A stretch of 63,980 bases of DNA, the filler included, from an uncultured Myxococcia bacterium (GTDB taxonomy: Bacteria; CAZTWC01), in NCBI GenBank assembly GCA_964617105.1. It is 3 parts of 3 records of this genome, joined end to end, with 100 filler letters (N's around TTAATTAATTAA, not from the genome) between each part and the next. Parts side by side here need not be neighbours in the genome. Positions count along the whole stretch, not along the records: positions 25,652 to 50,703 come from CAZTWC010000019.1; 2 more parts are not named here. One strand, given 5' to 3'. The position numbers and the translations under genes are program-made. Positions 1-63,980 of the stretch are shown piece after piece (within the stretch, counting starts at the first letter, position 1; every line of letters starts with the position of its first letter). Below the pieces are notes generated by a model, which had not been told where the DNA came from, searched no databases, and saw only the letters and a program-made list of their open reading frames with translations.

Positions 1-1
1 C

Positions 2-559
2 AAAAAATCCTTTCAAGCCAACGTAATTGTCATTTTTGTTGTCCTGGTTGTGGTTGGTTCCATCATTTCAGGGCTGCTACTCTATGGAGTGTTAGGGGTA
101 AATCTGGAAGAATCTTTTAACAGGGCTCATTTGGGTTTGAAGAATACTAAAGATCTTCTTTTCCCCTCTATTTTAACTGCAAACATTATCACCATTATTT
201 CCATCTCCCTGGTCACCATATACATAATGATCTACATTTCCCATCGTATCGCCGGCCCTCTATACAAATTTGAAGGCATGCTCAAAGAGGTAGCCAAGGG
301 AAATCTGAAGTTGAGTGCCAAAACCAGGGCGAAAGATGAACTTAAGGATTTTTCGCTGGTCTTTGATGAGGCTTTGAACGGCTTAAATCAAAAGGTGACA
401 GCCATAAAAGAGAGTTCGTCTGGTTTGGGAAAAACCATACAGGAATTGAAACAGGCGGCTGTAAAGGCTGAACTCTCGCCTGATCTTAAAGCCGGTTTGG
501 AAAAGATGGACAATGAAGTAAAAGAGTTACAAAAGAAAACTGATCAGTTCCAGGTTTAA
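2..559 (+). CDS. Membrane protein with HAMP domain and short MCP-like coiled coil (5'-truncated)
   Basis: Frame is open from base 2 (KKSFQANVIVIFVVLVVVGS...). Two hydrophobic helices are followed by ISHRIAGPLYKFE...AKGNL...RAKDEL, a HAMP pattern. Confidence 0.7.
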   Translation, partial: KKSFQANVIVIFVVLVVVGSIISGLLLYGVLGVNLEESFNRAHLGLKNTKDLLFPSILTANIITIISISLVTIYIMIYISHRIAGPLYKFEGMLKEVAKGNLKLSAKTRAKDELKDFSLVFDEALNGLNQKVTAIKESSSGLGKTIQELKQAAVKAELSPDLKAGLEKMDNEVKELQKKTDQFQV

Positions 560-598
560 TGGTAATTCTCTTTTCATCGCAAATTCGCAGGTAAATGG

Positions 599-1711
599 TC
601 AAAAGGAAAGTTTACTATTACTTTTGTCTCCTCCCCTGAATTCCACTTTTATTTTTAAACGCAAGTCATTGGCGCTGTCTGCATTGGCCAGGGCGGTTTC
701 TTCACTTATCTTACCGCTGGTAAACAGTTGGTACAGGGCCTGATCAAAGGTCTGCATTCCATCCTGCTGAGATTTGGACATATAGGTTTTCAGTTCTTCA
801 ATATCTCCCTTGGCAATTAAGTCGGAGGCCCGGGGCGTGTCCATCATAATTTCTATAGCAGCCGCTCGCTGGCCTGCCACTGTGGGTATCAGGCGTTGAG
901 AAACCACCCCTTTTAGATTGAGAGACAATTGGTATAGCACCTGGTGGTGTTCTTCAACTGGAAAAAAATTGAGAATCCTCTCCAGAGCCTGGTTGGAGTT
1001 GTTGGCGTGTAAAGTGCCCAGAACCAGGTGACCGGTTTCACAAAACTGCAGGGCTGATTCCATAGATATCCGGTCTCTGATCTCTCCTATTAGCAGTAGA
1101 TCTGGAGCCTGTCGCAATGCGCTGCGCAATGCGCTGTGAAATGAGTGAGTATCGATTCCCACTTCCCGCTGGGTGATGAGGCTTTTCTTAGGTTGATGGA
1201 CAAATTCGATGGGATCTTCAATGGTGATAATATGTCCACCCATGCTGGCATTTCTGAAGTCAATAATAGCAGCCAGGGTAGTTGATTTTCCACTGCCGGT
1301 AGCTCCGCAGACCAGGATCAGCCCCCTTTTTAATATTGCTAAATGTTTGAGTACCTGCGGTAAATTCAAATCGTCAATGGTGGGAACATTCATTTCGATT
1401 CGACGCACCACCATACCAACCTGTCCTCTTTGTTGAAAAAGGTTGACCCGAAAACGGTCTTTCCCTTCCAGGCTATAGGCCATGTCAAGCTCCAACTCCT
1501 TTTTAAACTGTTCCATTTGGGCAGGTTCGATGATCTCCTCAGCCATGGTCAGGGTTTGGTCTGGTGTTAAAGGCGGTGTGCCCAGGTGGACAAATTTTCC
1601 CTGGATCTTGAAAACCGGTGGGGTGCCAGTGGTGAGGTAGAGGTCAGAGGCTTTACGTCTAGCCATCAGGTTTAAGATCTGTTTCAAATTAAAATCTGTG
1701 GTTTCTTTCAT
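599..1711 (-). CDS. pilU: Type IV pilus retraction ATPase, PilU-like
   Basis: Walker A GATGSGKST, TIEDPIE, LRQAPDLLLIGEIRD, GHLVLGTLHANNSNQALERI, GMQTFDQ. Lacks the AIRNLIRE motif and lies directly downstream of pilT. Confidence 0.9.
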   Translation of the reverse strand: MKETTDFNLKQILNLMARRKASDLYLTTGTPPVFKIQGKFVHLGTPPLTPDQTLTMAEEIIEPAQMEQFKKELELDMAYSLEGKDRFRVNLFQQRGQVGMVVRRIEMNVPTIDDLNLPQVLKHLAILKRGLILVCGATGSGKSTTLAAIIDFRNASMGGHIITIEDPIEFVHQPKKSLITQREVGIDTHSFHSALRSALRQAPDLLLIGEIRDRISMESALQFCETGHLVLGTLHANNSNQALERILNFFPVEEHHQVLYQLSLNLKGVVSQRLIPTVAGQRAAAIEIMMDTPRASDLIAKGDIEELKTYMSKSQQDGMQTFDQALYQLFTSGKISEETALANADSANDLRLKIKVEFRGGDKSNSKLSF

Positions 1712-1730
1712 TGATGATTACTCCTGGCAA

Positions 1731-2858
1731 TTACCTAACATGGGTGCCAATTTCAATATGTGAGATGTCGCTTATATCTGCCTCATGCATATGATGTACT
1801 CCACCTTCGGTTCCACCGGGCAGGAAGGTTTCTGGCTGCAGAGCCTTTTTAGCCGCTTCTTGAGGCGATATCAAACCTTTCATCAACAACTCTTTCAAGT
1901 GCTGGTCAAGGCTTTGCATACCCTTCTGGAATCCTACCTGGATAGCGGAATTGATTTGAAAGGTTTTATTTTCCCGAATCAGGTTCTTAACCGCTGATGT
2001 GCCAACCATAATCTCAAAGGCCGCAACCCTGCCCTTGCCGTCTTGGCGCGGCAGTAGAGCCTGGGAGATAACCCCCTGAAGCGATTCGGAAAGCATGGTT
2101 CTGATCTGTTCCTGTTGGTTGGCAGGAAAAACGTCTATGATCCGATCTACGGTTTTAGCGGCACTATTGGTATGCAGGGTTCCAAAAACCAGGTGTCCGG
2201 TTTCCGCTGCGGTAAGGGCCAGGCTAATAGTTTCCAGGTCTCGCATCTCACCAACCAGGATAATATCGGGGTCTTCCCTGAGGGCGCTTTTTAAGGCATT
2301 ACCAAACGATTTGGTATTGTTGCCTACTTCCCGTTGGTTGACCAGACATTTTTTTGATTGGTGAACAAATTCGATAGGATCTTCTACAGTAATGATGTGT
2401 CCGTTTCTCTCTTCGTTGAGCAAGTTTACCATGGCTGCCAGGGTAGTTGATTTGCCGCTGCCGGTTGGTCCGGTCACCACCACTAGTCCTTTCTCCTTGC
2501 GGCAGAGGTCCATAATTTTTTGGGGCAATCCCAATTTTTGAAAAGAGATTATCTCGGAGGGGATAACCCGAAAAACCGCACCTTCGCCTTTGTGTTGGTA
2601 AAAGGCATTAACTCTGAAGCGGGAAATACCGGACATATCGACTGAAAAGTCTAACTCCCAGTTCTCTTCGAATTTTTTACGCTGTTCATCGCTCATTATG
2701 TCGTAAATTAATTGGCGGATGGCATTGCGTTCCAAAGGCGGCATTTTCAAGCGCCTCAGTTTGCCATGCAGCCTGATCATAGGCGCATCGCCGCTGGAGA
2801 GATGGAGGTCTGAGCCCCCTTGCTGCACTGTAAAAGTCAACAGTTCTGTTATATCCAT
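1731..2858 (-). CDS. pilT: Type IV pilus retraction ATPase PilT
   Basis: MDITELL N-terminus, GPTGSGKST, LREDPDIILVGEMRD, GHLVFGTLHT, AVKNLIRE (AIRNLIRE motif). Confidence 0.95.
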   Translation of the reverse strand: MDITELLTFTVQQGGSDLHLSSGDAPMIRLHGKLRRLKMPPLERNAIRQLIYDIMSDEQRKKFEENWELDFSVDMSGISRFRVNAFYQHKGEGAVFRVIPSEIISFQKLGLPQKIMDLCRKEKGLVVVTGPTGSGKSTTLAAMVNLLNEERNGHIITVEDPIEFVHQSKKCLVNQREVGNNTKSFGNALKSALREDPDIILVGEMRDLETISLALTAAETGHLVFGTLHTNSAAKTVDRIIDVFPANQQEQIRTMLSESLQGVISQALLPRQDGKGRVAAFEIMVGTSAVKNLIRENKTFQINSAIQVGFQKGMQSLDQHLKELLMKGLISPQEAAKKALQPETFLPGGTEGGVHHMHEADISDISHIEIGTHVR

Positions 2859-2949
2859 TAGTTTACCTCTTTTATAACAAAAAAAATTCTCAGCATTTTA
2901 ACCCAGTGAAATAGTTCTGCTCCGGCTGGAAGTCGGATTGATTAGATAT

Positions 2950-4623
2950 TTATATAAGGTAATTTATGACCGATATCTCCCCTTCCCGAAGCAATTGGTA
3001 CTCTTTTGCAGAGAGGGAGGGAGTGATATCAACTTTTTCTCCTTTCAGTAATTTTACTCTCTCCTGGTTGGTTATTTGGTGGCAGTGATGCAGGTCAATA
3101 TAGGTATGGTAACCGGTATTGTTGCACTGATCGCAACTTCCAGACCCTGGTCCAGGTAGAAATAGGGCTTGATCTTCGGGAAACTCCACCTGGTCTATTT
3201 GAAAACAGGATTTTATCATTTGTCGGTAACTGTCGCGCTCCTTATTATCGATTGGCAGCCGGCACTTTTGACACAACATTCCCATGGTTTTACTCTCCAG
3301 CAGAAGTTGCACCCTGGAGAGGATATTGTTAGGGTTGTTTAACTGGTTTTCCTGCAATTGGTGCCAAAGGGAGATGATAGTACAGTGATCTGTGCAGATA
3401 ACCGCTTGACCGCCGGCGGAAATAATAGGCTGCACCAAATCGAGCAACTCAAGAATACTGATTCCTGGCAAATGAAATCCGTTTACATCGGCATAAAGTC
3501 CAACATAACCCTTGATCCAGTTGTTGATATCCTTTTTTAGATTACTACTCTGGGAGAGTTGAGACTGCATAATGCCATCCAGTTCCAACTCGATATAGTT
3601 TTCAAAAGAGAGCACCCGCTTTTGCAGATTCTTGAACTCTTCTAACAGATTGTAATAAAGCAGTTTTCTCTGTTTGCGATCCTTTGAAGCGATAAGGTAA
3701 AGGCCGCCGTTTTCTTTGTGCAGAGTCATTTTTTGATTGGGGGTCAAGTCCAGATTAAACTCATTTATCTCCTGGGAAGATTTGAAACCCAGGGAGATGG
3801 CTGCGGCTTCGTAGTTGGCAAAGGGAAAGATAGTTACCATCAACAGCATTGAATGGTAATGGATTTTGAGGCTGCAGGTAGAAGTGACCGGGTTATCCAG
3901 TTTTTCCGTCTCTATTCCGGTCATGATTTTTAGTCGTTTCAACACCAGTTGGTACATTTTAGTGTCGATGGATTCGACTTTTTGACTGATTCCCTGGTTT
4001 ATATAAATGATGTTTATCTCCTGACTGGTTGGGAAAAAGAGGATCTCCTCACCCCCCTGCTTGAGCACCTTGTTGATATGCTTTAAGATGAAACTGGTAC
4101 CGGTTTTGTCCGCAGTCTCTTTTTCACCTTTCATAGAGAAAACAGTGCCGTGTTCTCCCTGTTCATCTTTATCTACATTTTGGTTAGTTTTTCCAAAGAT
4201 ATGGTCTATAATACTGTCTATCTGTTTTTGGGAGGCCAGGCATTTTTGGATGGTTTTTCCGGTTTTACGGGCCAGTTCGTCAGCTGCATCCTGATTGGAT
4301 GGGTCGGAGAGAGCCACGTTTAGTTCATCACCAAAGGACAACATGGGTAAAATGGAGTAGGTGCGTAAAAATGATTGGGAAAACTTACGCACCAGATCCA
4401 AGTCGACCTGGTTGATATCAATGGAGACATAAGGCAGGTTCCAGTGTTTGCTTAGAGCCCAGTTAATCTGGTCTTCAGTGCAATAGCCCAAGTCGGTAAA
4501 GAGTTCTCCCAATCTTTTCCCCGATTTTTTATGGACTTTCAGAGCATTTAAGATCTGTTCTTCGGTTATCAGGTTATATTCACGCAGCACATCTGAAAGG
4601 CGGTAGGGTTTGTCAGTGGCCAT
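2950..4623 (-). CDS. PilB/GspE-like protein with N-terminal MshEN-like domain and degenerate ATPase domain
   Basis: RLSDVL...ITEEQILNAL...KRLGELF...TEDQINWAL tandem motif; VALSDP; RLKIMTGI; retained LCQKC...CDQCNNTGY Zn motif. Walker A, Walker B and His boxes are degenerate. Confidence 0.8.
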   Translation of the reverse strand: MATDKPYRLSDVLREYNLITEEQILNALKVHKKSGKRLGELFTDLGYCTEDQINWALSKHWNLPYVSIDINQVDLDLVRKFSQSFLRTYSILPMLSFGDELNVALSDPSNQDAADELARKTGKTIQKCLASQKQIDSIIDHIFGKTNQNVDKDEQGEHGTVFSMKGEKETADKTGTSFILKHINKVLKQGGEEILFFPTSQEINIIYINQGISQKVESIDTKMYQLVLKRLKIMTGIETEKLDNPVTSTCSLKIHYHSMLLMVTIFPFANYEAAAISLGFKSSQEINEFNLDLTPNQKMTLHKENGGLYLIASKDRKQRKLLYYNLLEEFKNLQKRVLSFENYIELELDGIMQSQLSQSSNLKKDINNWIKGYVGLYADVNGFHLPGISILELLDLVQPIISAGGQAVICTDHCTIISLWHQLQENQLNNPNNILSRVQLLLESKTMGMLCQKCRLPIDNKERDSYRQMIKSCFQIDQVEFPEDQALFLPGPGSGSCDQCNNTGYHTYIDLHHCHQITNQERVKLLKGEKVDITPSLSAKEYQLLREGEISVINYLI

Positions 4624-4785
4624 AAGAGATTATCCTCCAGGTTCCAATTGTTTAAAAGAAAATTCTACCAGATTATTTTTATCCAGAAAAGGAATATTTT
4701 ATGTTATTATCGGGCGTAGGAAAATCGCCCCTTTACCAGATTGGATACCTGAATTAAGAAACGCGATTATTAGAGGTTTAAATAT

Positions 4786-5736
4786 ATGAATAGAATAGAG
4801 GAATCTAAGTTTGTGGTTATAAACCTGACATTAAAATTGATGTTAGTAATGATATTTTTGTTTTTAGTAGGTGGATGTCACTGGATTAAAGGGGGGTTAA
4901 AAGAGAAACAGGCTATATCAGTAGGAATGGGAAAATCGCTTAAAGGTGGACCAACCCATAGATCTCCGGTATTTATCCCGGATTTTAGCAAGAATTTTAT
5001 TATCCAGGAGGATTTTATCCTGGATGAATTTGTGACTCAGAGGAAAATCAAGGCTGACCAACTCATTTTTAACCTGCGTGGCAATATGCTTAGCGATCAG
5101 ATGCTGAAAAAACTGCGATTTATAGAGGATATAGAAAAAGTTATTAGACTTAAAGGAAGAGTTAAAGAAATACATATAACCCAATTAAAACAGGTTAAAA
5201 ATTATAGTGTTATGGTCGAAAGCCCCCCGCCTGGTAACTGGAAAAAGTATATCAACAACCTGCTTAAACTGGGACCGGTTAATAAGAAATTTATATTACC
5301 GGCTGAATTTAATACCCAATTGATGGAAACGGTAGGAAAGGCTGGTATGGTTAGTTGGGTATATAATATGCCCAATACAAACAAAGAGTTGCAGAGAGAT
5401 ATTAAAGTATTATCTAATTTTAAAAAACAGGGAATCTGGCTAAAATTCACCACCCTGGCCAACCGCGATTTACTACCATTAATCAATATTTTGAAGCCCC
5501 GGGGGATTATTGTCGAGGTTAAAAGTGACCGGTTTTCCAAAGAGTTTAATTCTTTTATTGCTAACATAAAGACTGGGCGAATTGAGTTTATTATTAATGA
5601 AGATGAGATGAACATTGCCAAACTTGAGAGCCTGGGAAATTTTTCCCAGGTGGCTTTGACCATTCAGATGAAATCTCGCCAGATTGATAAGAATCTGGAA
5701 GAGATATTGTCTGCCATTATTTCTCAAAGTGAATGA
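4786..5736 (+). CDS. Hypothetical protein, possible lipoprotein
   Basis: 316-aa ORF with GAGG RBS and a hydrophobic stretch ending LVGGC (lipobox-like). No family recognised. Confidence 0.55.
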   Translation: MNRIEESKFVVINLTLKLMLVMIFLFLVGGCHWIKGGLKEKQAISVGMGKSLKGGPTHRSPVFIPDFSKNFIIQEDFILDEFVTQRKIKADQLIFNLRGNMLSDQMLKKLRFIEDIEKVIRLKGRVKEIHITQLKQVKNYSVMVESPPPGNWKKYINNLLKLGPVNKKFILPAEFNTQLMETVGKAGMVSWVYNMPNTNKELQRDIKVLSNFKKQGIWLKFTTLANRDLLPLINILKPRGIIVEVKSDRFSKEFNSFIANIKTGRIEFIINEDEMNIAKLESLGNFSQVALTIQMKSRQIDKNLEEILSAIISQSE

Positions 5737-5788
5737 AATATTTTAAGGTAATTTTCGCGACGAAGAGATCGAACAACGAGGTTAAGAC

Positions 5789-6865
5789 ATGAAAATATCT
5801 ATAATAGGTTTACCACAGGCCGGAAAAAGGGAGGCTTTTTCTTTACTTACATCTTCTCCCTACAGTCATGATATATCCCGCTCCGGATTGGTTGGGATGG
5901 CAAATATTCGAGATAAAAGATTGGAAAAATTGTCTGCTATTTACCAACCCAAAAAAACAGTTCCAGGCACCTTGGAATTTTTGCTCCTTCCTTCCTTGGA
6001 AAAACCAGGACAGAATGGACCGATTTTGAGGGAAATAGCCAATAGCGAATTGATCTGCTATGTTGTTCGAGCCTTTGAGGATGAAACGGTTTTTCATGTA
6101 GACGGTAGTGTTGACCCTGTCCGGGATCTTGAATGGTTAAACAATGAACTTATTCTGGCTGATATGATATTTTTAGAAAAGCGGCTGGAGAATTTATCTA
6201 AAGATAAGAGTAAAGGAAAAAAGAAGTCTTTGGCTGGGCAATTGGATGAGGAGGATTTACTAAAGCGGGCCAATACCCATTTGGAAGATGGAAAGCCTCT
6301 ATCTTCCCTGGAGGCGAATTTGGAAGAGATGAAATTGTTGCGGGAGACTTACCGCCTGTTAACAGCCAAACCGGTTTTGCTGGTTTTGAATATTGTCGAA
6401 GATGATATTGGCCAGGATCTCTATCTGGCTAAGGTTAAAACTCTTTTACAGCACTGGAAGTGTATGGCGGTGGAAATTGCGATTAAGTTGGAGGAAGAAC
6501 TTTCCAATTTTGATTCCATAGAGGAGCGCCAAGAGTTTTTAACTGATTATGGCATCGAACAGGAAGCCCTGGAAAAATTGACCATCTCCGCCTACCATCT
6601 TTTGGGTCGTATCACCTTTTTTACGGTGGGAAAAGATGAAGTGAGAGCCTGGATGATTCCCAAGGATTCCCTGGCGCCCAGGGCTGCCAGAGCAGTGCAC
6701 CGCGATATAGAACGAGGGTTTATCAGGGCTGAAGTGATGAAATATGAAGATTTTATGCAAATAGGCAGCGCCCAGGGGCTAAAAGAAGCGGGAAAATACT
6801 ATGTTAAGGGAAAAGATTATCAGGTAGAAGATGGAGATATTATAAACTATCTTTTTAAAGTTTAG
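5789..6865 (+). CDS. ychF: YchF/Ola1-family protein with atypical G motifs
   Basis: IIGLPQAGK, D-x-RL...YQPKK, VVRAF, VHVDGSVDPVRD, C-terminal TGS/DUF933 FFTVGKDEVRAW...GFIRAEV...GKDYQVEDGDII. Confidence 0.85.
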   Translation: MKISIIGLPQAGKREAFSLLTSSPYSHDISRSGLVGMANIRDKRLEKLSAIYQPKKTVPGTLEFLLLPSLEKPGQNGPILREIANSELICYVVRAFEDETVFHVDGSVDPVRDLEWLNNELILADMIFLEKRLENLSKDKSKGKKKSLAGQLDEEDLLKRANTHLEDGKPLSSLEANLEEMKLLRETYRLLTAKPVLLVLNIVEDDIGQDLYLAKVKTLLQHWKCMAVEIAIKLEEELSNFDSIEERQEFLTDYGIEQEALEKLTISAYHLLGRITFFTVGKDEVRAWMIPKDSLAPRAARAVHRDIERGFIRAEVMKYEDFMQIGSAQGLKEAGKYYVKGKDYQVEDGDIINYLFKV

Positions 6866-6871
6866 ACCGGT

Positions 6872-8107
6872 ATGAAAATCCTCCATACCTCAGATTGGCA
6901 TCTTGGCCGGCAACTCTATGACCGTAAACGTTATCAGGAATTCAGCCAATTTCTTGATTGGCTGGCTCAAATTATCGAGCAGAACAGTATCAATACATTA
7001 TTAATATGTGGAGATGTTTTTGAGAGCCGCACTCCCAGTAATCGCGCTCAGGAACTTTACTATCGCTTTCTATTTAACATCTCTAAATTTCGCTGCTGCC
7101 GTCATGTGGTAGTTATAGGCGGAAACCATGACTCCCCCTCTTTTCTGAATGCCCCCAAAGAACTACTTCGTATTCTGAATGTGTATGTAGTCGGTTCTGT
7201 AACCGACAATTTGGAAGATGAAGTTTTGGTTCTAAAAGATAATGAAAATATTCCCGAAGCAATTGTATGCGCAGTCCCCTATTTGAGAGATAAGGATATT
7301 CGAAAAGTTGAGGCTGGAGAAACCAATGAAGATAAAAATAAAAAACTCCTGGAGGGGGTGCGCAAACATTATTCAGAGGTCGGCAAAATTGCCCAACAGA
7401 AACAAAATGAGTTGGGAGATGTTCCAATTATTGCTATGGGGCACCTGTTTACGGCTGGCGGAAAAATCGTTGAGGGTGATGGGGTAAGAGAACTTTATAT
7501 TGGCACGCTGGCTCATGTTGGAGCAGAGGTTTTTCCATCTTGTATCGACTATTTAGCTCTGGGACATCTGCATGTTTATCAAAGAGTTGGTCAATCGAAA
7601 CACCTTCGATATTCAGGTTCTCCAATTTCAATGGGTTTTGGCGAGGCTCATCAAGAAAAGCAGGTCCTTCAGGTTCAGTTGAATGGTAAAGAAACTCAAG
7701 TAGATAAAATTACTGTCCCCAACTTTCAGCCCCTGGAAAAAATCACCGGAGAATTAGAGGATATCAGGAGAAAAATCGAAAAACTCAAAAACCAACCTGA
7801 AAAGGCTAAAACCTGGCTGGAGATTGAATATACTGGAACTGAAATGGTTAGTAACTTGAGCGAATTTATCGAGGAGTTACTGGTTGGTAGTAAAATGGAA
7901 ATTCGGCGGATTATAAACCGGCGGGTAGTTGACCAGATTATTAATAAAATGGATCAAAATGAGACCCTGGATGATCTGGGTGAGAAAGAGATTTTTATTC
8001 GTTGTCTAAATGCTCATAAGATTGAAGAGAAAGAGCGGCCTGCCTTAATAGAATCATATAATGAAATTCTAACCTCTCTTTATGAAGAGGATATAAATGC
8101 AGTATAA
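6872..8107 (+). CDS. sbcD: Exonuclease SbcCD subunit D
   Basis: Metallophosphoesterase motifs MKILHTSDWHLG, GDVF, GNHD, MGHLF, DYLALGHLH, RYSGSP. Confidence 0.95.
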   Translation: MKILHTSDWHLGRQLYDRKRYQEFSQFLDWLAQIIEQNSINTLLICGDVFESRTPSNRAQELYYRFLFNISKFRCCRHVVVIGGNHDSPSFLNAPKELLRILNVYVVGSVTDNLEDEVLVLKDNENIPEAIVCAVPYLRDKDIRKVEAGETNEDKNKKLLEGVRKHYSEVGKIAQQKQNELGDVPIIAMGHLFTAGGKIVEGDGVRELYIGTLAHVGAEVFPSCIDYLALGHLHVYQRVGQSKHLRYSGSPISMGFGEAHQEKQVLQVQLNGKETQVDKITVPNFQPLEKITGELEDIRRKIEKLKNQPEKAKTWLEIEYTGTEMVSNLSEFIEELLVGSKMEIRRIINRRVVDQIINKMDQNETLDDLGEKEIFIRCLNAHKIEEKERPALIESYNEILTSLYEEDINAV

Positions 8108-8121
8108 TAACAAGTGATTAG

Positions 8122-11100
8122 ATGAAGATCATTAAACTTAAGTTTAAAAATTTAAACTCTCTCTATGGCGAGTGGAAAATTGACTTTACTTTTTCGGAGT
8201 ACATATCGGAAGGAATTTTTGCCATTACCGGACCAACCGGAGCCGGAAAAACTACTATTCTGGATGCCATTTGCCTGGCTATTTATGGTAGAACTCCCAG
8301 GCTAAAATCGATAAACAAAAGCAGCAATGAGATAATGTCGCGGCAAACCGGTGAATGTTATGCCGAAGTTGTTTTTGAAACCCAAACCGGTAAATACCGG
8401 GCTCACTGGAGCCAACACAGAGCCAGAAAAAAAGCGGATGGCAACCTGGCAGATTCCAAACATGAGATATCCAATGCGGTTGACGGCAAGATATTAGCAT
8501 CAAAAAAGCGAGATGTGGCAGAGTGTGCTGAAGATACGACCGGCATGGATTTTGATCGGTTTACCCGCTCTATTATGCTGGCCCAGGGAGGTTTTACCGC
8601 ATTTTTGCAAGCATCTCAGGATCAACGAGCACCTATTTTGGAACAGATCACTGGAACTGAACTCTATAGCGAGATATCCAAAAAAGTTCATGAGCGTCAT
8701 CGTGAAGAAAAGGAAAATCTGAAATTGCTTCAGGCCGAGATTCAAGGAATTGCTCTTCTGGATTCTGCAGAGTTCCAAACATTAACTCAAGAAATTGGGG
8801 AAAAACAAGCCAATAAACAAAAAATTTCCAGTCAGTATGAAAAAATTAAATCTTCAATTTTATGGTTGAATCAAATTGAAGCGCTTAAAAAGGCTATCGA
8901 TAATATAACAAAAGAGGAGTACCAACTTTTTGACAACACAGAAGCCTTTAAACCTGAGAAAGAAAAATTGGATAAAGGGTTAAATGCAGATAATCTGCAA
9001 GTGGAACACACCAAATTGTTGCAAATGCGAAATGAACAAAAACGGAGCCAGGAGTCCCTAGAAAATAGTTCTAAAAAGTTGCCTAACCTTGAAAAATCAT
9101 TGAATCAAATAGAAAATGACTTTGCATTTGCTAACAAAGAGTGTGTAGGATCAAAAGATTATCAGAGGGCCGAACTTAAGTTGATAAAGAGAGTCAGGGA
9201 ACTTGATCTACGGCTATCTGAAAAAAAGGATTCTTTAAATAAAACTGTCTCCGATTTCCAAAAATTAAAGGAACAACTTTCAGAAAACCAACAGTTACAG
9301 ACAGCCAAATTGGCCCAACAGAAAACTAAAAAGGGGCACCTGGAAACTATAATCAGATATCTGTCGGATAATAGTGTTGATGAAAAACTGATTACTGAGT
9401 TTACCGGCATTAAAGAACAGTTGAAAAATTTAATATCCATCTCCCATTACATCTCCGCTCAAAAAAAGAATATAAATGGGCAAGAAAAACAAGTTAAGAG
9501 GGATTCGGTTTTTCAAGAAAATCAGCAAAAAATGGTTGATGAACTTAAGAAATGCCTTAAAAATGAGCAAAAACAATTAACTGAAACTAAAAATAAATTA
9601 AAGGAGCACCTGGGTCCAAAACTACTCCGTGAATATAGATCCCAACTGGAATATCTGTATAGGGAGATGGGGCTTCAGAGCAAAATATTAAGCCTGAAGG
9701 ATGAACGGCAACAGTTAGAGGATGGTAAAGAGTGTCCATTGTGTGGTTCAAAAGATCATCCCTATGCCAGGGGTAATGTTCCAGATATTGAACAGACCCA
9801 GAGAGAAATTGATAGGTTATCGGCACTGATTAAAAAAGTGGAAAAGTTGGAAAGTTCGATAAAACATTCGGAAAATAAAGAGAAAAATTCTATCTCAAAA
9901 TTATATAAAGCAGAAAAAGAATCTATAAAAGCCGAGAATCAGAAACAACAGTCTCTTTTAGAACTTCAGCGCCTAAAGGATGAACTCAAGGAACAACAGC
10001 AGCGCTTAGATAAATTAAATGATCATTTAGAAGTAGAGTTAAAGCCCTTTGGGGTTGATGAATTACTAGAAAAAGATAAGATCTCTATAGAGACAATTTT
10101 GGAAGATAGAGTTAATAGAAGAAAATCATTTCAAAAGCAGCAAACAGAGAAGGAGGAACAGATATCCGGATTGGTGTCTGATTTAAAAGGGTTTGAAGTA
10201 ATTATCCAAACCCTTGGAGATTCATTAAAAGAGAAACAGGAACTTATTTCAGGGGCGCAACAAGTTTTAAATAAACTAAAGGAGCAGCGCCAGGAACTCT
10301 ATGGCTCAAAAGATCCGGACCAGGAGGAAACCCGGATGGAGAAATTGGTTATAGATGCTGAAAATAGGGAAAAAAATGTCGGGGAAAAACGTGAACAGGC
10401 CATACGCGAACTAGAAAAAATAAAAACCAGGATCAACTCTTTAATAGAGGATATAGATAAGATAAAACCTTATTTGGAAGACCGGGAAAACTCTTTTATC
10501 CTCAATTATGAAAAAAATGGATTTGTTGATGAACAAACATTCCGATCCTGTATACTTACTCAAACCGAGAAAGAAGCATTGAGCCAAAAGCAAAAGAGCC
10601 TGGAAAATATGCAGGTAGAGGTATCAACCCGCAAAAAAGATCTGGAAGACCGCCTATCTCTGGAGATCCAAAAACAAGTTACTGAAAGTTCGTTGGAAAT
10701 TCTAAAAAAAGAGCAGGCTGAAGTAGAAGAGGCCTTACAAAAATTGGGAGAAGATATTGGCGCTATAAAACAACAAATTTCTGACCACCAGGAGGCTAAA
10801 ATCAGGTATCAAGAAAAAATGGCTGCCATTGATGCTCAAAACCAAGAATGTAAACGATGGAATAATCTTCACCAATTGATAGGTTCGGTTGATGGAAAAA
10901 AATTTCGAAACTTTGCTCAGGGTATAACTTTTGAACTGATGGTGTCACATGCCAATAGACAACTTAAAACCATGACTGACCGGTACCTGTTGGTTCGTCA
11001 TAGAGAGCATCCTTTGGAGTTGAATGTTTGTGATAACTATCAGGCAGGAGAGATAAGAACCACTAAAAATTTGTCGGGCGGAGAGAGTTTTCTGGTGAGT

Positions 11101-11394
11101 TTGGCTTTAGCTCTGGGCCTCTCAAACATGGCCAGCCGTAGAGTAAGAGTTGATACACTGTTTCTAGATGAAGGGTTTGGAACCCTGGATGAAGAATCTA
11201 TGGATACTGCTCTGAGGACTCTTACCGGACTTCAACAGGAGGGGAAGTTGATCGGGGTTATTTCTCATATACCGGCATTAAAACAACAGATAAACACCCA
11301 AATAAATGTTGTTTCAGACTCTGGAGGTAAGAGCACCTTAAAGGGCCCCGGTTGCAGGAGAATAACTTCTAAAAATATGTCAACCCGGGATTGA
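8122..11394 (+). CDS. sbcC: Exonuclease SbcCD subunit C (SMC-like ATPase)
   Basis: NLNSL, GPTGAGKT, LAQGGF, long coiled coil with CPLCG Zn hook, LSGGE signature, LFLDEGFGTLD, VISH. Confidence 0.95.
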   Translation: MKIIKLKFKNLNSLYGEWKIDFTFSEYISEGIFAITGPTGAGKTTILDAICLAIYGRTPRLKSINKSSNEIMSRQTGECYAEVVFETQTGKYRAHWSQHRARKKADGNLADSKHEISNAVDGKILASKKRDVAECAEDTTGMDFDRFTRSIMLAQGGFTAFLQASQDQRAPILEQITGTELYSEISKKVHERHREEKENLKLLQAEIQGIALLDSAEFQTLTQEIGEKQANKQKISSQYEKIKSSILWLNQIEALKKAIDNITKEEYQLFDNTEAFKPEKEKLDKGLNADNLQVEHTKLLQMRNEQKRSQESLENSSKKLPNLEKSLNQIENDFAFANKECVGSKDYQRAELKLIKRVRELDLRLSEKKDSLNKTVSDFQKLKEQLSENQQLQTAKLAQQKTKKGHLETIIRYLSDNSVDEKLITEFTGIKEQLKNLISISHYISAQKKNINGQEKQVKRDSVFQENQQKMVDELKKCLKNEQKQLTETKNKLKEHLGPKLLREYRSQLEYLYREMGLQSKILSLKDERQQLEDGKECPLCGSKDHPYARGNVPDIEQTQREIDRLSALIKKVEKLESSIKHSENKEKNSISKLYKAEKESIKAENQKQQSLLELQRLKDELKEQQQRLDKLNDHLEVELKPFGVDELLEKDKISIETILEDRVNRRKSFQKQQTEKEEQISGLVSDLKGFEVIIQTLGDSLKEKQELISGAQQVLNKLKEQRQELYGSKDPDQEETRMEKLVIDAENREKNVGEKREQAIRELEKIKTRINSLIEDIDKIKPYLEDRENSFILNYEKNGFVDEQTFRSCILTQTEKEALSQKQKSLENMQVEVSTRKKDLEDRLSLEIQKQVTESSLEILKKEQAEVEEALQKLGEDIGAIKQQISDHQEAKIRYQEKMAAIDAQNQECKRWNNLHQLIGSVDGKKFRNFAQGITFELMVSHANRQLKTMTDRYLLVRHREHPLELNVCDNYQAGEIRTTKNLSGGESFLVSLALALGLSNMASRRVRVDTLFLDEGFGTLDEESMDTALRTLTGLQQEGKLIGVISHIPALKQQINTQINVVSDSGGKSTLKGPGCRRITSKNMSTRD

Positions 11395-11401
11395 AATCCC
11401 A
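11380..11401 (+). repeat. 22-bp palindromic REP-like repeat, copy 1 (TCAACCCGGGATTGAAATCCCA)
   Basis: Identical to 14852-14873. Internal hairpin GGGATT-GA-AATCCC. Overlaps the sbcC stop. Confidence 0.8.
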
Positions 11402-11417
11402 GGAATTCTTTTCGTTT

Positions 11418-13277
11418 TTAATAAGGTAAATCAAGACTGCTGCTGTCGCCGCTGATAATAGAAGCAGCCAGAGAATGAAGTTGGGGGATAAAGTGATAGC
11501 AGGCATGGCGAGCCAGGTGAATTCTGGAGGCATAGAAACGGCTTTTGGGGCCGGGCCAGCAATTGGGTCCGGAAAAGAGCATTTTGTCCAAAGATTGGGG
11601 CAATTCGATTTTTTCTAGTTTGTGGTTGGCAGTAACTGCCTGCTGCACCAGCAGAAAGGTTGAGGTCAAAAGACCGAACATTTTTAAGTATGGCGTAGAG
11701 TTCAAGATTGCATAACTCTTATGTTCAGTCGCTGCCGCAGAGGCCAGCCTGGTGGTAACCTGCAGCAGAGACTGGCAACCCTTGTCGAGTTCCTTCACCA
11801 GGTCAGACAATTGGGGATGGGTCTGGTATTCATTGATAAAGGCCTTAATCTCTTTGGTGAAATTGAGCAGCAATTCACCATTCTTGGCGGCAATTTTTTT
11901 GCCTAATAAAGTTACTGCCTGGGCGCTGTTGGTGCCGCAATAGAGTGGTGCTGCCATAATATCCCGAAGATAGCGTTCCAGGGGCAATTGCCGGCAGTAT
12001 CCCCTGGCGCCGCAGACTTGGATGGCAATCTGGCAAACTTCTATGCCCGCTTCGCTGCAGTATGCTTTGCATAGAGGGATGAAAAGTTCCGCCAGGTCCA
12101 TAAATCTACTGGCCAGGTTTTTATCCTGGCATCCATTAGCCATGCTGAGTAAATACTCGCTGTAATAGAGCAAAGAACGGCACCCGCTCACCATGGTATG
12201 CATACGGGTTAATAAATATCTGATATTGGGATAGGAGATAATGGCGTTATTTTTTGAGGCCGAACGTCCCTGCACCTGTCCGCCGGCGTATTCCAGGGCG
12301 GTTTGAAAGGCGGCGGAAGATAAAGAGACCGATAGAGCACCGCTTAATAACCGCATTTCGTTAAGCAGGCTGGTTAGCATTGCCAAACCCTGTCCTTTGG
12401 CTCCTAAAAGTTGACCAGAGCAATGGCCGGTTTCACCAAAAGAGAGATCGCATAGCGGCAGGGTTGATAGTCCCAGGGTTGACTTGACCTGTAAGCAGTT
12501 TACATGGTTGTTTTGAAATTGGTCTGCGGCTTGATTTTTGGTGTTTTCAGGGGTGGAATCGGGCCAGCCAGAAGGGAGGTATTTGGGCACTAGAAAAAAA
12601 CTGGAGTTGGCGTCAGCAGGGTTATCATTCTCTGCAATGGCCAGCACCAGGTAGACAATATTTTGCCCCAAATCATGGTTACCGCCGGCAATAAAGCATT
12701 TTTCTCCATTAATATGGTAATAATCACCCTCCCCTTTTGCGGCTCGGCAAGATATCCGCTCAAGTGAACTACCGGCTTCGGACTCAGTTATACAGATTGC
12801 TCCCGTCCATTCACCTTTATAGAGTTTTGGTAAAAATAGTTGTTTGGTTTGTTGGTCGGCAAAATGGTTAATAAACCGGGCAACAAGGCTAGTATGAAGG
12901 TGTTGCAAAACCGGAGCCGGAAAAGGGGCCATCAAAATATCGGTAATGGCCGCCTGAATGATCCTGGGAAGACCATAACCGCCCATATTTGATTCTCCAG
13001 GGGCAGTGCTTAGCAAAAACCACCTATCCTGGGCCAACAGTTGATAGATCTTTTTTTGTTCATCTGGTAGAGATACCTGACCTTGACTAAAATTTACCCC
13101 TTTTTTTTCCGCTTTTTTCACCAAAGAGGCCATCTGCTCGGCTAAATCTTCCGCTTTGGTCAGCAGAGAATCAGTTATATCGTCTTCCTGACTCAGTAAA
13201 CCTTTTAAACCAAAGATTTCGTAGAGTAGAAAAGACTGCTCATCATCAGGAAAAATATATTGACTGATATTTTGCAT
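11418..13277 (-). CDS. Acyl-CoA dehydrogenase family protein (long form with C-terminal extension)
   Basis: GGYGLP, FLPKLYKGEWTGAICITESEAGS, INGEKCFIAGG, FFLVPK, AIQVCGARGY, LERYLRD, YCGTN. Confidence 0.85.
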   Translation of the reverse strand: MQNISQYIFPDDEQSFLLYEIFGLKGLLSQEDDITDSLLTKAEDLAEQMASLVKKAEKKGVNFSQGQVSLPDEQKKIYQLLAQDRWFLLSTAPGESNMGGYGLPRIIQAAITDILMAPFPAPVLQHLHTSLVARFINHFADQQTKQLFLPKLYKGEWTGAICITESEAGSSLERISCRAAKGEGDYYHINGEKCFIAGGNHDLGQNIVYLVLAIAENDNPADANSSFFLVPKYLPSGWPDSTPENTKNQAADQFQNNHVNCLQVKSTLGLSTLPLCDLSFGETGHCSGQLLGAKGQGLAMLTSLLNEMRLLSGALSVSLSSAAFQTALEYAGGQVQGRSASKNNAIISYPNIRYLLTRMHTMVSGCRSLLYYSEYLLSMANGCQDKNLASRFMDLAELFIPLCKAYCSEAGIEVCQIAIQVCGARGYCRQLPLERYLRDIMAAPLYCGTNSAQAVTLLGKKIAAKNGELLLNFTKEIKAFINEYQTHPQLSDLVKELDKGCQSLLQVTTRLASAAATEHKSYAILNSTPYLKMFGLLTSTFLLVQQAVTANHKLEKIELPQSLDKMLFSGPNCWPGPKSRFYASRIHLARHACYHFIPQLHSLAASIISGDSSSLDLPY

Positions 13278-13288
13278 GGTAATTTTAC

Positions 13289-14836
13289 CTATTTGCCTGT
13301 GATTTCAAAATCTTCGCGGTGAAAACTGGGAAAGGAGCGGACCGATATTTTTTTATTATATTTTTTCTCCAGATGATCCAGATTTTCATGCTCTTCATTA
13401 AAGAGCATATCCGCGATCTCGGAATTGGTGTTAACTTCAATCAGGCTTCCCGGAAGATTAATAGCTACTCTCCTGATCTCCCGAAAGACTTCATAGCAGA
13501 CCGTGGTGCAGGATTTGATAAACCCTTTGCCATCGCAATAGGGACATAGTTCACCTAAAAACCGTCCCAGGCTTTCTCTAATCCTTTTCCTGGTCATCTC
13601 TACCAGTCCTAACTCCGATATTTTTTGTACCTTGGTTTTGGCCCGATCTAACTTCAATTGCTCTATAAGATGGTGATAGACTTTGTCCCGGTTGCTCTGC
13701 TTCTGCATATCGATAAAATCAATGATTATGATTCCTCCCAGGTTGCGCAGCCGAAGTTGGTACACGATTTCCCGCACCGCCTCCAGGTTGGTCTTGGTGA
13801 TGGTATCCTCGGTATTTTCTTTGCTCACATGACGGCCGGTGTTGACATCAATGGCGGTAAGAGCCTCGGTTTGATCGATAACAATGGAGCCGCCAGATTT
13901 GAGCCAGACTTGCCTCTCCAGGGCTCTGGATATCTCCATCTCAATGCCGTAAGCGTCAAAGATCGGTTCCTCTCCCTGGTAAAGTTCTACTTTTGATTTT
14001 AATTTGGGCAAATAGAATTTTATAAAGTCGTTTATCTTCTTAAACTCCACCCGGCTGTCTACCACCAGTTTGTCTATATCGGTGGTGAAAAGGTCCCGGG
14101 TGGCTCTGAGGATCAGGTTTAGATCTTCATGAAGAATATCAGGCGCCTTTACGCTATCATGACGCCCCAGGATGTCATTCCACAAATTGATCAGAAACTC
14201 CATATCCACCTGCAATTTATACTTGCTCTTGCCTTTGGCAGCTGTGCGGACAATAAAACCGCTTCCTTTGGGTCTAATTTCCTCCACTATATCCCGCAGC
14301 CGCGATCTCTCCTGTTCGTCTTCGATACGGCGGCTGATGCCAATATGGTCGATGGTGGGCATATAAACCAGGTGCCTTCCGGGCATGGATAGGCGGGAAG
14401 TTACCCTGGGCCCTTTGGTGCTTAGAGGCTCCTTGGCGATTTGAACCATAATTGCCTGCCCCTCTTTGACTAGATCACAGATATCGGGCATTTTGTAATC
14501 TTCCTGTTTTTTCTCCTTTTTAAAATGTTCCTCCTCATCCTCGTTCAATACTTGATCTTTGAACTCCAACTCTTCGGGACCGGAAAAAAGATTAAAGGCA
14601 TTATTGCCTCTATGTTGAATGTCACTGACATGCAAAAAAGCGGCTTTGCCAATACCAATATCCACAAAAGCAGCCTGCATACTGGGGATTACCCTGGACA
14701 CCACCCCTTTGTAGATATTGCCTAAAATCCCCCGATCTTTTATTCTCTCCATAAAAAGTTCAGAGAGCATTCCCCCTTCCACAAAAGCAACCCTGGTTTC
14801 CTCTATATTGGCATTTATAATTAACATGTGACTCAT
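13289..14836 (-). CDS. rng: Ribonuclease G (Rne/Rng family)
   Basis: S1 domain GNIYKGVVSRVIPSMQAAFVDIG, TEALTAIDVNTG, LRLRNLGGIIIIDFIDM, CPYCDGKG. 515 aa, with no long RNase E C-terminal scaffold. Confidence 0.92.
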   Translation of the reverse strand: MSHMLIINANIEETRVAFVEGGMLSELFMERIKDRGILGNIYKGVVSRVIPSMQAAFVDIGIGKAAFLHVSDIQHRGNNAFNLFSGPEELEFKDQVLNEDEEEHFKKEKKQEDYKMPDICDLVKEGQAIMVQIAKEPLSTKGPRVTSRLSMPGRHLVYMPTIDHIGISRRIEDEQERSRLRDIVEEIRPKGSGFIVRTAAKGKSKYKLQVDMEFLINLWNDILGRHDSVKAPDILHEDLNLILRATRDLFTTDIDKLVVDSRVEFKKINDFIKFYLPKLKSKVELYQGEEPIFDAYGIEMEISRALERQVWLKSGGSIVIDQTEALTAIDVNTGRHVSKENTEDTITKTNLEAVREIVYQLRLRNLGGIIIIDFIDMQKQSNRDKVYHHLIEQLKLDRAKTKVQKISELGLVEMTRKRIRESLGRFLGELCPYCDGKGFIKSCTTVCYEVFREIRRVAINLPGSLIEVNTNSEIADMLFNEEHENLDHLEKKYNKKISVRSFPSFHREDFEITGK

Positions 14837-14851
14837 ATATTATTTCTCCTT

Positions 14852-14873
14852 TCAACCCGGGATTGAAATCCCA
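14852..14873 (+). repeat. 22-bp palindromic REP-like repeat, copy 2
   Basis: Identical to 11380-11401. Intergenic between the radical SAM gene and rng. Confidence 0.8.
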
Positions 14874-14881
14874 TAGTTACT

Positions 14882-17572
14882 CTATGGTTTCATTACCACG
14901 TCTTTAATTATGGTTAAATAGTCTATATCTATATCTGAAAATGAAAAAATCTTTTTGGCCATTTTCCATGGTCCAGGTAGATTTGCCTGCGGTATTATAA
15001 TCAATTTTAGAATAATTTTCTCTTTTATAAAAGATGTTTTAAAGGAATCGATAGCATCCCAGGGATAGTTGGGTTTTTCCGGCCGGGTTAACTCTGCCAA
15101 TTGAGCCTCAAGTTGACTGATAAATTTTAACGGCTCTATACTACCGGTCAAATCAGCGGGGCAGACCAGGGTGTAGATAACTTTTTCAAACAGCAGGCTG
15201 ATATTGGATTTGCAGTTCGGCTTTTCCATAATTTCCAGGCAGCGCAGTCCGTTAATAGGCTCAAAAGATTCCAGTGCCTCTTTCTGTTCTATGGAAATAG
15301 GAGTGGTTAAGTGGATAATGAAGAACTCAGCCAAACTCTCCACCCCCAGGGCCAGGGCGGGGGAAAAATTGATCTTTATTTTAGGATGAAAACCAATGGT
15401 AAAACGTAGAGGCAAGTTTAGCCTTACCAGTCCGCGCATCAAGGCGTTCATACTATTGAGGTGGCTAATATATTTGGCATCACCTTTTTTTTGATATTTA
15501 ACCAGATAGGAGAAAAACTGCGGCTCTTCTGAAGAGTTGATTTTGGGATCAACATCAGGTACGGTTTTCTGAAGATTTGAAGTTATGTCCTGTGGTTGAG
15601 AGTTATTTTTATCGATTATCAACTCTGGTTTAACCGCTTTTTGGCAAGCGCCGCACTGGTGGCACTGCAATTTTTTTCCCGATTGTATATTTACGGTAAG
15701 AGAGCAGTCCGGAGTAAGTTTTTCCTGCTGGGCCTGTTCATATTCTTGCCACAGAAAAGAGCGTTTTACTCCGCATTTCAAGTGATCCCAGGGAAATATC
15801 TCCTCCTTTTCCCTGGGGCGGTGCAGGTAAAAAGAGGCGTGCGGCAATTGACCTTGCTCCTGCAAATGCTGGTAAGAGTTTTTCCATACCTGGTATTTGA
15901 ACTTCTCGCCCCAGTTTTGTAAAACAGCACCCGCTTGAAACACCTTTTCGATCCAGGGGCCCAGCCGCCTGTCCCCTCTGGATAAAATTCCTTCCAGGAA
16001 TGATTTGCCTTTATCGCTAATAGAGAGGTCGATTTTCCGGTATCCTCCTATTTTTTTTTCCAGCACTTCTATCTTTTTTTCTAAATCCTCCAACTCGGTC
16101 ATAGAGCACCACTGGAAAGGGGTGTGGCTTTTGGGAATGAAAGTGGATAGACTTAAATGCAGGGACTTTTTTTTGCCCTTTTTTCTCATGGACGCAACCT
16201 TAAAGGCCAAATCAGCGATACTCTCTATGTCACCTATATTTTCGCCAGGAAGTCCCAGCATGAAATAGAGTTTAATCATGGGCCAGCCAGCCTGAAATAC
16301 TTTTTCTACAGTGGCCAGGAGATCCTCCTGGGTATTGCCCTTGTTGATTATCCGGCGCAACCTATCGGAACCGGCTTCGGGCGCCAGGGTGAATCCGGTT
16401 TTTCTTATTTTTTTAACATAATCTATCATGCCGGGAGTAAGAGTTTCCGGTCTTAGCGATGGCAAAGAGATAGCGGTTCTAAAGGGACTGCAAATGGGAA
16501 GTAAATTCTGCAAAAGAGACAAAATATAAGGATAATCACCGGCAGATAAAGAAAGCAATCCCAACTCCTGGAATCCGGTATTCTGTAATATCTCTTCCGC
16601 CAGTTCCAATATTTTGGCCGGAGAACGGCGCCTTACCGGCCTGGTAAGCATTCCTGCCTGGCAGAAGCGGCAACCTCGGCTACAGCCTCGCTGGATCTCT
16701 ATTGTTGCCCGATCATGGACCACTTGATGTAAAGGAATTATTGGGGCTTTGGGGTGAAAACTCTCCTCCAGGTTACAAGTAACTCGTTTTTCAATCGCCG
16801 GCAATTGAAGTTGGTAAAAGGGACCCGATGGCTGCCAGCAATTGCCTCCTAAAAATTGCGGATGTGAAGGAATATAAATCCCTTTTATCTCCTCTAATTG
16901 GTTCAACAACTCCTGTTTAGTTTTTTGATCTACGCTTACCTGACGGCGGGAATTTCTATTGCCACGAAAATCGCGATAAACCTGGATAATCTCTTGCACA
17001 ACCTCCTCACCATCACCCAGCACAAAGAGATCGAAAAAGTCAGCTATAGGTTCAGGGTTAAAGGCATTGGGGCCGCCGCCGATAATTAATGGGAAATCCA
17101 GGTTTCTCTCCTGGCTGCGGAGGGGTATTTTCGCCAGGGATAACATCCATAACACGGTAGGGTAACAGAGTTCGTGTTGTAGAGAAAAGCCTAGAATATC
17201 AAACTGGGAAACAGGAATTTTATTTTCCAGAGAAAATAGCGGTTTATCTATCTGAGTCAGCATTTGAGCCATATCTGGCCAGGGTGCGTAGACTCTTTCC
17301 ACTAAAAGTGATGGGGTATTGGCTAAAAGATGGTAGAGAATACTATGGCCAAAATAACTCATACCAATTTCATAAATATCTGGATAGCAGAGACCATACC
17401 AAACATCGCATTTATCCGGATCGGTTTTTTGGGAATTCCATTCGCCACCAATATAGCGGCTGGGTTTTTCCACCTTTAACAACGAAAAGGATTCCCGGCA
17501 TTTTAATGACGGGTTGATAAGAGATTGAATAACATTTTTCATATCAGTATAATACTTTCGCCTATAAGGCAC
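14882..17572 (-). CDS. B12-binding radical SAM protein (TIGR03960-like) fused to DUF2344/TIGR03936-like domain
   Basis: VEKPSRYIGGEWN, YPDIYEIGMS, RGCSRGCRFCQAG (CxxxCxxC), TLAPEAGS, C-terminal KYISHL...GFHPKIKINFSPALALGVES. True start may be ATG 17542. Confidence 0.9.
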   Translation of the reverse strand: MPYRRKYYTDMKNVIQSLINPSLKCRESFSLLKVEKPSRYIGGEWNSQKTDPDKCDVWYGLCYPDIYEIGMSYFGHSILYHLLANTPSLLVERVYAPWPDMAQMLTQIDKPLFSLENKIPVSQFDILGFSLQHELCYPTVLWMLSLAKIPLRSQERNLDFPLIIGGGPNAFNPEPIADFFDLFVLGDGEEVVQEIIQVYRDFRGNRNSRRQVSVDQKTKQELLNQLEEIKGIYIPSHPQFLGGNCWQPSGPFYQLQLPAIEKRVTCNLEESFHPKAPIIPLHQVVHDRATIEIQRGCSRGCRFCQAGMLTRPVRRRSPAKILELAEEILQNTGFQELGLLSLSAGDYPYILSLLQNLLPICSPFRTAISLPSLRPETLTPGMIDYVKKIRKTGFTLAPEAGSDRLRRIINKGNTQEDLLATVEKVFQAGWPMIKLYFMLGLPGENIGDIESIADLAFKVASMRKKGKKKSLHLSLSTFIPKSHTPFQWCSMTELEDLEKKIEVLEKKIGGYRKIDLSISDKGKSFLEGILSRGDRRLGPWIEKVFQAGAVLQNWGEKFKYQVWKNSYQHLQEQGQLPHASFYLHRPREKEEIFPWDHLKCGVKRSFLWQEYEQAQQEKLTPDCSLTVNIQSGKKLQCHQCGACQKAVKPELIIDKNNSQPQDITSNLQKTVPDVDPKINSSEEPQFFSYLVKYQKKGDAKYISHLNSMNALMRGLVRLNLPLRFTIGFHPKIKINFSPALALGVESLAEFFIIHLTTPISIEQKEALESFEPINGLRCLEIMEKPNCKSNISLLFEKVIYTLVCPADLTGSIEPLKFISQLEAQLAELTRPEKPNYPWDAIDSFKTSFIKEKIILKLIIIPQANLPGPWKMAKKIFSFSDIDIDYLTIIKDVVMKP

Positions 17573-19652
17573 AGTCNNNNNNNNNNAAGAGCAACAGCCA
17601 AATCCACAAATCCTGTTGTCCGTCCCGGGGTGACAGAAGCCGGCTAAAAAAGGTATTGCCCTGGGACAATGCCGCCATTTTGTTCATCTTAACTTTGGAG
17701 GTGTTTGATTCTTGCGGGTCAAGATTACAGACAAAGCCTTTTCCGGATTTACTCCATCCGCTGCCGTTTTTTTCATTGATTAGATAATAACCCGGATCCC
17801 AAGTTTTTCGGAAAAAATAGCCCTTTTTCCCCCGGGCCAGGTAATAGTTTTTTCCTCGGGGAGTAGACAGAGAATAAACCTGATTACTCTTTTGAACAGA
17901 TTCCATAAGGTATTCATTTCCAACAATAATTGAGGGGAACTCAGGTGTGGAAAAGTGACCCGACAAATAGAGCGTTATCCGCTTTATCAGGGGCAAATAT
18001 GCGGTTTTGATGGGAAAATCGGTCCAATCACGGTCAATGGTAGAGGTAAAGAGCATTACCCGACCGGAATAATAGGATTTTTCCAACAGAGCCGGGAGGC
18101 GGTTAGAGAAACGCATCAATACATTTTGTTGTCCATCGGGATCAAGCAGGAAAAACCCGTGGGTTCTAGAGTTGTTCATACTCTCCAGGGAATTATAAGT
18201 AAAACCTTTGAACAAAGGGTGGGAAAAATTATATCCGGTAAATCCCAGGGATTTCAGTGCAAAATCTTTATCTCCCGGCTGAGCCAGTATTTTTATACCT
18301 CTTAGAGGCGATGGCAGTAAATCGCCCAACTTTTGATTGTAAATCTCTGGTTGGACATTTCCCCCCAGGGTAATCAGCAGGCTACCGCCACTTTTTACAA
18401 ATTGTTTAAGCCCTTGCCAATGTTTATCCTCCAGGTTGGAGATATTGGCGGCTATTACCAGATCGAAATCGGAAAAAGAGGTTGAATCGAGAAAGGAAGG
18501 AGCAACCTCTTTTAAAAAGAATTTTTCACTATTTCCTTTATCTGGCTCCAATGCCTTTTTAAGATAGAAAAATTCGTCCTGGAAAAAAGTGGAACGTCTC
18601 TGTCCATTGATTAGCAAGATATTATACGGACGACTGCAAAACAGCGAAAAATAGCGCTGGTTATCCCCGGGTAGATTATCGGCCTTAATCTCAATTTTTC
18701 CCATATACCGGCCGGGACTCTCCAGAATATAGTTAAAAACTTTTTCCGTTTCCTGGCCGGGCTCCAAGTCGATATAACCGCTGGCTCGGCGTTTGCCGCC
18801 AACCTCTAAATGGATAGGATGGGCAGATATGGACTGGCTGGAAAAATTTGTTACCTTACTTTTAAACGTATAACCCATAGCATGGAGACTTGGATTGGCA
18901 GCGATTTCGACACCGGTAATAGCCAGGTTATCCATGGAATCGGAAGCCATATCCTGGTATTCCAGGTTGATTTTCCCCTCGGTTACTGCTGGCACCTGTT
19001 TTAATCCGGTTAGTAAATCAGCCCAGGTGCCTTTGGTAAAATCACTGTAAATGATCAACCGTTTTTCAGAGGTGATCTTTTCATCAGCGCCATTTTCCCG
19101 GGATAATAAAAACTCAAAAGATTTTTGTATAGCGGGTTCCATTAGAGGACGAAGATAAGTGGGCTTTATATTTTTCAGTTCTTTAAGGAGCAACTCCTGA
19201 TCACCAGAGCCAATAATATTTAATTTTGGAGCAGGAACCACCAGGGCTAGTTGATCCAAAGGTTGCATGGAAGATATCTTTTTTTCCGCCTCTTTTTTTG
19301 CTTTTTCAAGCAGGCTTTTCCCATGATGTTGGTACTGCATACTAAAGGAAGTGTCTAAAAGCACTACTGTCTTTTTGGCCACGATTTTCCCGCTGGATTG
19401 GGTCTGGCGGCTTAAAAATGGCTGGGCAAAGGCTAATACCAGGGCAGCCAAACAAAGAGTCCGTAACATCATCAATAAAAATTGTCTGATTTTGAGCCGC
19501 CGGGCCTGTTTCTGAAGAGAGCGCAGCACAAAGGATATGGCCGAAAAGCGGTGTTCTCTGGCTTTTTTTCGGCTTAAAAAATGGATCACTATCGGTAGAA
19601 AGGCCAACACCAGTGCTGGTAGAAGATATCCCTGTAAAAAGTGTAAAGACAT
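17562..19652 (-). CDS. BatA N-terminal / vWA / glutamine-amidotransferase-like domain protein
   Basis: LPIVIHFLSRKK...FSAISF...LLMMLRTL...LAFAQP (BatA), LLDTSFSM (MIDAS), DNQRY, DRDWTDFP, NLDPQES. The 3' end crosses a 10-N gap (17577-17586), so the stop is uncertain. Confidence 0.85.
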   Translation of the reverse strand: MSLHFLQGYLLPALVLAFLPIVIHFLSRKKAREHRFSAISFVLRSLQKQARRLKIRQFLLMMLRTLCLAALVLAFAQPFLSRQTQSSGKIVAKKTVVLLDTSFSMQYQHHGKSLLEKAKKEAEKKISSMQPLDQLALVVPAPKLNIIGSGDQELLLKELKNIKPTYLRPLMEPAIQKSFEFLLSRENGADEKITSEKRLIIYSDFTKGTWADLLTGLKQVPAVTEGKINLEYQDMASDSMDNLAITGVEIAANPSLHAMGYTFKSKVTNFSSQSISAHPIHLEVGGKRRASGYIDLEPGQETEKVFNYILESPGRYMGKIEIKADNLPGDNQRYFSLFCSRPYNILLINGQRRSTFFQDEFFYLKKALEPDKGNSEKFFLKEVAPSFLDSTSFSDFDLVIAANISNLEDKHWQGLKQFVKSGGSLLITLGGNVQPEIYNQKLGDLLPSPLRGIKILAQPGDKDFALKSLGFTGYNFSHPLFKGFTYNSLESMNNSRTHGFFLLDPDGQQNVLMRFSNRLPALLEKSYYSGRVMLFTSTIDRDWTDFPIKTAYLPLIKRITLYLSGHFSTPEFPSIIVGNEYLMESVQKSNQVYSLSTPRGKNYYLARGKKGYFFRKTWDPGYYLINEKNGSGWSKSGKGFVCNLDPQESNTSKVKMNKMAALSQGNTFFSRLLSPRDGQQDLWIWLLLXXXXDCAL

Positions 19653-19663
19653 TCGTTCTTATC

Positions 19664-20542
19664 CTATGAGGCCAGGAATTTCAACAGGCTTTCCTCCAAA
19701 GAATCGGTGGTGGAAAAACGATGATATTTTATGTTGGATCGTAAACAGGTTAGGCGACAGAACTCCAGGAATTGGTTAAATTCCTCAAGGTAAGTGTTAC
19801 GAATTGTTCTTGGAAAAGTGGTAATTTCCTGCTCATTTTCCATTCCTACAAACCTGGTTTGCATGTCAAAGGGAAAGGAGATTTCAGTCGGATGAAGGAT
19901 ATGGAAAATTATAATGGTGTGTCCCTGCTGTTTAAGTTGAATCAAAAAGTTCAACAGTTTCTCTTCCATATCAAAAAGATCACTGGCCAATATCAGCAAA
20001 CTTCTTTTGGAAAGCAATTCACCTAATATTTGCATTAACGAAATTACTTCGAAACTGCTCTGGCAGTTGATATCGACCAGGAAACTGAGAATTTTTTGCA
20101 TTTGTCTCTGATCTGAGGAACAGGGCAGATATGAGGAGTGGTGCTCACCCTTTCCATTTCCAGGTATAGCGAGGACACCAACCGAATCCTGCTGCCGGTT
20201 AAGCATATATGCTATGGCCCCCAACAATAGTTTGCCATATTCAATTTTTTTTGCACCATTGCCATAGGCCATAGATTGCGACGCATCTAAAATGCAATAG
20301 GCATTTATATTGGTTTCGAATTGAAAACGTTTGATATAGTGCTTGTCGGTTCTGGCCATAACTTTCCAATCCAGATGGCGTAATTCATCTCCTACTGAAT
20401 ATTCTTTATGTTGACTGAACTCAATGCTTTGTCCCTGTAAAGGACTTTTGTGGATTCCGCTCATAGTTCCATCAACCGCCTGTTGGATGAGGAATTGCAT
20501 CTGAGCCAGTTTTTCCAGTAGTTTTTGGTCCAGGTTCTTCAT
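19664..20542 (-). CDS. DUF58 domain protein
   Basis: GIHKSPLQGQSIEFSQHKEYSVGDELRHLDWKV, LDASQSM, SDLFD. Start placed at ATG 20542 because of an upstream AAGGA RBS. Confidence 0.9.
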   Translation of the reverse strand: MKNLDQKLLEKLAQMQFLIQQAVDGTMSGIHKSPLQGQSIEFSQHKEYSVGDELRHLDWKVMARTDKHYIKRFQFETNINAYCILDASQSMAYGNGAKKIEYGKLLLGAIAYMLNRQQDSVGVLAIPGNGKGEHHSSYLPCSSDQRQMQKILSFLVDINCQSSFEVISLMQILGELLSKRSLLILASDLFDMEEKLLNFLIQLKQQGHTIIIFHILHPTEISFPFDMQTRFVGMENEQEITTFPRTIRNTYLEEFNQFLEFCRLTCLRSNIKYHRFSTTDSLEESLLKFLAS

Positions 20543-20772
20543 AAAAATAGTATCCTTAAAATAACAATCAAGGCGGCAAATAATAACACGAAGGCAGGTT
20601 TTTTTAAAGTTGAAAAGCAAGGATGGACATGCTATCTTGTGCATTTGCTAATTTGTCAACTCGGCATTAAAATGCCAGGAATTTTTTTCCTTATTAAATA
20701 ACCAAAAATCAGTGATTGACTCGAGATAATTGCTGATTTTAGATTTCACCATATACGGCAAAGGGCTGATAG

Positions 20773-22041
20773 ATGGAAAATATATATGAATATCTAAACT
20801 CTATTTTAATTTTATTGAGTAGTAAAGACGGCTTTTATTTGCTGGCCGGTTGCATAGTGTTGCTTTTTCTCCTGCTCTCTTACAAACTCTACCAATACCA
20901 TCAGCGTAACATCAGACTTCTGGCGGAAAAACTGGAAGAGATGGAAACTGAAAAAGTTTCTATAAAACCGCCCGGAGAAGAAGATGAAGATTTTGAACTT
21001 CTTTTCCTGGAGCCAGAATTCATAACTTTTGAGAAAGAACCACCCCTGGTTCCACCTGCCAAAAAAGAGGTACCCCCAGAGAAAATTCCCCGGGAAAAAC
21101 CGGCACCTCCAGAAAAAGTAAAACCAATACCAGAGAAAATTCCGCCTAAAACTCTGGCTGAAGGGCTAAAAAAGACCCAAAAAGGTTTTATTGGAAGGTT
21201 AAACAGCCTGTTCTCCCGAAAAAAAATAGATGATGACCTGCTAGACGAGTTGGAGGAGATTCTTTTTACTGCTGATATTGGAATTAGAACCGCCGATATT
21301 TTAATGGATGATTTGCGTGAAAACCTGGGACGAAAAGAGTTGCAAGATTTTTCGGTTATGCAGGACTGTCTCAAAGAGAATATCCGAAATCTTTTAACCG
21401 TAGAAAATCGTCCTTTTGAACTGAATAAAACTCCTTATGTCATAATGATGGTTGGGGTAAACGGGGTTGGAAAAACTACCTCAATCGGCAAGATAGCCTC
21501 CAAATTCAATAAACAGGGGCATAAGGTGGCCCTGGTAGCGGGAGATACTTTCCGGGCTGCGGCAGTGGAACAATTGGAGATATGGGGCGAGAGAGTGGGC
21601 TGCAAAGTTTTTAAAGGAAAAAACCAGGCTGATCCAGGTTCAGTAATTTACGATGCCATAAATTCTGCCAAATCAAAAGGGATTGAATTGTTATTGGTAG
21701 ATACTGCCGGTCGTCTTCATACCAAAGTTAATTTGATGGAGGAGTTGAAAAAGATCAAGCGGGTTATGAACAAGGCTTTACCAGGAGCTCCACATGAAAC
21801 TATGCTGGTATTGGACGCCAACACTGGGCAGAACGCCATCTCGCAGGCCCAAATGTTTCATGAATCCCTGCAGGTGGACAGCATAGTTTCCACCAAACTG
21901 GACGGCACGGCCAAGGGCGGTGTGGTAATTGGAATATGTAATGAATTGAAAATACCTATCAAGTATATCGGCATCGGCGAGCGGGTTGAGGATTTACGCA
22001 CCTTTGATCACAATGAGTTTGTAGATGCTCTATTTAGTTAG
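20773..22041 (+). CDS. ftsY: Signal recognition particle receptor FtsY with N-terminal TM helix and Pro/Glu-rich linker
   Basis: GVNGVGKTTSIGK, GDTFRAAA, DTAGRLHTK, TKLDGTAKGG, IGIGE. Confidence 0.97.
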   Translation: MENIYEYLNSILILLSSKDGFYLLAGCIVLLFLLLSYKLYQYHQRNIRLLAEKLEEMETEKVSIKPPGEEDEDFELLFLEPEFITFEKEPPLVPPAKKEVPPEKIPREKPAPPEKVKPIPEKIPPKTLAEGLKKTQKGFIGRLNSLFSRKKIDDDLLDELEEILFTADIGIRTADILMDDLRENLGRKELQDFSVMQDCLKENIRNLLTVENRPFELNKTPYVIMMVGVNGVGKTTSIGKIASKFNKQGHKVALVAGDTFRAAAVEQLEIWGERVGCKVFKGKNQADPGSVIYDAINSAKSKGIELLLVDTAGRLHTKVNLMEELKKIKRVMNKALPGAPHETMLVLDANTGQNAISQAQMFHESLQVDSIVSTKLDGTAKGGVVIGICNELKIPIKYIGIGERVEDLRTFDHNEFVDALFS

Positions 22042-22101
22042 TGCTGCAAATTAGGCTGCATCCAAATTTTTGTTTTGTTACGAAGTGGATTTCCGGGTGG
22101 C

Positions 22102-22941
22102 TTAATAGGCATAATAGGTTTGCATAAATTTTTTGATCAGAGAACGGCTATTTTCTGATAGATCGATAAAATTTATCCCCATGCCGTTGGGCATTTCTCC
22201 GTTTAGTCCGTGAAATTCAGATACCCAGCCAACCTGACAGTTAATATCAAGGGGTACTCCGATTTTGGGCAGGGTTATTTTCCCAACAAAATTTTCTCCT
22301 ACTTTGATTACCACCGGGGTTTTCATAAATCCGCCGCTCAAACACAGATTGCGAATTTCGAACCAGCGTCCTTTCAATTTGGGATGGTCACTAACCTGAA
22401 CCCGGACCTGCTTGAAATTTAATTCCTCTTTTTCCTTTTGTTCAACAATAACTCCCTTGAGTTCTGTTAGTAAAGTATAGATCTGAGCATTGTTCATTAA
22501 AAAGAGAAAATAGGCATCTTCATCCTCTTCCATGGTTAGAGTGCCGCCACCGCATTCACAGGAAAACTCCGGTAATTTGATGTTTTCTGGATCAGGGATA
22601 TGTTCGACAATATTTATCAGTTTATCATGCTCTTCATCACAGGATGAGCAATAGAAGGGAACATAACAAGAGCGGATGGTGGTATTTTCGGTCAACAACT
22701 CTGATATTTCATTGATATAGCCCACCACCGAAACTGGAACCTTGATATATTCAATGAATAACTCGGTGGAATAAAGTGCTTCGATAAACTTGCGTATTCC
22801 AATAGAATTGGCATGTTTTACTTGACTAAAATCTATAATCGCCCGGTCGGAGCATTTTTCGAACAGAGCGGTAAAATCCGCTGTTTCGTTGATTATCCCT
22901 TCCAGGATTATATGGTCATCTTTCTTAGTTATGGTTAACAT
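22102..22941 (-). CDS. STAS-like + Zn-ribbon + PilZ-like domain protein
   Basis: IDFSQVKHANSIGIR (STAS-like), YCSSCD...CECG, C-terminal RNLCLSGGF...VGWV...GMGINF (PilZ-like). Paralogous to 51977-52444. Confidence 0.7.
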   Translation of the reverse strand: MLTITKKDDHIILEGIINETADFTALFEKCSDRAIIDFSQVKHANSIGIRKFIEALYSTELFIEYIKVPVSVVGYINEISELLTENTTIRSCYVPFYCSSCDEEHDKLINIVEHIPDPENIKLPEFSCECGGGTLTMEEDEDAYFLFLMNNAQIYTLLTELKGVIVEQKEKEELNFKQVRVQVSDHPKLKGRWFEIRNLCLSGGFMKTPVVIKVGENFVGKITLPKIGVPLDINCQVGWVSEFHGLNGEMPNGMGINFIDLSENSRSLIKKFMQTYYAY

Positions 22942-22978
22942 GTTGACTCTCTTCCTTAAATGGTATCAGTCAGAGTTT

Positions 22979-25551
22979 TTAAAGAGAAATCTTAGCGTAC
23001 TTATTTATGGTATCCAGCAGCCTTTTTTTCTTGATGGGCTTTGAAAGATAGGCGGTGAAACCAGAATCCAAGCATCTCTTTTCATCCTCTTTTAACGCAT
23101 AGGCGGTCAGCGCGATAATCGGCAAAGTCTCTTTATGGTTTTCCTGCTGCTCCCAAATTCGTATTTGCTTTGTGGCTTCATATCCGTCCAGCAACGGGAT
23201 CTGTAAATCCATCAGCACCAGGTCATATTCAGATGTTTTAATCTTTTTCACTGCATCTTCCCCATCTTCGGAAAAGGCTAATTGATGGGGAGTTTTTATT
23301 AGAAACGCCTTGATCAACTCACGATTGTCTTCAGAATCTTCTACCAATAAAATGGAAAGTGATTGGTCTTCCGGGATAACAGAAGGACTTACTTTGATTT
23401 CATTATCCGTATCCTGGACTGTTTCTGGTTTCTTTTTTTGACTTTGCAGGCCAAACACTGCGGTGAACGAAAAAGTACTGCCCTGGCCAGGTTCACTTCG
23501 AATACTAATAGAACCTCCCATAGCCTCTGTGAGTTTTTTGGAAATGGTGAGACCCAATCCGGTTCCGCCGAATTTGCGGGTGGTAGAGGTTTCAGCCTGG
23601 TTATAACTATCAAAAATATTATTTATCCTTTCTATAGGAATTCCGATTCCAGTATCTTTGATGGCAAACTGTAATTTTACTTTTTTCTGGGATTTTTCTA
23701 GTTCCAACAAACTGCAATCCACTCTTATCTCTCCTGATTGAGTAAACTTGACAGCATTACTCAGAAGATTATTGAGTATCTGACACAAACGGAAGGAGTC
23801 TCCGATTATGTTTTCAGGCACAATTTTCTCAATATGCCGGGTCAGTTTCACTCCTTTTTTATGGGCTTGCAGAGTATGAATTTCACAACATTTATCAATA
23901 ATAATCTCAGGGTTAAATTCTACTGCTTCCAAGGTGAGTTGGCCGCTCTCTATCTTTGAGAAATCCAATATGTCGTTTATCAAATTGAGCAGATTCTCAC
24001 TGGCCGAATTGAAAATCCTGGCATAATTTTGCTGCTCTTTATTCAGCGAGGTTTCAAGGAGCAGATCCGCCATACCGATAATTGCGTTGAGGGGAGTGCG
24101 AAGATCATGGCTCATATCGGCTAAAAATGCGGATTTGGCGAGGTTGGCATCTTCGGCTTGTTTTTTAATTTTTATGGTCTGGTCAACCAAAGCGGCTTTT
24201 TTGACCAGATGGATCCTGGTAAGAATACCGTTCACCCTTAAAAACAGGTCCGCGGGTATAATCGGTTTGGCAATGTAGTCATCTGCTCCCATCTTCAACC
24301 CTAAAATCCGGTCCTCCATGGAGGCCCTGGCCGTGACAATAATCACCGGCAGATCCACCAGGTTTTCATCGGATCGAATCTGTTTCAACACATCCTCTCC
24401 AGATAAATCTGGCATCATCAAATCCAAAAGCAACAAATCGGGACGTTCGTTGTAGATCTGCTTCAAAGCATCGCGGCCACCATAAGATTCTGTTACCATG
24501 TAACCTTGACTGCGCAGAAATTCAGACAGGACTTCCACATTCATTTGACTGTCATCCACCACCAAGATCTGGAATTGATTTGGATCCATTTCTAAACCCA
24601 CTCGCTCCAAAATATCGGAAGGTTTGGGCGCCACTATATTTTCTTGGACATCTTCGTCAGCCATCTCCTCGCGGGCAAGGGTTGGCAGCGGATCCAATAT
24701 CTGTTGTTCATCAATCGTATTGGAGTCAAACAGTTCTGTCTCCTCAGTGGCCTCAGTGGCCAATGCCTGACCTGGCAACTCTGGCAGAGTGATAGTAAAG
24801 ATAGAGCCCTGGTTCAATTCTGACTTCACCAGGATTGTCCCTTTTAACAAGTCGACAAATTTTTTCACCAAAGAAAGTCCCAGCCCTGTCCCTTCGTAAG
24901 AGCGGCGGGCATCCTCCTGCACTTGCTTGAACTCCTTAAAAATATCATCGGTCTGCTCTTTGGGAATACCAATGCCGGTGTCTGATATCTTGATCTGCAA
25001 AAACTCCTTATAGCGTAGTTTTATCACCAATTTTACCAGATTTGGTTTGTCAGGGTGTTTGAACTTAAAGGCATTGCTCAAAAGGTTGCGTAAAATGGCT
25101 AATATCTTCTCCTGGTCACTTAAAAAAACGTTAGAGATCTCTGGTTGGGGGAGGTCGAGTTCCGGGGAGTCATGGTCCACCGGTCCATCAGTCTCTGTGC
25201 TGGTCTCTATAGTGAACTCAGTGTTAGGGAATTTTAATTTTAACCCTTCAGACAGGAGTTGTGCCTGCTTATTGATCTCTGTCAAACTTATATTGATGGT
25301 TTTTAAGTACAACTCCCCTCTTTTCGACTTGGCCAACTCCAAAATTGTGTTGACCTGGTTTTTAAGCGAATCGGCCAGGGAATTGACTTTACCCACCTGT
25401 TCGGCTACTTTGGCGGGAATCCGGCCAAAATGGCCGTTTTCGATCAATTCGGTGAATCCCAGAATCCCATTCAGCGGAGTGCGTAATTCGTGCGAAGTAT
25501 TGTGAAAAAACAGGGTGCGGGCCCGCTCCTTTTTGACGATTTCTCTATAAG
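22979..25551 (-). CDS. Hybrid sensor histidine kinase, HisKA-HATPase-REC-HisKA-HATPase-REC (5'-truncated at contig join)
   Basis: Frame stays open upstream of 25447 and gives [19 protein letters not shown]. Then [24 protein letters not shown] (VVDD, LDLMMP), second H-box [10 protein letters not shown], second HATPase and final REC (LVED, MDLQIP, SKP). Confidence 0.9.
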
Positions 25552-25651
25552 NNNNNNNNNNNNNNNNNNNNNNNNNNNNNNNNNNNNNNNNNNNNTTAAT
25601 TAATTAANNNNNNNNNNNNNNNNNNNNNNNNNNNNNNNNNNNNNNNNNNNN
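25552..25651. other. Artificial contig-joining linker
   Basis: 44 N + TTAATTAATTAA + 44 N = 100 nt. The 12-mer gives stops in all six frames. Confidence 0.95.
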
Positions 25652-25653
25652 AT

Positions 25654-26235
25654 TTCACCACCCGCGACCCGCTGACCAAAGTGTTGACCTATTACCGCGG
25701 AGTATGGGAGTCAGAGGGATATAAGGTGTTTCGTACCGCCATGGATAGCAACCACGTATCCCTGGGGGTTTTTGACAGCGCCTCTAAAATTCAAAAGAGC
25801 ATCACTGCTATCAGGCGTGATGGAGAGACTTACCTCTTCCCATCCATAACCAGATTAGCCTCTACCGGCCCTATAAATACCGAAACTTCTAGTGATGATA
25901 TACCTCTTTTCCCCGGTTCAACCGCTTTTTTTAGGCTAAACACCATTGATGCGGGTCTCCCATCCATAATTGCCTCCTCTTACAACCAGGGGAAAATTGA
26001 TAAAAATTTGGAGTTTTACCGGCAGGAGATTAAAAAACTGGGTTTTATCGAACAAGAGGTTAGACAATCGGAAAAAGGTGAAGGAACCTGGGTGCTGCGT
26101 TTTAAGCGGGGAGAAGATATCTGCTCTATAACCTTGACTCCAGAGGAGGAAACCGGCCAGATTTATGTGGTTTATAACTTGCTGGAAGTGTCAAAAAAAG
26201 GTTCAGTGAGCAGGAGCCAGGGGATCGGAGAGTAA
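25654..26235 (+). CDS. Hypothetical protein (5'-truncated)
   Basis: Frame is open from the linker (FTTRDPLTKVLTYYR...). Abuts the Flp-like gene. Confidence 0.6.
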   Translation, partial: FTTRDPLTKVLTYYRGVWESEGYKVFRTAMDSNHVSLGVFDSASKIQKSITAIRRDGETYLFPSITRLASTGPINTETSSDDIPLFPGSTAFFRLNTIDAGLPSIIASSYNQGKIDKNLEFYRQEIKKLGFIEQEVRQSEKGEGTWVLRFKRGEDICSITLTPEEETGQIYVVYNLLEVSKKGSVSRSQGIGE

Positions 26236-26236
26236 T

Positions 26237-26452
26237 ATGATGCTAAAGGATAAAATCAAGAAATTGCTCCGCCAGGAAGGGGGGCAGACCCTAACCGAAT
26301 ATGCCTGGATATCCTTTATGCTGGTTGGGGCGATTTTCTTTATCTCCAGCGCCAAGTTGGGCGGAGAGATGACCTTTTTTAATATTATTTTACGGGCCTA
26401 CCAAATTTACTTTGACAGTTTCAATTTATTACTTAATTTGCCATTTCCATAG
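26237..26452 (+). CDS. Flp/Tad-type pilin-like small protein
   Basis: Basic leader, then G|QTLTEY (prepilin cleavage site with E5-Y6) and a hydrophobic helix. GGAG RBS. Confidence 0.65.
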   Translation: MMLKDKIKKLLRQEGGQTLTEYAWISFMLVGAIFFISSAKLGGEMTFFNIILRAYQIYFDSFNLLLNLPFP

Positions 26453-26491
26453 TTTTAACAATCCACTAGTCAACCAATTCAATCTCAATAA

Positions 26492-26529
26492 AAAAGGGGA
26501 GACCTCCATGACCAGGAGTCTCCCCTTTT
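26492..26529. terminator. Bidirectional intrinsic terminator
   Basis: AAAAGGGGAGAC...GTCTCCCCTTTT 12-bp inverted repeat between convergent genes. Confidence 0.8.
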
Positions 26530-26594
26530 CGTTCAAATGGCTGGCGTTTATCCGGAAGTTCTGTTAGCCGCCTCAATACGCCTCAATAATTACT

Positions 26595-27170
26595 TTAATC
26601 TTGGTCGTGGTCACAATCTTTCCCTTTTCCCATGTTCTTCATTTTCTCCTTCATCTTCTCTTTCATCTTCTCTTTCATGTTTTCTTTCATATTTTTTTGG
26701 CACTCTTTCTTTTGCTCTTGCATTTTTTTCTTCATTTTCTCTTTCATATTTTCTTTCATTTTGTCTTTATTGTGCTGGCAGGCTTTTTTCATGGCTTCTT
26801 TTTTATGTTTCATGGCCTCTTTTTTATGTTTCCAGGCTTTTTTGATGGCTTCTTTTTTCTTTGCCTGCGCATTTTTCATAGCCTCTTTTTTCTTTGCCTG
26901 CGCATTTTTCATAGCTTCTTTTTTGTTTTTGATGGCCTCTTTCTTTTTGTCTTTAGCCGCGTCTTTCATCCCCATCTTTTTATGGCCATGTTTTTTCCCC
27001 ATGCCATCCTCTTTAGCCTTGTCCTCAACCTTTTTAAAGGAACCTTTATTTTCGTTTTCAACCTTGGTTTTATCTTTATCTGTGTCCTGGTCGCCGGAAT
27101 CAGCAAAAGCAGTGGCGCTGATAAACATCACCGCTAACATCAGCAAAAAGATTTTGAATAATTTGTTCAT
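26595..27170 (-). CDS. Exported Lys/Met-rich low-complexity repeat protein
   Basis: Sec signal ending AFA|D, GGAGGAG RBS, repeats KKEAMK(NAQA) and MKE(K/N), C-terminal DCDHDQD. Confidence 0.75.
   Translation of the reverse strand: MNKLFKIFLLMLAVMFISATAFADSGDQDTDKDKTKVENENKGSFKKVEDKAKEDGMGKKHGHKKMGMKDAAKDKKKEAIKNKKEAMKNAQAKKKEAMKNAQAKKKEAIKKAWKHKKEAMKHKKEAMKKACQHNKDKMKENMKEKMKKKMQEQKKECQKNMKENMKEKMKEKMKEKMKNMGKGKDCDHDQD
26851..26915. repeat. 33-bp-period intragenic tandem repeat
   Basis: tcttttttctttgcctgcgcatttttcatagc at 26851-26882 and 26884-26915, encoding AMKNAQAKKKE twice. Confidence 0.85.
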
Positions 27171-27198
27171 TGGTTCTCCTCCCTCAGTGGTTAATTAT

Positions 27199-27223
27199 AT
27201 TGGTATTATACTTGAATACCAAT
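27199..27223. promoter_or_regulatory. Perfect 9-bp inverted repeat (operator or 5'-UTR hairpin)
   Basis: ATTGGTATT-N7-AATACCAAT between the ECF-type promoter and the RBS of the Met/Lys-rich gene. Confidence 0.45.
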
Positions 27224-27239
27224 GTTGTTGTTATTTATA

Positions 27240-27266
27240 AGACGAATCAGGGCTTATAAAAGTTCC
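27240..27266 (-). promoter_or_regulatory. ECF sigma-type promoter upstream of the Met/Lys-rich gene
   Basis: Minus strand GGAACT-tttataagccctgatt(16)-CGTCT, matching the copy at 29796-29822. Confidence 0.7.
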
Positions 27267-28486
27267 TAAAAGGTATATTCCATGGATGAGCCAAAGATAA
27301 CCTGGTTGTAATTGCGGTCTATATAGTCATCTGTACCAAGGCTGGAGTGGTTAAAAGCCAGGTCAAGATAGACTTTGGCCTGCCAGTTTTGGATAAATTT
27401 ATAAGAGAGGTTCAGGTTGTAGCGGTGTAAAAAATCTTTGCGGCTTTTTTGGTGAGCAGCGCTGTTAGGATCTTCGTCAAGTTCAAAGGTATAGAGCCAC
27501 TGGTCTTGCCCCTCATAAATGGAGTAACGGATACTGGCTTTGGCGTTTACCACAAAAGAGTTTAGGAAATTCCAGGTGCAGGCTAATTTGCCTCCCAGGC
27601 TTAAATAGCCATAATTAATCGCCAGGTCTTGATAGATCTCTTTTAGTTCTGTGCTTAAACTTTCAGGCTCTTTGGGAAAATAGGCTTTTTCTATTGATGC
27701 GGTTATGGCCAGGTTGCTTAGATCCTGGTCAAAATAGTAGTATTGGGATACCTCCAGGCCCGGCACTGTGCCCTGTAAGTAACTTACATCATCGTGTAAA
27801 CTGCTATACCGGGAAAAATTGACCGAGATATTGGTGGCCCATTTTTCACCCTCAAAAATAAACAGATCTATAAAAGTTTGCATAACCCAGTAATAGGGAG
27901 AGAAGTTGTTCAGGTCGGCTAATACATACCTGGGCATGATTCCCAACCCCAGCATGATCTCATCTTTGAAAAAAGTCAAATCCAGTAAAAGGCTGTTGCT
28001 GAAAAAACTGTAATTTCTGGCTACTGCTGGTATCTCCGATGAGAGTAAATAGGAGATAGAGGCGGAAAAGTCGTTGTCTAACAGAGGGTAATTAAGATCC
28101 AGGGCCATCTGGGAGATAAAATCGGAGGGGTTTTCTCCGGCGGTTGAGGTAGAATCAGAGTCACTATTATCTCCGGTGGTGGTTGGAGGTTCAATGCCGC
28201 TATTTTCGGTTAAAGTTGAATCCAGTGAACCCTGGATATCTGAATCTGACAGCAGCGAAACATTACTATTGTATCCTCCGCCTAATTCTATGGAGCCGGA
28301 CAATTTATCCCCTGCCAGGGCTGAACCACTTAGACTCCAACCAATAAACAACAATATAAGTATTATTTGAACCCCTGATAGCCAAAATCCGGAAGTTAAT
28401 CGAGTCAACAGTTTTTGATACCAACTAGATACTAAAATGCCCCCGAATTTACTCAGAGGCAAGGTTAAGTTTTTAAAATGTTTCAT
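27266..28486 (-). CDS. Probable outer-membrane beta-barrel protein
   Basis: Signal-like hydrophobic stretch ending ALA, GGGYNSNV start strand, alternating aromatic strands, C-terminal MEYTF (terminal Phe). True start is uncertain. Confidence 0.7.
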   Translation of the reverse strand: MKHFKNLTLPLSKFGGILVSSWYQKLLTRLTSGFWLSGVQIILILLFIGWSLSGSALAGDKLSGSIELGGGYNSNVSLLSDSDIQGSLDSTLTENSGIEPPTTTGDNSDSDSTSTAGENPSDFISQMALDLNYPLLDNDFSASISYLLSSEIPAVARNYSFFSNSLLLDLTFFKDEIMLGLGIMPRYVLADLNNFSPYYWVMQTFIDLFIFEGEKWATNISVNFSRYSSLHDDVSYLQGTVPGLEVSQYYYFDQDLSNLAITASIEKAYFPKEPESLSTELKEIYQDLAINYGYLSLGGKLACTWNFLNSFVVNAKASIRYSIYEGQDQWLYTFELDEDPNSAAHQKSRKDFLHRYNLNLSYKFIQNWQAKVYLDLAFNHSSLGTDDYIDRNYNQVIFGSSMEYTF

Positions 28487-28942
28487 TTATTTTCCCTGCA
28501 TTCGTCTCTGCTTTTTTTGTTTGATTTGTTCCTTTATTTTATCCATCATATTTTGGTGCATTTTTTGTTTACGTTTATTATAGCACTCTTTTTTGCGTTG
28601 CTCTTCCAGTTTCTTTTTGATCATCTGTTCGCGGCGGTGACGGAGTTTTTGCTTTAAAAGCTCTTGCCGGGCATTTTGTAATTTGCGTTGTTTCTGTTTT
28701 TCCTGGTTGGCGTTCTTCTTTATATTTTTATCCCAGCCATCAAATTCATGGTTTCCATTTACTTCGATTTTTACCGATGATTTTATTTTTCCTTTTTTAT
28801 CGGCCGGATTTTGGTCTGCGTCATCTGCAATAGCAGTGAGCGGCATTACGAAACAGAGAATTAATACCAAGATAGTTGAAATATTTACTGGAGTAAATCT
28901 GGGAATCGATTTTGTAATCGGTTTGCCGTTTGCAGATTTCAT
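28487..28942 (-). CDS. Exported Lys/Gln-rich helical protein
   Basis: Signal-like segment ending AIA|D, GGAG RBS. C-terminal helix resembles that of 26595-27170. Confidence 0.65.
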   Translation of the reverse strand: MKSANGKPITKSIPRFTPVNISTILVLILCFVMPLTAIADDADQNPADKKGKIKSSVKIEVNGNHEFDGWDKNIKKNANQEKQKQRKLQNARQELLKQKLRHRREQMIKKKLEEQRKKECYNKRKQKMHQNMMDKIKEQIKQKKQRRMQGK

Positions 28943-29030
28943 GGTAACTAATCTCCATAGTGCTGAATATTATAACATTAAACAGTCTATATTGTCCAGT
29001 AGGGAGGGTATCTGCGGAAAGACATTGCTA

Positions 29031-29756
29031 TTATCCCTCTACCTGGAGGATGATTTCGTGAGTATGGACTAACTCTCCTGCCCGGGCGCTGGCAATAATT
29101 TTCCAGGTGCCCTTTTCCAACGCTCTCAGCGCCAGTGGAATTTGGTTTTTTCCCTCTTCCAGGCGGCCTTGCCATTCCAGCCTGGTAGACAGAGCAATCT
29201 TTTCGTCGTCAGTTTCAAACATTACCCCGTATGGCAACTTAATTGAAAAAGTCACCTCCTCTATCTCTTTGCTCGATTCAAAATTGAGGGTCATTTTCAA
29301 GGGGCGATCCAAAGGCACAATGTGGGCGGTGGCCACCACTTCGGCCTGGTGCAGTCCCGGAGTTGAGCCCAGATATAGCCCCAGCACCATTCCCAGGGCT
29401 AAAATAAACACCGCGGCCAGGGCATAAAGCGGTTTTAGCCATCCCAGAATTGGTAAATTCTTCAAGCGGGTTTGGGCAGTATTTTGGGCCTGGCTATCTC
29501 TTACCAGGCGGTTGTGTAGGGACAGAGCGAACTCTTCCGGCAGGGGAGCCAGTTTTTGACGGTCAGCCTGTAAAAGATCAGCGGTTAATTTAGCCTGATG
29601 GTAATCTTTTTGACAACTGGTGCAAACCTTAATATGGTCCAAAATATCTTTTTTGGCTCTATCCTCCATCTTCTGGAAAAGCAGGGTCTGGATATGGTCG
29701 GTTTTGCCCTTACAACTCATAAACTTCTCTCCGTTTTTGGAATTCACAAATACCAA
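29031..29756 (-). CDS. Zinc-finger (zf-HC2/ZAS) anti-sigma factor with TM helix and periplasmic Ig-like domain
   Basis: ILDHIKVCTSCQ (HxxxCxxC), one TM helix and a beta-rich C-terminus, directly downstream of the ECF sigma. Likely start is ATG 29720 (MSCKGK). Confidence 0.8.
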   Translation of the reverse strand: MVFVNSKNGEKFMSCKGKTDHIQTLLFQKMEDRAKKDILDHIKVCTSCQKDYHQAKLTADLLQADRQKLAPLPEEFALSLHNRLVRDSQAQNTAQTRLKNLPILGWLKPLYALAAVFILALGMVLGLYLGSTPGLHQAEVVATAHIVPLDRPLKMTLNFESSKEIEEVTFSIKLPYGVMFETDDEKIALSTRLEWQGRLEEGKNQIPLALRALEKGTWKIIASARAGELVHTHEIILQVEG

Positions 29757-29795
29757 ATAAGGGATACAGTAATAGATATTACCCTTTACCCTATT

Positions 29796-29822
29796 AGACG
29801 TAACTAACGATTAAAAAGTTCC
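29796..29822 (-). promoter_or_regulatory. ECF sigma-type promoter in the 3' end of the sigma gene, upstream of the anti-sigma
   Basis: Minus strand GGAACT-ttttaatcgttagtta(16)-CGTCTAA. Confidence 0.7.
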
Positions 29823-30406
29823 CGATTTTTCCAAACTAGTTTGGTTAACTCTTTTCTTCCTCTGGCCAACCTTGAACGGACAGTGCCCACCGCTACCGAA
29901 GATATTGTGGCGGTTTCCTGGTAGGAGTGGCCCAATATATCGATTAAAATCAGGGTATCTTTAAAAGGGGAGGGGACTTTACTGATCAATAGGTGTAGAT
30001 TTTTGTCAGTTTCTGACTGAAAGAGGCTATCTTCTTGATTTATACTGCCCTCTTCAGCCACCTCTTCCAGGCCGATTTGGCATTTGGATTCCTTTCGGCA
30101 GTAATCTATAAAGGAATTGTAGATTATTCGCCAGAGCCAGGTGGAAAAAGAGGAATCGGCCCGCATCTTCTTGATCTTTAAAAATGCCTTGAGAAAACCA
30201 TCCTGGGCCAGGTCGGCAGCCAGTTGCCCGTTGCCGCCGCATATTCGCAGAGCATAGTTGTACACCTTCTGGTAGTGCTTAAGGGTTAATTGTTCAAAAG
30301 CATAGGAACTGCCAGATTGGGCCTGAACTAATAATTTTTTTTCCGATAAATTGGTATTTGACATAGGTTGTGGTTTGACAGGTGACTCTCTAACTATCCA
30401 GGTCAT
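29804..30406 (-). CDS. ECF-family RNA polymerase sigma factor
   Basis: Region 2 AADLAQDGFLKAF...SSFSTWLWRIIYN; region 4 GHSYQETA...VGTVRSRLARGR. Start may be ATG 30364. Confidence 0.92.
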   Translation of the reverse strand: MTWIVRESPVKPQPMSNTNLSEKKLLVQAQSGSSYAFEQLTLKHYQKVYNYALRICGGNGQLAADLAQDGFLKAFLKIKKMRADSSFSTWLWRIIYNSFIDYCRKESKCQIGLEEVAEEGSINQEDSLFQSETDKNLHLLISKVPSPFKDTLILIDILGHSYQETATISSVAVGTVRSRLARGRKELTKLVWKNRELFNR

Positions 30407-30881
30407 CCAGTATTTGATCTACCGAATTTTGATTTAGTCGCTTGGTGAGTGCATCGACTCCCGCTTCCCGGATAAATGATTTCAGGTATAGCACCAGATC
30501 GGAAACTTCCACTTCATTCATTTTATTCAGATATTCACTGACGGCAAATAGATCGTCCTCCAAATATTCCAAAATATCTTCAATCCGGTCACAACAGTCT
30601 AAAAAACATTCGAGGATATCTTTACTAAAGGTGATACGATGCAGATAAACCAGCCGGCTGCATTCTTCCATGGAATTGAGAAGATCGTTGATACTGGAGA
30701 TGTTGAGCACTGCAGCAGTTCCATTTATGGCAAATATTTCATCATAGATTTTCTTGAAATTATCAGTGGTCTGGTGATCCATTTTGACCTTCTGCAAGTA
30801 CATACGAATATTAAAAGACCCGTTGATACTGCTGTCTTTGAAGTCTACCAGATCGTCAAAATCTATATCTATCGCGCTCAT
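30390..30881 (-). CDS. Hpt/CheA-P1-like protein lacking the phosphoacceptor His
   Basis: IYDEIFAINGTAAVLN...INDLLNSMEE...ILECFLDCCDRIEDIL aligns by eye with the P1 consensus FRxxHTIKGxAxxLG...LxHxxE...D-LL---D. C-terminus LNQNSVDQILDDL. Confidence 0.6.
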   Translation of the reverse strand: MSAIDIDFDDLVDFKDSSINGSFNIRMYLQKVKMDHQTTDNFKKIYDEIFAINGTAAVLNISSINDLLNSMEECSRLVYLHRITFSKDILECFLDCCDRIEDILEYLEDDLFAVSEYLNKMNEVEVSDLVLYLKSFIREAGVDALTKRLNQNSVDQILDDLDS

Positions 30882-31060
30882 ATTATATTCTGTCTTAAAT
30901 TATCTTATCCCGACCCATAAATGCCTAACATTCTCTATAAAATTATACCATAATAATAATAAAAAAAAGTGAAAACCTCAACTGAATAAAATTTTGAGAG
31001 AATTTTTCATTGCCGAATTGAGATTCCCGCAGGGGAGAGGGGGTCAAGATTGACAGAAAA

Positions 31061-31088
31061 TTGACAATTCAGGTAAACCGGCTAAAAT
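31061..31088 (+). promoter_or_regulatory. Sigma70-like promoter upstream of motA
   Basis: TTGACA-N16-TAAAAT, followed immediately by TATAAT. Confidence 0.45.
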
Positions 31089-31115
31089 TATAATGTGAAC
31101 ATCCGGCAATTAATT

Positions 31116-31176
31116 TCATTGGTCGATTATTAATTTTTGGAAAAATTAAATAAAATCTCTCATTGGTCGATTATTA
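31116..31176 (+). promoter_or_regulatory. 17-bp direct repeat; second copy completes a sigma28-like promoter
   Basis: TCATTGGTCGATTATTA at 31116-31132 and 31160-31176. TAAA(31147)-N15-GTCGATTA(31166) resembles TAAA-N15-GCCGATAA. Confidence 0.55.
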
Positions 31177-31255
31177 CTATTAGGGAAGATTTAATAATAA
31201 CTTAGAGAATTACTATGAATTCTGGTAAGCAGGATTTTTACCGGCGGAGGATATA

Positions 31256-32017
31256 ATGGATCTAGCAACTATAATTGGGTTGGTCGCTGCTTTCGGCCTG
31301 GTTTTAGGCTCAATTGCCGCAGGTGGCGGCTTGGCGGCCTTTATTGATGTCCCCTCTCTCTTTATCGTTCTTGGCGGAACCGTGGGTGCGGTGTTAATAA
31401 ATTTTCCGCTCCAAAATGTTACCGGAGCTATGAAGGTGGCTATGAATGCTTTTAAGTTCAAGTCGGTAAAACCGGACCAGATCATCAATGAGATGGTCAA
31501 CTATTCCAACATGGCTCGTCGCGATGGTATTTTGGCTTTGGAAGAGGTTTCCGGTTCCACACCGGATAAATTTTTAGCCAAGGGACTGCAACTGGCGGTT
31601 GACGGCCAGGACACCAAGGATATAGAGAAGATTTTAGAAACTGAAATTGAATATATTAAGCACCGGCACAAGTTAGGAGCGGATGTCTTCACCGCGTTTG
31701 GAACCTTTTTTCCTGCTCTGGGTTTGATTGGCACTCTGATTGGCCTGGTGGGTATGCTCCAGAACATGGATGATCCTTCCTCCATTGGTCCCAATATGGC
31801 TATTGCCTTGCTCACCACCTTTTATGGCGCTGTTTTTGCTAATCTGGTTTGCTTGCCAATTGCCGGCAAATTAAAAAACCGGGATTCTGAAGAGGTCTTG
31901 ATTAAGGAGTTGGTTTTGGAGGGTATTTTGGCTATTAGTGCTGGCGACAACCCCAGGGTGGTGGAGCAAAAACTTCATTCCTACCTATCACCAAAATTTA
32001 GAATTTCTCAATTTTGA
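31256..32017 (+). CDS. motA: Flagellar stator A subunit (MotA/PomA)
   Basis: MDLATIIG, ARRDGILALE, FLAKGLQLAVDG, PALGLIGTLIGL, IGPNMAIALLTTFYG, GDNPR. Confidence 0.95.
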   Translation: MDLATIIGLVAAFGLVLGSIAAGGGLAAFIDVPSLFIVLGGTVGAVLINFPLQNVTGAMKVAMNAFKFKSVKPDQIINEMVNYSNMARRDGILALEEVSGSTPDKFLAKGLQLAVDGQDTKDIEKILETEIEYIKHRHKLGADVFTAFGTFFPALGLIGTLIGLVGMLQNMDDPSSIGPNMAIALLTTFYGAVFANLVCLPIAGKLKNRDSEEVLIKELVLEGILAISAGDNPRVVEQKLHSYLSPKFRISQF

Positions 32018-32029
32018 TAGGAGAGCATT

Positions 32030-32737
32030 TTGGCCCGTAAAAAGAAAAAAGTGGAGGAAGAAGAGGGTGATAGCTTTATCGTTATGTTCACCTCCCTGAG
32101 CGTTATTTTGCTTGCTTTTTTTATTTTGCTCAATTCACTGGCGACTCCGGATGAAAAAAAGGAGCGGACAGCCCTGGGATCATTGGCCGGTGCTTTTGGT
32201 ATCCTTACCGGTGGATTTGGTTTTGATCCAAACACGGTTTATTTTGAAAAAGGCGCTCCCATGATCAAGGCATCGGAGGAAATCCAAATATTGATGAAAA
32301 AGGTGAAGCGGGGTATGGAGAAAATGGAATTTGCCACTGGGGTTGAATTTCACGAAACCGCCCAGGATTATCGTATATCTTTTCGGGACGGCCTTTTTTT
32401 TCAATTGGGCCGGGCAGAATTGGACCCGGTCAGGTTTCCGGTGTTGGATATTATTGCTCAGCATATAAAAAGCATCAGGTTTCCTGTGAATATTGAAGGC
32501 CATACTGATAGTTTGCTATCAAAAGGAGGCGAGAGGCAAAATTGGCTTTTGTCTACTCAGAGGGCTATGGCAGTTTTACGTTATTTCGAGGAAGCGGCTA
32601 AAGTTCGTCGTCGGTATTTGCAGGCTGGCGGCTACGCTCATTACCACCCCAAAGTGCCTAACACTACGCCGCAAAACCGGGCTCAAAATAGACGAGTAGA
32701 GATCGTTTTTATTAAACCTAAGTTCAGAAAGAGATAA
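32030..32737 (+). CDS. motB: MotB-like stator subunit 1 (TM Asp absent, canonical OmpA-like domain)
   Basis: TM FIVMFTSLSVILLAFFILLNS; IEGHTD, NWLLSTQRA, NRAQNRRVEI. TTG start with GGAG RBS. Confidence 0.85.
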   Translation: MARKKKKVEEEEGDSFIVMFTSLSVILLAFFILLNSLATPDEKKERTALGSLAGAFGILTGGFGFDPNTVYFEKGAPMIKASEEIQILMKKVKRGMEKMEFATGVEFHETAQDYRISFRDGLFFQLGRAELDPVRFPVLDIIAQHIKSIRFPVNIEGHTDSLLSKGGERQNWLLSTQRAMAVLRYFEEAAKVRRRYLQAGGYAHYHPKVPNTTPQNRAQNRRVEIVFIKPKFRKR

Positions 32738-33543
32738 TGGCGCAATCAGATATACAAAACTCCATGGATAAAGAGTTGGAGCGGCGGGAACGGGATGAGG
32801 AGAAAAAACCCAAAAAAGACTCGGGGGGGGGAGATGGTAATCCAAATGCTTGGATGATAACGTTTTCCGATCTGGTAAATTTGATGATCACTTTTTTTGT
32901 GCTGTTATTATCGATGAGTTCCCTGGACGCTAAAAAAGTAAAACAAACTTTTGAGGCTTTTTCAGAAGTAGCCTATGTTTTGCAAGGTTCTGAGTATAGG
33001 GAAGTACGTCCTGAGATTATTCAGACGGTAGACCCCTTTATTTTTTCCACCGTGGCCGAAGGATTGGTAAAATACCTCAAAGAGTCGGATGAAAAAGTCC
33101 GCCGGAGTATAATGCAAAAATTGGCAAAAACATTTGCACAGAAGGTTTTTCGTAAATTTATAAAAATAGAGGTGGAGAAAGAGCATCCAGAAGTATATTT
33201 GGCTAATAATTTATTATTTGTTGATGGCAGTGCTGAATTAAGTGAAGAGGCTAAGAAATTTTTACGGGAGTTTTCTGAAATTTTAAAGATCGATAAATTC
33301 AAACTCAGGGTAGAGGCTCATACCAATCTGGAGCCTAAAGATAAAAAGAGATATCCCACCAGTTGGGATTTGGCTTTGAACCGTTCGGTAAATGTGGTCA
33401 GTTTCCTGACTGAAAAGGTGGGAGTCTCTCCCCGGGATTTATCGGCCTCTGCTTATGGGGCGCCTTACAATATACCGGCGAGACATATATCCACCGACTT
33501 TGCTGAGAAACGGCAAGTTAAGTTGATATTGTTAAAAAAATAA
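32737..33543 (+). CDS. motB: MotB-like stator subunit 2 (TM Asp present, divergent OmpA-like domain)
   Basis: WMITFSDLVNLMITFFVLLLSMS; VEAHTN, SWDLALNRS, KRQVKL. TAATG overlap with the upstream gene. Confidence 0.85.
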   Translation: MAQSDIQNSMDKELERRERDEEKKPKKDSGGGDGNPNAWMITFSDLVNLMITFFVLLLSMSSLDAKKVKQTFEAFSEVAYVLQGSEYREVRPEIIQTVDPFIFSTVAEGLVKYLKESDEKVRRSIMQKLAKTFAQKVFRKFIKIEVEKEHPEVYLANNLLFVDGSAELSEEAKKFLREFSEILKIDKFKLRVEAHTNLEPKDKKRYPTSWDLALNRSVNVVSFLTEKVGVSPRDLSASAYGAPYNIPARHISTDFAEKRQVKLILLKK

Positions 33544-33638
33544 GATACTATACGTTCATATTTAATGGACTTCTTTCCAGTCAGGTTTTAACTTGCCGGG
33601 AAGTTATTTTTGTAAGCGCTCTAAGGAGGAAAATAGGA

Positions 33639-34217
33639 ATGCCCCCCGAAGACAATGAAGAAATGGAAGAAAATGAAGGTGAAAGTAAACCAAAGAAAAA
33701 GAAACCGCCTATTTTATTGATTATCGTTATTTTAAACGTAGTTATAATGATAGGTCTTCTGGTTTACTTGGTTTTGAGAATGCCATCTGGTAATACGCCA
33801 CCGCCGGCGCCGGCTGAAGGGGGGGAAGTTGCCCCAGCAGCAGCCGGAAGTGCGTCAGCGGAAAAGAGTACTGAAAGCAGCAAGAAAAAGGAAAATGCCG
33901 CCGATGTGCCCCTGAGCGAATTGATTTACAAGTTTAAAACTTTTATTGTCAATTTGAACGAAATTTCCGGCACCAGGTATTTAAAGACAGTAGTCGAAAT
34001 TGAAATGAGTAATGTAGAATTAAAGGAGGAGATCGAGGCTAAAAAACCTCGGCTCACCGATTTGGTCATCGATTACCTCTCAAGCCTTTCTTATGCTGAT
34101 ACTCAGGGTATGAGCGGCAAAGAGGAGATAAGAGAAAGTTTGCGCCACCGTATTAACCAGGTGTTGAAAAAAGGCAGAGTTAAGCGGGTATATTTTACCG
34201 AGTTTGTAATTCAGTAA
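33639..34217 (+). CDS. fliL: Flagellar protein FliL
   Basis: Single TM, FIVNL, RYLK, VYFTEFVIQ C-terminus. Confidence 0.93.
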   Translation: MPPEDNEEMEENEGESKPKKKKPPILLIIVILNVVIMIGLLVYLVLRMPSGNTPPPAPAEGGEVAPAAAGSASAEKSTESSKKKENAADVPLSELIYKFKTFIVNLNEISGTRYLKTVVEIEMSNVELKEEIEAKKPRLTDLVIDYLSSLSYADTQGMSGKEEIRESLRHRINQVLKKGRVKRVYFTEFVIQ

Positions 34218-34227
34218 AAGAAAGTAA

Positions 34228-35229
34228 ATGGAACAGATATTATCACAGTCAGACGTTAATGCCCTTTTATCGGCTGTTGAAGGGGGGCAGGTTGAGCAGG
34301 AGGAGCAAGAAGTCTTTCTGGAAGGGGATGTGGCCCCTTTCGACTTAACTAGCCAGGATAGAATTATCCGGGGCCGGTTGGCTAACCTGGAGATATTGAA
34401 TGACCGTTTCAGCCGTGTATTCAGGGTTTCTCTCTCAAATTCCCTGCGCAAAATGGTGGAGGTCAGTGTTGAGTCCACTGGGTTGATGAAATTCAGTGAA
34501 TTTTTAAGTTATCTTCCGGTCCCATCCTGTATAAATTTGCTAAAAATGCCGCCCCTCAAGGGCACCAGTTTGATCTCCATCGAGGTAAAATTACTCTATG
34601 GACTTTTAGATCTGTTTTTTGGCGGTACCTCTTATTTTACTCCCCATGCCAAGGTAGAGGGGCGTGATTTTACCGTAATCGAATTGCTGTTAATTAAGAA
34701 AATTCTTGATATTTTTCTCTATGACATCAAACAGATTTGGGAACCAGTATTTGCTATATATCCCGAATATATACGTACAGAAATAAATCCCCAGTTTGTG
34801 GTGGTGGTCCCGCAGACCGATGTGGTGATTAATTCCAGTTTTGAGGTTGAAGTTGAGCAGTTGCGGGGCAAGATTAACTTTATTATCCCCTATTCCATGG
34901 TGGAGCCAATTAAGCAGAAATTAACCGGCGGAGTTCAGAGTGAACAAATAGAAACCGATGATACCTGGCAAAAGAGGTTGGCAGTTCATATATTTGACAT
35001 GCACTCCAACCTGATTGCCCAGTTGGGAACTTCTAACATCACCATAGAGGAGTTCCTGACCATGCAAAAAGGGGATATTATTCAACTGGATAAATATGCT
35101 GATCAGCCCCTGGAGTTGATGGTGGAAGGTTCTTTGAAGGCTATTGGGCAACCTATGATTTATAAGAATAATTTGGCGTTGAAGGTTACTGGGTTGGTTA
35201 ATTGGGATCCATTAATCAGTTCTTCTTAG
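34228..35229 (+). CDS. fliM: Flagellar motor switch protein FliM
   Basis: ILSQSDVNALL, DLFFGG, RDFTVIE, EINPQFV, IPYSMVEPIK, SpoA C-terminus. Confidence 0.96.
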   Translation: MEQILSQSDVNALLSAVEGGQVEQEEQEVFLEGDVAPFDLTSQDRIIRGRLANLEILNDRFSRVFRVSLSNSLRKMVEVSVESTGLMKFSEFLSYLPVPSCINLLKMPPLKGTSLISIEVKLLYGLLDLFFGGTSYFTPHAKVEGRDFTVIELLLIKKILDIFLYDIKQIWEPVFAIYPEYIRTEINPQFVVVVPQTDVVINSSFEVEVEQLRGKINFIIPYSMVEPIKQKLTGGVQSEQIETDDTWQKRLAVHIFDMHSNLIAQLGTSNITIEEFLTMQKGDIIQLDKYADQPLELMVEGSLKAIGQPMIYKNNLALKVTGLVNWDPLISSS

Positions 35230-35244
35230 TTAGTGTCGGATGCC

Positions 35245-35290
35245 GATAGCGGCGCATCTGCGGCTGACGTAGGAGGTGTCCCTTTAGAGA
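35245..35290 (+). repeat. Degenerate copy of intergenic repeat family B
   Basis: gatagcggcgcatctgcggctgacgtaggaggtgtccctttagaga shares blocks with 54059-54101 and 55530-55602. Confidence 0.6.
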
Positions 35291-35473
35291 AAGGTGCCCG
35301 CCTACATCTACTTGAAGTCCTGTTATTGGGTGAGCCATGAGGTTGACTGGTTGTCAGGATCTTGACGAAGGGGAGCTGGAAAATGGTGTTTGTTTCCTAT
35401 CTGTTTTACCGGTTAGGGTGCGTAACCCCAATAGAATAGGGCTAAATATTTACTTCTAGTAGGCTAAAGCAAC

Positions 35474-35490
35474 TTGGCATAATTTTAGCA
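35474..35490 (+). promoter_or_regulatory. Sigma54 (-24/-12) promoter upstream of fliN
   Basis: TTGGCATAATTTTAGCA has exact GG-N10-GC spacing, 30 nt before the fliN start. Confidence 0.7.
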
Positions 35491-35519
35491 TAAAATATAA
35501 ACCGTAATGGTGAACAACA

Positions 35520-35849
35520 ATGGCTGATGAACAAGAAAACAACACCTCAGAGGAAAAAGAGGAGGAAACAACAGACATTCTTACAGAAGTTCCTTCTCTG
35601 AGGATGTTATTAGATGTCAACCTGGAGGTATCAGTGGAGTTAGGCAGAAGTAAGATGTTAATCAAAGAACTTCTGGACTTGAACGAGGGGTCAGTGGTGG
35701 AGTTGGCAAAATTGGCCGGAGAGCCTTTGGATATCCTGGTTAATAACAAATTAGTGGCCAGGGGAGAGGCTGTGGTGGTCAATGAGAAATTCGGTATAAG
35801 ATTAACCGATATAATAACTCCGGCGGAAAGGCTGGAAAAGTTAAAGTAG
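35520..35849 (+). CDS. fliN: Flagellar motor switch protein FliN
   Basis: LLDVNLEVSVELGR, GSVVELAKLAGEPLDILVN, ARGEAVVVNEKFGIR. Confidence 0.96.
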   Translation: MADEQENNTSEEKEEETTDILTEVPSLRMLLDVNLEVSVELGRSKMLIKELLDLNEGSVVELAKLAGEPLDILVNNKLVARGEAVVVNEKFGIRLTDIITPAERLEKLK

Positions 35850-35969
35850 AGGAATATTAACAGGCAAACATTTTGGGTCAAAAGCGGACAGCGTTGGTGA
35901 GCTCCCACTCTTAAAACGATTATTTATGTCCCTTAGTTTTTAAGTGGCAACACTTGGAGGCCCGAGATT

Positions 35970-37178
35970 ATGAAAGTTAAAATCCTATCGTGCTTACTAT
36001 TTGTATTTATTGCATTCTCTATCCCCGAGGCTTTTGCTTCTTCTGATAGGCAGGGGAAACTGAAGGCGGTAAAGATCCTCGATAAAGGGGATTATTTACA
36101 GGTCCATTTAAAATTCAATCACCGCTATCCCGCCAGGGCGCGCCGTATTTTATACAATAAGAATCGGCTGACTATCTTTTTACCGGTTCAGCAGAGCAGG
36201 GCCGAACTGGCAAATATCGTTACCTTTCCCTCTTCTTCAAGACCCCGCCAGTTGAAAAAAATTAATTTGAATCACCTGGACCAGGGTGGAGTAAAATTGA
36301 TCCTGAGCATGGATTATTCCATCATCAAGGTGGCCAAAGGGATTAAATCATCTATTAACGGCAATACTCTAATTTGTACCATACCTTATTATAATAGTTT
36401 TACTGCCCATAAGAGTAACAACGGGCGGACAGCACCGGCTGACTATGAAAGAAAAGATGCAGAGGAATCAGATAGAGTAGTATACGCCGGCAATAGTAAT
36501 GATAAGCCCAACCGCCAACCGCATAAAAAGAACAAAAACCGAGCAGAGTTGAACAAGATTCGGGAGATAATCTTAGGCGGTGATGAGCAAGAAGAGAAGG
36601 TGAAAAATCTAAAACCAGTAGTTGAAGATCAGCATGCCCCAAATGGTCAGGATGATTTAGTGGAAGACCAGGAGGGGGCACGGCTCCTGGCGGCTCTCTA
36701 TCCCTCAACCGGTAACCCTGCGGTTAAAGCGCCCAAAATCAAAGTTAAAAAAGATGCCTTCACCCCCATGAAAATGCCCCTGGCCCTGGTGATTACCATA
36801 GCCTGCTTTTTCGCCTTTATGGCCCTTTACAAGTATTTTCAGAAAAAGGGGAGTCCCACTCTGACCGACACGGAGTCAATTGAGATAATTTCCAGGAGAA
36901 ACCTGGGTAATAAACAGCAGTTGGCCCTGGTAAAAGTGATGGGTGATACTCTGTTGATCTCTTCCGGTGACCAGGGGATCTCCCTGTTGAGCCGGATTGG
37001 CATAAACGGGGATGATGATAAAGTGTCACAGTTTTTGCAAAAAGATAATGTTAGTCTAGAAGGTCCATTTGCCCAGCAATTGAAGCGGGCCAAAAATGAA
37101 CTGGTCCAAAAACAGCGGCCTATAGATTCCATGGTTGATAGTATCAACGACAAGATTAGACAATTACAGAGTATTTAA
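35970..37178 (+). CDS. fliO: FliO with large N-terminal exported domain
   Basis: Located between fliN and fliP. Signal peptide (AFA|S), TM near residue 270-290, then IEIISRRNLGNKQQLALVKV...LLI...ISLL (FliO pattern). Confidence 0.75.
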   Translation: MKVKILSCLLFVFIAFSIPEAFASSDRQGKLKAVKILDKGDYLQVHLKFNHRYPARARRILYNKNRLTIFLPVQQSRAELANIVTFPSSSRPRQLKKINLNHLDQGGVKLILSMDYSIIKVAKGIKSSINGNTLICTIPYYNSFTAHKSNNGRTAPADYERKDAEESDRVVYAGNSNDKPNRQPHKKNKNRAELNKIREIILGGDEQEEKVKNLKPVVEDQHAPNGQDDLVEDQEGARLLAALYPSTGNPAVKAPKIKVKKDAFTPMKMPLALVITIACFFAFMALYKYFQKKGSPTLTDTESIEIISRRNLGNKQQLALVKVMGDTLLISSGDQGISLLSRIGINGDDDKVSQFLQKDNVSLEGPFAQQLKRAKNELVQKQRPIDSMVDSINDKIRQLQSI

Positions 37179-37218
37179 GGAGTAGGGTAGGGAACTGTAG
37201 TTAAGATAAACATTTTTT

Positions 37219-38001
37219 GTGGATGAGACAATTATGAATAACAATTTAGTAAAGATAGCAGTTTTTTCGGGAATGGCCGTAGCCACTATGCTCCTTTTAC
37301 CATCTATTGTTCAGGCCGAACCCCTTAGCGTCCCCAAACTGAATTTTTCGCTGGACGGCGTTCAGAAACCAAAAGAGGTGGTGGGTGCCATTAAAATTAT
37401 GATATTGCTCACGGTGCTCACCCTGGCGCCGGCAATTATGATCTCTATGACCTCTTTTACCAGGATTATCATAGTCTTTTCATTTTTACGCCAGGCAATG
37501 GGCACCCAGCAAGTTCCCCCTAACCAGATAATGGTAGGGTTGGCTCTATTTTTGACCTTTTACATAATGGCCCCTGCCTGGGAACAGATAAATCAAAACG
37601 CTCTTAAGCCTTACCTGGCTGAGGAGATTAGTCAGGATACAGCCATTACGGAGGCGCTAAAGCCCATCAGGCGTTTTATGCTCAAGCAAACCAAAGAGAA
37701 AGATTTGGCGCTTTTTTTCAAGATGTCCAAGCACAAAAAACCTCAATCTATAGATGAGGTTCCCACCTATGTGGTAATCCCCGCTTTTGTGTTGAGCGAG
37801 TTGAGGACCGCCTTTCAAATGGGTTTTATGCTCTATGTCCCCTTTTTAATTATGGATATGGTGATCTCTTCGGTGCTGATGGGGATGGGTATGATGATGC
37901 TGCCGCCACCGTTGATATCGCTGCCATTAAAGGTGATTCTCTTTGTGTTGGTAGACGGTTGGAATTTGATTATTAACTCGTTGCTAAAGAGTTTTTCTTA
38001 A
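37219..38001 (+). CDS. fliP: Flagellar export protein FliP
   Basis: LTVLTLAP, MTSFTRIIIV, LRQAMGTQQVPPNQ, PAFVLSEL, MGMMMLPP, FVLVDGW. Start may be ATG 37234. Confidence 0.97.
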   Translation: MDETIMNNNLVKIAVFSGMAVATMLLLPSIVQAEPLSVPKLNFSLDGVQKPKEVVGAIKIMILLTVLTLAPAIMISMTSFTRIIIVFSFLRQAMGTQQVPPNQIMVGLALFLTFYIMAPAWEQINQNALKPYLAEEISQDTAITEALKPIRRFMLKQTKEKDLALFFKMSKHKKPQSIDEVPTYVVIPAFVLSELRTAFQMGFMLYVPFLIMDMVISSVLMGMGMMMLPPPLISLPLKVILFVLVDGWNLIINSLLKSFS

Positions 38002-38013
38002 AGGAGTGCAAAG

Positions 38014-38283
38014 ATGAATCAGGAATTTTTGCTAAGTTTTGCCAAACAGGCCATTTTGGTGGCCGCCTGTACCGCCGGTCCTATGCTGCTAATCGGTATG
38101 GTGATAGGTATTATGATTTCCATGTTTCAGGCGGTGACTCAGATAAACGAGATGACTTTGACCTTTATACCCAAAATAATCGCCACCGCCCTGGGCGGTA
38201 TTATCTTCGGCCCCTGGATGCTGGAGAAAATGCTCGATTTTACTACTGGAATTTTTACCAACCTGGTTACATATATTAAGTGA
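38014..38283 (+). CDS. fliQ: Flagellar export protein FliQ
   Basis: FQAVTQINEMTLTFIPKI, GPWML. Confidence 0.97.
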   Translation: MNQEFLLSFAKQAILVAACTAGPMLLIGMVIGIMISMFQAVTQINEMTLTFIPKIIATALGGIIFGPWMLEKMLDFTTGIFTNLVTYIK

Positions 38284-38287
38284 ATAG

Positions 38288-39070
38288 ATGAACTCGATTA
38301 TCAGCAATTTTAGCCAGGCGGATTTGGTACTCTTTTTCGCCATCATGGCTCGGCTCTCCGGTGTTTTTATACTGGCGCCTTTTTTCTCATCGCCCCAGAT
38401 TTCTGTTCAGGTTAAGGTGATGTTTTCCGTGATGTTGTCGGTGATCATGTTTGTTTTTCTCGACTTTTCAGGCCAGGAGATTTCACTTAAGTTTATGGCC
38501 ATTGTGGTGCTCCTGGTCAAAGAGGTCCTGGTGGGCTTTTTAATAGGCGGTTCAGCCCGTATGCTTTTTGCCGCAGTCACTTTTATGGCGGAAACCCTGA
38601 ATATCCAGATGGGATTCCAGGCCAGTGCCATGATAGATCCCTCTACCGCCGTTCAGGCATCACCGGTAGGTATTCTTGTCAAATTTTTGGCCCTTTCGAT
38701 CTTTTTGCTTCTGGAAGGCCACCATATTATTATCGAAGCACTTCACTATAGTTTCATAACCATTCCTCCAGGTTTTCAACACCTTAACATAGATGTGTTC
38801 GCACATTTGGTAAAAAGCGCCACCACTATTTTTGAGGTTGGCATCCAACTTGCAACTCCTGTAATGGGAGCTATTTTTTTTACCAACGCTGCTTTGGCGC
38901 TTTTGGCCCGGGTAGCACCTCAAACCAATGTTTTTGTATTAGGTATTTCTATCACTATCTTGGTTGGGTTGATTACTTTGATGTTGTCTCTTCCTTATTG
39001 GAGCATGTCTTTCAACTCTCACGTTCAGGGGATGTTCAAAGATTTGGTCGCTCTGATACAGATAATTTAA
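38288..39070 (+). CDS. fliR: Flagellar export protein FliR
   Basis: ARLSG...APFF, KEVLVG, QMGF...DP, GHH, ARVAPQTNVF. Confidence 0.95.
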   Translation: MNSIISNFSQADLVLFFAIMARLSGVFILAPFFSSPQISVQVKVMFSVMLSVIMFVFLDFSGQEISLKFMAIVVLLVKEVLVGFLIGGSARMLFAAVTFMAETLNIQMGFQASAMIDPSTAVQASPVGILVKFLALSIFLLLEGHHIIIEALHYSFITIPPGFQHLNIDVFAHLVKSATTIFEVGIQLATPVMGAIFFTNAALALLARVAPQTNVFVLGISITILVGLITLMLSLPYWSMSFNSHVQGMFKDLVALIQII

Positions 39071-39115
39071 TCTAGTTCCCGCAGGGGGACTGATGGCTGA
39101 GGCAAGTGAAAATCG

Positions 39116-40222
39116 ATGAAGGATGATGGTGCCAATCGGACTGAGCCAGCAACTGCGAAAAAACGCCAAAAGGCGCGGGATGAAGGCCAGGTAAAAAAGA
39201 GCATGGAAGTTATCACTTGTGTGATGATGTTGGCCAGCCTTTTTTATTTGTTTTATCTGGGTCCCTGGACCTGGGACCAATTAAAATATCTTACCACTCT
39301 CTATCTATCTTCCAGCGGTCAATTTTTTATCAACCATGACAATGTCTTTTTCTTTTTTACCGGTGTTCTAAAGAGAGTAATGGTGGTGTTAAGTCCTTTT
39401 TTGGGAATGATGCTGGTGTTCGGTTTCTTTTCCAATTATTTCCAGGTTGGATGGGACCCCCGTTTGAAACCTATAATTCCCAATTTCTCTAAAATAATCC
39501 CCAACATTTCTGCCTTACGAAACATGTTTTTTTCCCTCAATAGTTTGATGGAGTTATTCAAATCAACACTAAAAATGGTTATTATCGGGGGTATCTGTTA
39601 TATAGTTTTAAAAGGAGAGATGGACAATCTCTTCGATTTGCCTGCCAGAACCATTTCATATAGTTTCTCTTTTGCTGCCATGGTGGTAGTCAAAATGTTC
39701 TTTAAAGTCATTTTAATATATATCGTGTTGGCTTTGCTAGACTATTTGTTCAAAAGCTACCAATACGAGGAAAACTTAAAAATGACCAAACAGGAGGTAG
39801 AGGACGAAAACAAGCAGAGCCAGGGTGACCCCAAGGTAAAGGGCGCCATCAGAAAGAAACAGCGGGAAGTGGCTAAGCGGCGTTTTAAACAAGTGATTCC
39901 CGAAGCGGATGTGGTAGTCACCAACCCTACTCACTTTGCCGTGGCCCTGCGTTACAAGGTGGGACTGGATAATTCACCCCGGGTGCTGGCTAAGGGAAAA
40001 AATGATATGGCCAAAAAAGTTAAAGATATTGCCCGGCATCATAATATTCCTATCATAGAAAATCGACCGTTGGCACGACAATTGTATAAAACAGTAAGAG
40101 AGGGTGATGAGATTCCCGAAGAACTGTTTAAGGCAGTAGCACAAGTTTTGGCGTATGTGTATAGAATTAAAAACAGACTTACTAACCAAATGGACATAGA
40201 AAGCCAGGTGGGTATCAATTGA
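39116..40222 (+). CDS. flhB: Flagellar export protein FlhB
   Basis: RTEPATAKK...EGQV, LKMTKQEV, GDPKVK, NPTH autocleavage motif. Confidence 0.97.
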   Translation: MKDDGANRTEPATAKKRQKARDEGQVKKSMEVITCVMMLASLFYLFYLGPWTWDQLKYLTTLYLSSSGQFFINHDNVFFFFTGVLKRVMVVLSPFLGMMLVFGFFSNYFQVGWDPRLKPIIPNFSKIIPNISALRNMFFSLNSLMELFKSTLKMVIIGGICYIVLKGEMDNLFDLPARTISYSFSFAAMVVVKMFFKVILIYIVLALLDYLFKSYQYEENLKMTKQEVEDENKQSQGDPKVKGAIRKKQREVAKRRFKQVIPEADVVVTNPTHFAVALRYKVGLDNSPRVLAKGKNDMAKKVKDIARHHNIPIIENRPLARQLYKTVREGDEIPEELFKAVAQVLAYVYRIKNRLTNQMDIESQVGIN

Positions 40223-40235
40223 TGAGGGTCAAAAT

Positions 40236-42311
40236 ATGAACAATAAATTGACAAAAGAGTCCGTCGGCAAGCATAGTGATTTGGTGCTGGCCATAGGACT
40301 GATTGGTATTTTGGCGGTCATGATTGTCCCTCTGCCCACCATGTTGCTGGATTTACTGCTGGCTTTGAGTATTACTATTGCGGTGATAATCCTGCTGGCT
40401 ATATTATATCTGAAAAGCCCCCTGGAGTTTGCCGCATTTCCATCTATCTTGTTGGTGGTAACCCTGTTCAGGTTATCTCTCAATGTGGCCACCACCAGGC
40501 TGATATTGCTCAAGGGAGAGGATGGACTAAGCGCCGCCGGCAACGTAATTCAGGCTTTTGGCAATTATGTGGTGGGGGGTAATTACGTAGTAGGTATTAT
40601 TATTTTCATCGTGCTCGTAACCATCAACTGGAAGGTGATCATTACCGGTTCCGGCCGTATCGCAGAAGTGGCCGCCCGCTTTACCCTGGACGCTATGCCA
40701 GGTAAACAGATGGCCATAGATGCTGACTTGCAGGCCGGAAACATTAGTGAAGCAGATGCGCGGGAGCGTCGGGATAAGATTCAAAAAGAGGCTGATTTTT
40801 ATGGAGCAATGGATGGTGCCAGTAAGTTTGTTAAAGGTGATACTGTAGCCGGACTGCTTATTACCGGAATCAATATTGTGGGTGGCATTATCATAGGTAT
40901 GGCTCAGAAGAATATGGATGTTGAGACTGCCTTGCAGACCTACACCATTTTGACCATAGGTGACGGCCTGGTGTCGCAGATCCCCTCTTTAATGATTTCG
41001 GTGGCTGCCGGTATGATCGTAACCCGGGCTTCCTCAGATAGTGATTTGGGTTCTGATATCGCCAATCAATTGACACATCACCATCGGGCTCTTGGCGTTG
41101 CCTCAGTAATTTTATTCGGTTTTTGCCTGGTTCCCGGTATGCCGGCGGTGGCATTTTTTCCCCTGGGCGTGGCCACCGGACTTTTTTCTATCCGCCTCAA
41201 GGGATTAAATAGCGATATGAGTGAGTTGGAGGAAACCACTGATGAGGAAGATGTCAGCACCAAGAAAGAGAAGATCGAGACCTTGCTGCCCATTGACCTG
41301 ATGGAACTAGAGGTAGGGTACGGTTTGATTACTCTGGTGGATAGCAATCAGGGCGGAGAGTTACTAGACCGGATCATGTCCATTCGCAAGCAGTTCGCCA
41401 CCGAGTTGGGGCTGATTGTGCCGCCTGTCCATATCAGAGACAACCTGCAGTTAGGTTCTGGTGAATACTCGGTGTTGATTAAAGGTAACCAGGTTGCCAA
41501 GGGTGAGTTGCTCACCGATCGCCACTTAGCTATGAATCCTGGTGATATAACCGAAGAGGTGCCAGGAATTGCCACCACCGAGCCCGCTTTTGGTCTGCCG
41601 GCTATCTGGATTGCCAGTGACCAGAAAGAGAGAGCTGAAACCCTGGGTTATACAGTGGTAGATTGCTCAACCGTTATTGCCACCCACTTGACGGAAATAA
41701 TCAGGAGCAACGCCCATGAGATGCTGGGACGTCAGGAACTGCAGGAATTGCTGGACATTTTTGCCGAACAGAATCCAAAAGTGGTGGAAGACCTGGTACC
41801 AAACCAACTCAGCCTGGGAGAGGTTTTAAAGGTCACCAAAAATTTACTCAAAGAGCAAGTTTCTATCCGCGATTTACGGACCATTTTGGAAACTTTGGCA
41901 GACAACGCTCCTGTTACCAAGAATACCGATATATTGACCGAGTTTGTCCGTAAAAGTCTTTCGACCTATTTAACCAACCGGTTTAAGTCTGAGGATGAAA
42001 AACTTTATGTAATGAATTTTAGCCCTCAAGCAGAAGAGGTGTTGAGAAATTCACTCCAGTCCAGGGACGATGAAGTTCACCTGGTCCTGGATCCCAACAC
42101 CGCGGAAAATATGATTAGAGAGATTGAGCAGAACATGGAAAACTTTTCCCTGGTGGGGGCTTCTCCAGTGTTGTTGACCGCACCGGAAGTAAGGCGGGCG
42201 GTTTGGTATCTGCTGGAACGCTTTGTGCCCAATCTGGCCATCTTATCTCACTTTGAGATTGCCCCTCAGGTTCAACTGGAGTCACTGGGAGTGCTGGAGA
42301 TGGCAGGTTAG
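40236..42311 (+). CDS. flhA: Flagellar export protein FlhA
   Basis: FPSILLVVTLFRLSLNVATTR, AEVAARFTLDAMPGKQMAIDADL, DFYGAMDGASKFVKGD, IGDGLVSQIP. Confidence 0.98.
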   Translation: MNNKLTKESVGKHSDLVLAIGLIGILAVMIVPLPTMLLDLLLALSITIAVIILLAILYLKSPLEFAAFPSILLVVTLFRLSLNVATTRLILLKGEDGLSAAGNVIQAFGNYVVGGNYVVGIIIFIVLVTINWKVIITGSGRIAEVAARFTLDAMPGKQMAIDADLQAGNISEADARERRDKIQKEADFYGAMDGASKFVKGDTVAGLLITGINIVGGIIIGMAQKNMDVETALQTYTILTIGDGLVSQIPSLMISVAAGMIVTRASSDSDLGSDIANQLTHHHRALGVASVILFGFCLVPGMPAVAFFPLGVATGLFSIRLKGLNSDMSELEETTDEEDVSTKKEKIETLLPIDLMELEVGYGLITLVDSNQGGELLDRIMSIRKQFATELGLIVPPVHIRDNLQLGSGEYSVLIKGNQVAKGELLTDRHLAMNPGDITEEVPGIATTEPAFGLPAIWIASDQKERAETLGYTVVDCSTVIATHLTEIIRSNAHEMLGRQELQELLDIFAEQNPKVVEDLVPNQLSLGEVLKVTKNLLKEQVSIRDLRTILETLADNAPVTKNTDILTEFVRKSLSTYLTNRFKSEDEKLYVMNFSPQAEEVLRNSLQSRDDEVHLVLDPNTAENMIREIEQNMENFSLVGASPVLLTAPEVRRAVWYLLERFVPNLAILSHFEIAPQVQLESLGVLEMAG

Positions 42312-42363
42312 GTTAAAGATAATAAGTTTAAGTAATTATTTATAGAGCAAGTCGGAGGTTGCA

Positions 42364-43647
42364 ATGAACCAACAGTTAAGAAAGTATACAGCCAGGACAA
42401 TGAAAGATGCTATCGCTAGTATTAAAAAGGAATTAGGGCCGCAGGCGGTAGTGATTTCGGTGCGTCAGATCAAAAGTGGCGGCAAGCCTATGCTGGAGGT
42501 GACTGCAGCTCCCAACGACTACAATATAGCTCCGGTGTCCAACAGGAAGGTCAAAGGGAAAGCCAAGAATCCCTATTTGCAAAACCAGACCGGGCAAACC
42601 GCTGAGTCAAATCAAACTACTGTTGACTCAAAGGGCAATATGCAAATTCAATTTAGAGACTTGGAGAAAAATCTCTCCAATTGCATCTCCAGCCAGATTG
42701 ATAGTTGTGATTTGCCCAGCAAGTCAGATATGCAGACCAGGTTTGAAGAGTTGAAGAACTTATTGGTACCTCTGGTGCATAGCGCCCAGGCCTCCAAAAA
42801 ATATCAATTGCCCCAAAATTTTGCCAACTATGTTTATCAATTGACTGAGGCGGGTTTGGACGAGATGTTGGCAGAGGAGTTGGTCCGCATCACCATGGAC
42901 AAGATCAATAGAAATATGAAGGGCTATGAAGAAAGTGTGAACGACCGGACCATCAACTATTATCTGAGGCAACTTCTGGAAAAAAATATCAAAGTTTGCA
43001 AATCTGTTCTGTCGGAAAAAGGCGGGTGGAAGGTTGTGGCCTTTGTTGGCGCCACCGGAGTGGGCAAGACCACAACCGTCGCCAAATTGGCGGCTATCAC
43101 TCAATTGAAGGCCAATAAAAAAGTGGGGCTTATCACCATTGATACTTACCGGATTGCGGCCATAGAGCAGTTGAGAAAATATGCCGATATTATGGGTTTA
43201 CCTCTGGAGGTAGCGGTGACCAGGGAGGGATTAGTGAAGGCTTTGAAAAGGTTTGAAAACATGGATATGGTGCTGATTGATACTGCCGGCCGCAATCCTT
43301 TGGATAAAGGATCTATTAGCTCTCTCAAAGAGATGTTTAACGGATTACCCATAGAGGTGCACTTAACCTTGAGCGCTACTACCGATGACAGGACCAACAG
43401 GCGTATCGCCGCTAACTTTCAGGAGTTGGGCTATGACCACCTGCTATTTACCAAACTGGATGAAACCCTGAATTACGGCACTATTTTCAATACCTATTTG
43501 GAAGCCAAAAAAACGCTCTCTTTTCTCACCACCGGCCAAAAGGTGCCGGAAGATATTGAGATAGCCAGTGCTGCTAAAATTGCAACTTTGCTTTTAGATC
43601 ACGCCTCTGGCCTGGATGATATTAAGGGGAAGAGCAAGGCGGCCTGA
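42364..43647 (+). CDS. flhF: Flagellar SRP-type GTPase FlhF
   Basis: IKKELGPQAVVIS, GATGVGKTTTVAKLAA, DTYRIAA, DTAGR, TKLDET, GQKVPEDI. Confidence 0.96.
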   Translation: MNQQLRKYTARTMKDAIASIKKELGPQAVVISVRQIKSGGKPMLEVTAAPNDYNIAPVSNRKVKGKAKNPYLQNQTGQTAESNQTTVDSKGNMQIQFRDLEKNLSNCISSQIDSCDLPSKSDMQTRFEELKNLLVPLVHSAQASKKYQLPQNFANYVYQLTEAGLDEMLAEELVRITMDKINRNMKGYEESVNDRTINYYLRQLLEKNIKVCKSVLSEKGGWKVVAFVGATGVGKTTTVAKLAAITQLKANKKVGLITIDTYRIAAIEQLRKYADIMGLPLEVAVTREGLVKALKRFENMDMVLIDTAGRNPLDKGSISSLKEMFNGLPIEVHLTLSATTDDRTNRRIAANFQELGYDHLLFTKLDETLNYGTIFNTYLEAKKTLSFLTTGQKVPEDIEIASAAKIATLLLDHASGLDDIKGKSKAA

Positions 43648-43853
43648 GTAGCGAACCTCAATACCCACTCCCCTAAAATTGACCTTTCCCTTTTATTAGA
43701 AACTGTGTTATTGATATAACCTAAAATTAGTTATTTACAGTCTCGGCCATTGAGCAAATCGTTGACTTAAAACATAATGATATCAACAAGTTGTTTAGAA
43801 GTGTTGATATTTGGTAATTGCCTGTATTGTTCAAAAAAGGATTAAACCAGCCA

Positions 43854-45383
43854 ATGACAAACAGTAATTCAACTCAAACGGCGGCCCCTGGGGGAAATCG
43901 GGTCTATCAATATTTCGACCGGGTTTGCTCTAAAATAGAAAACACTGAATTCAATGCTACGGTGTATATTTCCGTAGTTATGCTGGTTGGTTTCTGCCGG
44001 GTTATCTTTGAGGTCCTCTTCCAGGGAGAAGTTGCCCTTGATATGGATGATCTTTGCAACTGGCCGGCTCTCTACCTGGTGCTTGTACCTGTTTTTGTGG
44101 TTTGGATGTCCCCCCTGTTAAAAATGCCCCGGGAAAAACTATTTAATATAGTTTTGGTAGGCACCCTGTTTGGGGTCTTGCCCCCGGTTTACGATATCTT
44201 TTTAACCGGTTGGTGGAAAGCCACCTATGCCTATCACCTACAAACCCCTTGGCATTTTTACGCGCCTCCCGCACTTCCTTTGGGAGAAGCCGCCACCGTA
44301 TGGTCAACCATTGTATTTACCACCGCCTATATTGCTTTTCGCTCCAAATCAATAATCAAGACCCTGGCGGGTATATTTTTAAGTTGGCTATCGCTTTGGG
44401 TGCTCAGTCAATCCTATCTCTATGCCTTATATCTGTTTAAACTTATGAGGTTCAGTGATGAACATATGATGGGTGATCGACCCTTGACTTTCTTATATAT
44501 TTTGATCTCTCTCTTTGCTTATATCCTGTTTAACTACCAGCGATTCAAATATTCTTTCAAACGGATACTCCACTGCTTGCCCTGGTTTTTTCTAACCCTA
44601 ATCGGAGGAAAACTGGTGGGAAATGTGGCATCAATTACCGTGTTATTAGGATTTGTGGTAAGTCTCTTTTTTATGATGGTGATGATCCAAAACGACTATT
44701 ACGATAAAGAATCGGATAAAATAAATAAGCGGGAATCCAGAATCAACCAGCAAGATGTGGATTTTTTTCATTATCTGATGCTGTGGTTGGCCATCTTTTT
44801 TTACTTTGTAACCGGTACCTAGCTAGTTACTTTCTTATTGTTCATCTTCCAGATTATCACTCTGCTTTACCACCACCCGTCGACCTATTTTAAAAAGGTA
44901 TTTCCTATCTCTTATTTTATCGAAGGTGGCGCTGCCACCATCGCGGTCGCCATTGGCTGCATGATTGAAGTGGGGGGGCCTAAGAATATCACCAGAGATG
45001 GCTACATAATAATGATCTGCCTGTTACTGGTATTTCTCGGTTTTTCCTGCTCCTCCCCCATGAAAGACTACAAAGATATTGAGGGCGACCGGGCCACAGA
45101 CACCGATACACTCTATGTTTTGTGGCAGAAGTGGGGTGGCAGGATAGAAACAGCTCACCTTCTGATTACCATAAACCTGATTATCTGTAACATCGTGCCT
45201 CTTATTTTGGTGCTTGAACGGCTGGGCCTGGCGCTGACCATTGGATATGGTTTGGTAATCTCCGTTCTTTTTTACCTGGCCATGACTCAAATCAAAGATA
45301 AGTTTTTAACCGTTGAAGCGGGATTGGTTTTAGTTAATTTCAATCTGTTGTTTATATTTCTTTTCTTTACTTCGCCATTTTAA
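43854..45383 (+). pseudogene. UbiA prenyltransferase-like membrane protein interrupted by one in-frame TAG (44820-44822)
   Basis: ORFs 43818-44822 and 44838-45383 are in the same frame (ACC GGT ACC TAG CTA GTT ACT TTC TTA TTG). Asp-rich motif 1 NDYYDKESDKIN precedes the stop and motif 2 KDYKDIEGD follows it. Confidence 0.7.
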
Positions 45384-45432
45384 TGCCAGGTTGACGAGTT
45401 CCCGGTAATTTATCCAAATGCGCCGTGAGTTG

Positions 45433-47478
45433 TCACTGTTTTCGCTTCGGCGATACATCCTGGATATCTATCTTCATATCCATCACTTTCATGTTGGGCT
45501 TTGCTTGCGGCTTTTTAAACTTTGGTTTTTCCCTGCCCTTTATAGTTTTATCGATTGAATCCTGAAGCATCTCCAGGCGTTTTCCTTTTGGTACCCATTC
45601 GCTGCGCAACTCTAAAGAAAGATCTATCTTCCAATCCCGGTCAATAACCTGGTCGTGCATCTCATCTTCCAATTTGGCCAACTCCAGGTTTAAAGATTGC
45701 ATTCGCCTGGCCAGGGTTTTGGTAACCTTTTCTTTTTGTTCCCATAAAGTAACCATAATGCCCATTTCACATTTTATCTCGAAATCGGCGATAATCTCGA
45801 TAATTCCCTTGATCCAACGCTGATATTGATGCTTATACAAACTCTCATTTTGGGTTCGATAATTGCTTATTCGGGCTGACAGTTGTTTGAACATTTTTTG
45901 GCTGGTACTAAGATTTGCCAGCATTTTTTGGTTAATGCGTTGATTTTGTTCCTCCTGCAGTTTTATGTATCGCCCTACTTTTCCCTTCAAGGCGCTGTAA
46001 TCATAAAAAAAAGATAACCCCGCCAGTTTTTTTTCCATCCCTAGAAGTTCTGAATAGATACTTTTCCCCTTGGCCAACATCTCACCCCGGCTGGGATCTA
46101 ATAAAACCGGTGAGGAGCGGGATACTTTTTTTAATGTCTCCATAGAAAGGATGGCTTTTTCAATATCTTCAGCCGCAATTTTTAAGTCATTTTCCAGAGA
46201 AATCATAGTCTGTAAAAAAGATGCCTCCTTTACCCAATTAACAATGGTGGGGCCTAAAGACTTTTTAGAAATTATTTGCGACTGTTGTACCAACTTTTGA
46301 TAAGTTATGGGGGCTTCGGAAGATGATGTCGATAAAATTTCTCGTAATTTGCCGGCTAATAGTTTTTGATGCTTTAAAAGACGTATAAAATAGACTTGGG
46401 TTTGGTTATACTTCTCCTGTTTTCTGAGAATATGCCCTTTTAACAGCCAGGCATCTGCTTCGATTAGTTGGGTTGGCGTCCCTTGCAAATAGAGGTCCAA
46501 AGTCTGTAGTGCCTTAGATAGATCGCCGATCCAATAATAGGCCCAGGTGGTTTCGTAAAGTACCCGGGAAAACTTTTCAAAAGTAGCATCTATTTTTTTA
46601 TAAAATTTGACCGCTGGTTTATATTGTTTTTTTTCAAAAGTCAAACGGGCCAGGGAAAAGTAGACCTGATTTAAAATGGGGTTAAATTTATCAGCATTTT
46701 CCAGGCGGGCGGCGATCTGTGTCAATATTTTAATGGCAACCGCTATTTCTCCTTCCATAACTTTGGCCAGCGACAAGTAATAACGGCATTTTACATTTTC
46801 CTGGGCCAATTGCAGGCATACCGAAAAAGCGTCCTGAGCAGACTGAACATCCTTAGTCATTAAAAAGTGGCGGCCTATCCGGTAATTGAGATCTACCAAC
46901 TCTTTTGAAGATACCTCAAAATGGTCCCTCTCCAGGATATCAGCGGCAGTATTGAAATAGATATTCAAGTTAGCAGAAGATATATTCCGTTTTTCTTCGA
47001 TAAGGTAAAAGATAGCCTGCCAAAGCCATTTGTCCTCATCACGGCTGATATTTTTTTTGTAAAAATCATAGTTCTGGATAAATTCATTATACATCCAAAA
47101 AGCCATAAAGTGGTTATTTACCGCTTCCATGGCCTGGGCCATAAAAAAGATAGCCAGCCAGATAAAACGTTTTTTTCTAACCTGTTTATTGATAATAACC
47201 ATACTCAGGTTGTCGATTGCCTCCTGGAAATCCTCCTCCAGCAGCGCCTGTTTTCCTTGCATGAAGCGTTTCTGCATAGCCTTGTTCATCTGCTCTTCGA
47301 TTGTTACGCTACCTGTCTTTAAAAGGTACTGATACTGGTAATTCAGGTTGTCAACCCTCTCTTTGAAGACTTGTTCCGATTTATCCATATCCTTGCGGGC
47401 AGCCAGCAGAGGGCACCACAGCATGGAAACAATTAGTGTGATCAGAGTGGAGATATTTATTTTGTATAGGTTTTTCAA
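45433..47478 (-). CDS. Exported tetratricopeptide-repeat / coiled-coil protein
   Basis: Signal peptide and multiple TPR-like helix pairs (YRIGRHFL, YYLSLA, YFSLARL, YETTWAYY, AWLLKGHIL). 4-nt overlap with birA. Confidence 0.75.
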   Translation of the reverse strand: MKNLYKINISTLITLIVSMLWCPLLAARKDMDKSEQVFKERVDNLNYQYQYLLKTGSVTIEEQMNKAMQKRFMQGKQALLEEDFQEAIDNLSMVIINKQVRKKRFIWLAIFFMAQAMEAVNNHFMAFWMYNEFIQNYDFYKKNISRDEDKWLWQAIFYLIEEKRNISSANLNIYFNTAADILERDHFEVSSKELVDLNYRIGRHFLMTKDVQSAQDAFSVCLQLAQENVKCRYYLSLAKVMEGEIAVAIKILTQIAARLENADKFNPILNQVYFSLARLTFEKKQYKPAVKFYKKIDATFEKFSRVLYETTWAYYWIGDLSKALQTLDLYLQGTPTQLIEADAWLLKGHILRKQEKYNQTQVYFIRLLKHQKLLAGKLREILSTSSSEAPITYQKLVQQSQIISKKSLGPTIVNWVKEASFLQTMISLENDLKIAAEDIEKAILSMETLKKVSRSSPVLLDPSRGEMLAKGKSIYSELLGMEKKLAGLSFFYDYSALKGKVGRYIKLQEEQNQRINQKMLANLSTSQKMFKQLSARISNYRTQNESLYKHQYQRWIKGIIEIIADFEIKCEMGIMVTLWEQKEKVTKTLARRMQSLNLELAKLEDEMHDQVIDRDWKIDLSLELRSEWVPKGKRLEMLQDSIDKTIKGREKPKFKKPQAKPNMKVMDMKIDIQDVSPKRKQ

Positions 47479-48233
47479 TGGATAATATCTCCGGCAATAA
47501 CGGTTATGATATCTCCAGCCTGGTTTTCTATTCGCAATCGACCCCAGTCATCAATATCCACGGCACGGCCTGTTTTCTTTTCTCCATCCAACACTATTGT
47601 CACTTTTTTGCCAATGGTTGAACTGTATTGGCGCCATTTTTTTAGCACCAAAGCCAACTGACCATCTGAAATCATTTTGAATAACTGATATAGGTTTTGG
47701 ATAATAGATGATAAAAGCAAATTGCGATTAAATAAATGACCGGTTTCAATATAGATGGAGGAGGCGGTGTTTTCTATCTCTGAAGGGAAATGACAGGGTT
47801 CCATATTTACATTTATTCCAAAGCCGATAATCACCGCATTGGCATTGGCAATCTCACAGAGAACGCCGCCAAGTTTCCGTTTATCCGCCAGGATATCATT
47901 GGGCCATTTGATAGTCGCGGCAAAGTTGCAAACCTGCTCAATGGCATCCTTCAGAGCAACAGATACTACAAGGGGGAGAGATGACAGAGCCTGGGGGCCA
48001 AATTTATGGTGATAAAGCAAAGAAGCGTAAATATTCACTCCTGGCGGTGAGTGCCAGGTCCGGCCGAGTCTTCCTCGTCCATGTTTTTGTAGATTAGCGC
48101 TAACCAACCGGTCAATTTGGTTTTGACCGGCCGTTTCCTGTAAATACGAATTGGTAGATTCAATTTCAATCAGGTGGTGGTGTTCAATAGCATGGTCCGC
48201 AAATGTCAAGGAGATAATTGTATCATCGTTCAT
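47475..48233 (-). CDS. birA: Biotin--acetyl-CoA-carboxylase ligase (no HTH)
   Basis: STNSYL, QKHGRGRLGRTWHSPPG, IKWPNDI, KLGGVLCE, IGFGINVN. Confidence 0.95.
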   Translation of the reverse strand: MNDDTIISLTFADHAIEHHHLIEIESTNSYLQETAGQNQIDRLVSANLQKHGRGRLGRTWHSPPGVNIYASLLYHHKFGPQALSSLPLVVSVALKDAIEQVCNFAATIKWPNDILADKRKLGGVLCEIANANAVIIGFGINVNMEPCHFPSEIENTASSIYIETGHLFNRNLLLSSIIQNLYQLFKMISDGQLALVLKKWRQYSSTIGKKVTIVLDGEKKTGRAVDIDDWGRLRIENQAGDIITVIAGDIIH

Positions 48234-49099
48234 GTTGCTTTTGTCGATACCACTTCCATAGAGATATCAACAGCAGGAGCAGAATGGGTTATAGCACCAA
48301 TAGAGATATAATCTACTCCAGTGGCGGCAATTTTTTCTACTGTGTCCAGAGTTACTCCTCCCGATGCCTCTATTTTAATCGAATCATCCTTTTGCCGGCA
48401 CAACTCCACGGCCTCTCTCATCGGCTGGATATCCATATTATCCAACATTATCATATCAGCACCAGCGGCAATAGCCTCTTCCAGTTCAGCAAAACTCTCT
48501 ACTTCCACCTCCACTGCGGTAAGGGGAGGATTTATCTCTCTCATTTTGCTTACTGCTGCTGGTATTGAGCCAAACAGTTCCCGATGGTTGTCTTTAATCA
48601 ATACCGCATCAAAAAGCCCCAGGCGATGATTTTTTCCTTTGCCGTGCATTACTGCTTCTTTTTCCAGCAACCGCAATCCGGGAGTAGTTTTTCTGGTATC
48701 CAGGATATAACCGGGATATGCTTTTATGGCTTCTACAAAACGGTTAGTATAGGTGGCAATACCAGACAGGTGCATGATAAAGTTTAAAGCAATTCGCTCT
48801 CCGGCCAATAGATACCTTAGCGGTCCACTTACCATGGCCAACTCTTCACCAGGTTTGGCTATACTGCCATCCGGTTTGCTCAACTTAAATTCAATACCCG
48901 GGTCCAGGAATCGGTAAAAATCTTTAGCCACCATTAAACCGGAGATACAACAGTCCATCTTGGCAATGATCCTGGCTTTACCAACCATATCTTCGGCAAT
49001 GGCTTTAGATGTGATATCCCCTTTAATACCGGCTGGTCCTAAGTCTTCCAGTATGGCTAGTTGAAATAATTGTTCAAGATTAATATGGCTCTCCATCAC
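48230..49099 (-). CDS. nadC: Nicotinate-nucleotide pyrophosphorylase (carboxylating)
   Basis: GDITS, ERIALN, LSGIAT, DTRKTTPGLR, HRLGLFDAVLIKDNH, IMLDN, EASGG, THSAP. Confidence 0.97.
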   Translation of the reverse strand: MMESHINLEQLFQLAILEDLGPAGIKGDITSKAIAEDMVGKARIIAKMDCCISGLMVAKDFYRFLDPGIEFKLSKPDGSIAKPGEELAMVSGPLRYLLAGERIALNFIMHLSGIATYTNRFVEAIKAYPGYILDTRKTTPGLRLLEKEAVMHGKGKNHRLGLFDAVLIKDNHRELFGSIPAAVSKMREINPPLTAVEVEVESFAELEEAIAAGADMIMLDNMDIQPMREAVELCRQKDDSIKIEASGGVTLDTVEKIAATGVDYISIGAITHSAPAVDISMEVVSTKAT

Positions 49100-49101
49100 T
49101 A

Positions 49102-50703
49102 TTATTCCTCTTCGTCCACCATGCGCAAAATTCTCTCTAGTTTATCCTTTATAATGTCCTCTGCCAAATCGGGCACTATTTTGCGGACATAACGATTTAA
49201 ACGCTCCTCCGCCATATCTGAGAGTTCTGTTCTTAAAAAATGCTCAACTTTATGTAAAAATTCTTCCTCATAGTGTTCCTGAAAATATTGTCTAAAGGCT
49301 TTTTCTGCGATCTTGAAAAACTGCTCCTTAGCATATTCCCTGAAAATATTGCCGGCAATATTTTCAAAAAAGGCTTTTTCCAATAAGATACCATCGCTTC
49401 CACCAGATATGGGCTCTTTCTGTTCGATCTCTCCCACCGACATGCTGAATTTCTCTTTCGGGGCAGTTGCCGGTCCTATCTTCTGTTCAGATATCTCCTC
49501 AATCTCATCTTCTTCAGAGGAAGCAATTATACCAGAAAGGTCTTCCATCTCTTTGACACTCAGTTTTATATTCCTGGTGGAATTTGGCTCCTCTTTATCA
49601 ACCTCTTCCTGCCGGGCGGCAATCAAGTCTTCTACATAGGTCCCGTCGAAGGTTCCTCGTTTTTTTTCCTCTTGCAGAGTTTCTTCCAGGGATGCGGCTT
49701 GGCTTTCCGGTTTAAGTTCAACTTTTTCTGCCTCTATTGACGTTTTTTCGGCAATATGGGGCATCTCGGTTTCGGGCAGTGACTCCTTGCCGGTTTCATT
49801 CTCTACCTTTGGCGCTTTGGCCACCGGCTCATCATTGGACTCGGACAGAGCGGCATCAAACAGATCTTCTACGCCTGATATATCTGTATCTTCTTCCACC
49901 ATTTCGGAAGTCGCTTCAGGCAGGTCATCCTCGGAATCTAATTCGGATACTGCATCAAGCAGGGATTTTTCGGGCGTGGTCTCAGGCAAGGCATCTTCTT
50001 CCGGCATTTCCTTGGCTATTTCAGGTAAGGCTTCTCCATCTGGAGGAGTATCGGCAGGCGGAGTCGGGGTTTCGGTTTCTACCCCGGTTTCATCTGGCAC
50101 ATCACTTTTGGTTTCAATTGTTTCCGCCTCTATGGGCGCTTTTTCGGCAATATGGGGTATCTCGGTTTCGGGCGGCGCTTCCTCACCGGTTTCATCCTCT
50201 ATCTTTGGCGCTTTGGCCACCGGCTCATCATTGGACTCGGACAGAGCGGCATCAAACAGATCTTCTACGCCTGATATATCTGTATCTTCTTCCACCATTT
50301 CGGAAGTCGCTTCAGGCAGGTCATCTTCCTCGACCATTTTTTCCGCCATTTCAGGTAAATCTTCTTTTTCTACCTCTTCTGCAGGAGTTTCTGGCAAAAT
50401 GTTTTCTACCCCTGGTGACTGCTTTTCTACTTCGTCAACTTCAGCTATCACTTCGGCATTATCGGAGACTTCGGAGGTCAGGGGTTCTTGCTCATCCTCA
50501 GCAGGATGGGTTATTTCTTCTTCATCGTTTAAGTCGGCAAAAAAGTCTGAAACCTCGTTCTCATCTATCTCCTCATCTATCTCTTTATTATCTTCGGACA
50601 CCGCTGCCGCTGGGGGTTCTACTGCCGGAGGTGTGGACGCTGCTTCTGGCGCTGGAGTGGCTGGTGCACTGGGTTCCGGCGCTGCATCAAACAGAGCATC
50701 GAG
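49102..50703 (-). CDS. Acidic Pro/Glu-rich protein with RomR-like C-terminal helices (5'-truncated at contig join)
   Basis: Frame is open to the linker (LDALFDAAPEPSAP...). C-terminus VRKIVPDLAEDIIKDKLERI resembles the RomR-type ending (EVVPxLAExIIxEExxRL). Confidence 0.6.
   Translation of the reverse strand, partial: LDALFDAAPEPSAPATPAPEAASTPPAVEPPAAAVSEDNKEIDEEIDENEVSDFFADLNDEEEITHPAEDEQEPLTSEVSDNAEVIAEVDEVEKQSPGVENILPETPAEEVEKEDLPEMAEKMVEEDDLPEATSEMVEEDTDISGVEDLFDAALSESNDEPVAKAPKIEDETGEEAPPETEIPHIAEKAPIEAETIETKSDVPDETGVETETPTPPADTPPDGEALPEIAKEMPEEDALPETTPEKSLLDAVSELDSEDDLPEATSEMVEEDTDISGVEDLFDAALSESNDEPVAKAPKVENETGKESLPETEMPHIAEKTSIEAEKVELKPESQAASLEETLQEEKKRGTFDGTYVEDLIAARQEEVDKEEPNSTRNIKLSVKEMEDLSGIIASSEEDEIEEISEQKIGPATAPKEKFSMSVGEIEQKEPISGGSDGILLEKAFFENIAGNIFREYAKEQFFKIAEKAFRQYFQEHYEEEFLHKVEHFLRTELSDMAEERLNRYVRKIVPDLAEDIIKDKLERILRMVDEEE
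49807..50325. repeat. Exact 123-bp in-frame intragenic duplication
   Basis: 49807-49929 equals 50203-50325 (offset 396 bp, 132 codons). Encodes DDLPEATSEMVEEDTDISGVEDLFDAALSESNDEPVAKAPK. Confidence 0.9.
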
Positions 50704-50803
50704 NNNNNNNNNNNNNNNNNNNNNNNNNNNNNNNNNNNNNNNNNNNNTTAATTAATTAANNNNNNNNNNNNNNNNNNNNNNNNNNNNNNNNNNNNNNNNN
50801 NNN
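50704..50803. other. Artificial contig-joining linker
   Basis: 44 N + TTAATTAATTAA + 44 N, same design as 25552-25651. Confidence 0.95.
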
Positions 50804-51014
50804 ATTTAAAGACCCTTCCGGTTTTAGAGTCGGTTACATGAATATTATTATCTGGTCTTATATCACACATTAGCCGGGACATTATGTCGCCTTGTTCACC
50901 AACCGCGGCTAATCCTGACTTTAAGGCGGTGATCCAGTTGTCGGCGTCAATATGGAAGACTGTACTTTTTCCTCCGGTTTCTTTGGCCGGGATGTAGACT
51001 TCAAATTTTTGCAT
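50804..51014 (-). CDS. Hypothetical protein, N-terminal fragment (3'-truncated at join)
   Basis: MQKFEVYIPA...ADNWITALKSGL...VTDSKTGRVFK, 11 nt downstream of the HATPase gene. Its apparent stop lies in the linker. Confidence 0.7.
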
Positions 51015-51025
51015 GGAAATGGTTC

Positions 51026-51958
51026 CTATTTTTTAAAAAAGTGGAATGACCGTTTTAATTGTTTGAATTCTCTAACAGTAAACGATAGGTCTAATATTCC
51101 TATGGCCTCGGTTTTTATGTTTGGCTCAATATTAACAGAGAAAAAACTTAGCGATTTGAAAATTTTATAAAGACCGAGTCCGGCCCCCCCCGCTTTTTGA
51201 TCGATTTGATCATTTCCTTTGGAGAAGCATTTTTTCAGGTAAGAGATAATGGTATCTTTTTTTAAACGGCCGAAAACATCAGAAGTGCTGACTCCAAAAA
51301 ATTCTCCATCACATCCCCAGGATAGGGTAACCGCCTCGTGGTCTTCTAAAATAATTTTTTCACTGCGCGGGGTTTCGGCATATTTGGGATTGGCGTCATA
51401 AATCGCATTCATCAGCAATTCATCCACCAGGTCGACAATAAATCTGCCAATGGGTTTGCGACCGCTAGCATCGATGGCAAACTGCTCAATTTGATCCATG
51501 TGTTTATACCGGGCACTAGAGTCACAGATTTTGGCGGTATATTGTTCGAAACCCCAGGATAGATATTTCTCCAGACCAAAGATATCTTTGCGAATCATCT
51601 TTTGAACCGTGGAGATTAATTCCCTGGCGTCAACAGTGGTTTCGTAGTTTTTCGCCATGATGCTGTCAAAGACAGAGATATCGGCGATTTCATCCAAAGC
51701 ATCTTCTAATTTTTTTTCTAAAATTAAAATGGTTTGTGAATCTTGATTGATCGCTTTGGCTTTTAGGGAAAAACTACTGGTGCTGGTGTCGACCAGGATT
51801 ACTGTACTATCTTGAGGGGGAACCTTTTGCAGTGCATCAATTCCTTCTTCTTCCGTTTCGACCAAATTTACGTTTGCGCCAGTGCAAATCAGAATATTGG
51901 CAATATTCTTTTTAACCTTCGGCGTATAGTTGGTGAAGACGATGATGGTATTGGACAT
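51026..51958 (-). CDS. Receiver-like N-terminus + RsbW/SpoIIAB-like HATPase protein
   Basis: N-box LVDELLMNAIYDA, SDVFGRL, G2 box GGAGLGL. No HisKA H-box seen. DIFGLEKYLSWG linker. Confidence 0.7.
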   Translation of the reverse strand: MSNTIIVFTNYTPKVKKNIANILICTGANVNLVETEEEGIDALQKVPPQDSTVILVDTSTSSFSLKAKAINQDSQTILILEKKLEDALDEIADISVFDSIMAKNYETTVDARELISTVQKMIRKDIFGLEKYLSWGFEQYTAKICDSSARYKHMDQIEQFAIDASGRKPIGRFIVDLVDELLMNAIYDANPKYAETPRSEKIILEDHEAVTLSWGCDGEFFGVSTSDVFGRLKKDTIISYLKKCFSKGNDQIDQKAGGAGLGLYKIFKSLSFFSVNIEPNIKTEAIGILDLSFTVREFKQLKRSFHFFKK

Positions 51959-51976
51959 GATATTCTATTTCCTTAA

Positions 51977-52444
51977 CTATTCTAGAAACATAAAATATTC
52001 GCTTTCGTCATCATCAAATTCAAAGGGAGAGCCACAGTCGCAGATAAACTCAGGAATTTCTATGTCGGAAGGATCTGGAAAATGTTTTTCCACTTCCAAG
52101 AGGAAGTTTTGTTCATTATCGCACTCTTCGCAGTAATACCGCGCATAGAAGGATTTTACCACCGCATTTCGGCCTAAAAATTCTGGCACCATATTGAACT
52201 GTTCAACCACAGCGGTGGGGCAACTGATGTATTCAATATCCAAATCACAAGATTTAATCATGTTGACCCATTCCCGAACACCGCAGGAGTTGATCCGCTT
52301 TATGCCATCCATGTCGATGATCACTTTTCCGTCCAGGCCATCGAATATTCCGGTAAAATCGGAATGTTCATCAATGATGCCGGATACACGGATAACGTTT
52401 CCATCTCTTTCAATAGTCAAATCACCCATCAGTTTACTCCCCAA
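51977..52444 (-). CDS. STAS-like (anti-anti-sigma-like) protein with C-terminal Zn ribbon
   Basis: VSGIIDE, IDMDGIKRINSCGVREW, YYCEECD...CDCG...FDDDESEYFMFL. Confidence 0.75.
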   Translation of the reverse strand: MGSKLMGDLTIERDGNVIRVSGIIDEHSDFTGIFDGLDGKVIIDMDGIKRINSCGVREWVNMIKSCDLDIEYISCPTAVVEQFNMVPEFLGRNAVVKSFYARYYCEECDNEQNFLLEVEKHFPDPSDIEIPEFICDCGSPFEFDDDESEYFMFLE

Positions 52445-52820
52445 TATTTAATGGTAAGTCATTTGAACCCGATATATAGCATACCAGGATAGTAATAAAT
52501 TATTCTTTAAGTTCCAATTTCCGAATTATAATAACAGTAACCTAACCATTTTTCAAGCTTTAGCCGAGAAAATAATAAAAATCTTTTGTAAAACCGAGTT
52601 CATTGATATTTAAAGGTTTATTTTAATGTAAATGAATACTGAATTTGATTTAAAAGTAATTTAAACCAAGGAAAAAAATCCATCGACAAATTAAAAAAAA
52701 ATTGTATAATAAAGGAGTTATACATTTTTTAAATATACATATGAAGTTTTATTTGTATGGTCTAGATAGGTTACTGTGGGCAGGGTACGGGTTTTTTAGT
52801 GATAAAGGTTAGAGATTTTT

Positions 52821-54008
52821 ATGAGCACTGCAAAGGAATTGAAAAAGATTAAATTGTTTTCCAAGTTTTCTGAGGAAGAGTTGGAAAGGTTTCTATCGTT
52901 GGGAAAAATAGTAACCTATGAAAAAGATCAATTGATATTGGAAGAGAACCAGCCCGGCAATGAGTTCTTATTGATCGTTAGCGGCAAGATAGAGATAGTA
53001 AAGGATGATTGCGGCGAGATATGGAAACTAGCGGTCATGGGGAGTGGCGATTTTGTGGGAGAGATGTCTATGTTTGATGGTTTTCCCCGCTCTGCCAGCG
53101 TTAAAACCGTTGAACCTACTAAAGTGTTTATGATTACCAGGGAGGATTTTCTTAACCAGTTAAAGATCATGCCCACAGTGGCTTTGGAATTGTTGAAGGA
53201 GTTGACTGTCCGGATCCGTAAGATCAATGAGCAGTTCATCACCGATATGAGAACTCAGAATATCCTGTTGGAAAATGCCAATAATGATTTGCACAAACTG
53301 GATGATATGAAAGCCAAGTTTGTCAATATTACCAGCCATGAGTTAAAAACCCCCATGACTGTTTTGACCAACTGTATTTCTATATTAAAAACTGAGATCG
53401 ATCATGGGGAAAACGAGATGGTGGGTAAAGTCCTCTCCTACATGGAAGAGGGGATAGAACGACTGGACCGGCTGATTGCCCATATTGTCAAAATATCTCG
53501 GCATATAGATCAGGATATTGAGATATTCAAACTCGATTTTTCCCTCAACGAACTGCTACAAAAGGTAGCGGATGAGATGGCGATTTTTATCGAGAAAAGA
53601 AACCAGGTTTTGGAGATGAATCTGGACCCAACCGATAAAATTATCTATTCAGATCAAGAAAAAATTCGTCAAATAGCCGAGAGTTTGATGTTAAATGCCA
53701 TCAAATTTACCCCCGATGGAGGAACTATAAAATTACTTAGCCGGTTTGAAGATAATGCGGCGATAATAGGGGTTGAGGACAATGGCATCGGGATAAGTGA
53801 TGATAAAAAAGCAGATATTTTTAAAGCATTCTATGAAGGTGGTAACACCATGTATCATTCTTCCGGCACCTATGAATTCCAATCGGGAGGATTGGGATTA
53901 GGGCTGGCGATTTGTAATAATTTTATTGAATTGTTGGGAGGACAGATTGGAGTAGAAAGTGAGGAGGGGGAGGGGAGTAACTTTGAGGTTATGATTCCTT
54001 ATACCTGA
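52821..54008 (+). CDS. Cyclic-nucleotide-binding sensor histidine kinase
   Basis: cNMP domain GDFVGEMSMFDGFPRSASV, H-box TSHELKTP, NAIKFTP, DNGIGI, GLGLGLAI. Confidence 0.92.
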   Translation: MSTAKELKKIKLFSKFSEEELERFLSLGKIVTYEKDQLILEENQPGNEFLLIVSGKIEIVKDDCGEIWKLAVMGSGDFVGEMSMFDGFPRSASVKTVEPTKVFMITREDFLNQLKIMPTVALELLKELTVRIRKINEQFITDMRTQNILLENANNDLHKLDDMKAKFVNITSHELKTPMTVLTNCISILKTEIDHGENEMVGKVLSYMEEGIERLDRLIAHIVKISRHIDQDIEIFKLDFSLNELLQKVADEMAIFIEKRNQVLEMNLDPTDKIIYSDQEKIRQIAESLMLNAIKFTPDGGTIKLLSRFEDNAAIIGVEDNGIGISDDKKADIFKAFYEGGNTMYHSSGTYEFQSGGLGLGLAICNNFIELLGGQIGVESEEGEGSNFEVMIPYT

Positions 54009-54058
54009 TATGGCGGCCGAGGATAAAGACTTCCCTTGGTAAGGGCAAGAGGGGATTA

Positions 54059-54101
54059 CGCATCTACGGACGCCGACGTAGGAGGTGATCCATTTACGGA
54101 T
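54059..54101 (+). repeat. Degenerate copy of intergenic repeat family B
   Basis: cgcatctacggacgccgacgtaggaggtgatccatttacggat. Nearby ggccgaggata (54015-54025) is also shared with 55585-55595. Confidence 0.6.
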
Positions 54102-54167
54102 GTTGTGCTCAAGTAGTTAATCCTTGACGTATGAATTTATTATTTTATTTTATATGATTATTGTTGC

Positions 54168-54195
54168 TTGATTAAATATTTTTTTGTGTTATAAT
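54168..54195 (+). promoter_or_regulatory. Sigma70-like promoter with extended -10
   Basis: TTGATT-N16-TATAAT with TGn immediately upstream of the -10. Confidence 0.5.
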
Positions 54196-54257
54196 ATTTT
54201 GCTTTTTAACAGGAATCTAACTTTTTAGTTTTGGTTTTTCCTGATTTGGGGGGATAA

Positions 54258-55523
54258 ATGCAAAAGATACTTGTTGTAGAGGACGAAAAAGCAGTACTCG
54301 ACAATATTACCGAAATACTTAAGTTCGAAGGTTATTCAATAATCGGCATAACCGACAGCCGGCAAACTGTTTCTAATGCGTTGGAATACTCACCGGATTT
54401 AATTGTCTGCGATATTTTAATGCCAGAGTTGGATGGATATGAAGTACTGGCGGAAATGAAAAAGAATCCTGCTACTGCCCCTATACCTTTTATTTTTCTA
54501 ACCGCCAAGTCTTCGGAAGAGGATATCAAATACGGTATGAACCTGGGGGTTGATGATTATATTACCAAACCTTTTACCCCAGAAATTTTACTCAAGAGTG
54601 TTAAGGCCAGACTTGATAAACAGGAAAAGATCGTCCAAATTTTCGAATCAAGGATGAACAAAATTCCCCAGGAACGACTTAATTCGATTTTCAATTCAGG
54701 TGCCGTGGTGCATTATACTTGTCCAGTTGGCGCAGGGAAACGTGGATATGAATGGGGGTATGAATTTAGTTTTATAGCCAATAGTATTGTTAATGTTTTA
54801 GGCTATCACCCCAAGGTTTTTATCGAACGACCAGAACTTTGGCGGCAGAGCATTCATCCCGATGACCAGGAAACTATAACCTCTGGAATGGAACGTCTTT
54901 TCAAACGCGGATATACTACTTTCGATTTTCGCCTTAAGCATAAGAATGGCACTTATTCCTGGCTTCAAGACAGCAAGCAGTTAATCAGATATAAAGATTC
55001 TGATAAAGAAGAGATAGTCGGGTGTTGGGTTGATGTATCCGGACGTCGCAAAAGAGAAGTTTTATTAAAAGAGAGCGAGGAGAAGTTACAAGGCAAAGTC
55101 AATAATCTGGAAGAGGTGAATAATGCTTTACGGGTTTTATTGAAAAATCGTGAAGTTGATAGAGATGAATTAGAAGAGAAGATTATTGCCAATGTCAGGG
55201 AGTTGATTTTACCTCATTTTCAAAAAATGCGCACCACCACTCTCGATTTCAAGCAAATTGCCTGCCTGGATATTATCGAATCTAACTTACAGGATATTAT
55301 CTCACCCTTTTCCAAAAAATTGACCGTACAACACATGAATTTAACTCCCAAGGAACTGCAAATTGCCAGCCTGATCAAAGCCGGAAAAACTAACAGAGAG
55401 ATGGCGGCGTTTTTAAATGTTTCAGTGGGAACGGTGGAGTTTCATCGCGAAAATATCCGCACTAAGTTGAATTTGAAGAATAAGAAGGCTAATCTGCGGT
55501 CTTACCTTTTATCGCTAGCGTAG
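54258..55523 (+). CDS. Response regulator, REC-PAS-LuxR HTH
   Basis: ILVVEDE, CDILMP, FLTAK, TKPF; PAS (IHPDD, FRLKHKNGTYSW, DVS); LTPKELQIA...GKTNREMA...TVEFHRENIRTKL. Confidence 0.92.
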   Translation: MQKILVVEDEKAVLDNITEILKFEGYSIIGITDSRQTVSNALEYSPDLIVCDILMPELDGYEVLAEMKKNPATAPIPFIFLTAKSSEEDIKYGMNLGVDDYITKPFTPEILLKSVKARLDKQEKIVQIFESRMNKIPQERLNSIFNSGAVVHYTCPVGAGKRGYEWGYEFSFIANSIVNVLGYHPKVFIERPELWRQSIHPDDQETITSGMERLFKRGYTTFDFRLKHKNGTYSWLQDSKQLIRYKDSDKEEIVGCWVDVSGRRKREVLLKESEEKLQGKVNNLEEVNNALRVLLKNREVDRDELEEKIIANVRELILPHFQKMRTTTLDFKQIACLDIIESNLQDIISPFSKKLTVQHMNLTPKELQIASLIKAGKTNREMAAFLNVSVGTVEFHRENIRTKLNLKNKKANLRSYLLSLA

Positions 55524-55529
55524 TCGGCC

Positions 55530-55550
55530 GGAGGTCATCCCTTTAGGGAC
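55530..55550 (+). repeat. Intergenic repeat family B core (GGAGGTCATCCCTTTAGGGAC)
   Basis: Hairpin TCCC-TTTA-GGGA, recurring at 60969, 61020 and 62062 (reverse). Confidence 0.8.
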
Positions 55551-55625
55551 ACCACTCTCCTCGACCTTGGTTTTTATGTATGATGGCCGAGGATAGCGGC
55601 GCCTCCTTTATTAATATATAATGTA

Positions 55626-56183
55626 ATGGATAAATTTATTTTACATCGTCGTGATTTTTTGAAAAGATTACTGGCCGCTCCAATTGCTGTGGGCGGCTTT
55701 TTTTTCGCCTCTTTTGCTCCTGTGGCCAACCTTTTAGCCAGGGTTAGAAGTTTTGGCAGGAGAAAACATTCTGTTAATAGCGGCTTTAACATTCTTAGTT
55801 CCCAAGAGGTTAAAACCTTGACCGTCGTTGTCCGGCATTTGGCGCCGGGAGTTATTGTTCAAGAATTGGTCGAGAAAATATTGGGAAAACTAGAGCAATA
55901 TAAAGAGCGCAGAACTAAATACCGGCAAGGTTTAAAGGACTTGGATAAAATATCGGTAAAACGGTTCGAAAAGGGTAATTTATTTTGCCAATTGAAATTT
56001 TATCAGCAGCAGGATATAGTCAAAAGCGAGATCAATAATGGTTTTTTTCAATTAGTTCGTTACGATACCCTTTTCTGTCTATATACATCTTCACAGGGTT
56101 GGGAACTTATTGGTTTCGACGGGCCGCCCCAGTACCGGGGTTATCGAGACTATTTTACCTGTACTGAGAAAAATGACCCATAA
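55626..56183 (+). CDS. Tat-exported protein resembling gluconate 2-dehydrogenase subunit 3 family
   Basis: HRRDFLK twin-arginine motif. FFQLVRYDTL...YTSSQGWELIGFDGP...RGY C-terminal pattern. Confidence 0.6.
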   Translation: MDKFILHRRDFLKRLLAAPIAVGGFFFASFAPVANLLARVRSFGRRKHSVNSGFNILSSQEVKTLTVVVRHLAPGVIVQELVEKILGKLEQYKERRTKYRQGLKDLDKISVKRFEKGNLFCQLKFYQQQDIVKSEINNGFFQLVRYDTLFCLYTSSQGWELIGFDGPPQYRGYRDYFTCTEKNDP

Positions 56184-57962
56184 TCACCCAGACAACCACG
56201 ACTCTATTAATCCATCAATAAAAAGCAGGGGATCAATTCCCAAATGGTATTATCCGGTCGCTGTATTCCTTCTGTTATTTCTGACCTTTGTAGCCTATCA
56301 TAACGTTTTTAAAAATCAGTTCGTTTATGATGATAAGCCTTTGATCGTATATAACCAGTTGTTACGATCTCAGGAAAGTCCGCTCAACCTTTTCAACGTC
56401 GATTACTATCAAAATATAATGGGTGGGTTGGGTTATTATCGCCCCCTGGTGCTTCTCCTCTACCGGTTGGATTACAGTTTTTGGGAAATGAATCCCTGGG
56501 GTTACCACCTTACCAATTTGTGGTTGCATAGTTTTAATGTGCTATTGCTATTTTTTCTGGCCCAAAGATTAGTTGGCAGGAGCCGCAGGAAATATAGTGA
56601 CAGCCAGAATTTGGCTATGAGATTGCTATTACCCTTTTTTGTCGCTTTGCTGTTCGCCCTTCATCCTTCCAACTCTTCGGTGGTGGCTCCTATAAGCGCC
56701 AGAGAAGATATGCTATGCTTTTTTTTCTACTTGTGCGCTATGCTGATTTATAGCGGGCGCAACGGTTGGTACAGGAGTTTCTTAACGCCGGTTTTTTTCT
56801 TGTTGGCTCTAATAAGTAAAGAGCCGGCGGTCACTCTGCTTCCGGTATTGGTCGGATTTGACTTTATAGCCGGGCGCTGTAAGTTGAATAGGAAGTATGC
56901 CCGCCACTTCTTGACCAACCATCTGCCTCTGTTGGCGGTTTTTCTCCTCTATCTCTCTATTCGCTGGTTGGTTTTTGGTAAATTGGGTTCCCTTAAAGGA
57001 GGAGTATTTCTCCCTTTGGACACTGTCATCATGGTGGCTTCTTCCTATTTGTACTATTGGCAGCAGTTTATTGCTCCGTCCCTGGGGNNNNNNNNNNNNN
57101 NNNNNNNNNNNNNNTACTGGAGGCCGCTCCCTCTTGGAAACTATGGTTGGTAACGGTAATTCTGGTAGTAATACTCTGCTTTTACTATCCGTTAAAAAAA
57201 ATTAAGATAGAATTTTTTCCTCTATTTACCCTGTTTTGGGTATTGGTGGCCATCGGTCCAACCTCTAACATCGCTTTTCAGGAAACAGTTTTTGATGAGC
57301 GCTACCTGTATATCCCTTCGGCTGGTTTTTCCATGTTTGTCTTGTGGACGGCTGCCAGGCTGCTGGAGCGTTATGTGGCCAGACAGCGCGAATTGTTATT
57401 GACCTTGCTGGTGGGAACTACGGTTTTGTTGGTGCCCCTGCTGTTGTATATTACCTGGCAACGAAACCAGGTGTGGGAAACAGAGGTTAAACTTTTTTCT
57501 CAGAAAATAAGAGTAAATCCCAATGACCTTCTGGGTTATAAATATTTGAGTTGGGCCTATATAGACAAGGGTAACTATAAAAAGGCGGAATTTTTTGAGC
57601 GTCGGTATAGCTTCTTGGTCAATCGATATATTTTAACTGGTATCCAAAAAGCGAAAAAAATGTTTGCCAAAGGGGAGCAAAAAGAGGCCCTGGCCTTGAT
57701 GACGACCCTATTACGGCGTTGCCCTTATTGCTCTCAGGTATATCCGGTTATGGCCCGTTTTTCCCAGGAGATGGGACATTTTAACCAGGCGATTTTATAC
57801 TTGCAGGCTCTAATGAGACTTGCTCCCGGTCAGGTAAAGGATTTCTATCAATTAGGGGAACTGTATAAGCAGACCGGCCAAGAAAAGAAGGCAAAAGAGT
57901 TTTATAAAAATGTATCTCCTCCTTCATCACAAAAGCCAGGAGGCAAGTCCCAGAAAGATTAA
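56173..57962 (+). CDS. TMTC-like GT-C membrane glycosyltransferase with C-terminal TPRs (spans N gap 57088-57114)
   Basis: FVYDD, YYRPL, YHLTNLWLH, LFALHP, ALISKE, ERYLYIPSAG, RNQVW, then TPRs. The two track ORFs join across the gap. Confidence 0.8.
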
Positions 57963-59267
57963 AAATCCCATAGAATCACTCACTGCAGTTAAAATAATAT
58001 GACCCCCTACGGCTGGATCTTTGTCAATTTTTTGCAGCGCCAGAGGGATAATCGCGCCTACCAGACCGGCCATACCCATGTTTATTATCATGGCCAGAAA
58101 CAATACCAGGCCGATCATTATATTTTCTTTCCAAATCAGCGCCAAAACGCCGGTTAAAAGGCCGAACATACCCCCCATAAGTAAACCTACGCTAACTTCT
58201 TTCATCAAGGCGCGGAAAGAAGAGGTAAATTTCAATTCTCCCAGGGCGATTCCTCTGGTGGTGACTGTCATGCTTTGGGAGCCAATATTGCCGCCCATGC
58301 CGGCTACCACGGGCATAAAAATAGCCAGGGCTACAATGCGGGAGATGGTTTCTTCGAAAAATCCTACCACCGAGGCAGCTGCAAAAGCGGTAAACAAGTT
58401 GAGCAGGATCCAAAAGACCCGTTTGCGAAAAGATTCTTTGGTGGAAGAAAATATCCGGTCATCCGTGGATAGACCGGCCAGATTGTATATATCTTCGGTG
58501 GCCTCCTCTTCCAAGATATCCAGTATATCCTCTAATACCACCAACCCAAGTAACCGGTTATCATCAGATGTCACCGGTAGAGCGGAGAGATCATATTGGG
58601 AGATCAATTCTGCCACCTTTTCACCCTGGTGGTAAGGGCTCACTTTAACCAGGTCGGTGATCATAATATCTTCCAGTTTTTGATCATTACTGGAGAAGAG
58701 GAGTCGGGAGAGGGGAACCACTCCGAGTAGAAAACGATTTTCATTGATAATATAGAGATAGTAGAGGTGTTTATATTCCGGTCCCAAAGATCTGAGTGTG
58801 GTAATGGCCTCTTTTGCTGTGGTGCCTGCATCCATGGAAAAGAGTTCCTTAACCATGATTCTGCCTACGCTTCCCTCCGGGTATTCCAACAGTTCATGCC
58901 ACCTCTCCAACTGATTGGGCGGCATTTTTTCGGTTATCTGGTTTTGCCTCTCTTCATCCAGGAGGGAGAACAGACGATCCAGATCGCTCTGAGAAAGTTC
59001 GGAGATGATTTTGATAATCTCCTGGTCTCTCAATTCCGGCAAAATGGTTTTAAGAAACTTGTCAGGCAGTTCTGCCAGTAGAGAGCCGGCCCGGCCACCG
59101 GTCATAAGAGCCCGGATCAGTGAAATTTGTTCATCCTGGCTCAATTGGGTAAACAGTTCAGCCAGGTCATCATCATGAAACCGCTTTAACATTTTAACGG
59201 TGTGAGTAGGAGCGTTACGTCGTAAAAGCCGTTTTAAGAAAAATAACTGTGACTTGGAGAGGGACAT
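57927..59267 (-). CDS. mgtE: Magnesium transporter MgtE
   Basis: MgtE_N, CBS pair (YPEGSVGRIM, YLYII), EEATEDI, MPVVAGMGGNIGSQS, DPA...TAVSD. Confidence 0.95.
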   Translation of the reverse strand: MSLSKSQLFFLKRLLRRNAPTHTVKMLKRFHDDDLAELFTQLSQDEQISLIRALMTGGRAGSLLAELPDKFLKTILPELRDQEIIKIISELSQSDLDRLFSLLDEERQNQITEKMPPNQLERWHELLEYPEGSVGRIMVKELFSMDAGTTAKEAITTLRSLGPEYKHLYYLYIINENRFLLGVVPLSRLLFSSNDQKLEDIMITDLVKVSPYHQGEKVAELISQYDLSALPVTSDDNRLLGLVVLEDILDILEEEATEDIYNLAGLSTDDRIFSSTKESFRKRVFWILLNLFTAFAAASVVGFFEETISRIVALAIFMPVVAGMGGNIGSQSMTVTTRGIALGELKFTSSFRALMKEVSVGLLMGGMFGLLTGVLALIWKENIMIGLVLFLAMIINMGMAGLVGAIIPLALQKIDKDPAVGGHIILTAVSDSMGFLIFLGLASWLL

Positions 59268-59292
59268 GGTTTACCTTTCGAATTACTCGAAA

Positions 59293-60000
59293 TTATTTAT
59301 CGTATTTACCCAGAAAGTTTTTTACCATAATTAGACCGGTTTCGTAAATGGCGCTGACAAAATCGTTGAATCGCATGTGAGTTTCATCACCTATTTTAAA
59401 GCGGATGGGCGCTTCCTTGAGGGAGAATCCATTTTTATAAGGTATCACCAACTGCTCTATCTCGCCTCCATAGCGATAAATGGTGCACTTATCCAGCATA
59501 CATTCCACCGCTTTTCGTTTATACATCTTGATGCCGGCCTGGTGGCTAACCGGGATTAGCAGTACTTTCACCAGCCAATGGTAAACCTCCGAACCCAGGC
59601 GCCGGTAAAAGGGGAAGAAAACATCTTGTGACTGGGGGTGTTTACGGGAACCAACCACGATATCCACTCCGGTATTTTCAATTATTTTTATAAATTCCTC
59701 GATATGATCGGGAGTAACATCTAAATCGCCATCGATAAACACGATATAGTCGCCCCTGGAGTGCTTAAAACCTTCCAGCAGAGCGTAACCTTTTCCCCGA
59801 TTGGGCAGGTAGGAAACTACCTTGATGTTTTTTTTCTCCGCTGCTGCCTGATGAGCGCCCATCACCGTGTCGTCAATCGAGCCATCGTCAACAAAGATAA
59901 TCTCCGCATCGGTGAAGTTGACGGTGTTGGCAGCCTGCAGGCAATTGTGGTAGGCTCTACTTTTTCCCAGGTTGTAAACCGGCATAATTACTGAGATCAT
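59293..60000 (-). CDS. GT2 glycosyltransferase, polyprenyl-phosphate (DPM/DPG-synthase-like)
   Basis: ISVIMPVYN, VDDGSIDDT, NRGKGYAL, FIDGDL, VVGSRKHP. Confidence 0.88.
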   Translation of the reverse strand: MISVIMPVYNLGKSRAYHNCLQAANTVNFTDAEIIFVDDGSIDDTVMGAHQAAAEKKNIKVVSYLPNRGKGYALLEGFKHSRGDYIVFIDGDLDVTPDHIEEFIKIIENTGVDIVVGSRKHPQSQDVFFPFYRRLGSEVYHWLVKVLLIPVSHQAGIKMYKRKAVECMLDKCTIYRYGGEIEQLVIPYKNGFSLKEAPIRFKIGDETHMRFNDFVSAIYETGLIMVKNFLGKYDK

Positions 60001-60956
60001 TATATTGCTCCTCGGCTTTGTTGGTTAAACCAGTTGATATACTTTTTTAAACCATCTTCAATAGTAATTGAGGCTTTGAAATTGAATAATTTTTTAGCCT
60101 TGCCCACATGACCCAGGCTATGGTCCACATCACCGAGCCGTTTTTTTTGATACTCTACTCGCAGATCGGGATGGTAATCTTTCAGCACCTGGCTGAGATT
60201 ATTGAGTGATATTGCTCTTCCGGTGCCGATATTGATCACCTGTCCCGGGGTTTTGGGATGGATGGCAGCTACAATATTCGCCTGAACCACATCATCGATG
60301 TAGATAAAATCTCTGGTTTGTTGGCCATCACCGTAAATAATCAGCGGTTGCCCATTTAACATCCGTTGGGTAAAAATGGCAATAACCCCGGAGTAAGGGT
60401 TGTTAGGATCCTGGCGGGGACCGTAAACATTGAAATAGCGAAGGCATACGGTTTCAATCCCATAGAGGGTATACCATAATTTAAGGTAATATTCACAGGC
60501 TAACTTACTGGCCGCATAAGGAGAATCAGGATTGAGAGGATGGTTTTCATCTATGGGCTGGTACTCTGGCGGCCCGTAAACTGCCGATGAAGCGGCAAAA
60601 ATTATCCGCTTAACTCCTGCCTGCCGGCATTCATTAAGCAGGTTTATTGTACCAATAATGTTGGTTTGAGCGTCATACTCTGGTTGCTTCACCGAGGTGG
60701 TGACAAAGATGTAGGCTGCATGGTGGAAAACAATATCCACCCCCTCCAACAATCCCTTCAGAGTTTCTGGCTGGCGGATATCAGCCTCCATAAATTCAAC
60801 TTGTTCTCTGAACTCTTCCAGGTTTTTCAGACTGCCGCTCTCCAGATTGTCAATTATGGTTACCTGGTTGTGAGCAGATAATTTTTGGGCAATGTTAGAG
60901 CCAATAAAACCACAACCGCCAGTGACTAAAATTTTTTTGCCTTTTAATAATGTCAT
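60000..60956 (-). CDS. NAD-dependent nucleotide-sugar epimerase/dehydratase (GalE/WbpP-like)
   Basis: VTGGCGFIG, ASSAVYG, YAASK, LRYFNVYGPRQDP..YSGVI, GDGQQTRDF. Confidence 0.92.
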   Translation of the reverse strand: MTLLKGKKILVTGGCGFIGSNIAQKLSAHNQVTIIDNLESGSLKNLEEFREQVEFMEADIRQPETLKGLLEGVDIVFHHAAYIFVTTSVKQPEYDAQTNIIGTINLLNECRQAGVKRIIFAASSAVYGPPEYQPIDENHPLNPDSPYAASKLACEYYLKLWYTLYGIETVCLRYFNVYGPRQDPNNPYSGVIAIFTQRMLNGQPLIIYGDGQQTRDFIYIDDVVQANIVAAIHPKTPGQVINIGTGRAISLNNLSQVLKDYHPDLRVEYQKKRLGDVDHSLGHVGKAKKLFNFKASITIEDGLKKYINWFNQQSRGAI

Positions 60957-60968
60957 GGATAAACTTCT

Positions 60969-61041
60969 AGGTCATCCCTTTAGGGACGCCTTGTCTATTG
61001 TTACAATTACTTACGCCGAAGGTGATCCTTTTAGGGACGCC
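60969..61041 (+). repeat. Two tandem copies of repeat family B
   Basis: AGGTCATCCCTTTAGGGACGCC (60969-60990) and AGGTGATCCTTTTAGGGACGCC (61020-61041). Confidence 0.8.
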
Positions 61042-61058
61042 ATAATGTAGATCTATTT

Positions 61059-61925
61059 CTAAGCGAGCCCTAAGTGCGAAAAATTGACCAACTCCACATT
61101 TTTTTGCCGGCAGATATCTTTGAACGCTGGATCCAGCAACGCGTTTAATTCACCCTGACAGTCGTAGTTGTCATCAGTATAGCGATTAAACTGAAGATTA
61201 TCTGTACAGGGATGAAAAACGATTTCATACCAGCCGGGTCTCATCTTTTTTAGATAATCCAATAAGCGTTGACTATTGATATTTCCACTGTCGATAATGC
61301 CTAGACAGTAATCGGTGGTCTTAAAAGAACTAAAGGTAGGGCGTCTGAAATGCAGCCAGGAAAGCAGGTAAAGATTGGCCATCATCAAACGGCGCCGGTT
61401 GATTCTCAGGGAAAGGGTGTGTGGGTCCAGCGGTTTTCTAATTTTGTTGATCCCATATTTTATTCCAATGGCCGCCACCTGGTCCGCCACCAGGGGAAGC
61501 ATGTGTAAATGCTGGTGACTGTCCAGATGGGTTATTGACACTCCAGCGGTGAGGGTCTTCTCCACCTGGGCGCACAACTCCATTTTTATCTCTTCCAGAA
61601 TGATTTTGCCCCTGATAAGGGCAGCGGCAAACTGGATAGTAGATGGGTAGAACCAGCCATTTTCATCAACCAGCGATGGCACCTGGTCTGGAGGCAACAC
61701 CGGTTTTTGGCCAACCAGGGCCAGGTGGGCGCCAACTCCCAGGCCGGGATTTCTTTCGATCATTTCCAAAGCCTGACTAAAGGCTTCTCCGGTGGCCAAA
61801 AGGGTGGTGCTGGTTAATATGCCTTGGCGGAAGGCTTGCTCCACCGCCTGGTTGACACAGGGAGTCAATCCCAAATCATCGCCATTGATTATTACTTTAA
61901 TATTCATAGCAATGGATAGTAGCAA
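61059..61925 (-). CDS. YdjC/ChbG/HpnK-family carbohydrate deacetylase
   Basis: IINGDDLG, GVGAHL, THLDSHQHLH, EIVFHP, ELNAL. Likely start is ATG 61907. Confidence 0.9.
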   Translation of the reverse strand: MLLSIAMNIKVIINGDDLGLTPCVNQAVEQAFRQGILTSTTLLATGEAFSQALEMIERNPGLGVGAHLALVGQKPVLPPDQVPSLVDENGWFYPSTIQFAAALIRGKIILEEIKMELCAQVEKTLTAGVSITHLDSHQHLHMLPLVADQVAAIGIKYGINKIRKPLDPHTLSLRINRRRLMMANLYLLSWLHFRRPTFSSFKTTDYCLGIIDSGNINSQRLLDYLKKMRPGWYEIVFHPCTDNLQFNRYTDDNYDCQGELNALLDPAFKDICRQKNVELVNFSHLGLA

Positions 61926-62061
61926 AAAATATCATGACAGTAAAAGCAATTTTTAAAGTTGTGCCCAATAAACTAAATAAATTTCCAGATGGACACTATC
62001 AGGAGAATTTGGTAATAGATAATAGTATACCTAAAATCAGCAACTGCCTCAGGATTCGGCA

Positions 62062-62079
62062 GTCCCTATAAGGGATGAC
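62062..62079 (-). repeat. Reverse copy of repeat family B
   Basis: Reverse complement reads GTCATCCCTTATAGGGAC. Confidence 0.7.
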
Positions 62080-62134
62080 ACAAGGCCTCGGTTAGTGGCG
62101 TGTATTAGAATTAGTAAAGTTTAATCAGTTACCT

Positions 62135-62869
62135 TTGGAGCAACAGATGAAGCAACAGATGTTTTCATTTCTTATGCCATATTATAATGAAGCGATTATT
62201 ATCGAAAAAAATATGATTATCCTGTTGAATTATCTTGAGGACCGATTTAAGGGACAATACGAAATAGTCCCGATCAATGATGGCTCTTTTGATCGGTCAT
62301 CAACCATAGTTGATAAAATTAGCCTTAAATATCCCCAGATAAAACCAATGGGTTACCTACAAAATATGGGGCGTGGAAATGCTTTACGGCATGCCTGTGA
62401 AAAAATTGTTGGAGATTACATAATTTATCTGGACACAGATCTGCCTTCCACCATCGATCTGTTTCATATCGATATAATGATGGACAATCTACAAAAGTAC
62501 GATATCGTCATTGCCTCGCGATTTGTCAAGGAAGCCAAAATCAAGCGGATGCTGCACCGGGCAATGATCAGTAAAACCTATCGGTTATTATTAAAGATGG
62601 TTTTTATGGGATTTCCAGTGACAGATCCAGATGTGGGCTTTAAAGGTTTTGGCCGCAAAGCATATTTTGACATTTGTCCCAAAACCACTTTGAACGGCTG
62701 GTCATGGGATTTGGAGTTCTTATTCGAGGCTTTTAGAAGCGGGTATTCCATCTATGAATTTCCCTTTCATTGGGTGGAAACTTATGAAGATACTAAAGTG
62801 AATTATTTTGATGATTCGGTGGCGGAGTTGGTGGGGATGTTATATGTGAAGTTCAAACACCTTCTATGA
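62135..62869 (+). CDS. GT2 glycosyltransferase, dolichyl-phosphate beta-glucosyltransferase-like
   Basis: MPYYNE, NDGSFD, NMGRG, YLDTDL, IASRF, TDPDVGFK, WDLEFL. Start is probably one of the downstream ATGs. Confidence 0.88.
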   Translation: MEQQMKQQMFSFLMPYYNEAIIIEKNMIILLNYLEDRFKGQYEIVPINDGSFDRSSTIVDKISLKYPQIKPMGYLQNMGRGNALRHACEKIVGDYIIYLDTDLPSTIDLFHIDIMMDNLQKYDIVIASRFVKEAKIKRMLHRAMISKTYRLLLKMVFMGFPVTDPDVGFKGFGRKAYFDICPKTTLNGWSWDLEFLFEAFRSGYSIYEFPFHWVETYEDTKVNYFDDSVAELVGMLYVKFKHLL

Positions 62870-62922
62870 CAACCGTCGAGAGAGGCGCATCCCAAAATAA
62901 AATAATAAGGAGACGAGAACCT

Positions 62923-63980
62923 ATGAGAATACCGCCAGTAAAAGTTGTTTTTCCGGGGCAGGATTTGGACAATATATTAAGTGATATCAAGGAAACCTTG
63001 TTGAGCGGTATGCTAACCTTGCACAAGCGTTGTCAGAAATTGGAAGAGGATTTTTCCAAATATACTGGATATACTTATGCCATAACCGTGAACAGCGGCA
63101 CTTCATCTATAGAGATCCCATTACGTTTTTTGAATGTGACTCAAAAAGAGGTTATTGTGCCCAGCAATACTTTTTTTGCTACTGCCGCTGCTGTGACTCA
63201 TGCAGGCGGTATCCCCCGGCTGGCTGATATTAGTCCTCGCACTCTGAGTTTGTCCCTGGAAGAGGTTAAAAAAGCTCACAATGAAAATACTGCTGGCGTA
63301 ATCATGGTGCATATTGGCGGCATTATCTCCGATGAGATTGAGGAGATAAGGGATTATTGCCAGGCTAACCAATTATTTCTTTTTGAGGATGCCGCCCATG
63401 CTCACGGCAGTAAATTCAAAGGAAAACATGCAGGTACTTTTGGCCAGGGGGGCAGTTTCTCCTTTTATCCCACCAAGGTAATAACCAGTGGTGAAGGTGG
63501 AATAATCATTACCGATGATGAAAAAATGTACAACGAGGCTCTGATCTACCGGGATCAGGGAAAGGCTGGTTTTTTAACCAATTTTCACACCCGCATGGGA
63601 TATAATTGGAGAATGAGTGAGATACATGCTGCTATCGGCAATTATCAATTGCAAAGGCTGGATCAATTTATTGAGGAGAGGCGCCGGGCTGCAGTTAGAT
63701 ATGACCAGCAACTTTCTTCTTTGAAGAATGTTCAATTACAACCTATTCCTGCCGATGTGTTTTGCAATTATTACAAATACATAGCATTCTTGGCCCCGGG
63801 AATTGAGCGGGATGGAGTAAAAAAGGAGATAAAAGAGAAGTTCCAGGTCTCTTTAAGCGGCGAAGTTTATGATACTCCTTTACACCAGCAGCCGGTTTTT
63901 GAACCCTATAGCCAGGGTAGTTTTCCGAATAGTGAGGATATTTGTTCCCGGATGATATGTTTACCAATTTTTGCAACTAT
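62923..63980 (+). CDS. DegT/DnrJ/EryC1/StrS PLP-dependent sugar aminotransferase (3'-truncated; absent from ORF track)
   Basis: AAGGAG RBS and ATG 62923. Translates MRIPPVKV...VNSGTSS...EDAAHAHGS...SFSFYPTKVITSGEGG...GYNWRMSE and runs off the window. Confidence 0.92.
   Translation, partial: MRIPPVKVVFPGQDLDNILSDIKETLLSGMLTLHKRCQKLEEDFSKYTGYTYAITVNSGTSSIEIPLRFLNVTQKEVIVPSNTFFATAAAVTHAGGIPRLADISPRTLSLSLEEVKKAHNENTAGVIMVHIGGIISDEIEEIRDYCQANQLFLFEDAAHAHGSKFKGKHAGTFGQGGSFSFYPTKVITSGEGGIIITDDEKMYNEALIYRDQGKAGFLTNFHTRMGYNWRMSEIHAAIGNYQLQRLDQFIEERRRAAVRYDQQLSSLKNVQLQPIPADVFCNYYKYIAFLAPGIERDGVKKEIKEKFQVSLSGEVYDTPLHQQPVFEPYSQGSFPNSEDICSRMICLPIFAT

Follow-up and report, generated by a model that had tools for sequence, protein, structure and literature searches.

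An aspartate-less MotB paralogue paired with an aspartate-bearing one in many uncultured bacteria: a possible heterodimeric flagellar stator

To our knowledge, the axle is a homodimer in every 5:2 motor solved so far, and the flagellar locus studied here raises the question of what kind of stator is built when a single A gene is followed by two different B genes, only one of which encodes the aspartate (Asp) of the transmembrane (TM) segment. The locus lies in a window (the whole stretch of DNA that was analysed, 63,980 nucleotides from an uncultured Myxococcia bacterium) in which motA, motB1 and motB2, coding for MotA, B1 and B2 (Table 1), are followed by fliL-fliM-fliN-fliO-fliP-fliR-flhB-flhA-flhF, and no MotA or MotB besides these three was found within its 64 kb. 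All three open reading frames sit exactly where an earlier note on this DNA had placed them, and the overlap it had read between the two motB genes is there as well, with the stop codon of B1 (TAA, 32735-32737) and the start codon of B2 (ATG, 32737-32739) having one base in common. B1 starts at a TTG codon (32030) located 4 nt 3' of GGAGAG (32020-32025), and its N-terminus (MARKKK...) agrees with those of its homologues. Contigs from public DNA runs (two studies; one run is possibly the window's own source) are identical to the window over the motA-B1 junction together with the B1 TM segment (31200-32279) and over the B1-B2 junction (32589-33700), 0 differences being seen in either; the sole difference is a G>C change at position 32588, present in a single run. 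The promoter-like site 5' of motA is a lead only: 7 such sites occur in the region against a shuffle mean of 6.3, that is, without excess.

Table 1. Positions, along the window, of the stator genes, their flagellar neighbours and the features discussed in the text.
Feature	Position	Strand	Description
motA	31256..32017	+	253 aa; PomA/MotP-like A subunit
motB1	32030..32737	+	235 aa; Asp-less MotB paralogue; TTG start, TM segment, conserved plug, canonical OmpA-like domain
motB2	32737..33543	+	268 aa; Asp-bearing MotB paralogue; OmpA-like domain altered
fliL	33639..34217	+	Directly 3' of motB2; Pfam
fliM	34228-35229	+	Pfam; within same conserved gene order
fliN	35520-35849	+	Pfam; within same conserved gene order
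TAATG	32735..32739	+	Overlap of B1 stop and B2 start; sequence read
Promoter-like site	31061..31088	+	5' of motA; TTGACA, 16 nt, TAAAAT (11 of 12); lead only
Ser22 codon of B1	32093..32095	+	TCC; TM Asp position of MotB/PomB by phmmer alignment to 6ysf_A and 8bri_F
B1 plug motif	32171..32200	+	ALGSLAGAFG, residues 48-57; aligns with PomB plug region, 8bri_F
B1 peptidoglycan-binding motifs	32495..32704	+	EGHTD (residues 156-160), NWLLSTQRA (171-179), NRRVEI (220-225); all canonical
Asp45 codon of B2	32869..32871	+	GAT; same TM Asp in 6ysf_A and 8bri_F (phmmer)
B2 OmpA-like motifs	33313..33525	+	EAHTN (residues 193-197; Asp->Asn), SWDLALNRS (209-217; Arg kept), KRQVKL (258-263; RR->RQ)

By most signs B1 is a stator B subunit: it matches the Pfam models OmpA (51.4 bits) and MotB_plug (34.3 bits, cut-off 24), it aligns over its full length with MotB (6ysf_A) in a phmmer comparison with solved chains, it has a TM helix and a plug, and its gene adjoins motA within a flagellar cluster. 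What it does not have is the conserved TM Asp, the equivalent position being Ser22, and acidic residues are absent from every position of its TM segment. Its OmpA-like domain carries the Asp and Arg that contact peptidoglycan in such domains, so that a MotB1 without TM Asp yet with a canonical OmpA domain, as described in the earlier note, stands. Within the B1 plug motif, Ser51 is present without exception among the Asp-less proteins compared (51 of 51). B2 combines MotB_plug (64.4 bits) and OmpA (49.9 bits) with the TM Asp, which is invariant in 51 of 51 Asp-bearing partners, and the TM register ..L..(I/L)LL(A/T)FF(I/V).L.. is common to both chains. That B2 keeps the Asp and has altered OmpA motifs (EAHTN, KRQVKL) had been read correctly, but the resulting 'defect' appears to be mild, because the LSxxRA-type Arg is kept and the OmpA score lies well above cut-off despite the changes from Asp to Asn and from RR to RQ. 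In a structure of A. baumannii OmpA with peptide, the ligand Arg is reportedly that of the LSxxRA motif, and this is the residue which B2 retains, whereas the earlier note had named the Arg of NRR as ligand.

The A subunit itself is identified by MotA_ExbB (101.6 bits) and MotA_N (33.8 bits). Its best NCBIfam model is PomA (NF006527, 305.9 bits), below the cut-off of 341, while the MotP model gives 252.3 bits (cut-off 394) and the MotS model 91.5 and 94.5 bits (cut-off 264); with none of the curated cut-offs reached, the proteins do not classify as Na+-type PomAB or MotPS. The DNA runs mentioned above are marine or seawater metagenomes, the only hint toward sodium and one from which the ion type is not readable.

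Is the missing Asp a peculiarity of one genome? Among the 120 best homologues of B1, 113 have no TM Asp and carry Ser (57), Ala (38), Thr (10) or Gly (8) in its place, and because these residues are common to so many of them, the Asp-less state of B1 is beyond chance. Of the 150 top-scoring representatives at 50% identity, 62 are without Asp, 68 have it and 20 are unalignable at the TM segment. In metagenome loci, which were found through the Asp-less TM motif and are counted per locus on contigs rather than as a share of flagellar operons, other MotA/MotB sets being possible elsewhere in the same genomes, an Asp-less MotB is present in 77 of 80. Invariance of that motif in the Asp-less alignment is partly by construction; L072 (a truncated or chimeric contig) was excluded from counts, and the near-duplicates L024, L044 and L081 from alignments, as was L007, whose Asp-bearing partner could not be trimmed by the motif search. 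A second MotB adjoins the Asp-less one in all 63 loci with enough flank and carries the Asp in 62 of these, the N-terminus of the remaining partner (L073) being off the contig. The Asp-less gene comes first in 55 loci and the Asp-bearing gene in 8, the latter forming a clade whose members the sources call 'Candidatus Scalindua sp.'. Immediately upstream of the pair, 57 of 58 loci have one motA and no more (L052 is without adjacent motA), and fliL is the next gene downstream in 47 of 47 evaluable ones. By a heuristic that favours short distances, in 47 of 61 loci the second B gene has its closest candidate start codon between -20 and +15 nt from the stop codon of the first, and reading frames are intact in all complete Asp-less copies. 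Going by source names, the carriers belong to Desulfobacterota-type lineages, Nitrospirota, Tectomicrobia and Scalindua, and the source annotation of their proteins is 'MotB' or 'OmpA family protein' without differentiation. DVU0050 to DVU0048 of Desulfovibrio vulgaris Hildenborough (motA/'OmpA family protein'/motB) may have the same layout.

Other searches returned little. Among genome contigs, B1 by itself found one weak OmpA-domain match (L001, a Bdellovibrionales MAG), and a degenerate DNA pattern for the TM motif matched 72 of 401 genomes in the phylum of genome G001, among which the layout was not found; since 0 of 30 loci fetched out of about 88 such matches encode a MotB-like ORF, we rejected them as Asp-less MotBs and regard them as chance matches in AT-rich genomes. 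Genome G001 itself, searched with MotB_plug, has one ordinary MotB adjoining a MotA. Fusions of B1 with B2 (Rosetta-stone proteins) were not seen among the homologues, the long ones with several matching stretches being rejected as OmpA-repeat proteins or Asp-bearing proteins with N-terminal extensions.

A tree built from 135 B sequences explains the Asp-less state by one change, all Asp-less proteins lying on one side of a single branch (SH-aLRT support 96), and the Asp-less and Asp-bearing subtrees mirror each other, a topology that reflects one old duplication followed by co-divergence of both B chains. Might B1, being without a residue considered indispensable to ion flux, nonetheless be a decaying and functionless MotB duplicate? 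Over unsaturated close pairs its dN/dS is 0.10-0.31 and thus like that of its neighbours (0.13-0.30 for the Asp-bearing partner in the same pairs and 0.03-0.30 over all listed pairs; 0.08-0.30 for FliL), and it is 0.10-0.18 where the Asp-less chain has lost peptidoglycan residues, the Scalindua-named clade included. Decay of MotB1 in relatives, which according to the earlier note would speak against a functional pair, was hence not seen. Against decay, too, are the single loss event with deep co-divergence after it, the lack of Asp in at least 62 of the 50%-identity clusters and the intact frames. As far as sequence can, tree, dN/dS and cluster counts refute the decaying duplicate, which keeps hardly any probability in our eyes, and B1 is a conserved, selected Asp-less MotB paralogue.

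What B1 is kept for might be sought in its periplasmic domain, as the earlier note did when it proposed complementary defects in an anchoring B1 and a conducting B2. Among 57 evaluable pairs, scored by a crude D/R reading of the OmpA motifs in which 'intact' Asp-bearing chains of L012, L019, L020, L052 and L069 are without other motif parts, peptidoglycan-binding residues are intact in both chains of 27, altered only in the Asp-less chain of 19 (the whole Scalindua-named clade among them), altered only in the Asp-bearing chain of 11 and altered in both chains of 0. Under independence 3.7 pairs of the last kind are expected (Fisher one-sided p = 0.0065, a value that overstates the evidence because lineages are not independent). 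With the Asp-less chain altered in 19 of 57 pairs, anchoring cannot be the conserved role of B1. In the window's clade, relatives of B2 range down to an undetectable OmpA domain: of 8 Asp-bearing partners tested, L034, L046 and L058 gave no Pfam OmpA match at E <= 0.01, and L027 (25.0 bits) and L069 (18.8 bits) stayed under the OmpA cut-off of 27.2, their Asp-less neighbours keeping a canonical OmpA domain. A homodimer of OmpA-less partners would therefore be without recognisable cell-wall anchor, and the combination of a degraded OmpA domain in the Asp-bearing chain with a canonical one in the Asp-less chain is what a pair of conducting and anchoring chains predicts. So while the motA-motB-motB pairing recurs widely, the defect is reciprocal in the window's clade alone; elsewhere it is the Asp-less chain that loses peptidoglycan residues, and with both chains intact in 27 pairs the division into anchor and conductor is not supported as a general rule.

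Our best reading, to which we give an even chance, is a MotA5:B1:B2 stator with a single Asp. Five MotA subunits would surround an axle of one B1 and one B2; B2 would give the only ion-binding carboxylate, B1 would contribute the other central helix together with a plug that is strongly conserved and, in the window's lineage, would also be a competent peptidoglycan anchor, and the unit would turn the MotA ring by one ion site instead of two that alternate. Recurrence of the B1/B2 pairing in many uncultured bacteria points to such a mixed two-protein axle, and both chains keep what belongs inside a MotA ring, namely MotB_plug and the TM register, the plug motif of B1 aligning with that of PomB. 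The sequences show the genes with their residue states, conservation, selection, co-divergence and synteny, whereas it is an inference that B1 and B2 share one MotA ring, as is all that is proposed on stepping and ion use. At just under an even chance, we tentatively propose a flagellar stator that is widespread in nature, with an axle that is obligately heterodimeric and carries only one Asp for ion binding. Physical co-assembly is hinted at by a predicted B1-B2 complex with ipSAE 0.57 (best of 3 controls 0.07), agreement between runs in at least 80% of contacts and partner pLDDT of at least 61, rated as weak support. Of 80 solved complexes 58 attain the mark, as do 2 of 110 mismatched pairs, but at ipSAE of 0.60 or less those attaining it are only 7 of the 80 together with both passing mismatches; since MotB and PomB homodimers have been solved, the score may reflect homology to these dimers only. 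We know of no mechanistic precedent for a one-Asp axle, and Asp32 substitutions in E. coli MotB are reportedly dominant-negative, which suggests that an Asp-less chain poisons a canonical stator. Current models, as a recent preprint presents them, require alternating protonation of two Asp residues (bioRxiv 10.64898/2026.04.14.718414). Solved MotA5MotB2 and PomA5PomB2 stators (6ysf, 6ysl, 8bri, 8zyv) have the same protein families, domain order and fliL/fliM/fliN adjacency as the window, B2 shares their invariant TM Asp and MotA here is PomA/MotP-like, but theirs is a homodimeric axle with two Asp, whereas here there are two B genes per A gene, one of them Asp-less. Myxococcus AglR-AglQ-AglS likewise joins one MotA/TolQ-like to two different MotB/TolR-like subunits, and an AglR5:AglQ:AglS heterodimeric axle was predicted by AlphaFold, the relevant passages stating that hetero- versus homodimers are unknown; unlike B1, AglQ and AglS are both described with the conserved Asp (PMC9389320, PMC11761067). 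The Agl gliding motor, moreover, is non-flagellar, its periplasmic domains are of the TolR type instead of the OmpA type, and it has no MotB plug. A literature search of openly available main texts found no paper on an Asp-less MotB paralogue, and the main text of a 2025 mBio survey of MotAB diversity has no mention of aspartate, D32 or Asp32 (PMC12505986).

Alternatively, B1 might be an accessory outside the ring that adds or regulates anchoring for a working MotA5(B2)2 stator, with its helix bound to the outer ring face, or its periplasmic domain bound to B2, to FliL or to a ring in the periplasm, much as TonB/TolA on ExbB/TolQ or MotY in the T-ring. Such a role would explain the strict pairing and the never-both-lost pattern with the two-Asp mechanism retained, and fliL is always next after the MotB pair. 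There is a likeness, too, to ExbB-ExbD-TonB and TolQ-TolR-TolA, described in the source's account as a 5:2 motor plus an Asp-less, single-pass, envelope-linking third protein, ExbD heterodimerising with TonB in the periplasm via its own homodimerisation domain (PMC9389320). TonB and TolA, however, are not paralogues of an axle subunit, unlike B1, and none of the known accessory proteins is a plug-bearing MotB paralogue. Retained in B1 are the MotB_plug match (34.3 bits), the MotB TM register and a plug that aligns with that of PomB, with Ser51 invariant, features that make sense only atop and inside a MotA ring, and for us an accessory role is unlikely.

Alternatively again, one MotA might serve two homodimeric units, MotA5(B2)2 for torque and MotA5(B1)2 as a non-conducting placeholder, brake or occupancy regulator. 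The 27 of 57 pairs in which both chains keep their peptidoglycan-binding residues, and look anchor-competent, fit two separate homodimeric units as well as they fit a heterodimer, and swapping between stator isoforms is established according to a review (PMC9039648). In Aquifex aeolicus, one operon likewise has motA and, after it, two motB genes, whose products diverge strongly in their periplasmic regions, and in the reported experiments each B chimera works alone with MotA; but the TM/N-terminal regions of these B proteins are given as 97% identical (PMC4525482), whereas the window paralogues are only 22% identical and one is Asp-less. Dual stators (MotAB + MotCD, MotAB + MotPS, PomAB + MotAB) likewise supply more than one B per flagellum, yet, as the review describes them, with an own A gene for each B and the Asp in every B (PMC9039648). 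Two units would further leave the B2 homodimer unanchored where the Asp-bearing OmpA domain is undetectable (L034, L046, L058) and, in 19 of 57 pairs, a B1 homodimer that neither conducts nor anchors though its dN/dS is 0.10-0.18, and they sit poorly with peptidoglycan residues never being lost in both chains together. We therefore judge this arrangement distinctly improbable.

The stator considered here is natural, ancient and strongly selected, and one of its two axle genes is never found with the Asp. Because the sources name both B types without distinction, stators are probably overcounted in genomes of Desulfobacterota-like, Nitrospirota and anammox bacteria. If MotA5:B1:B2 is a one-site motor, it would offer a natural test of the need for protonation to alternate between two sites: the MotA ring would turn on one ion site, for example with one ion per 72 degrees instead of 36, which would halve the ions per turn and change the torque-to-ion ratio, and the Asp-less chain would be a fixed, plug-bearing half of the axle, with or without peptidoglycan binding. 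Otherwise, B1 would represent MotB-derived stator accessories as a new class.

The co-directional genes motA, motB1 and motB2 lie where the earlier note had placed them (see table), and the overlap through TAATG that it had read between the two motB genes is confirmed. 3' of motB2 follow fliL, fliM, fliN, a long fliO, fliP, fliR, flhB, flhA and an flhF-like GTPase gene, while the opposite strand upstream of motA carries an ORF without Pfam match and an ECF-type sigma factor; no further MotA or MotB homologue was found in the 64 kb window. Both gene junctions and the membrane segment of B1 (the motB1 product) are reproduced without differences in contigs of public DNA runs (two studies, marine or seawater metagenomes), and the sole variant seen across the stretch is a G>C change at position 32588, inside motB1, in a contig of one run (X3). 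In the fliO-like protein, the Pfam FliO match covers just residues 296-375, which leaves some 290 residues N-terminal to it, signal-like at their start, unexplained by Pfam.

Features of the stator locus and its surroundings in the window
Feature	Position	Strand	Remarks
acidic ORF	30390-30881	-	163 aa; divergent from motA, no Pfam match, flanks flagellar cluster
motA	31256-32017	+	253 aa
motB1	32030-32737	+	235 aa; TTG start, GGAGAG ahead of start
TAATG	32735-32739	+	one base common to B1 stop and B2 start
motB2	32737-33543	+	268 aa
fliO-like gene	35970-37178	+	402 aa, unusually long
ORF	43818-44822	+	334 aa; after flhF-like GTPase, no Pfam match

B1 and B2 (the motB2 product) alike have MotB_plug and OmpA domains (Pfam), no NCBIfam model attains its cut-off on either, and MotB 6ysf_A aligns along the entire length of B1. 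Against solved chains, Ser22 of B1 stands opposite the transmembrane Asp of MotB 6ysf_A and PomB 8bri_F and Asp45 of B2 opposite that same residue, so that one paralogue lacks and the other keeps the Asp, as had been claimed. Equally as described, the OmpA-like motifs of B1 are canonical (EGHTD, NWLLSTQRA, NRRVEI); the residues presumed to contact peptidoglycan follow A. baumannii OmpA-peptide structures. The motifs of B2 are indeed altered (EAHTN, SWDLALNRS, KRQVKL) but the change appears mild, since the LSxxRA-type motif retains its Arg and the OmpA domain scores 49.9 bits, well over the Pfam cut-off.

Judged by sequence, B1 is a member of a large Asp-less family. Searching 5.8 billion proteins with B1 gave 3,332 matches at E <= 0.001 among 4,319 candidates, and in the best 120 of these the Asp column holds Ser (57), Ala (38), Thr (10) or Gly (8) in 113 cases and Asp in 7. 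A family profile built from 41 Asp-less members had 8,184 matches at E <= 1e-30 among 1.84 billion representatives at 50% identity; in the best 150, Asp is absent from 62, present in 68, and the membrane segment is unalignable in 20. Members carry source names of metagenome-assembled genomes of Deltaproteobacteria, Desulfobacterales and Proteobacteria, of Nitrospirota/Nitrospiria, Candidatus Tectomicrobia and Candidatus Scalindua; as two of them sit on contigs as long as 4.8 and 5.8 Mb, the gene is present in closed genomes. Some Asp-less members (P0083, P0098, P0261, P0265, P0282, P0288, P0303) end, beyond the OmpA domain, in a conserved aromatic-rich tail, F.(F/Y)(K/R)GF.F.LF, that is absent from the window's B1. 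Five very long proteins (P0121, P0122, P0123, P0146, P0164), of 760-1,580 aa and with 3 to 7 tandem OmpA-like domains, best match the C-terminal part of the profile and have no MotB membrane segment.

Pairing of the Asp-less B with a second B is the rule. Among 80 metagenome loci, from a contig scan seeded on the Asp-less membrane motif, 77 hold an Asp-less B and three (L065, L066, L079) an Asp-bearing B only, L065 being an ordinary motA-motB-fliL-fliM operon. Once 13 of the 77 loci that end <=200 nt from the Asp-less gene are left out, together with the truncated or chimeric L072, a second B adjoins the Asp-less one in all 63 evaluable loci (62 detected by blastp, the diverged copy of L027 by ORF listing). 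The Asp is present in 62 of these 63 partners, the N-terminus of the L073 partner lying off its contig. The Asp-less gene comes first in 55 loci and the Asp+ gene in eight (L063, L073-L076, L078, L080, L081); this reversed-order clade matches proteins named Candidatus Scalindua (P0318, P0327, P0328). fliL lies directly 3' of the pair in 47/47 loci and MotA directly 5' in 57 of 58 evaluable ones. In the exception, L052 (3009-4295), a flgE-like hook gene precedes the pair, so its motA must lie elsewhere.

In the maximum-likelihood tree (135 B sequences) one branch has all 70 Asp-less proteins to the same side, so that a single change suffices for their state; the Asp-less/Asp+ split has an SH-aLRT of 96, and the same locus groupings recur in both subtrees. 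Because the 232 columns include the membrane (Asp) column and the search was quick, a deep split is suggested rather than proven. The L066 MotB (5926-6645), which follows MotA, has the Asp yet a membrane motif characteristic of Asp-less members. Its long branch arises basally on the Asp-less side, and it may represent an intermediate or else a reversion. In a basal Asp-less subgroup (loci L002, L005, L011, L025; proteins P0010, P0046), where Ser or Gly stands in place of the lost Asp, the Trp and Thr-Phe that immediately precede this position in canonical MotB are kept. Its Asp+ partners cluster with ordinary-looking MotB, and the subgroup seems to represent an early step in the divergence.

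Decay of MotB1 in relatives, which the earlier note had named as refuting its proposal, is not seen. Between closely related loci whose dS is not saturated, the Asp-less gene has a dN/dS of 0.10-0.31, much like the Asp+ gene (0.13-0.30) and FliL (0.08-0.30), with MotA at 0.03-0.08; we hence reject B1 as a decaying duplicate and give that idea hardly any credence. Conservation profiles of B1 and B2 are alike, highest in the membrane segment and then in plug and OmpA domain. Ser51 of the B1 plug and Asp45 of B2 are each invariant in 51/51, membrane-motif invariance in the Asp-less set being partly by construction of the motif-seeded scan.

A division into conducting and anchoring chains, as initially envisaged, fits the window's lineage but not the family at large. 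When the GHTD Asp and the LSxxRA Arg are scored in the 57 pairs with both domains on the contig (window included), both chains are intact in 27, the Asp-less chain alone is altered in 19, the Asp+ chain alone in 11 and both in none, versus 3.7 expected under independence (Fisher p = 0.0065, an upper bound on the evidence as related loci are not independent). The reciprocal pattern thus holds only in the window's clade, where Asp+ chain losses are concentrated. Three of eight Asp+ partners examined (L034, L046, L058) give no OmpA match in Pfam, and two more (L027, L069) score under the cut-off. Asp-less chain losses occur in other clades, including the entire Scalindua-named one, in which the OmpA-motif Asp, Arg and RR pair are all lost while purifying selection on this chain is still strong; anchoring is therefore not the general reason for its retention.

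What B1 conserves is a membrane helix in B2 register (..LL(A/T)FF..) and a plug aligning with that of PomB, parts that in solved stator units lie within the MotA ring and above it. Taken with the strict pairing, the presence of only one MotA, the absence of pairs altered in both chains and the Asp+ chains that lack OmpA, this makes a heterodimeric axle the simplest reading, to which we give about an even chance: five MotA would surround one B1:B2 axle. Comparative evidence gives the proposed heterodimeric stator partial support, short of proof. Predicted from B1 residues 12-235 and B2 residues 34-268 with 51-row alignments, the complex has an ipSAE of 0.57 against 0.07 for the best control ('weak support' in the tool's verdict), with at least 80% of contacts agreeing between runs and partner pLDDT of at least 61. 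The mark is attained by 58/80 solved complexes and 2/110 mismatches, only 7 of the 80 plus both passing mismatches lying at <= 0.60, and as MotB and PomB homodimers are already solved, the prediction shows likeness to these at most. Placing B1 outside the MotA ring as an accessory would preserve the two-Asp mechanism, but its retained plug is then unaccounted for, and we consider this rather unlikely. That two separate homodimeric units share MotA is in keeping with the 27 fully intact pairs; it breaks down where one chain lacks its anchor or both functions, and seems to us improbable.

The motA-motB-motB layout is already known from Aquifex aeolicus, but there the membrane segments of the two B are 97% identical and either B, as a chimera, functions with MotA (PMC4525482). 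For AglR5:AglQ:AglS of Myxococcus, a heterodimeric axle exists as a prediction but not as a solved structure (PMC11761067), and according to a review AglQ and AglS both have the Asp, homo- versus heterodimer being unknown (PMC9389320). We found no description of an Asp-less MotB paralogue in full-text literature, supplements and subscription journals lying outside this scope, so an earlier one is possible; aspartate, D32 and Asp32 are all absent as terms from the main text of a 2025 MotAB diversity survey (PMC12505986). Sodium coupling is possible. PomA is the best NCBIfam match of MotA (305.9 bits, under the cut-off of 341), MotP the next, and the window-matching runs are of marine or seawater origin. 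Present MotAB models need two Asp to be protonated in alternation (bioRxiv 10.64898/2026.04.14.718414). The window's operon proves to belong to an operon type that is widespread, old and under selection, and with it the two-site question in 5:2 motors can be put to a direct test.
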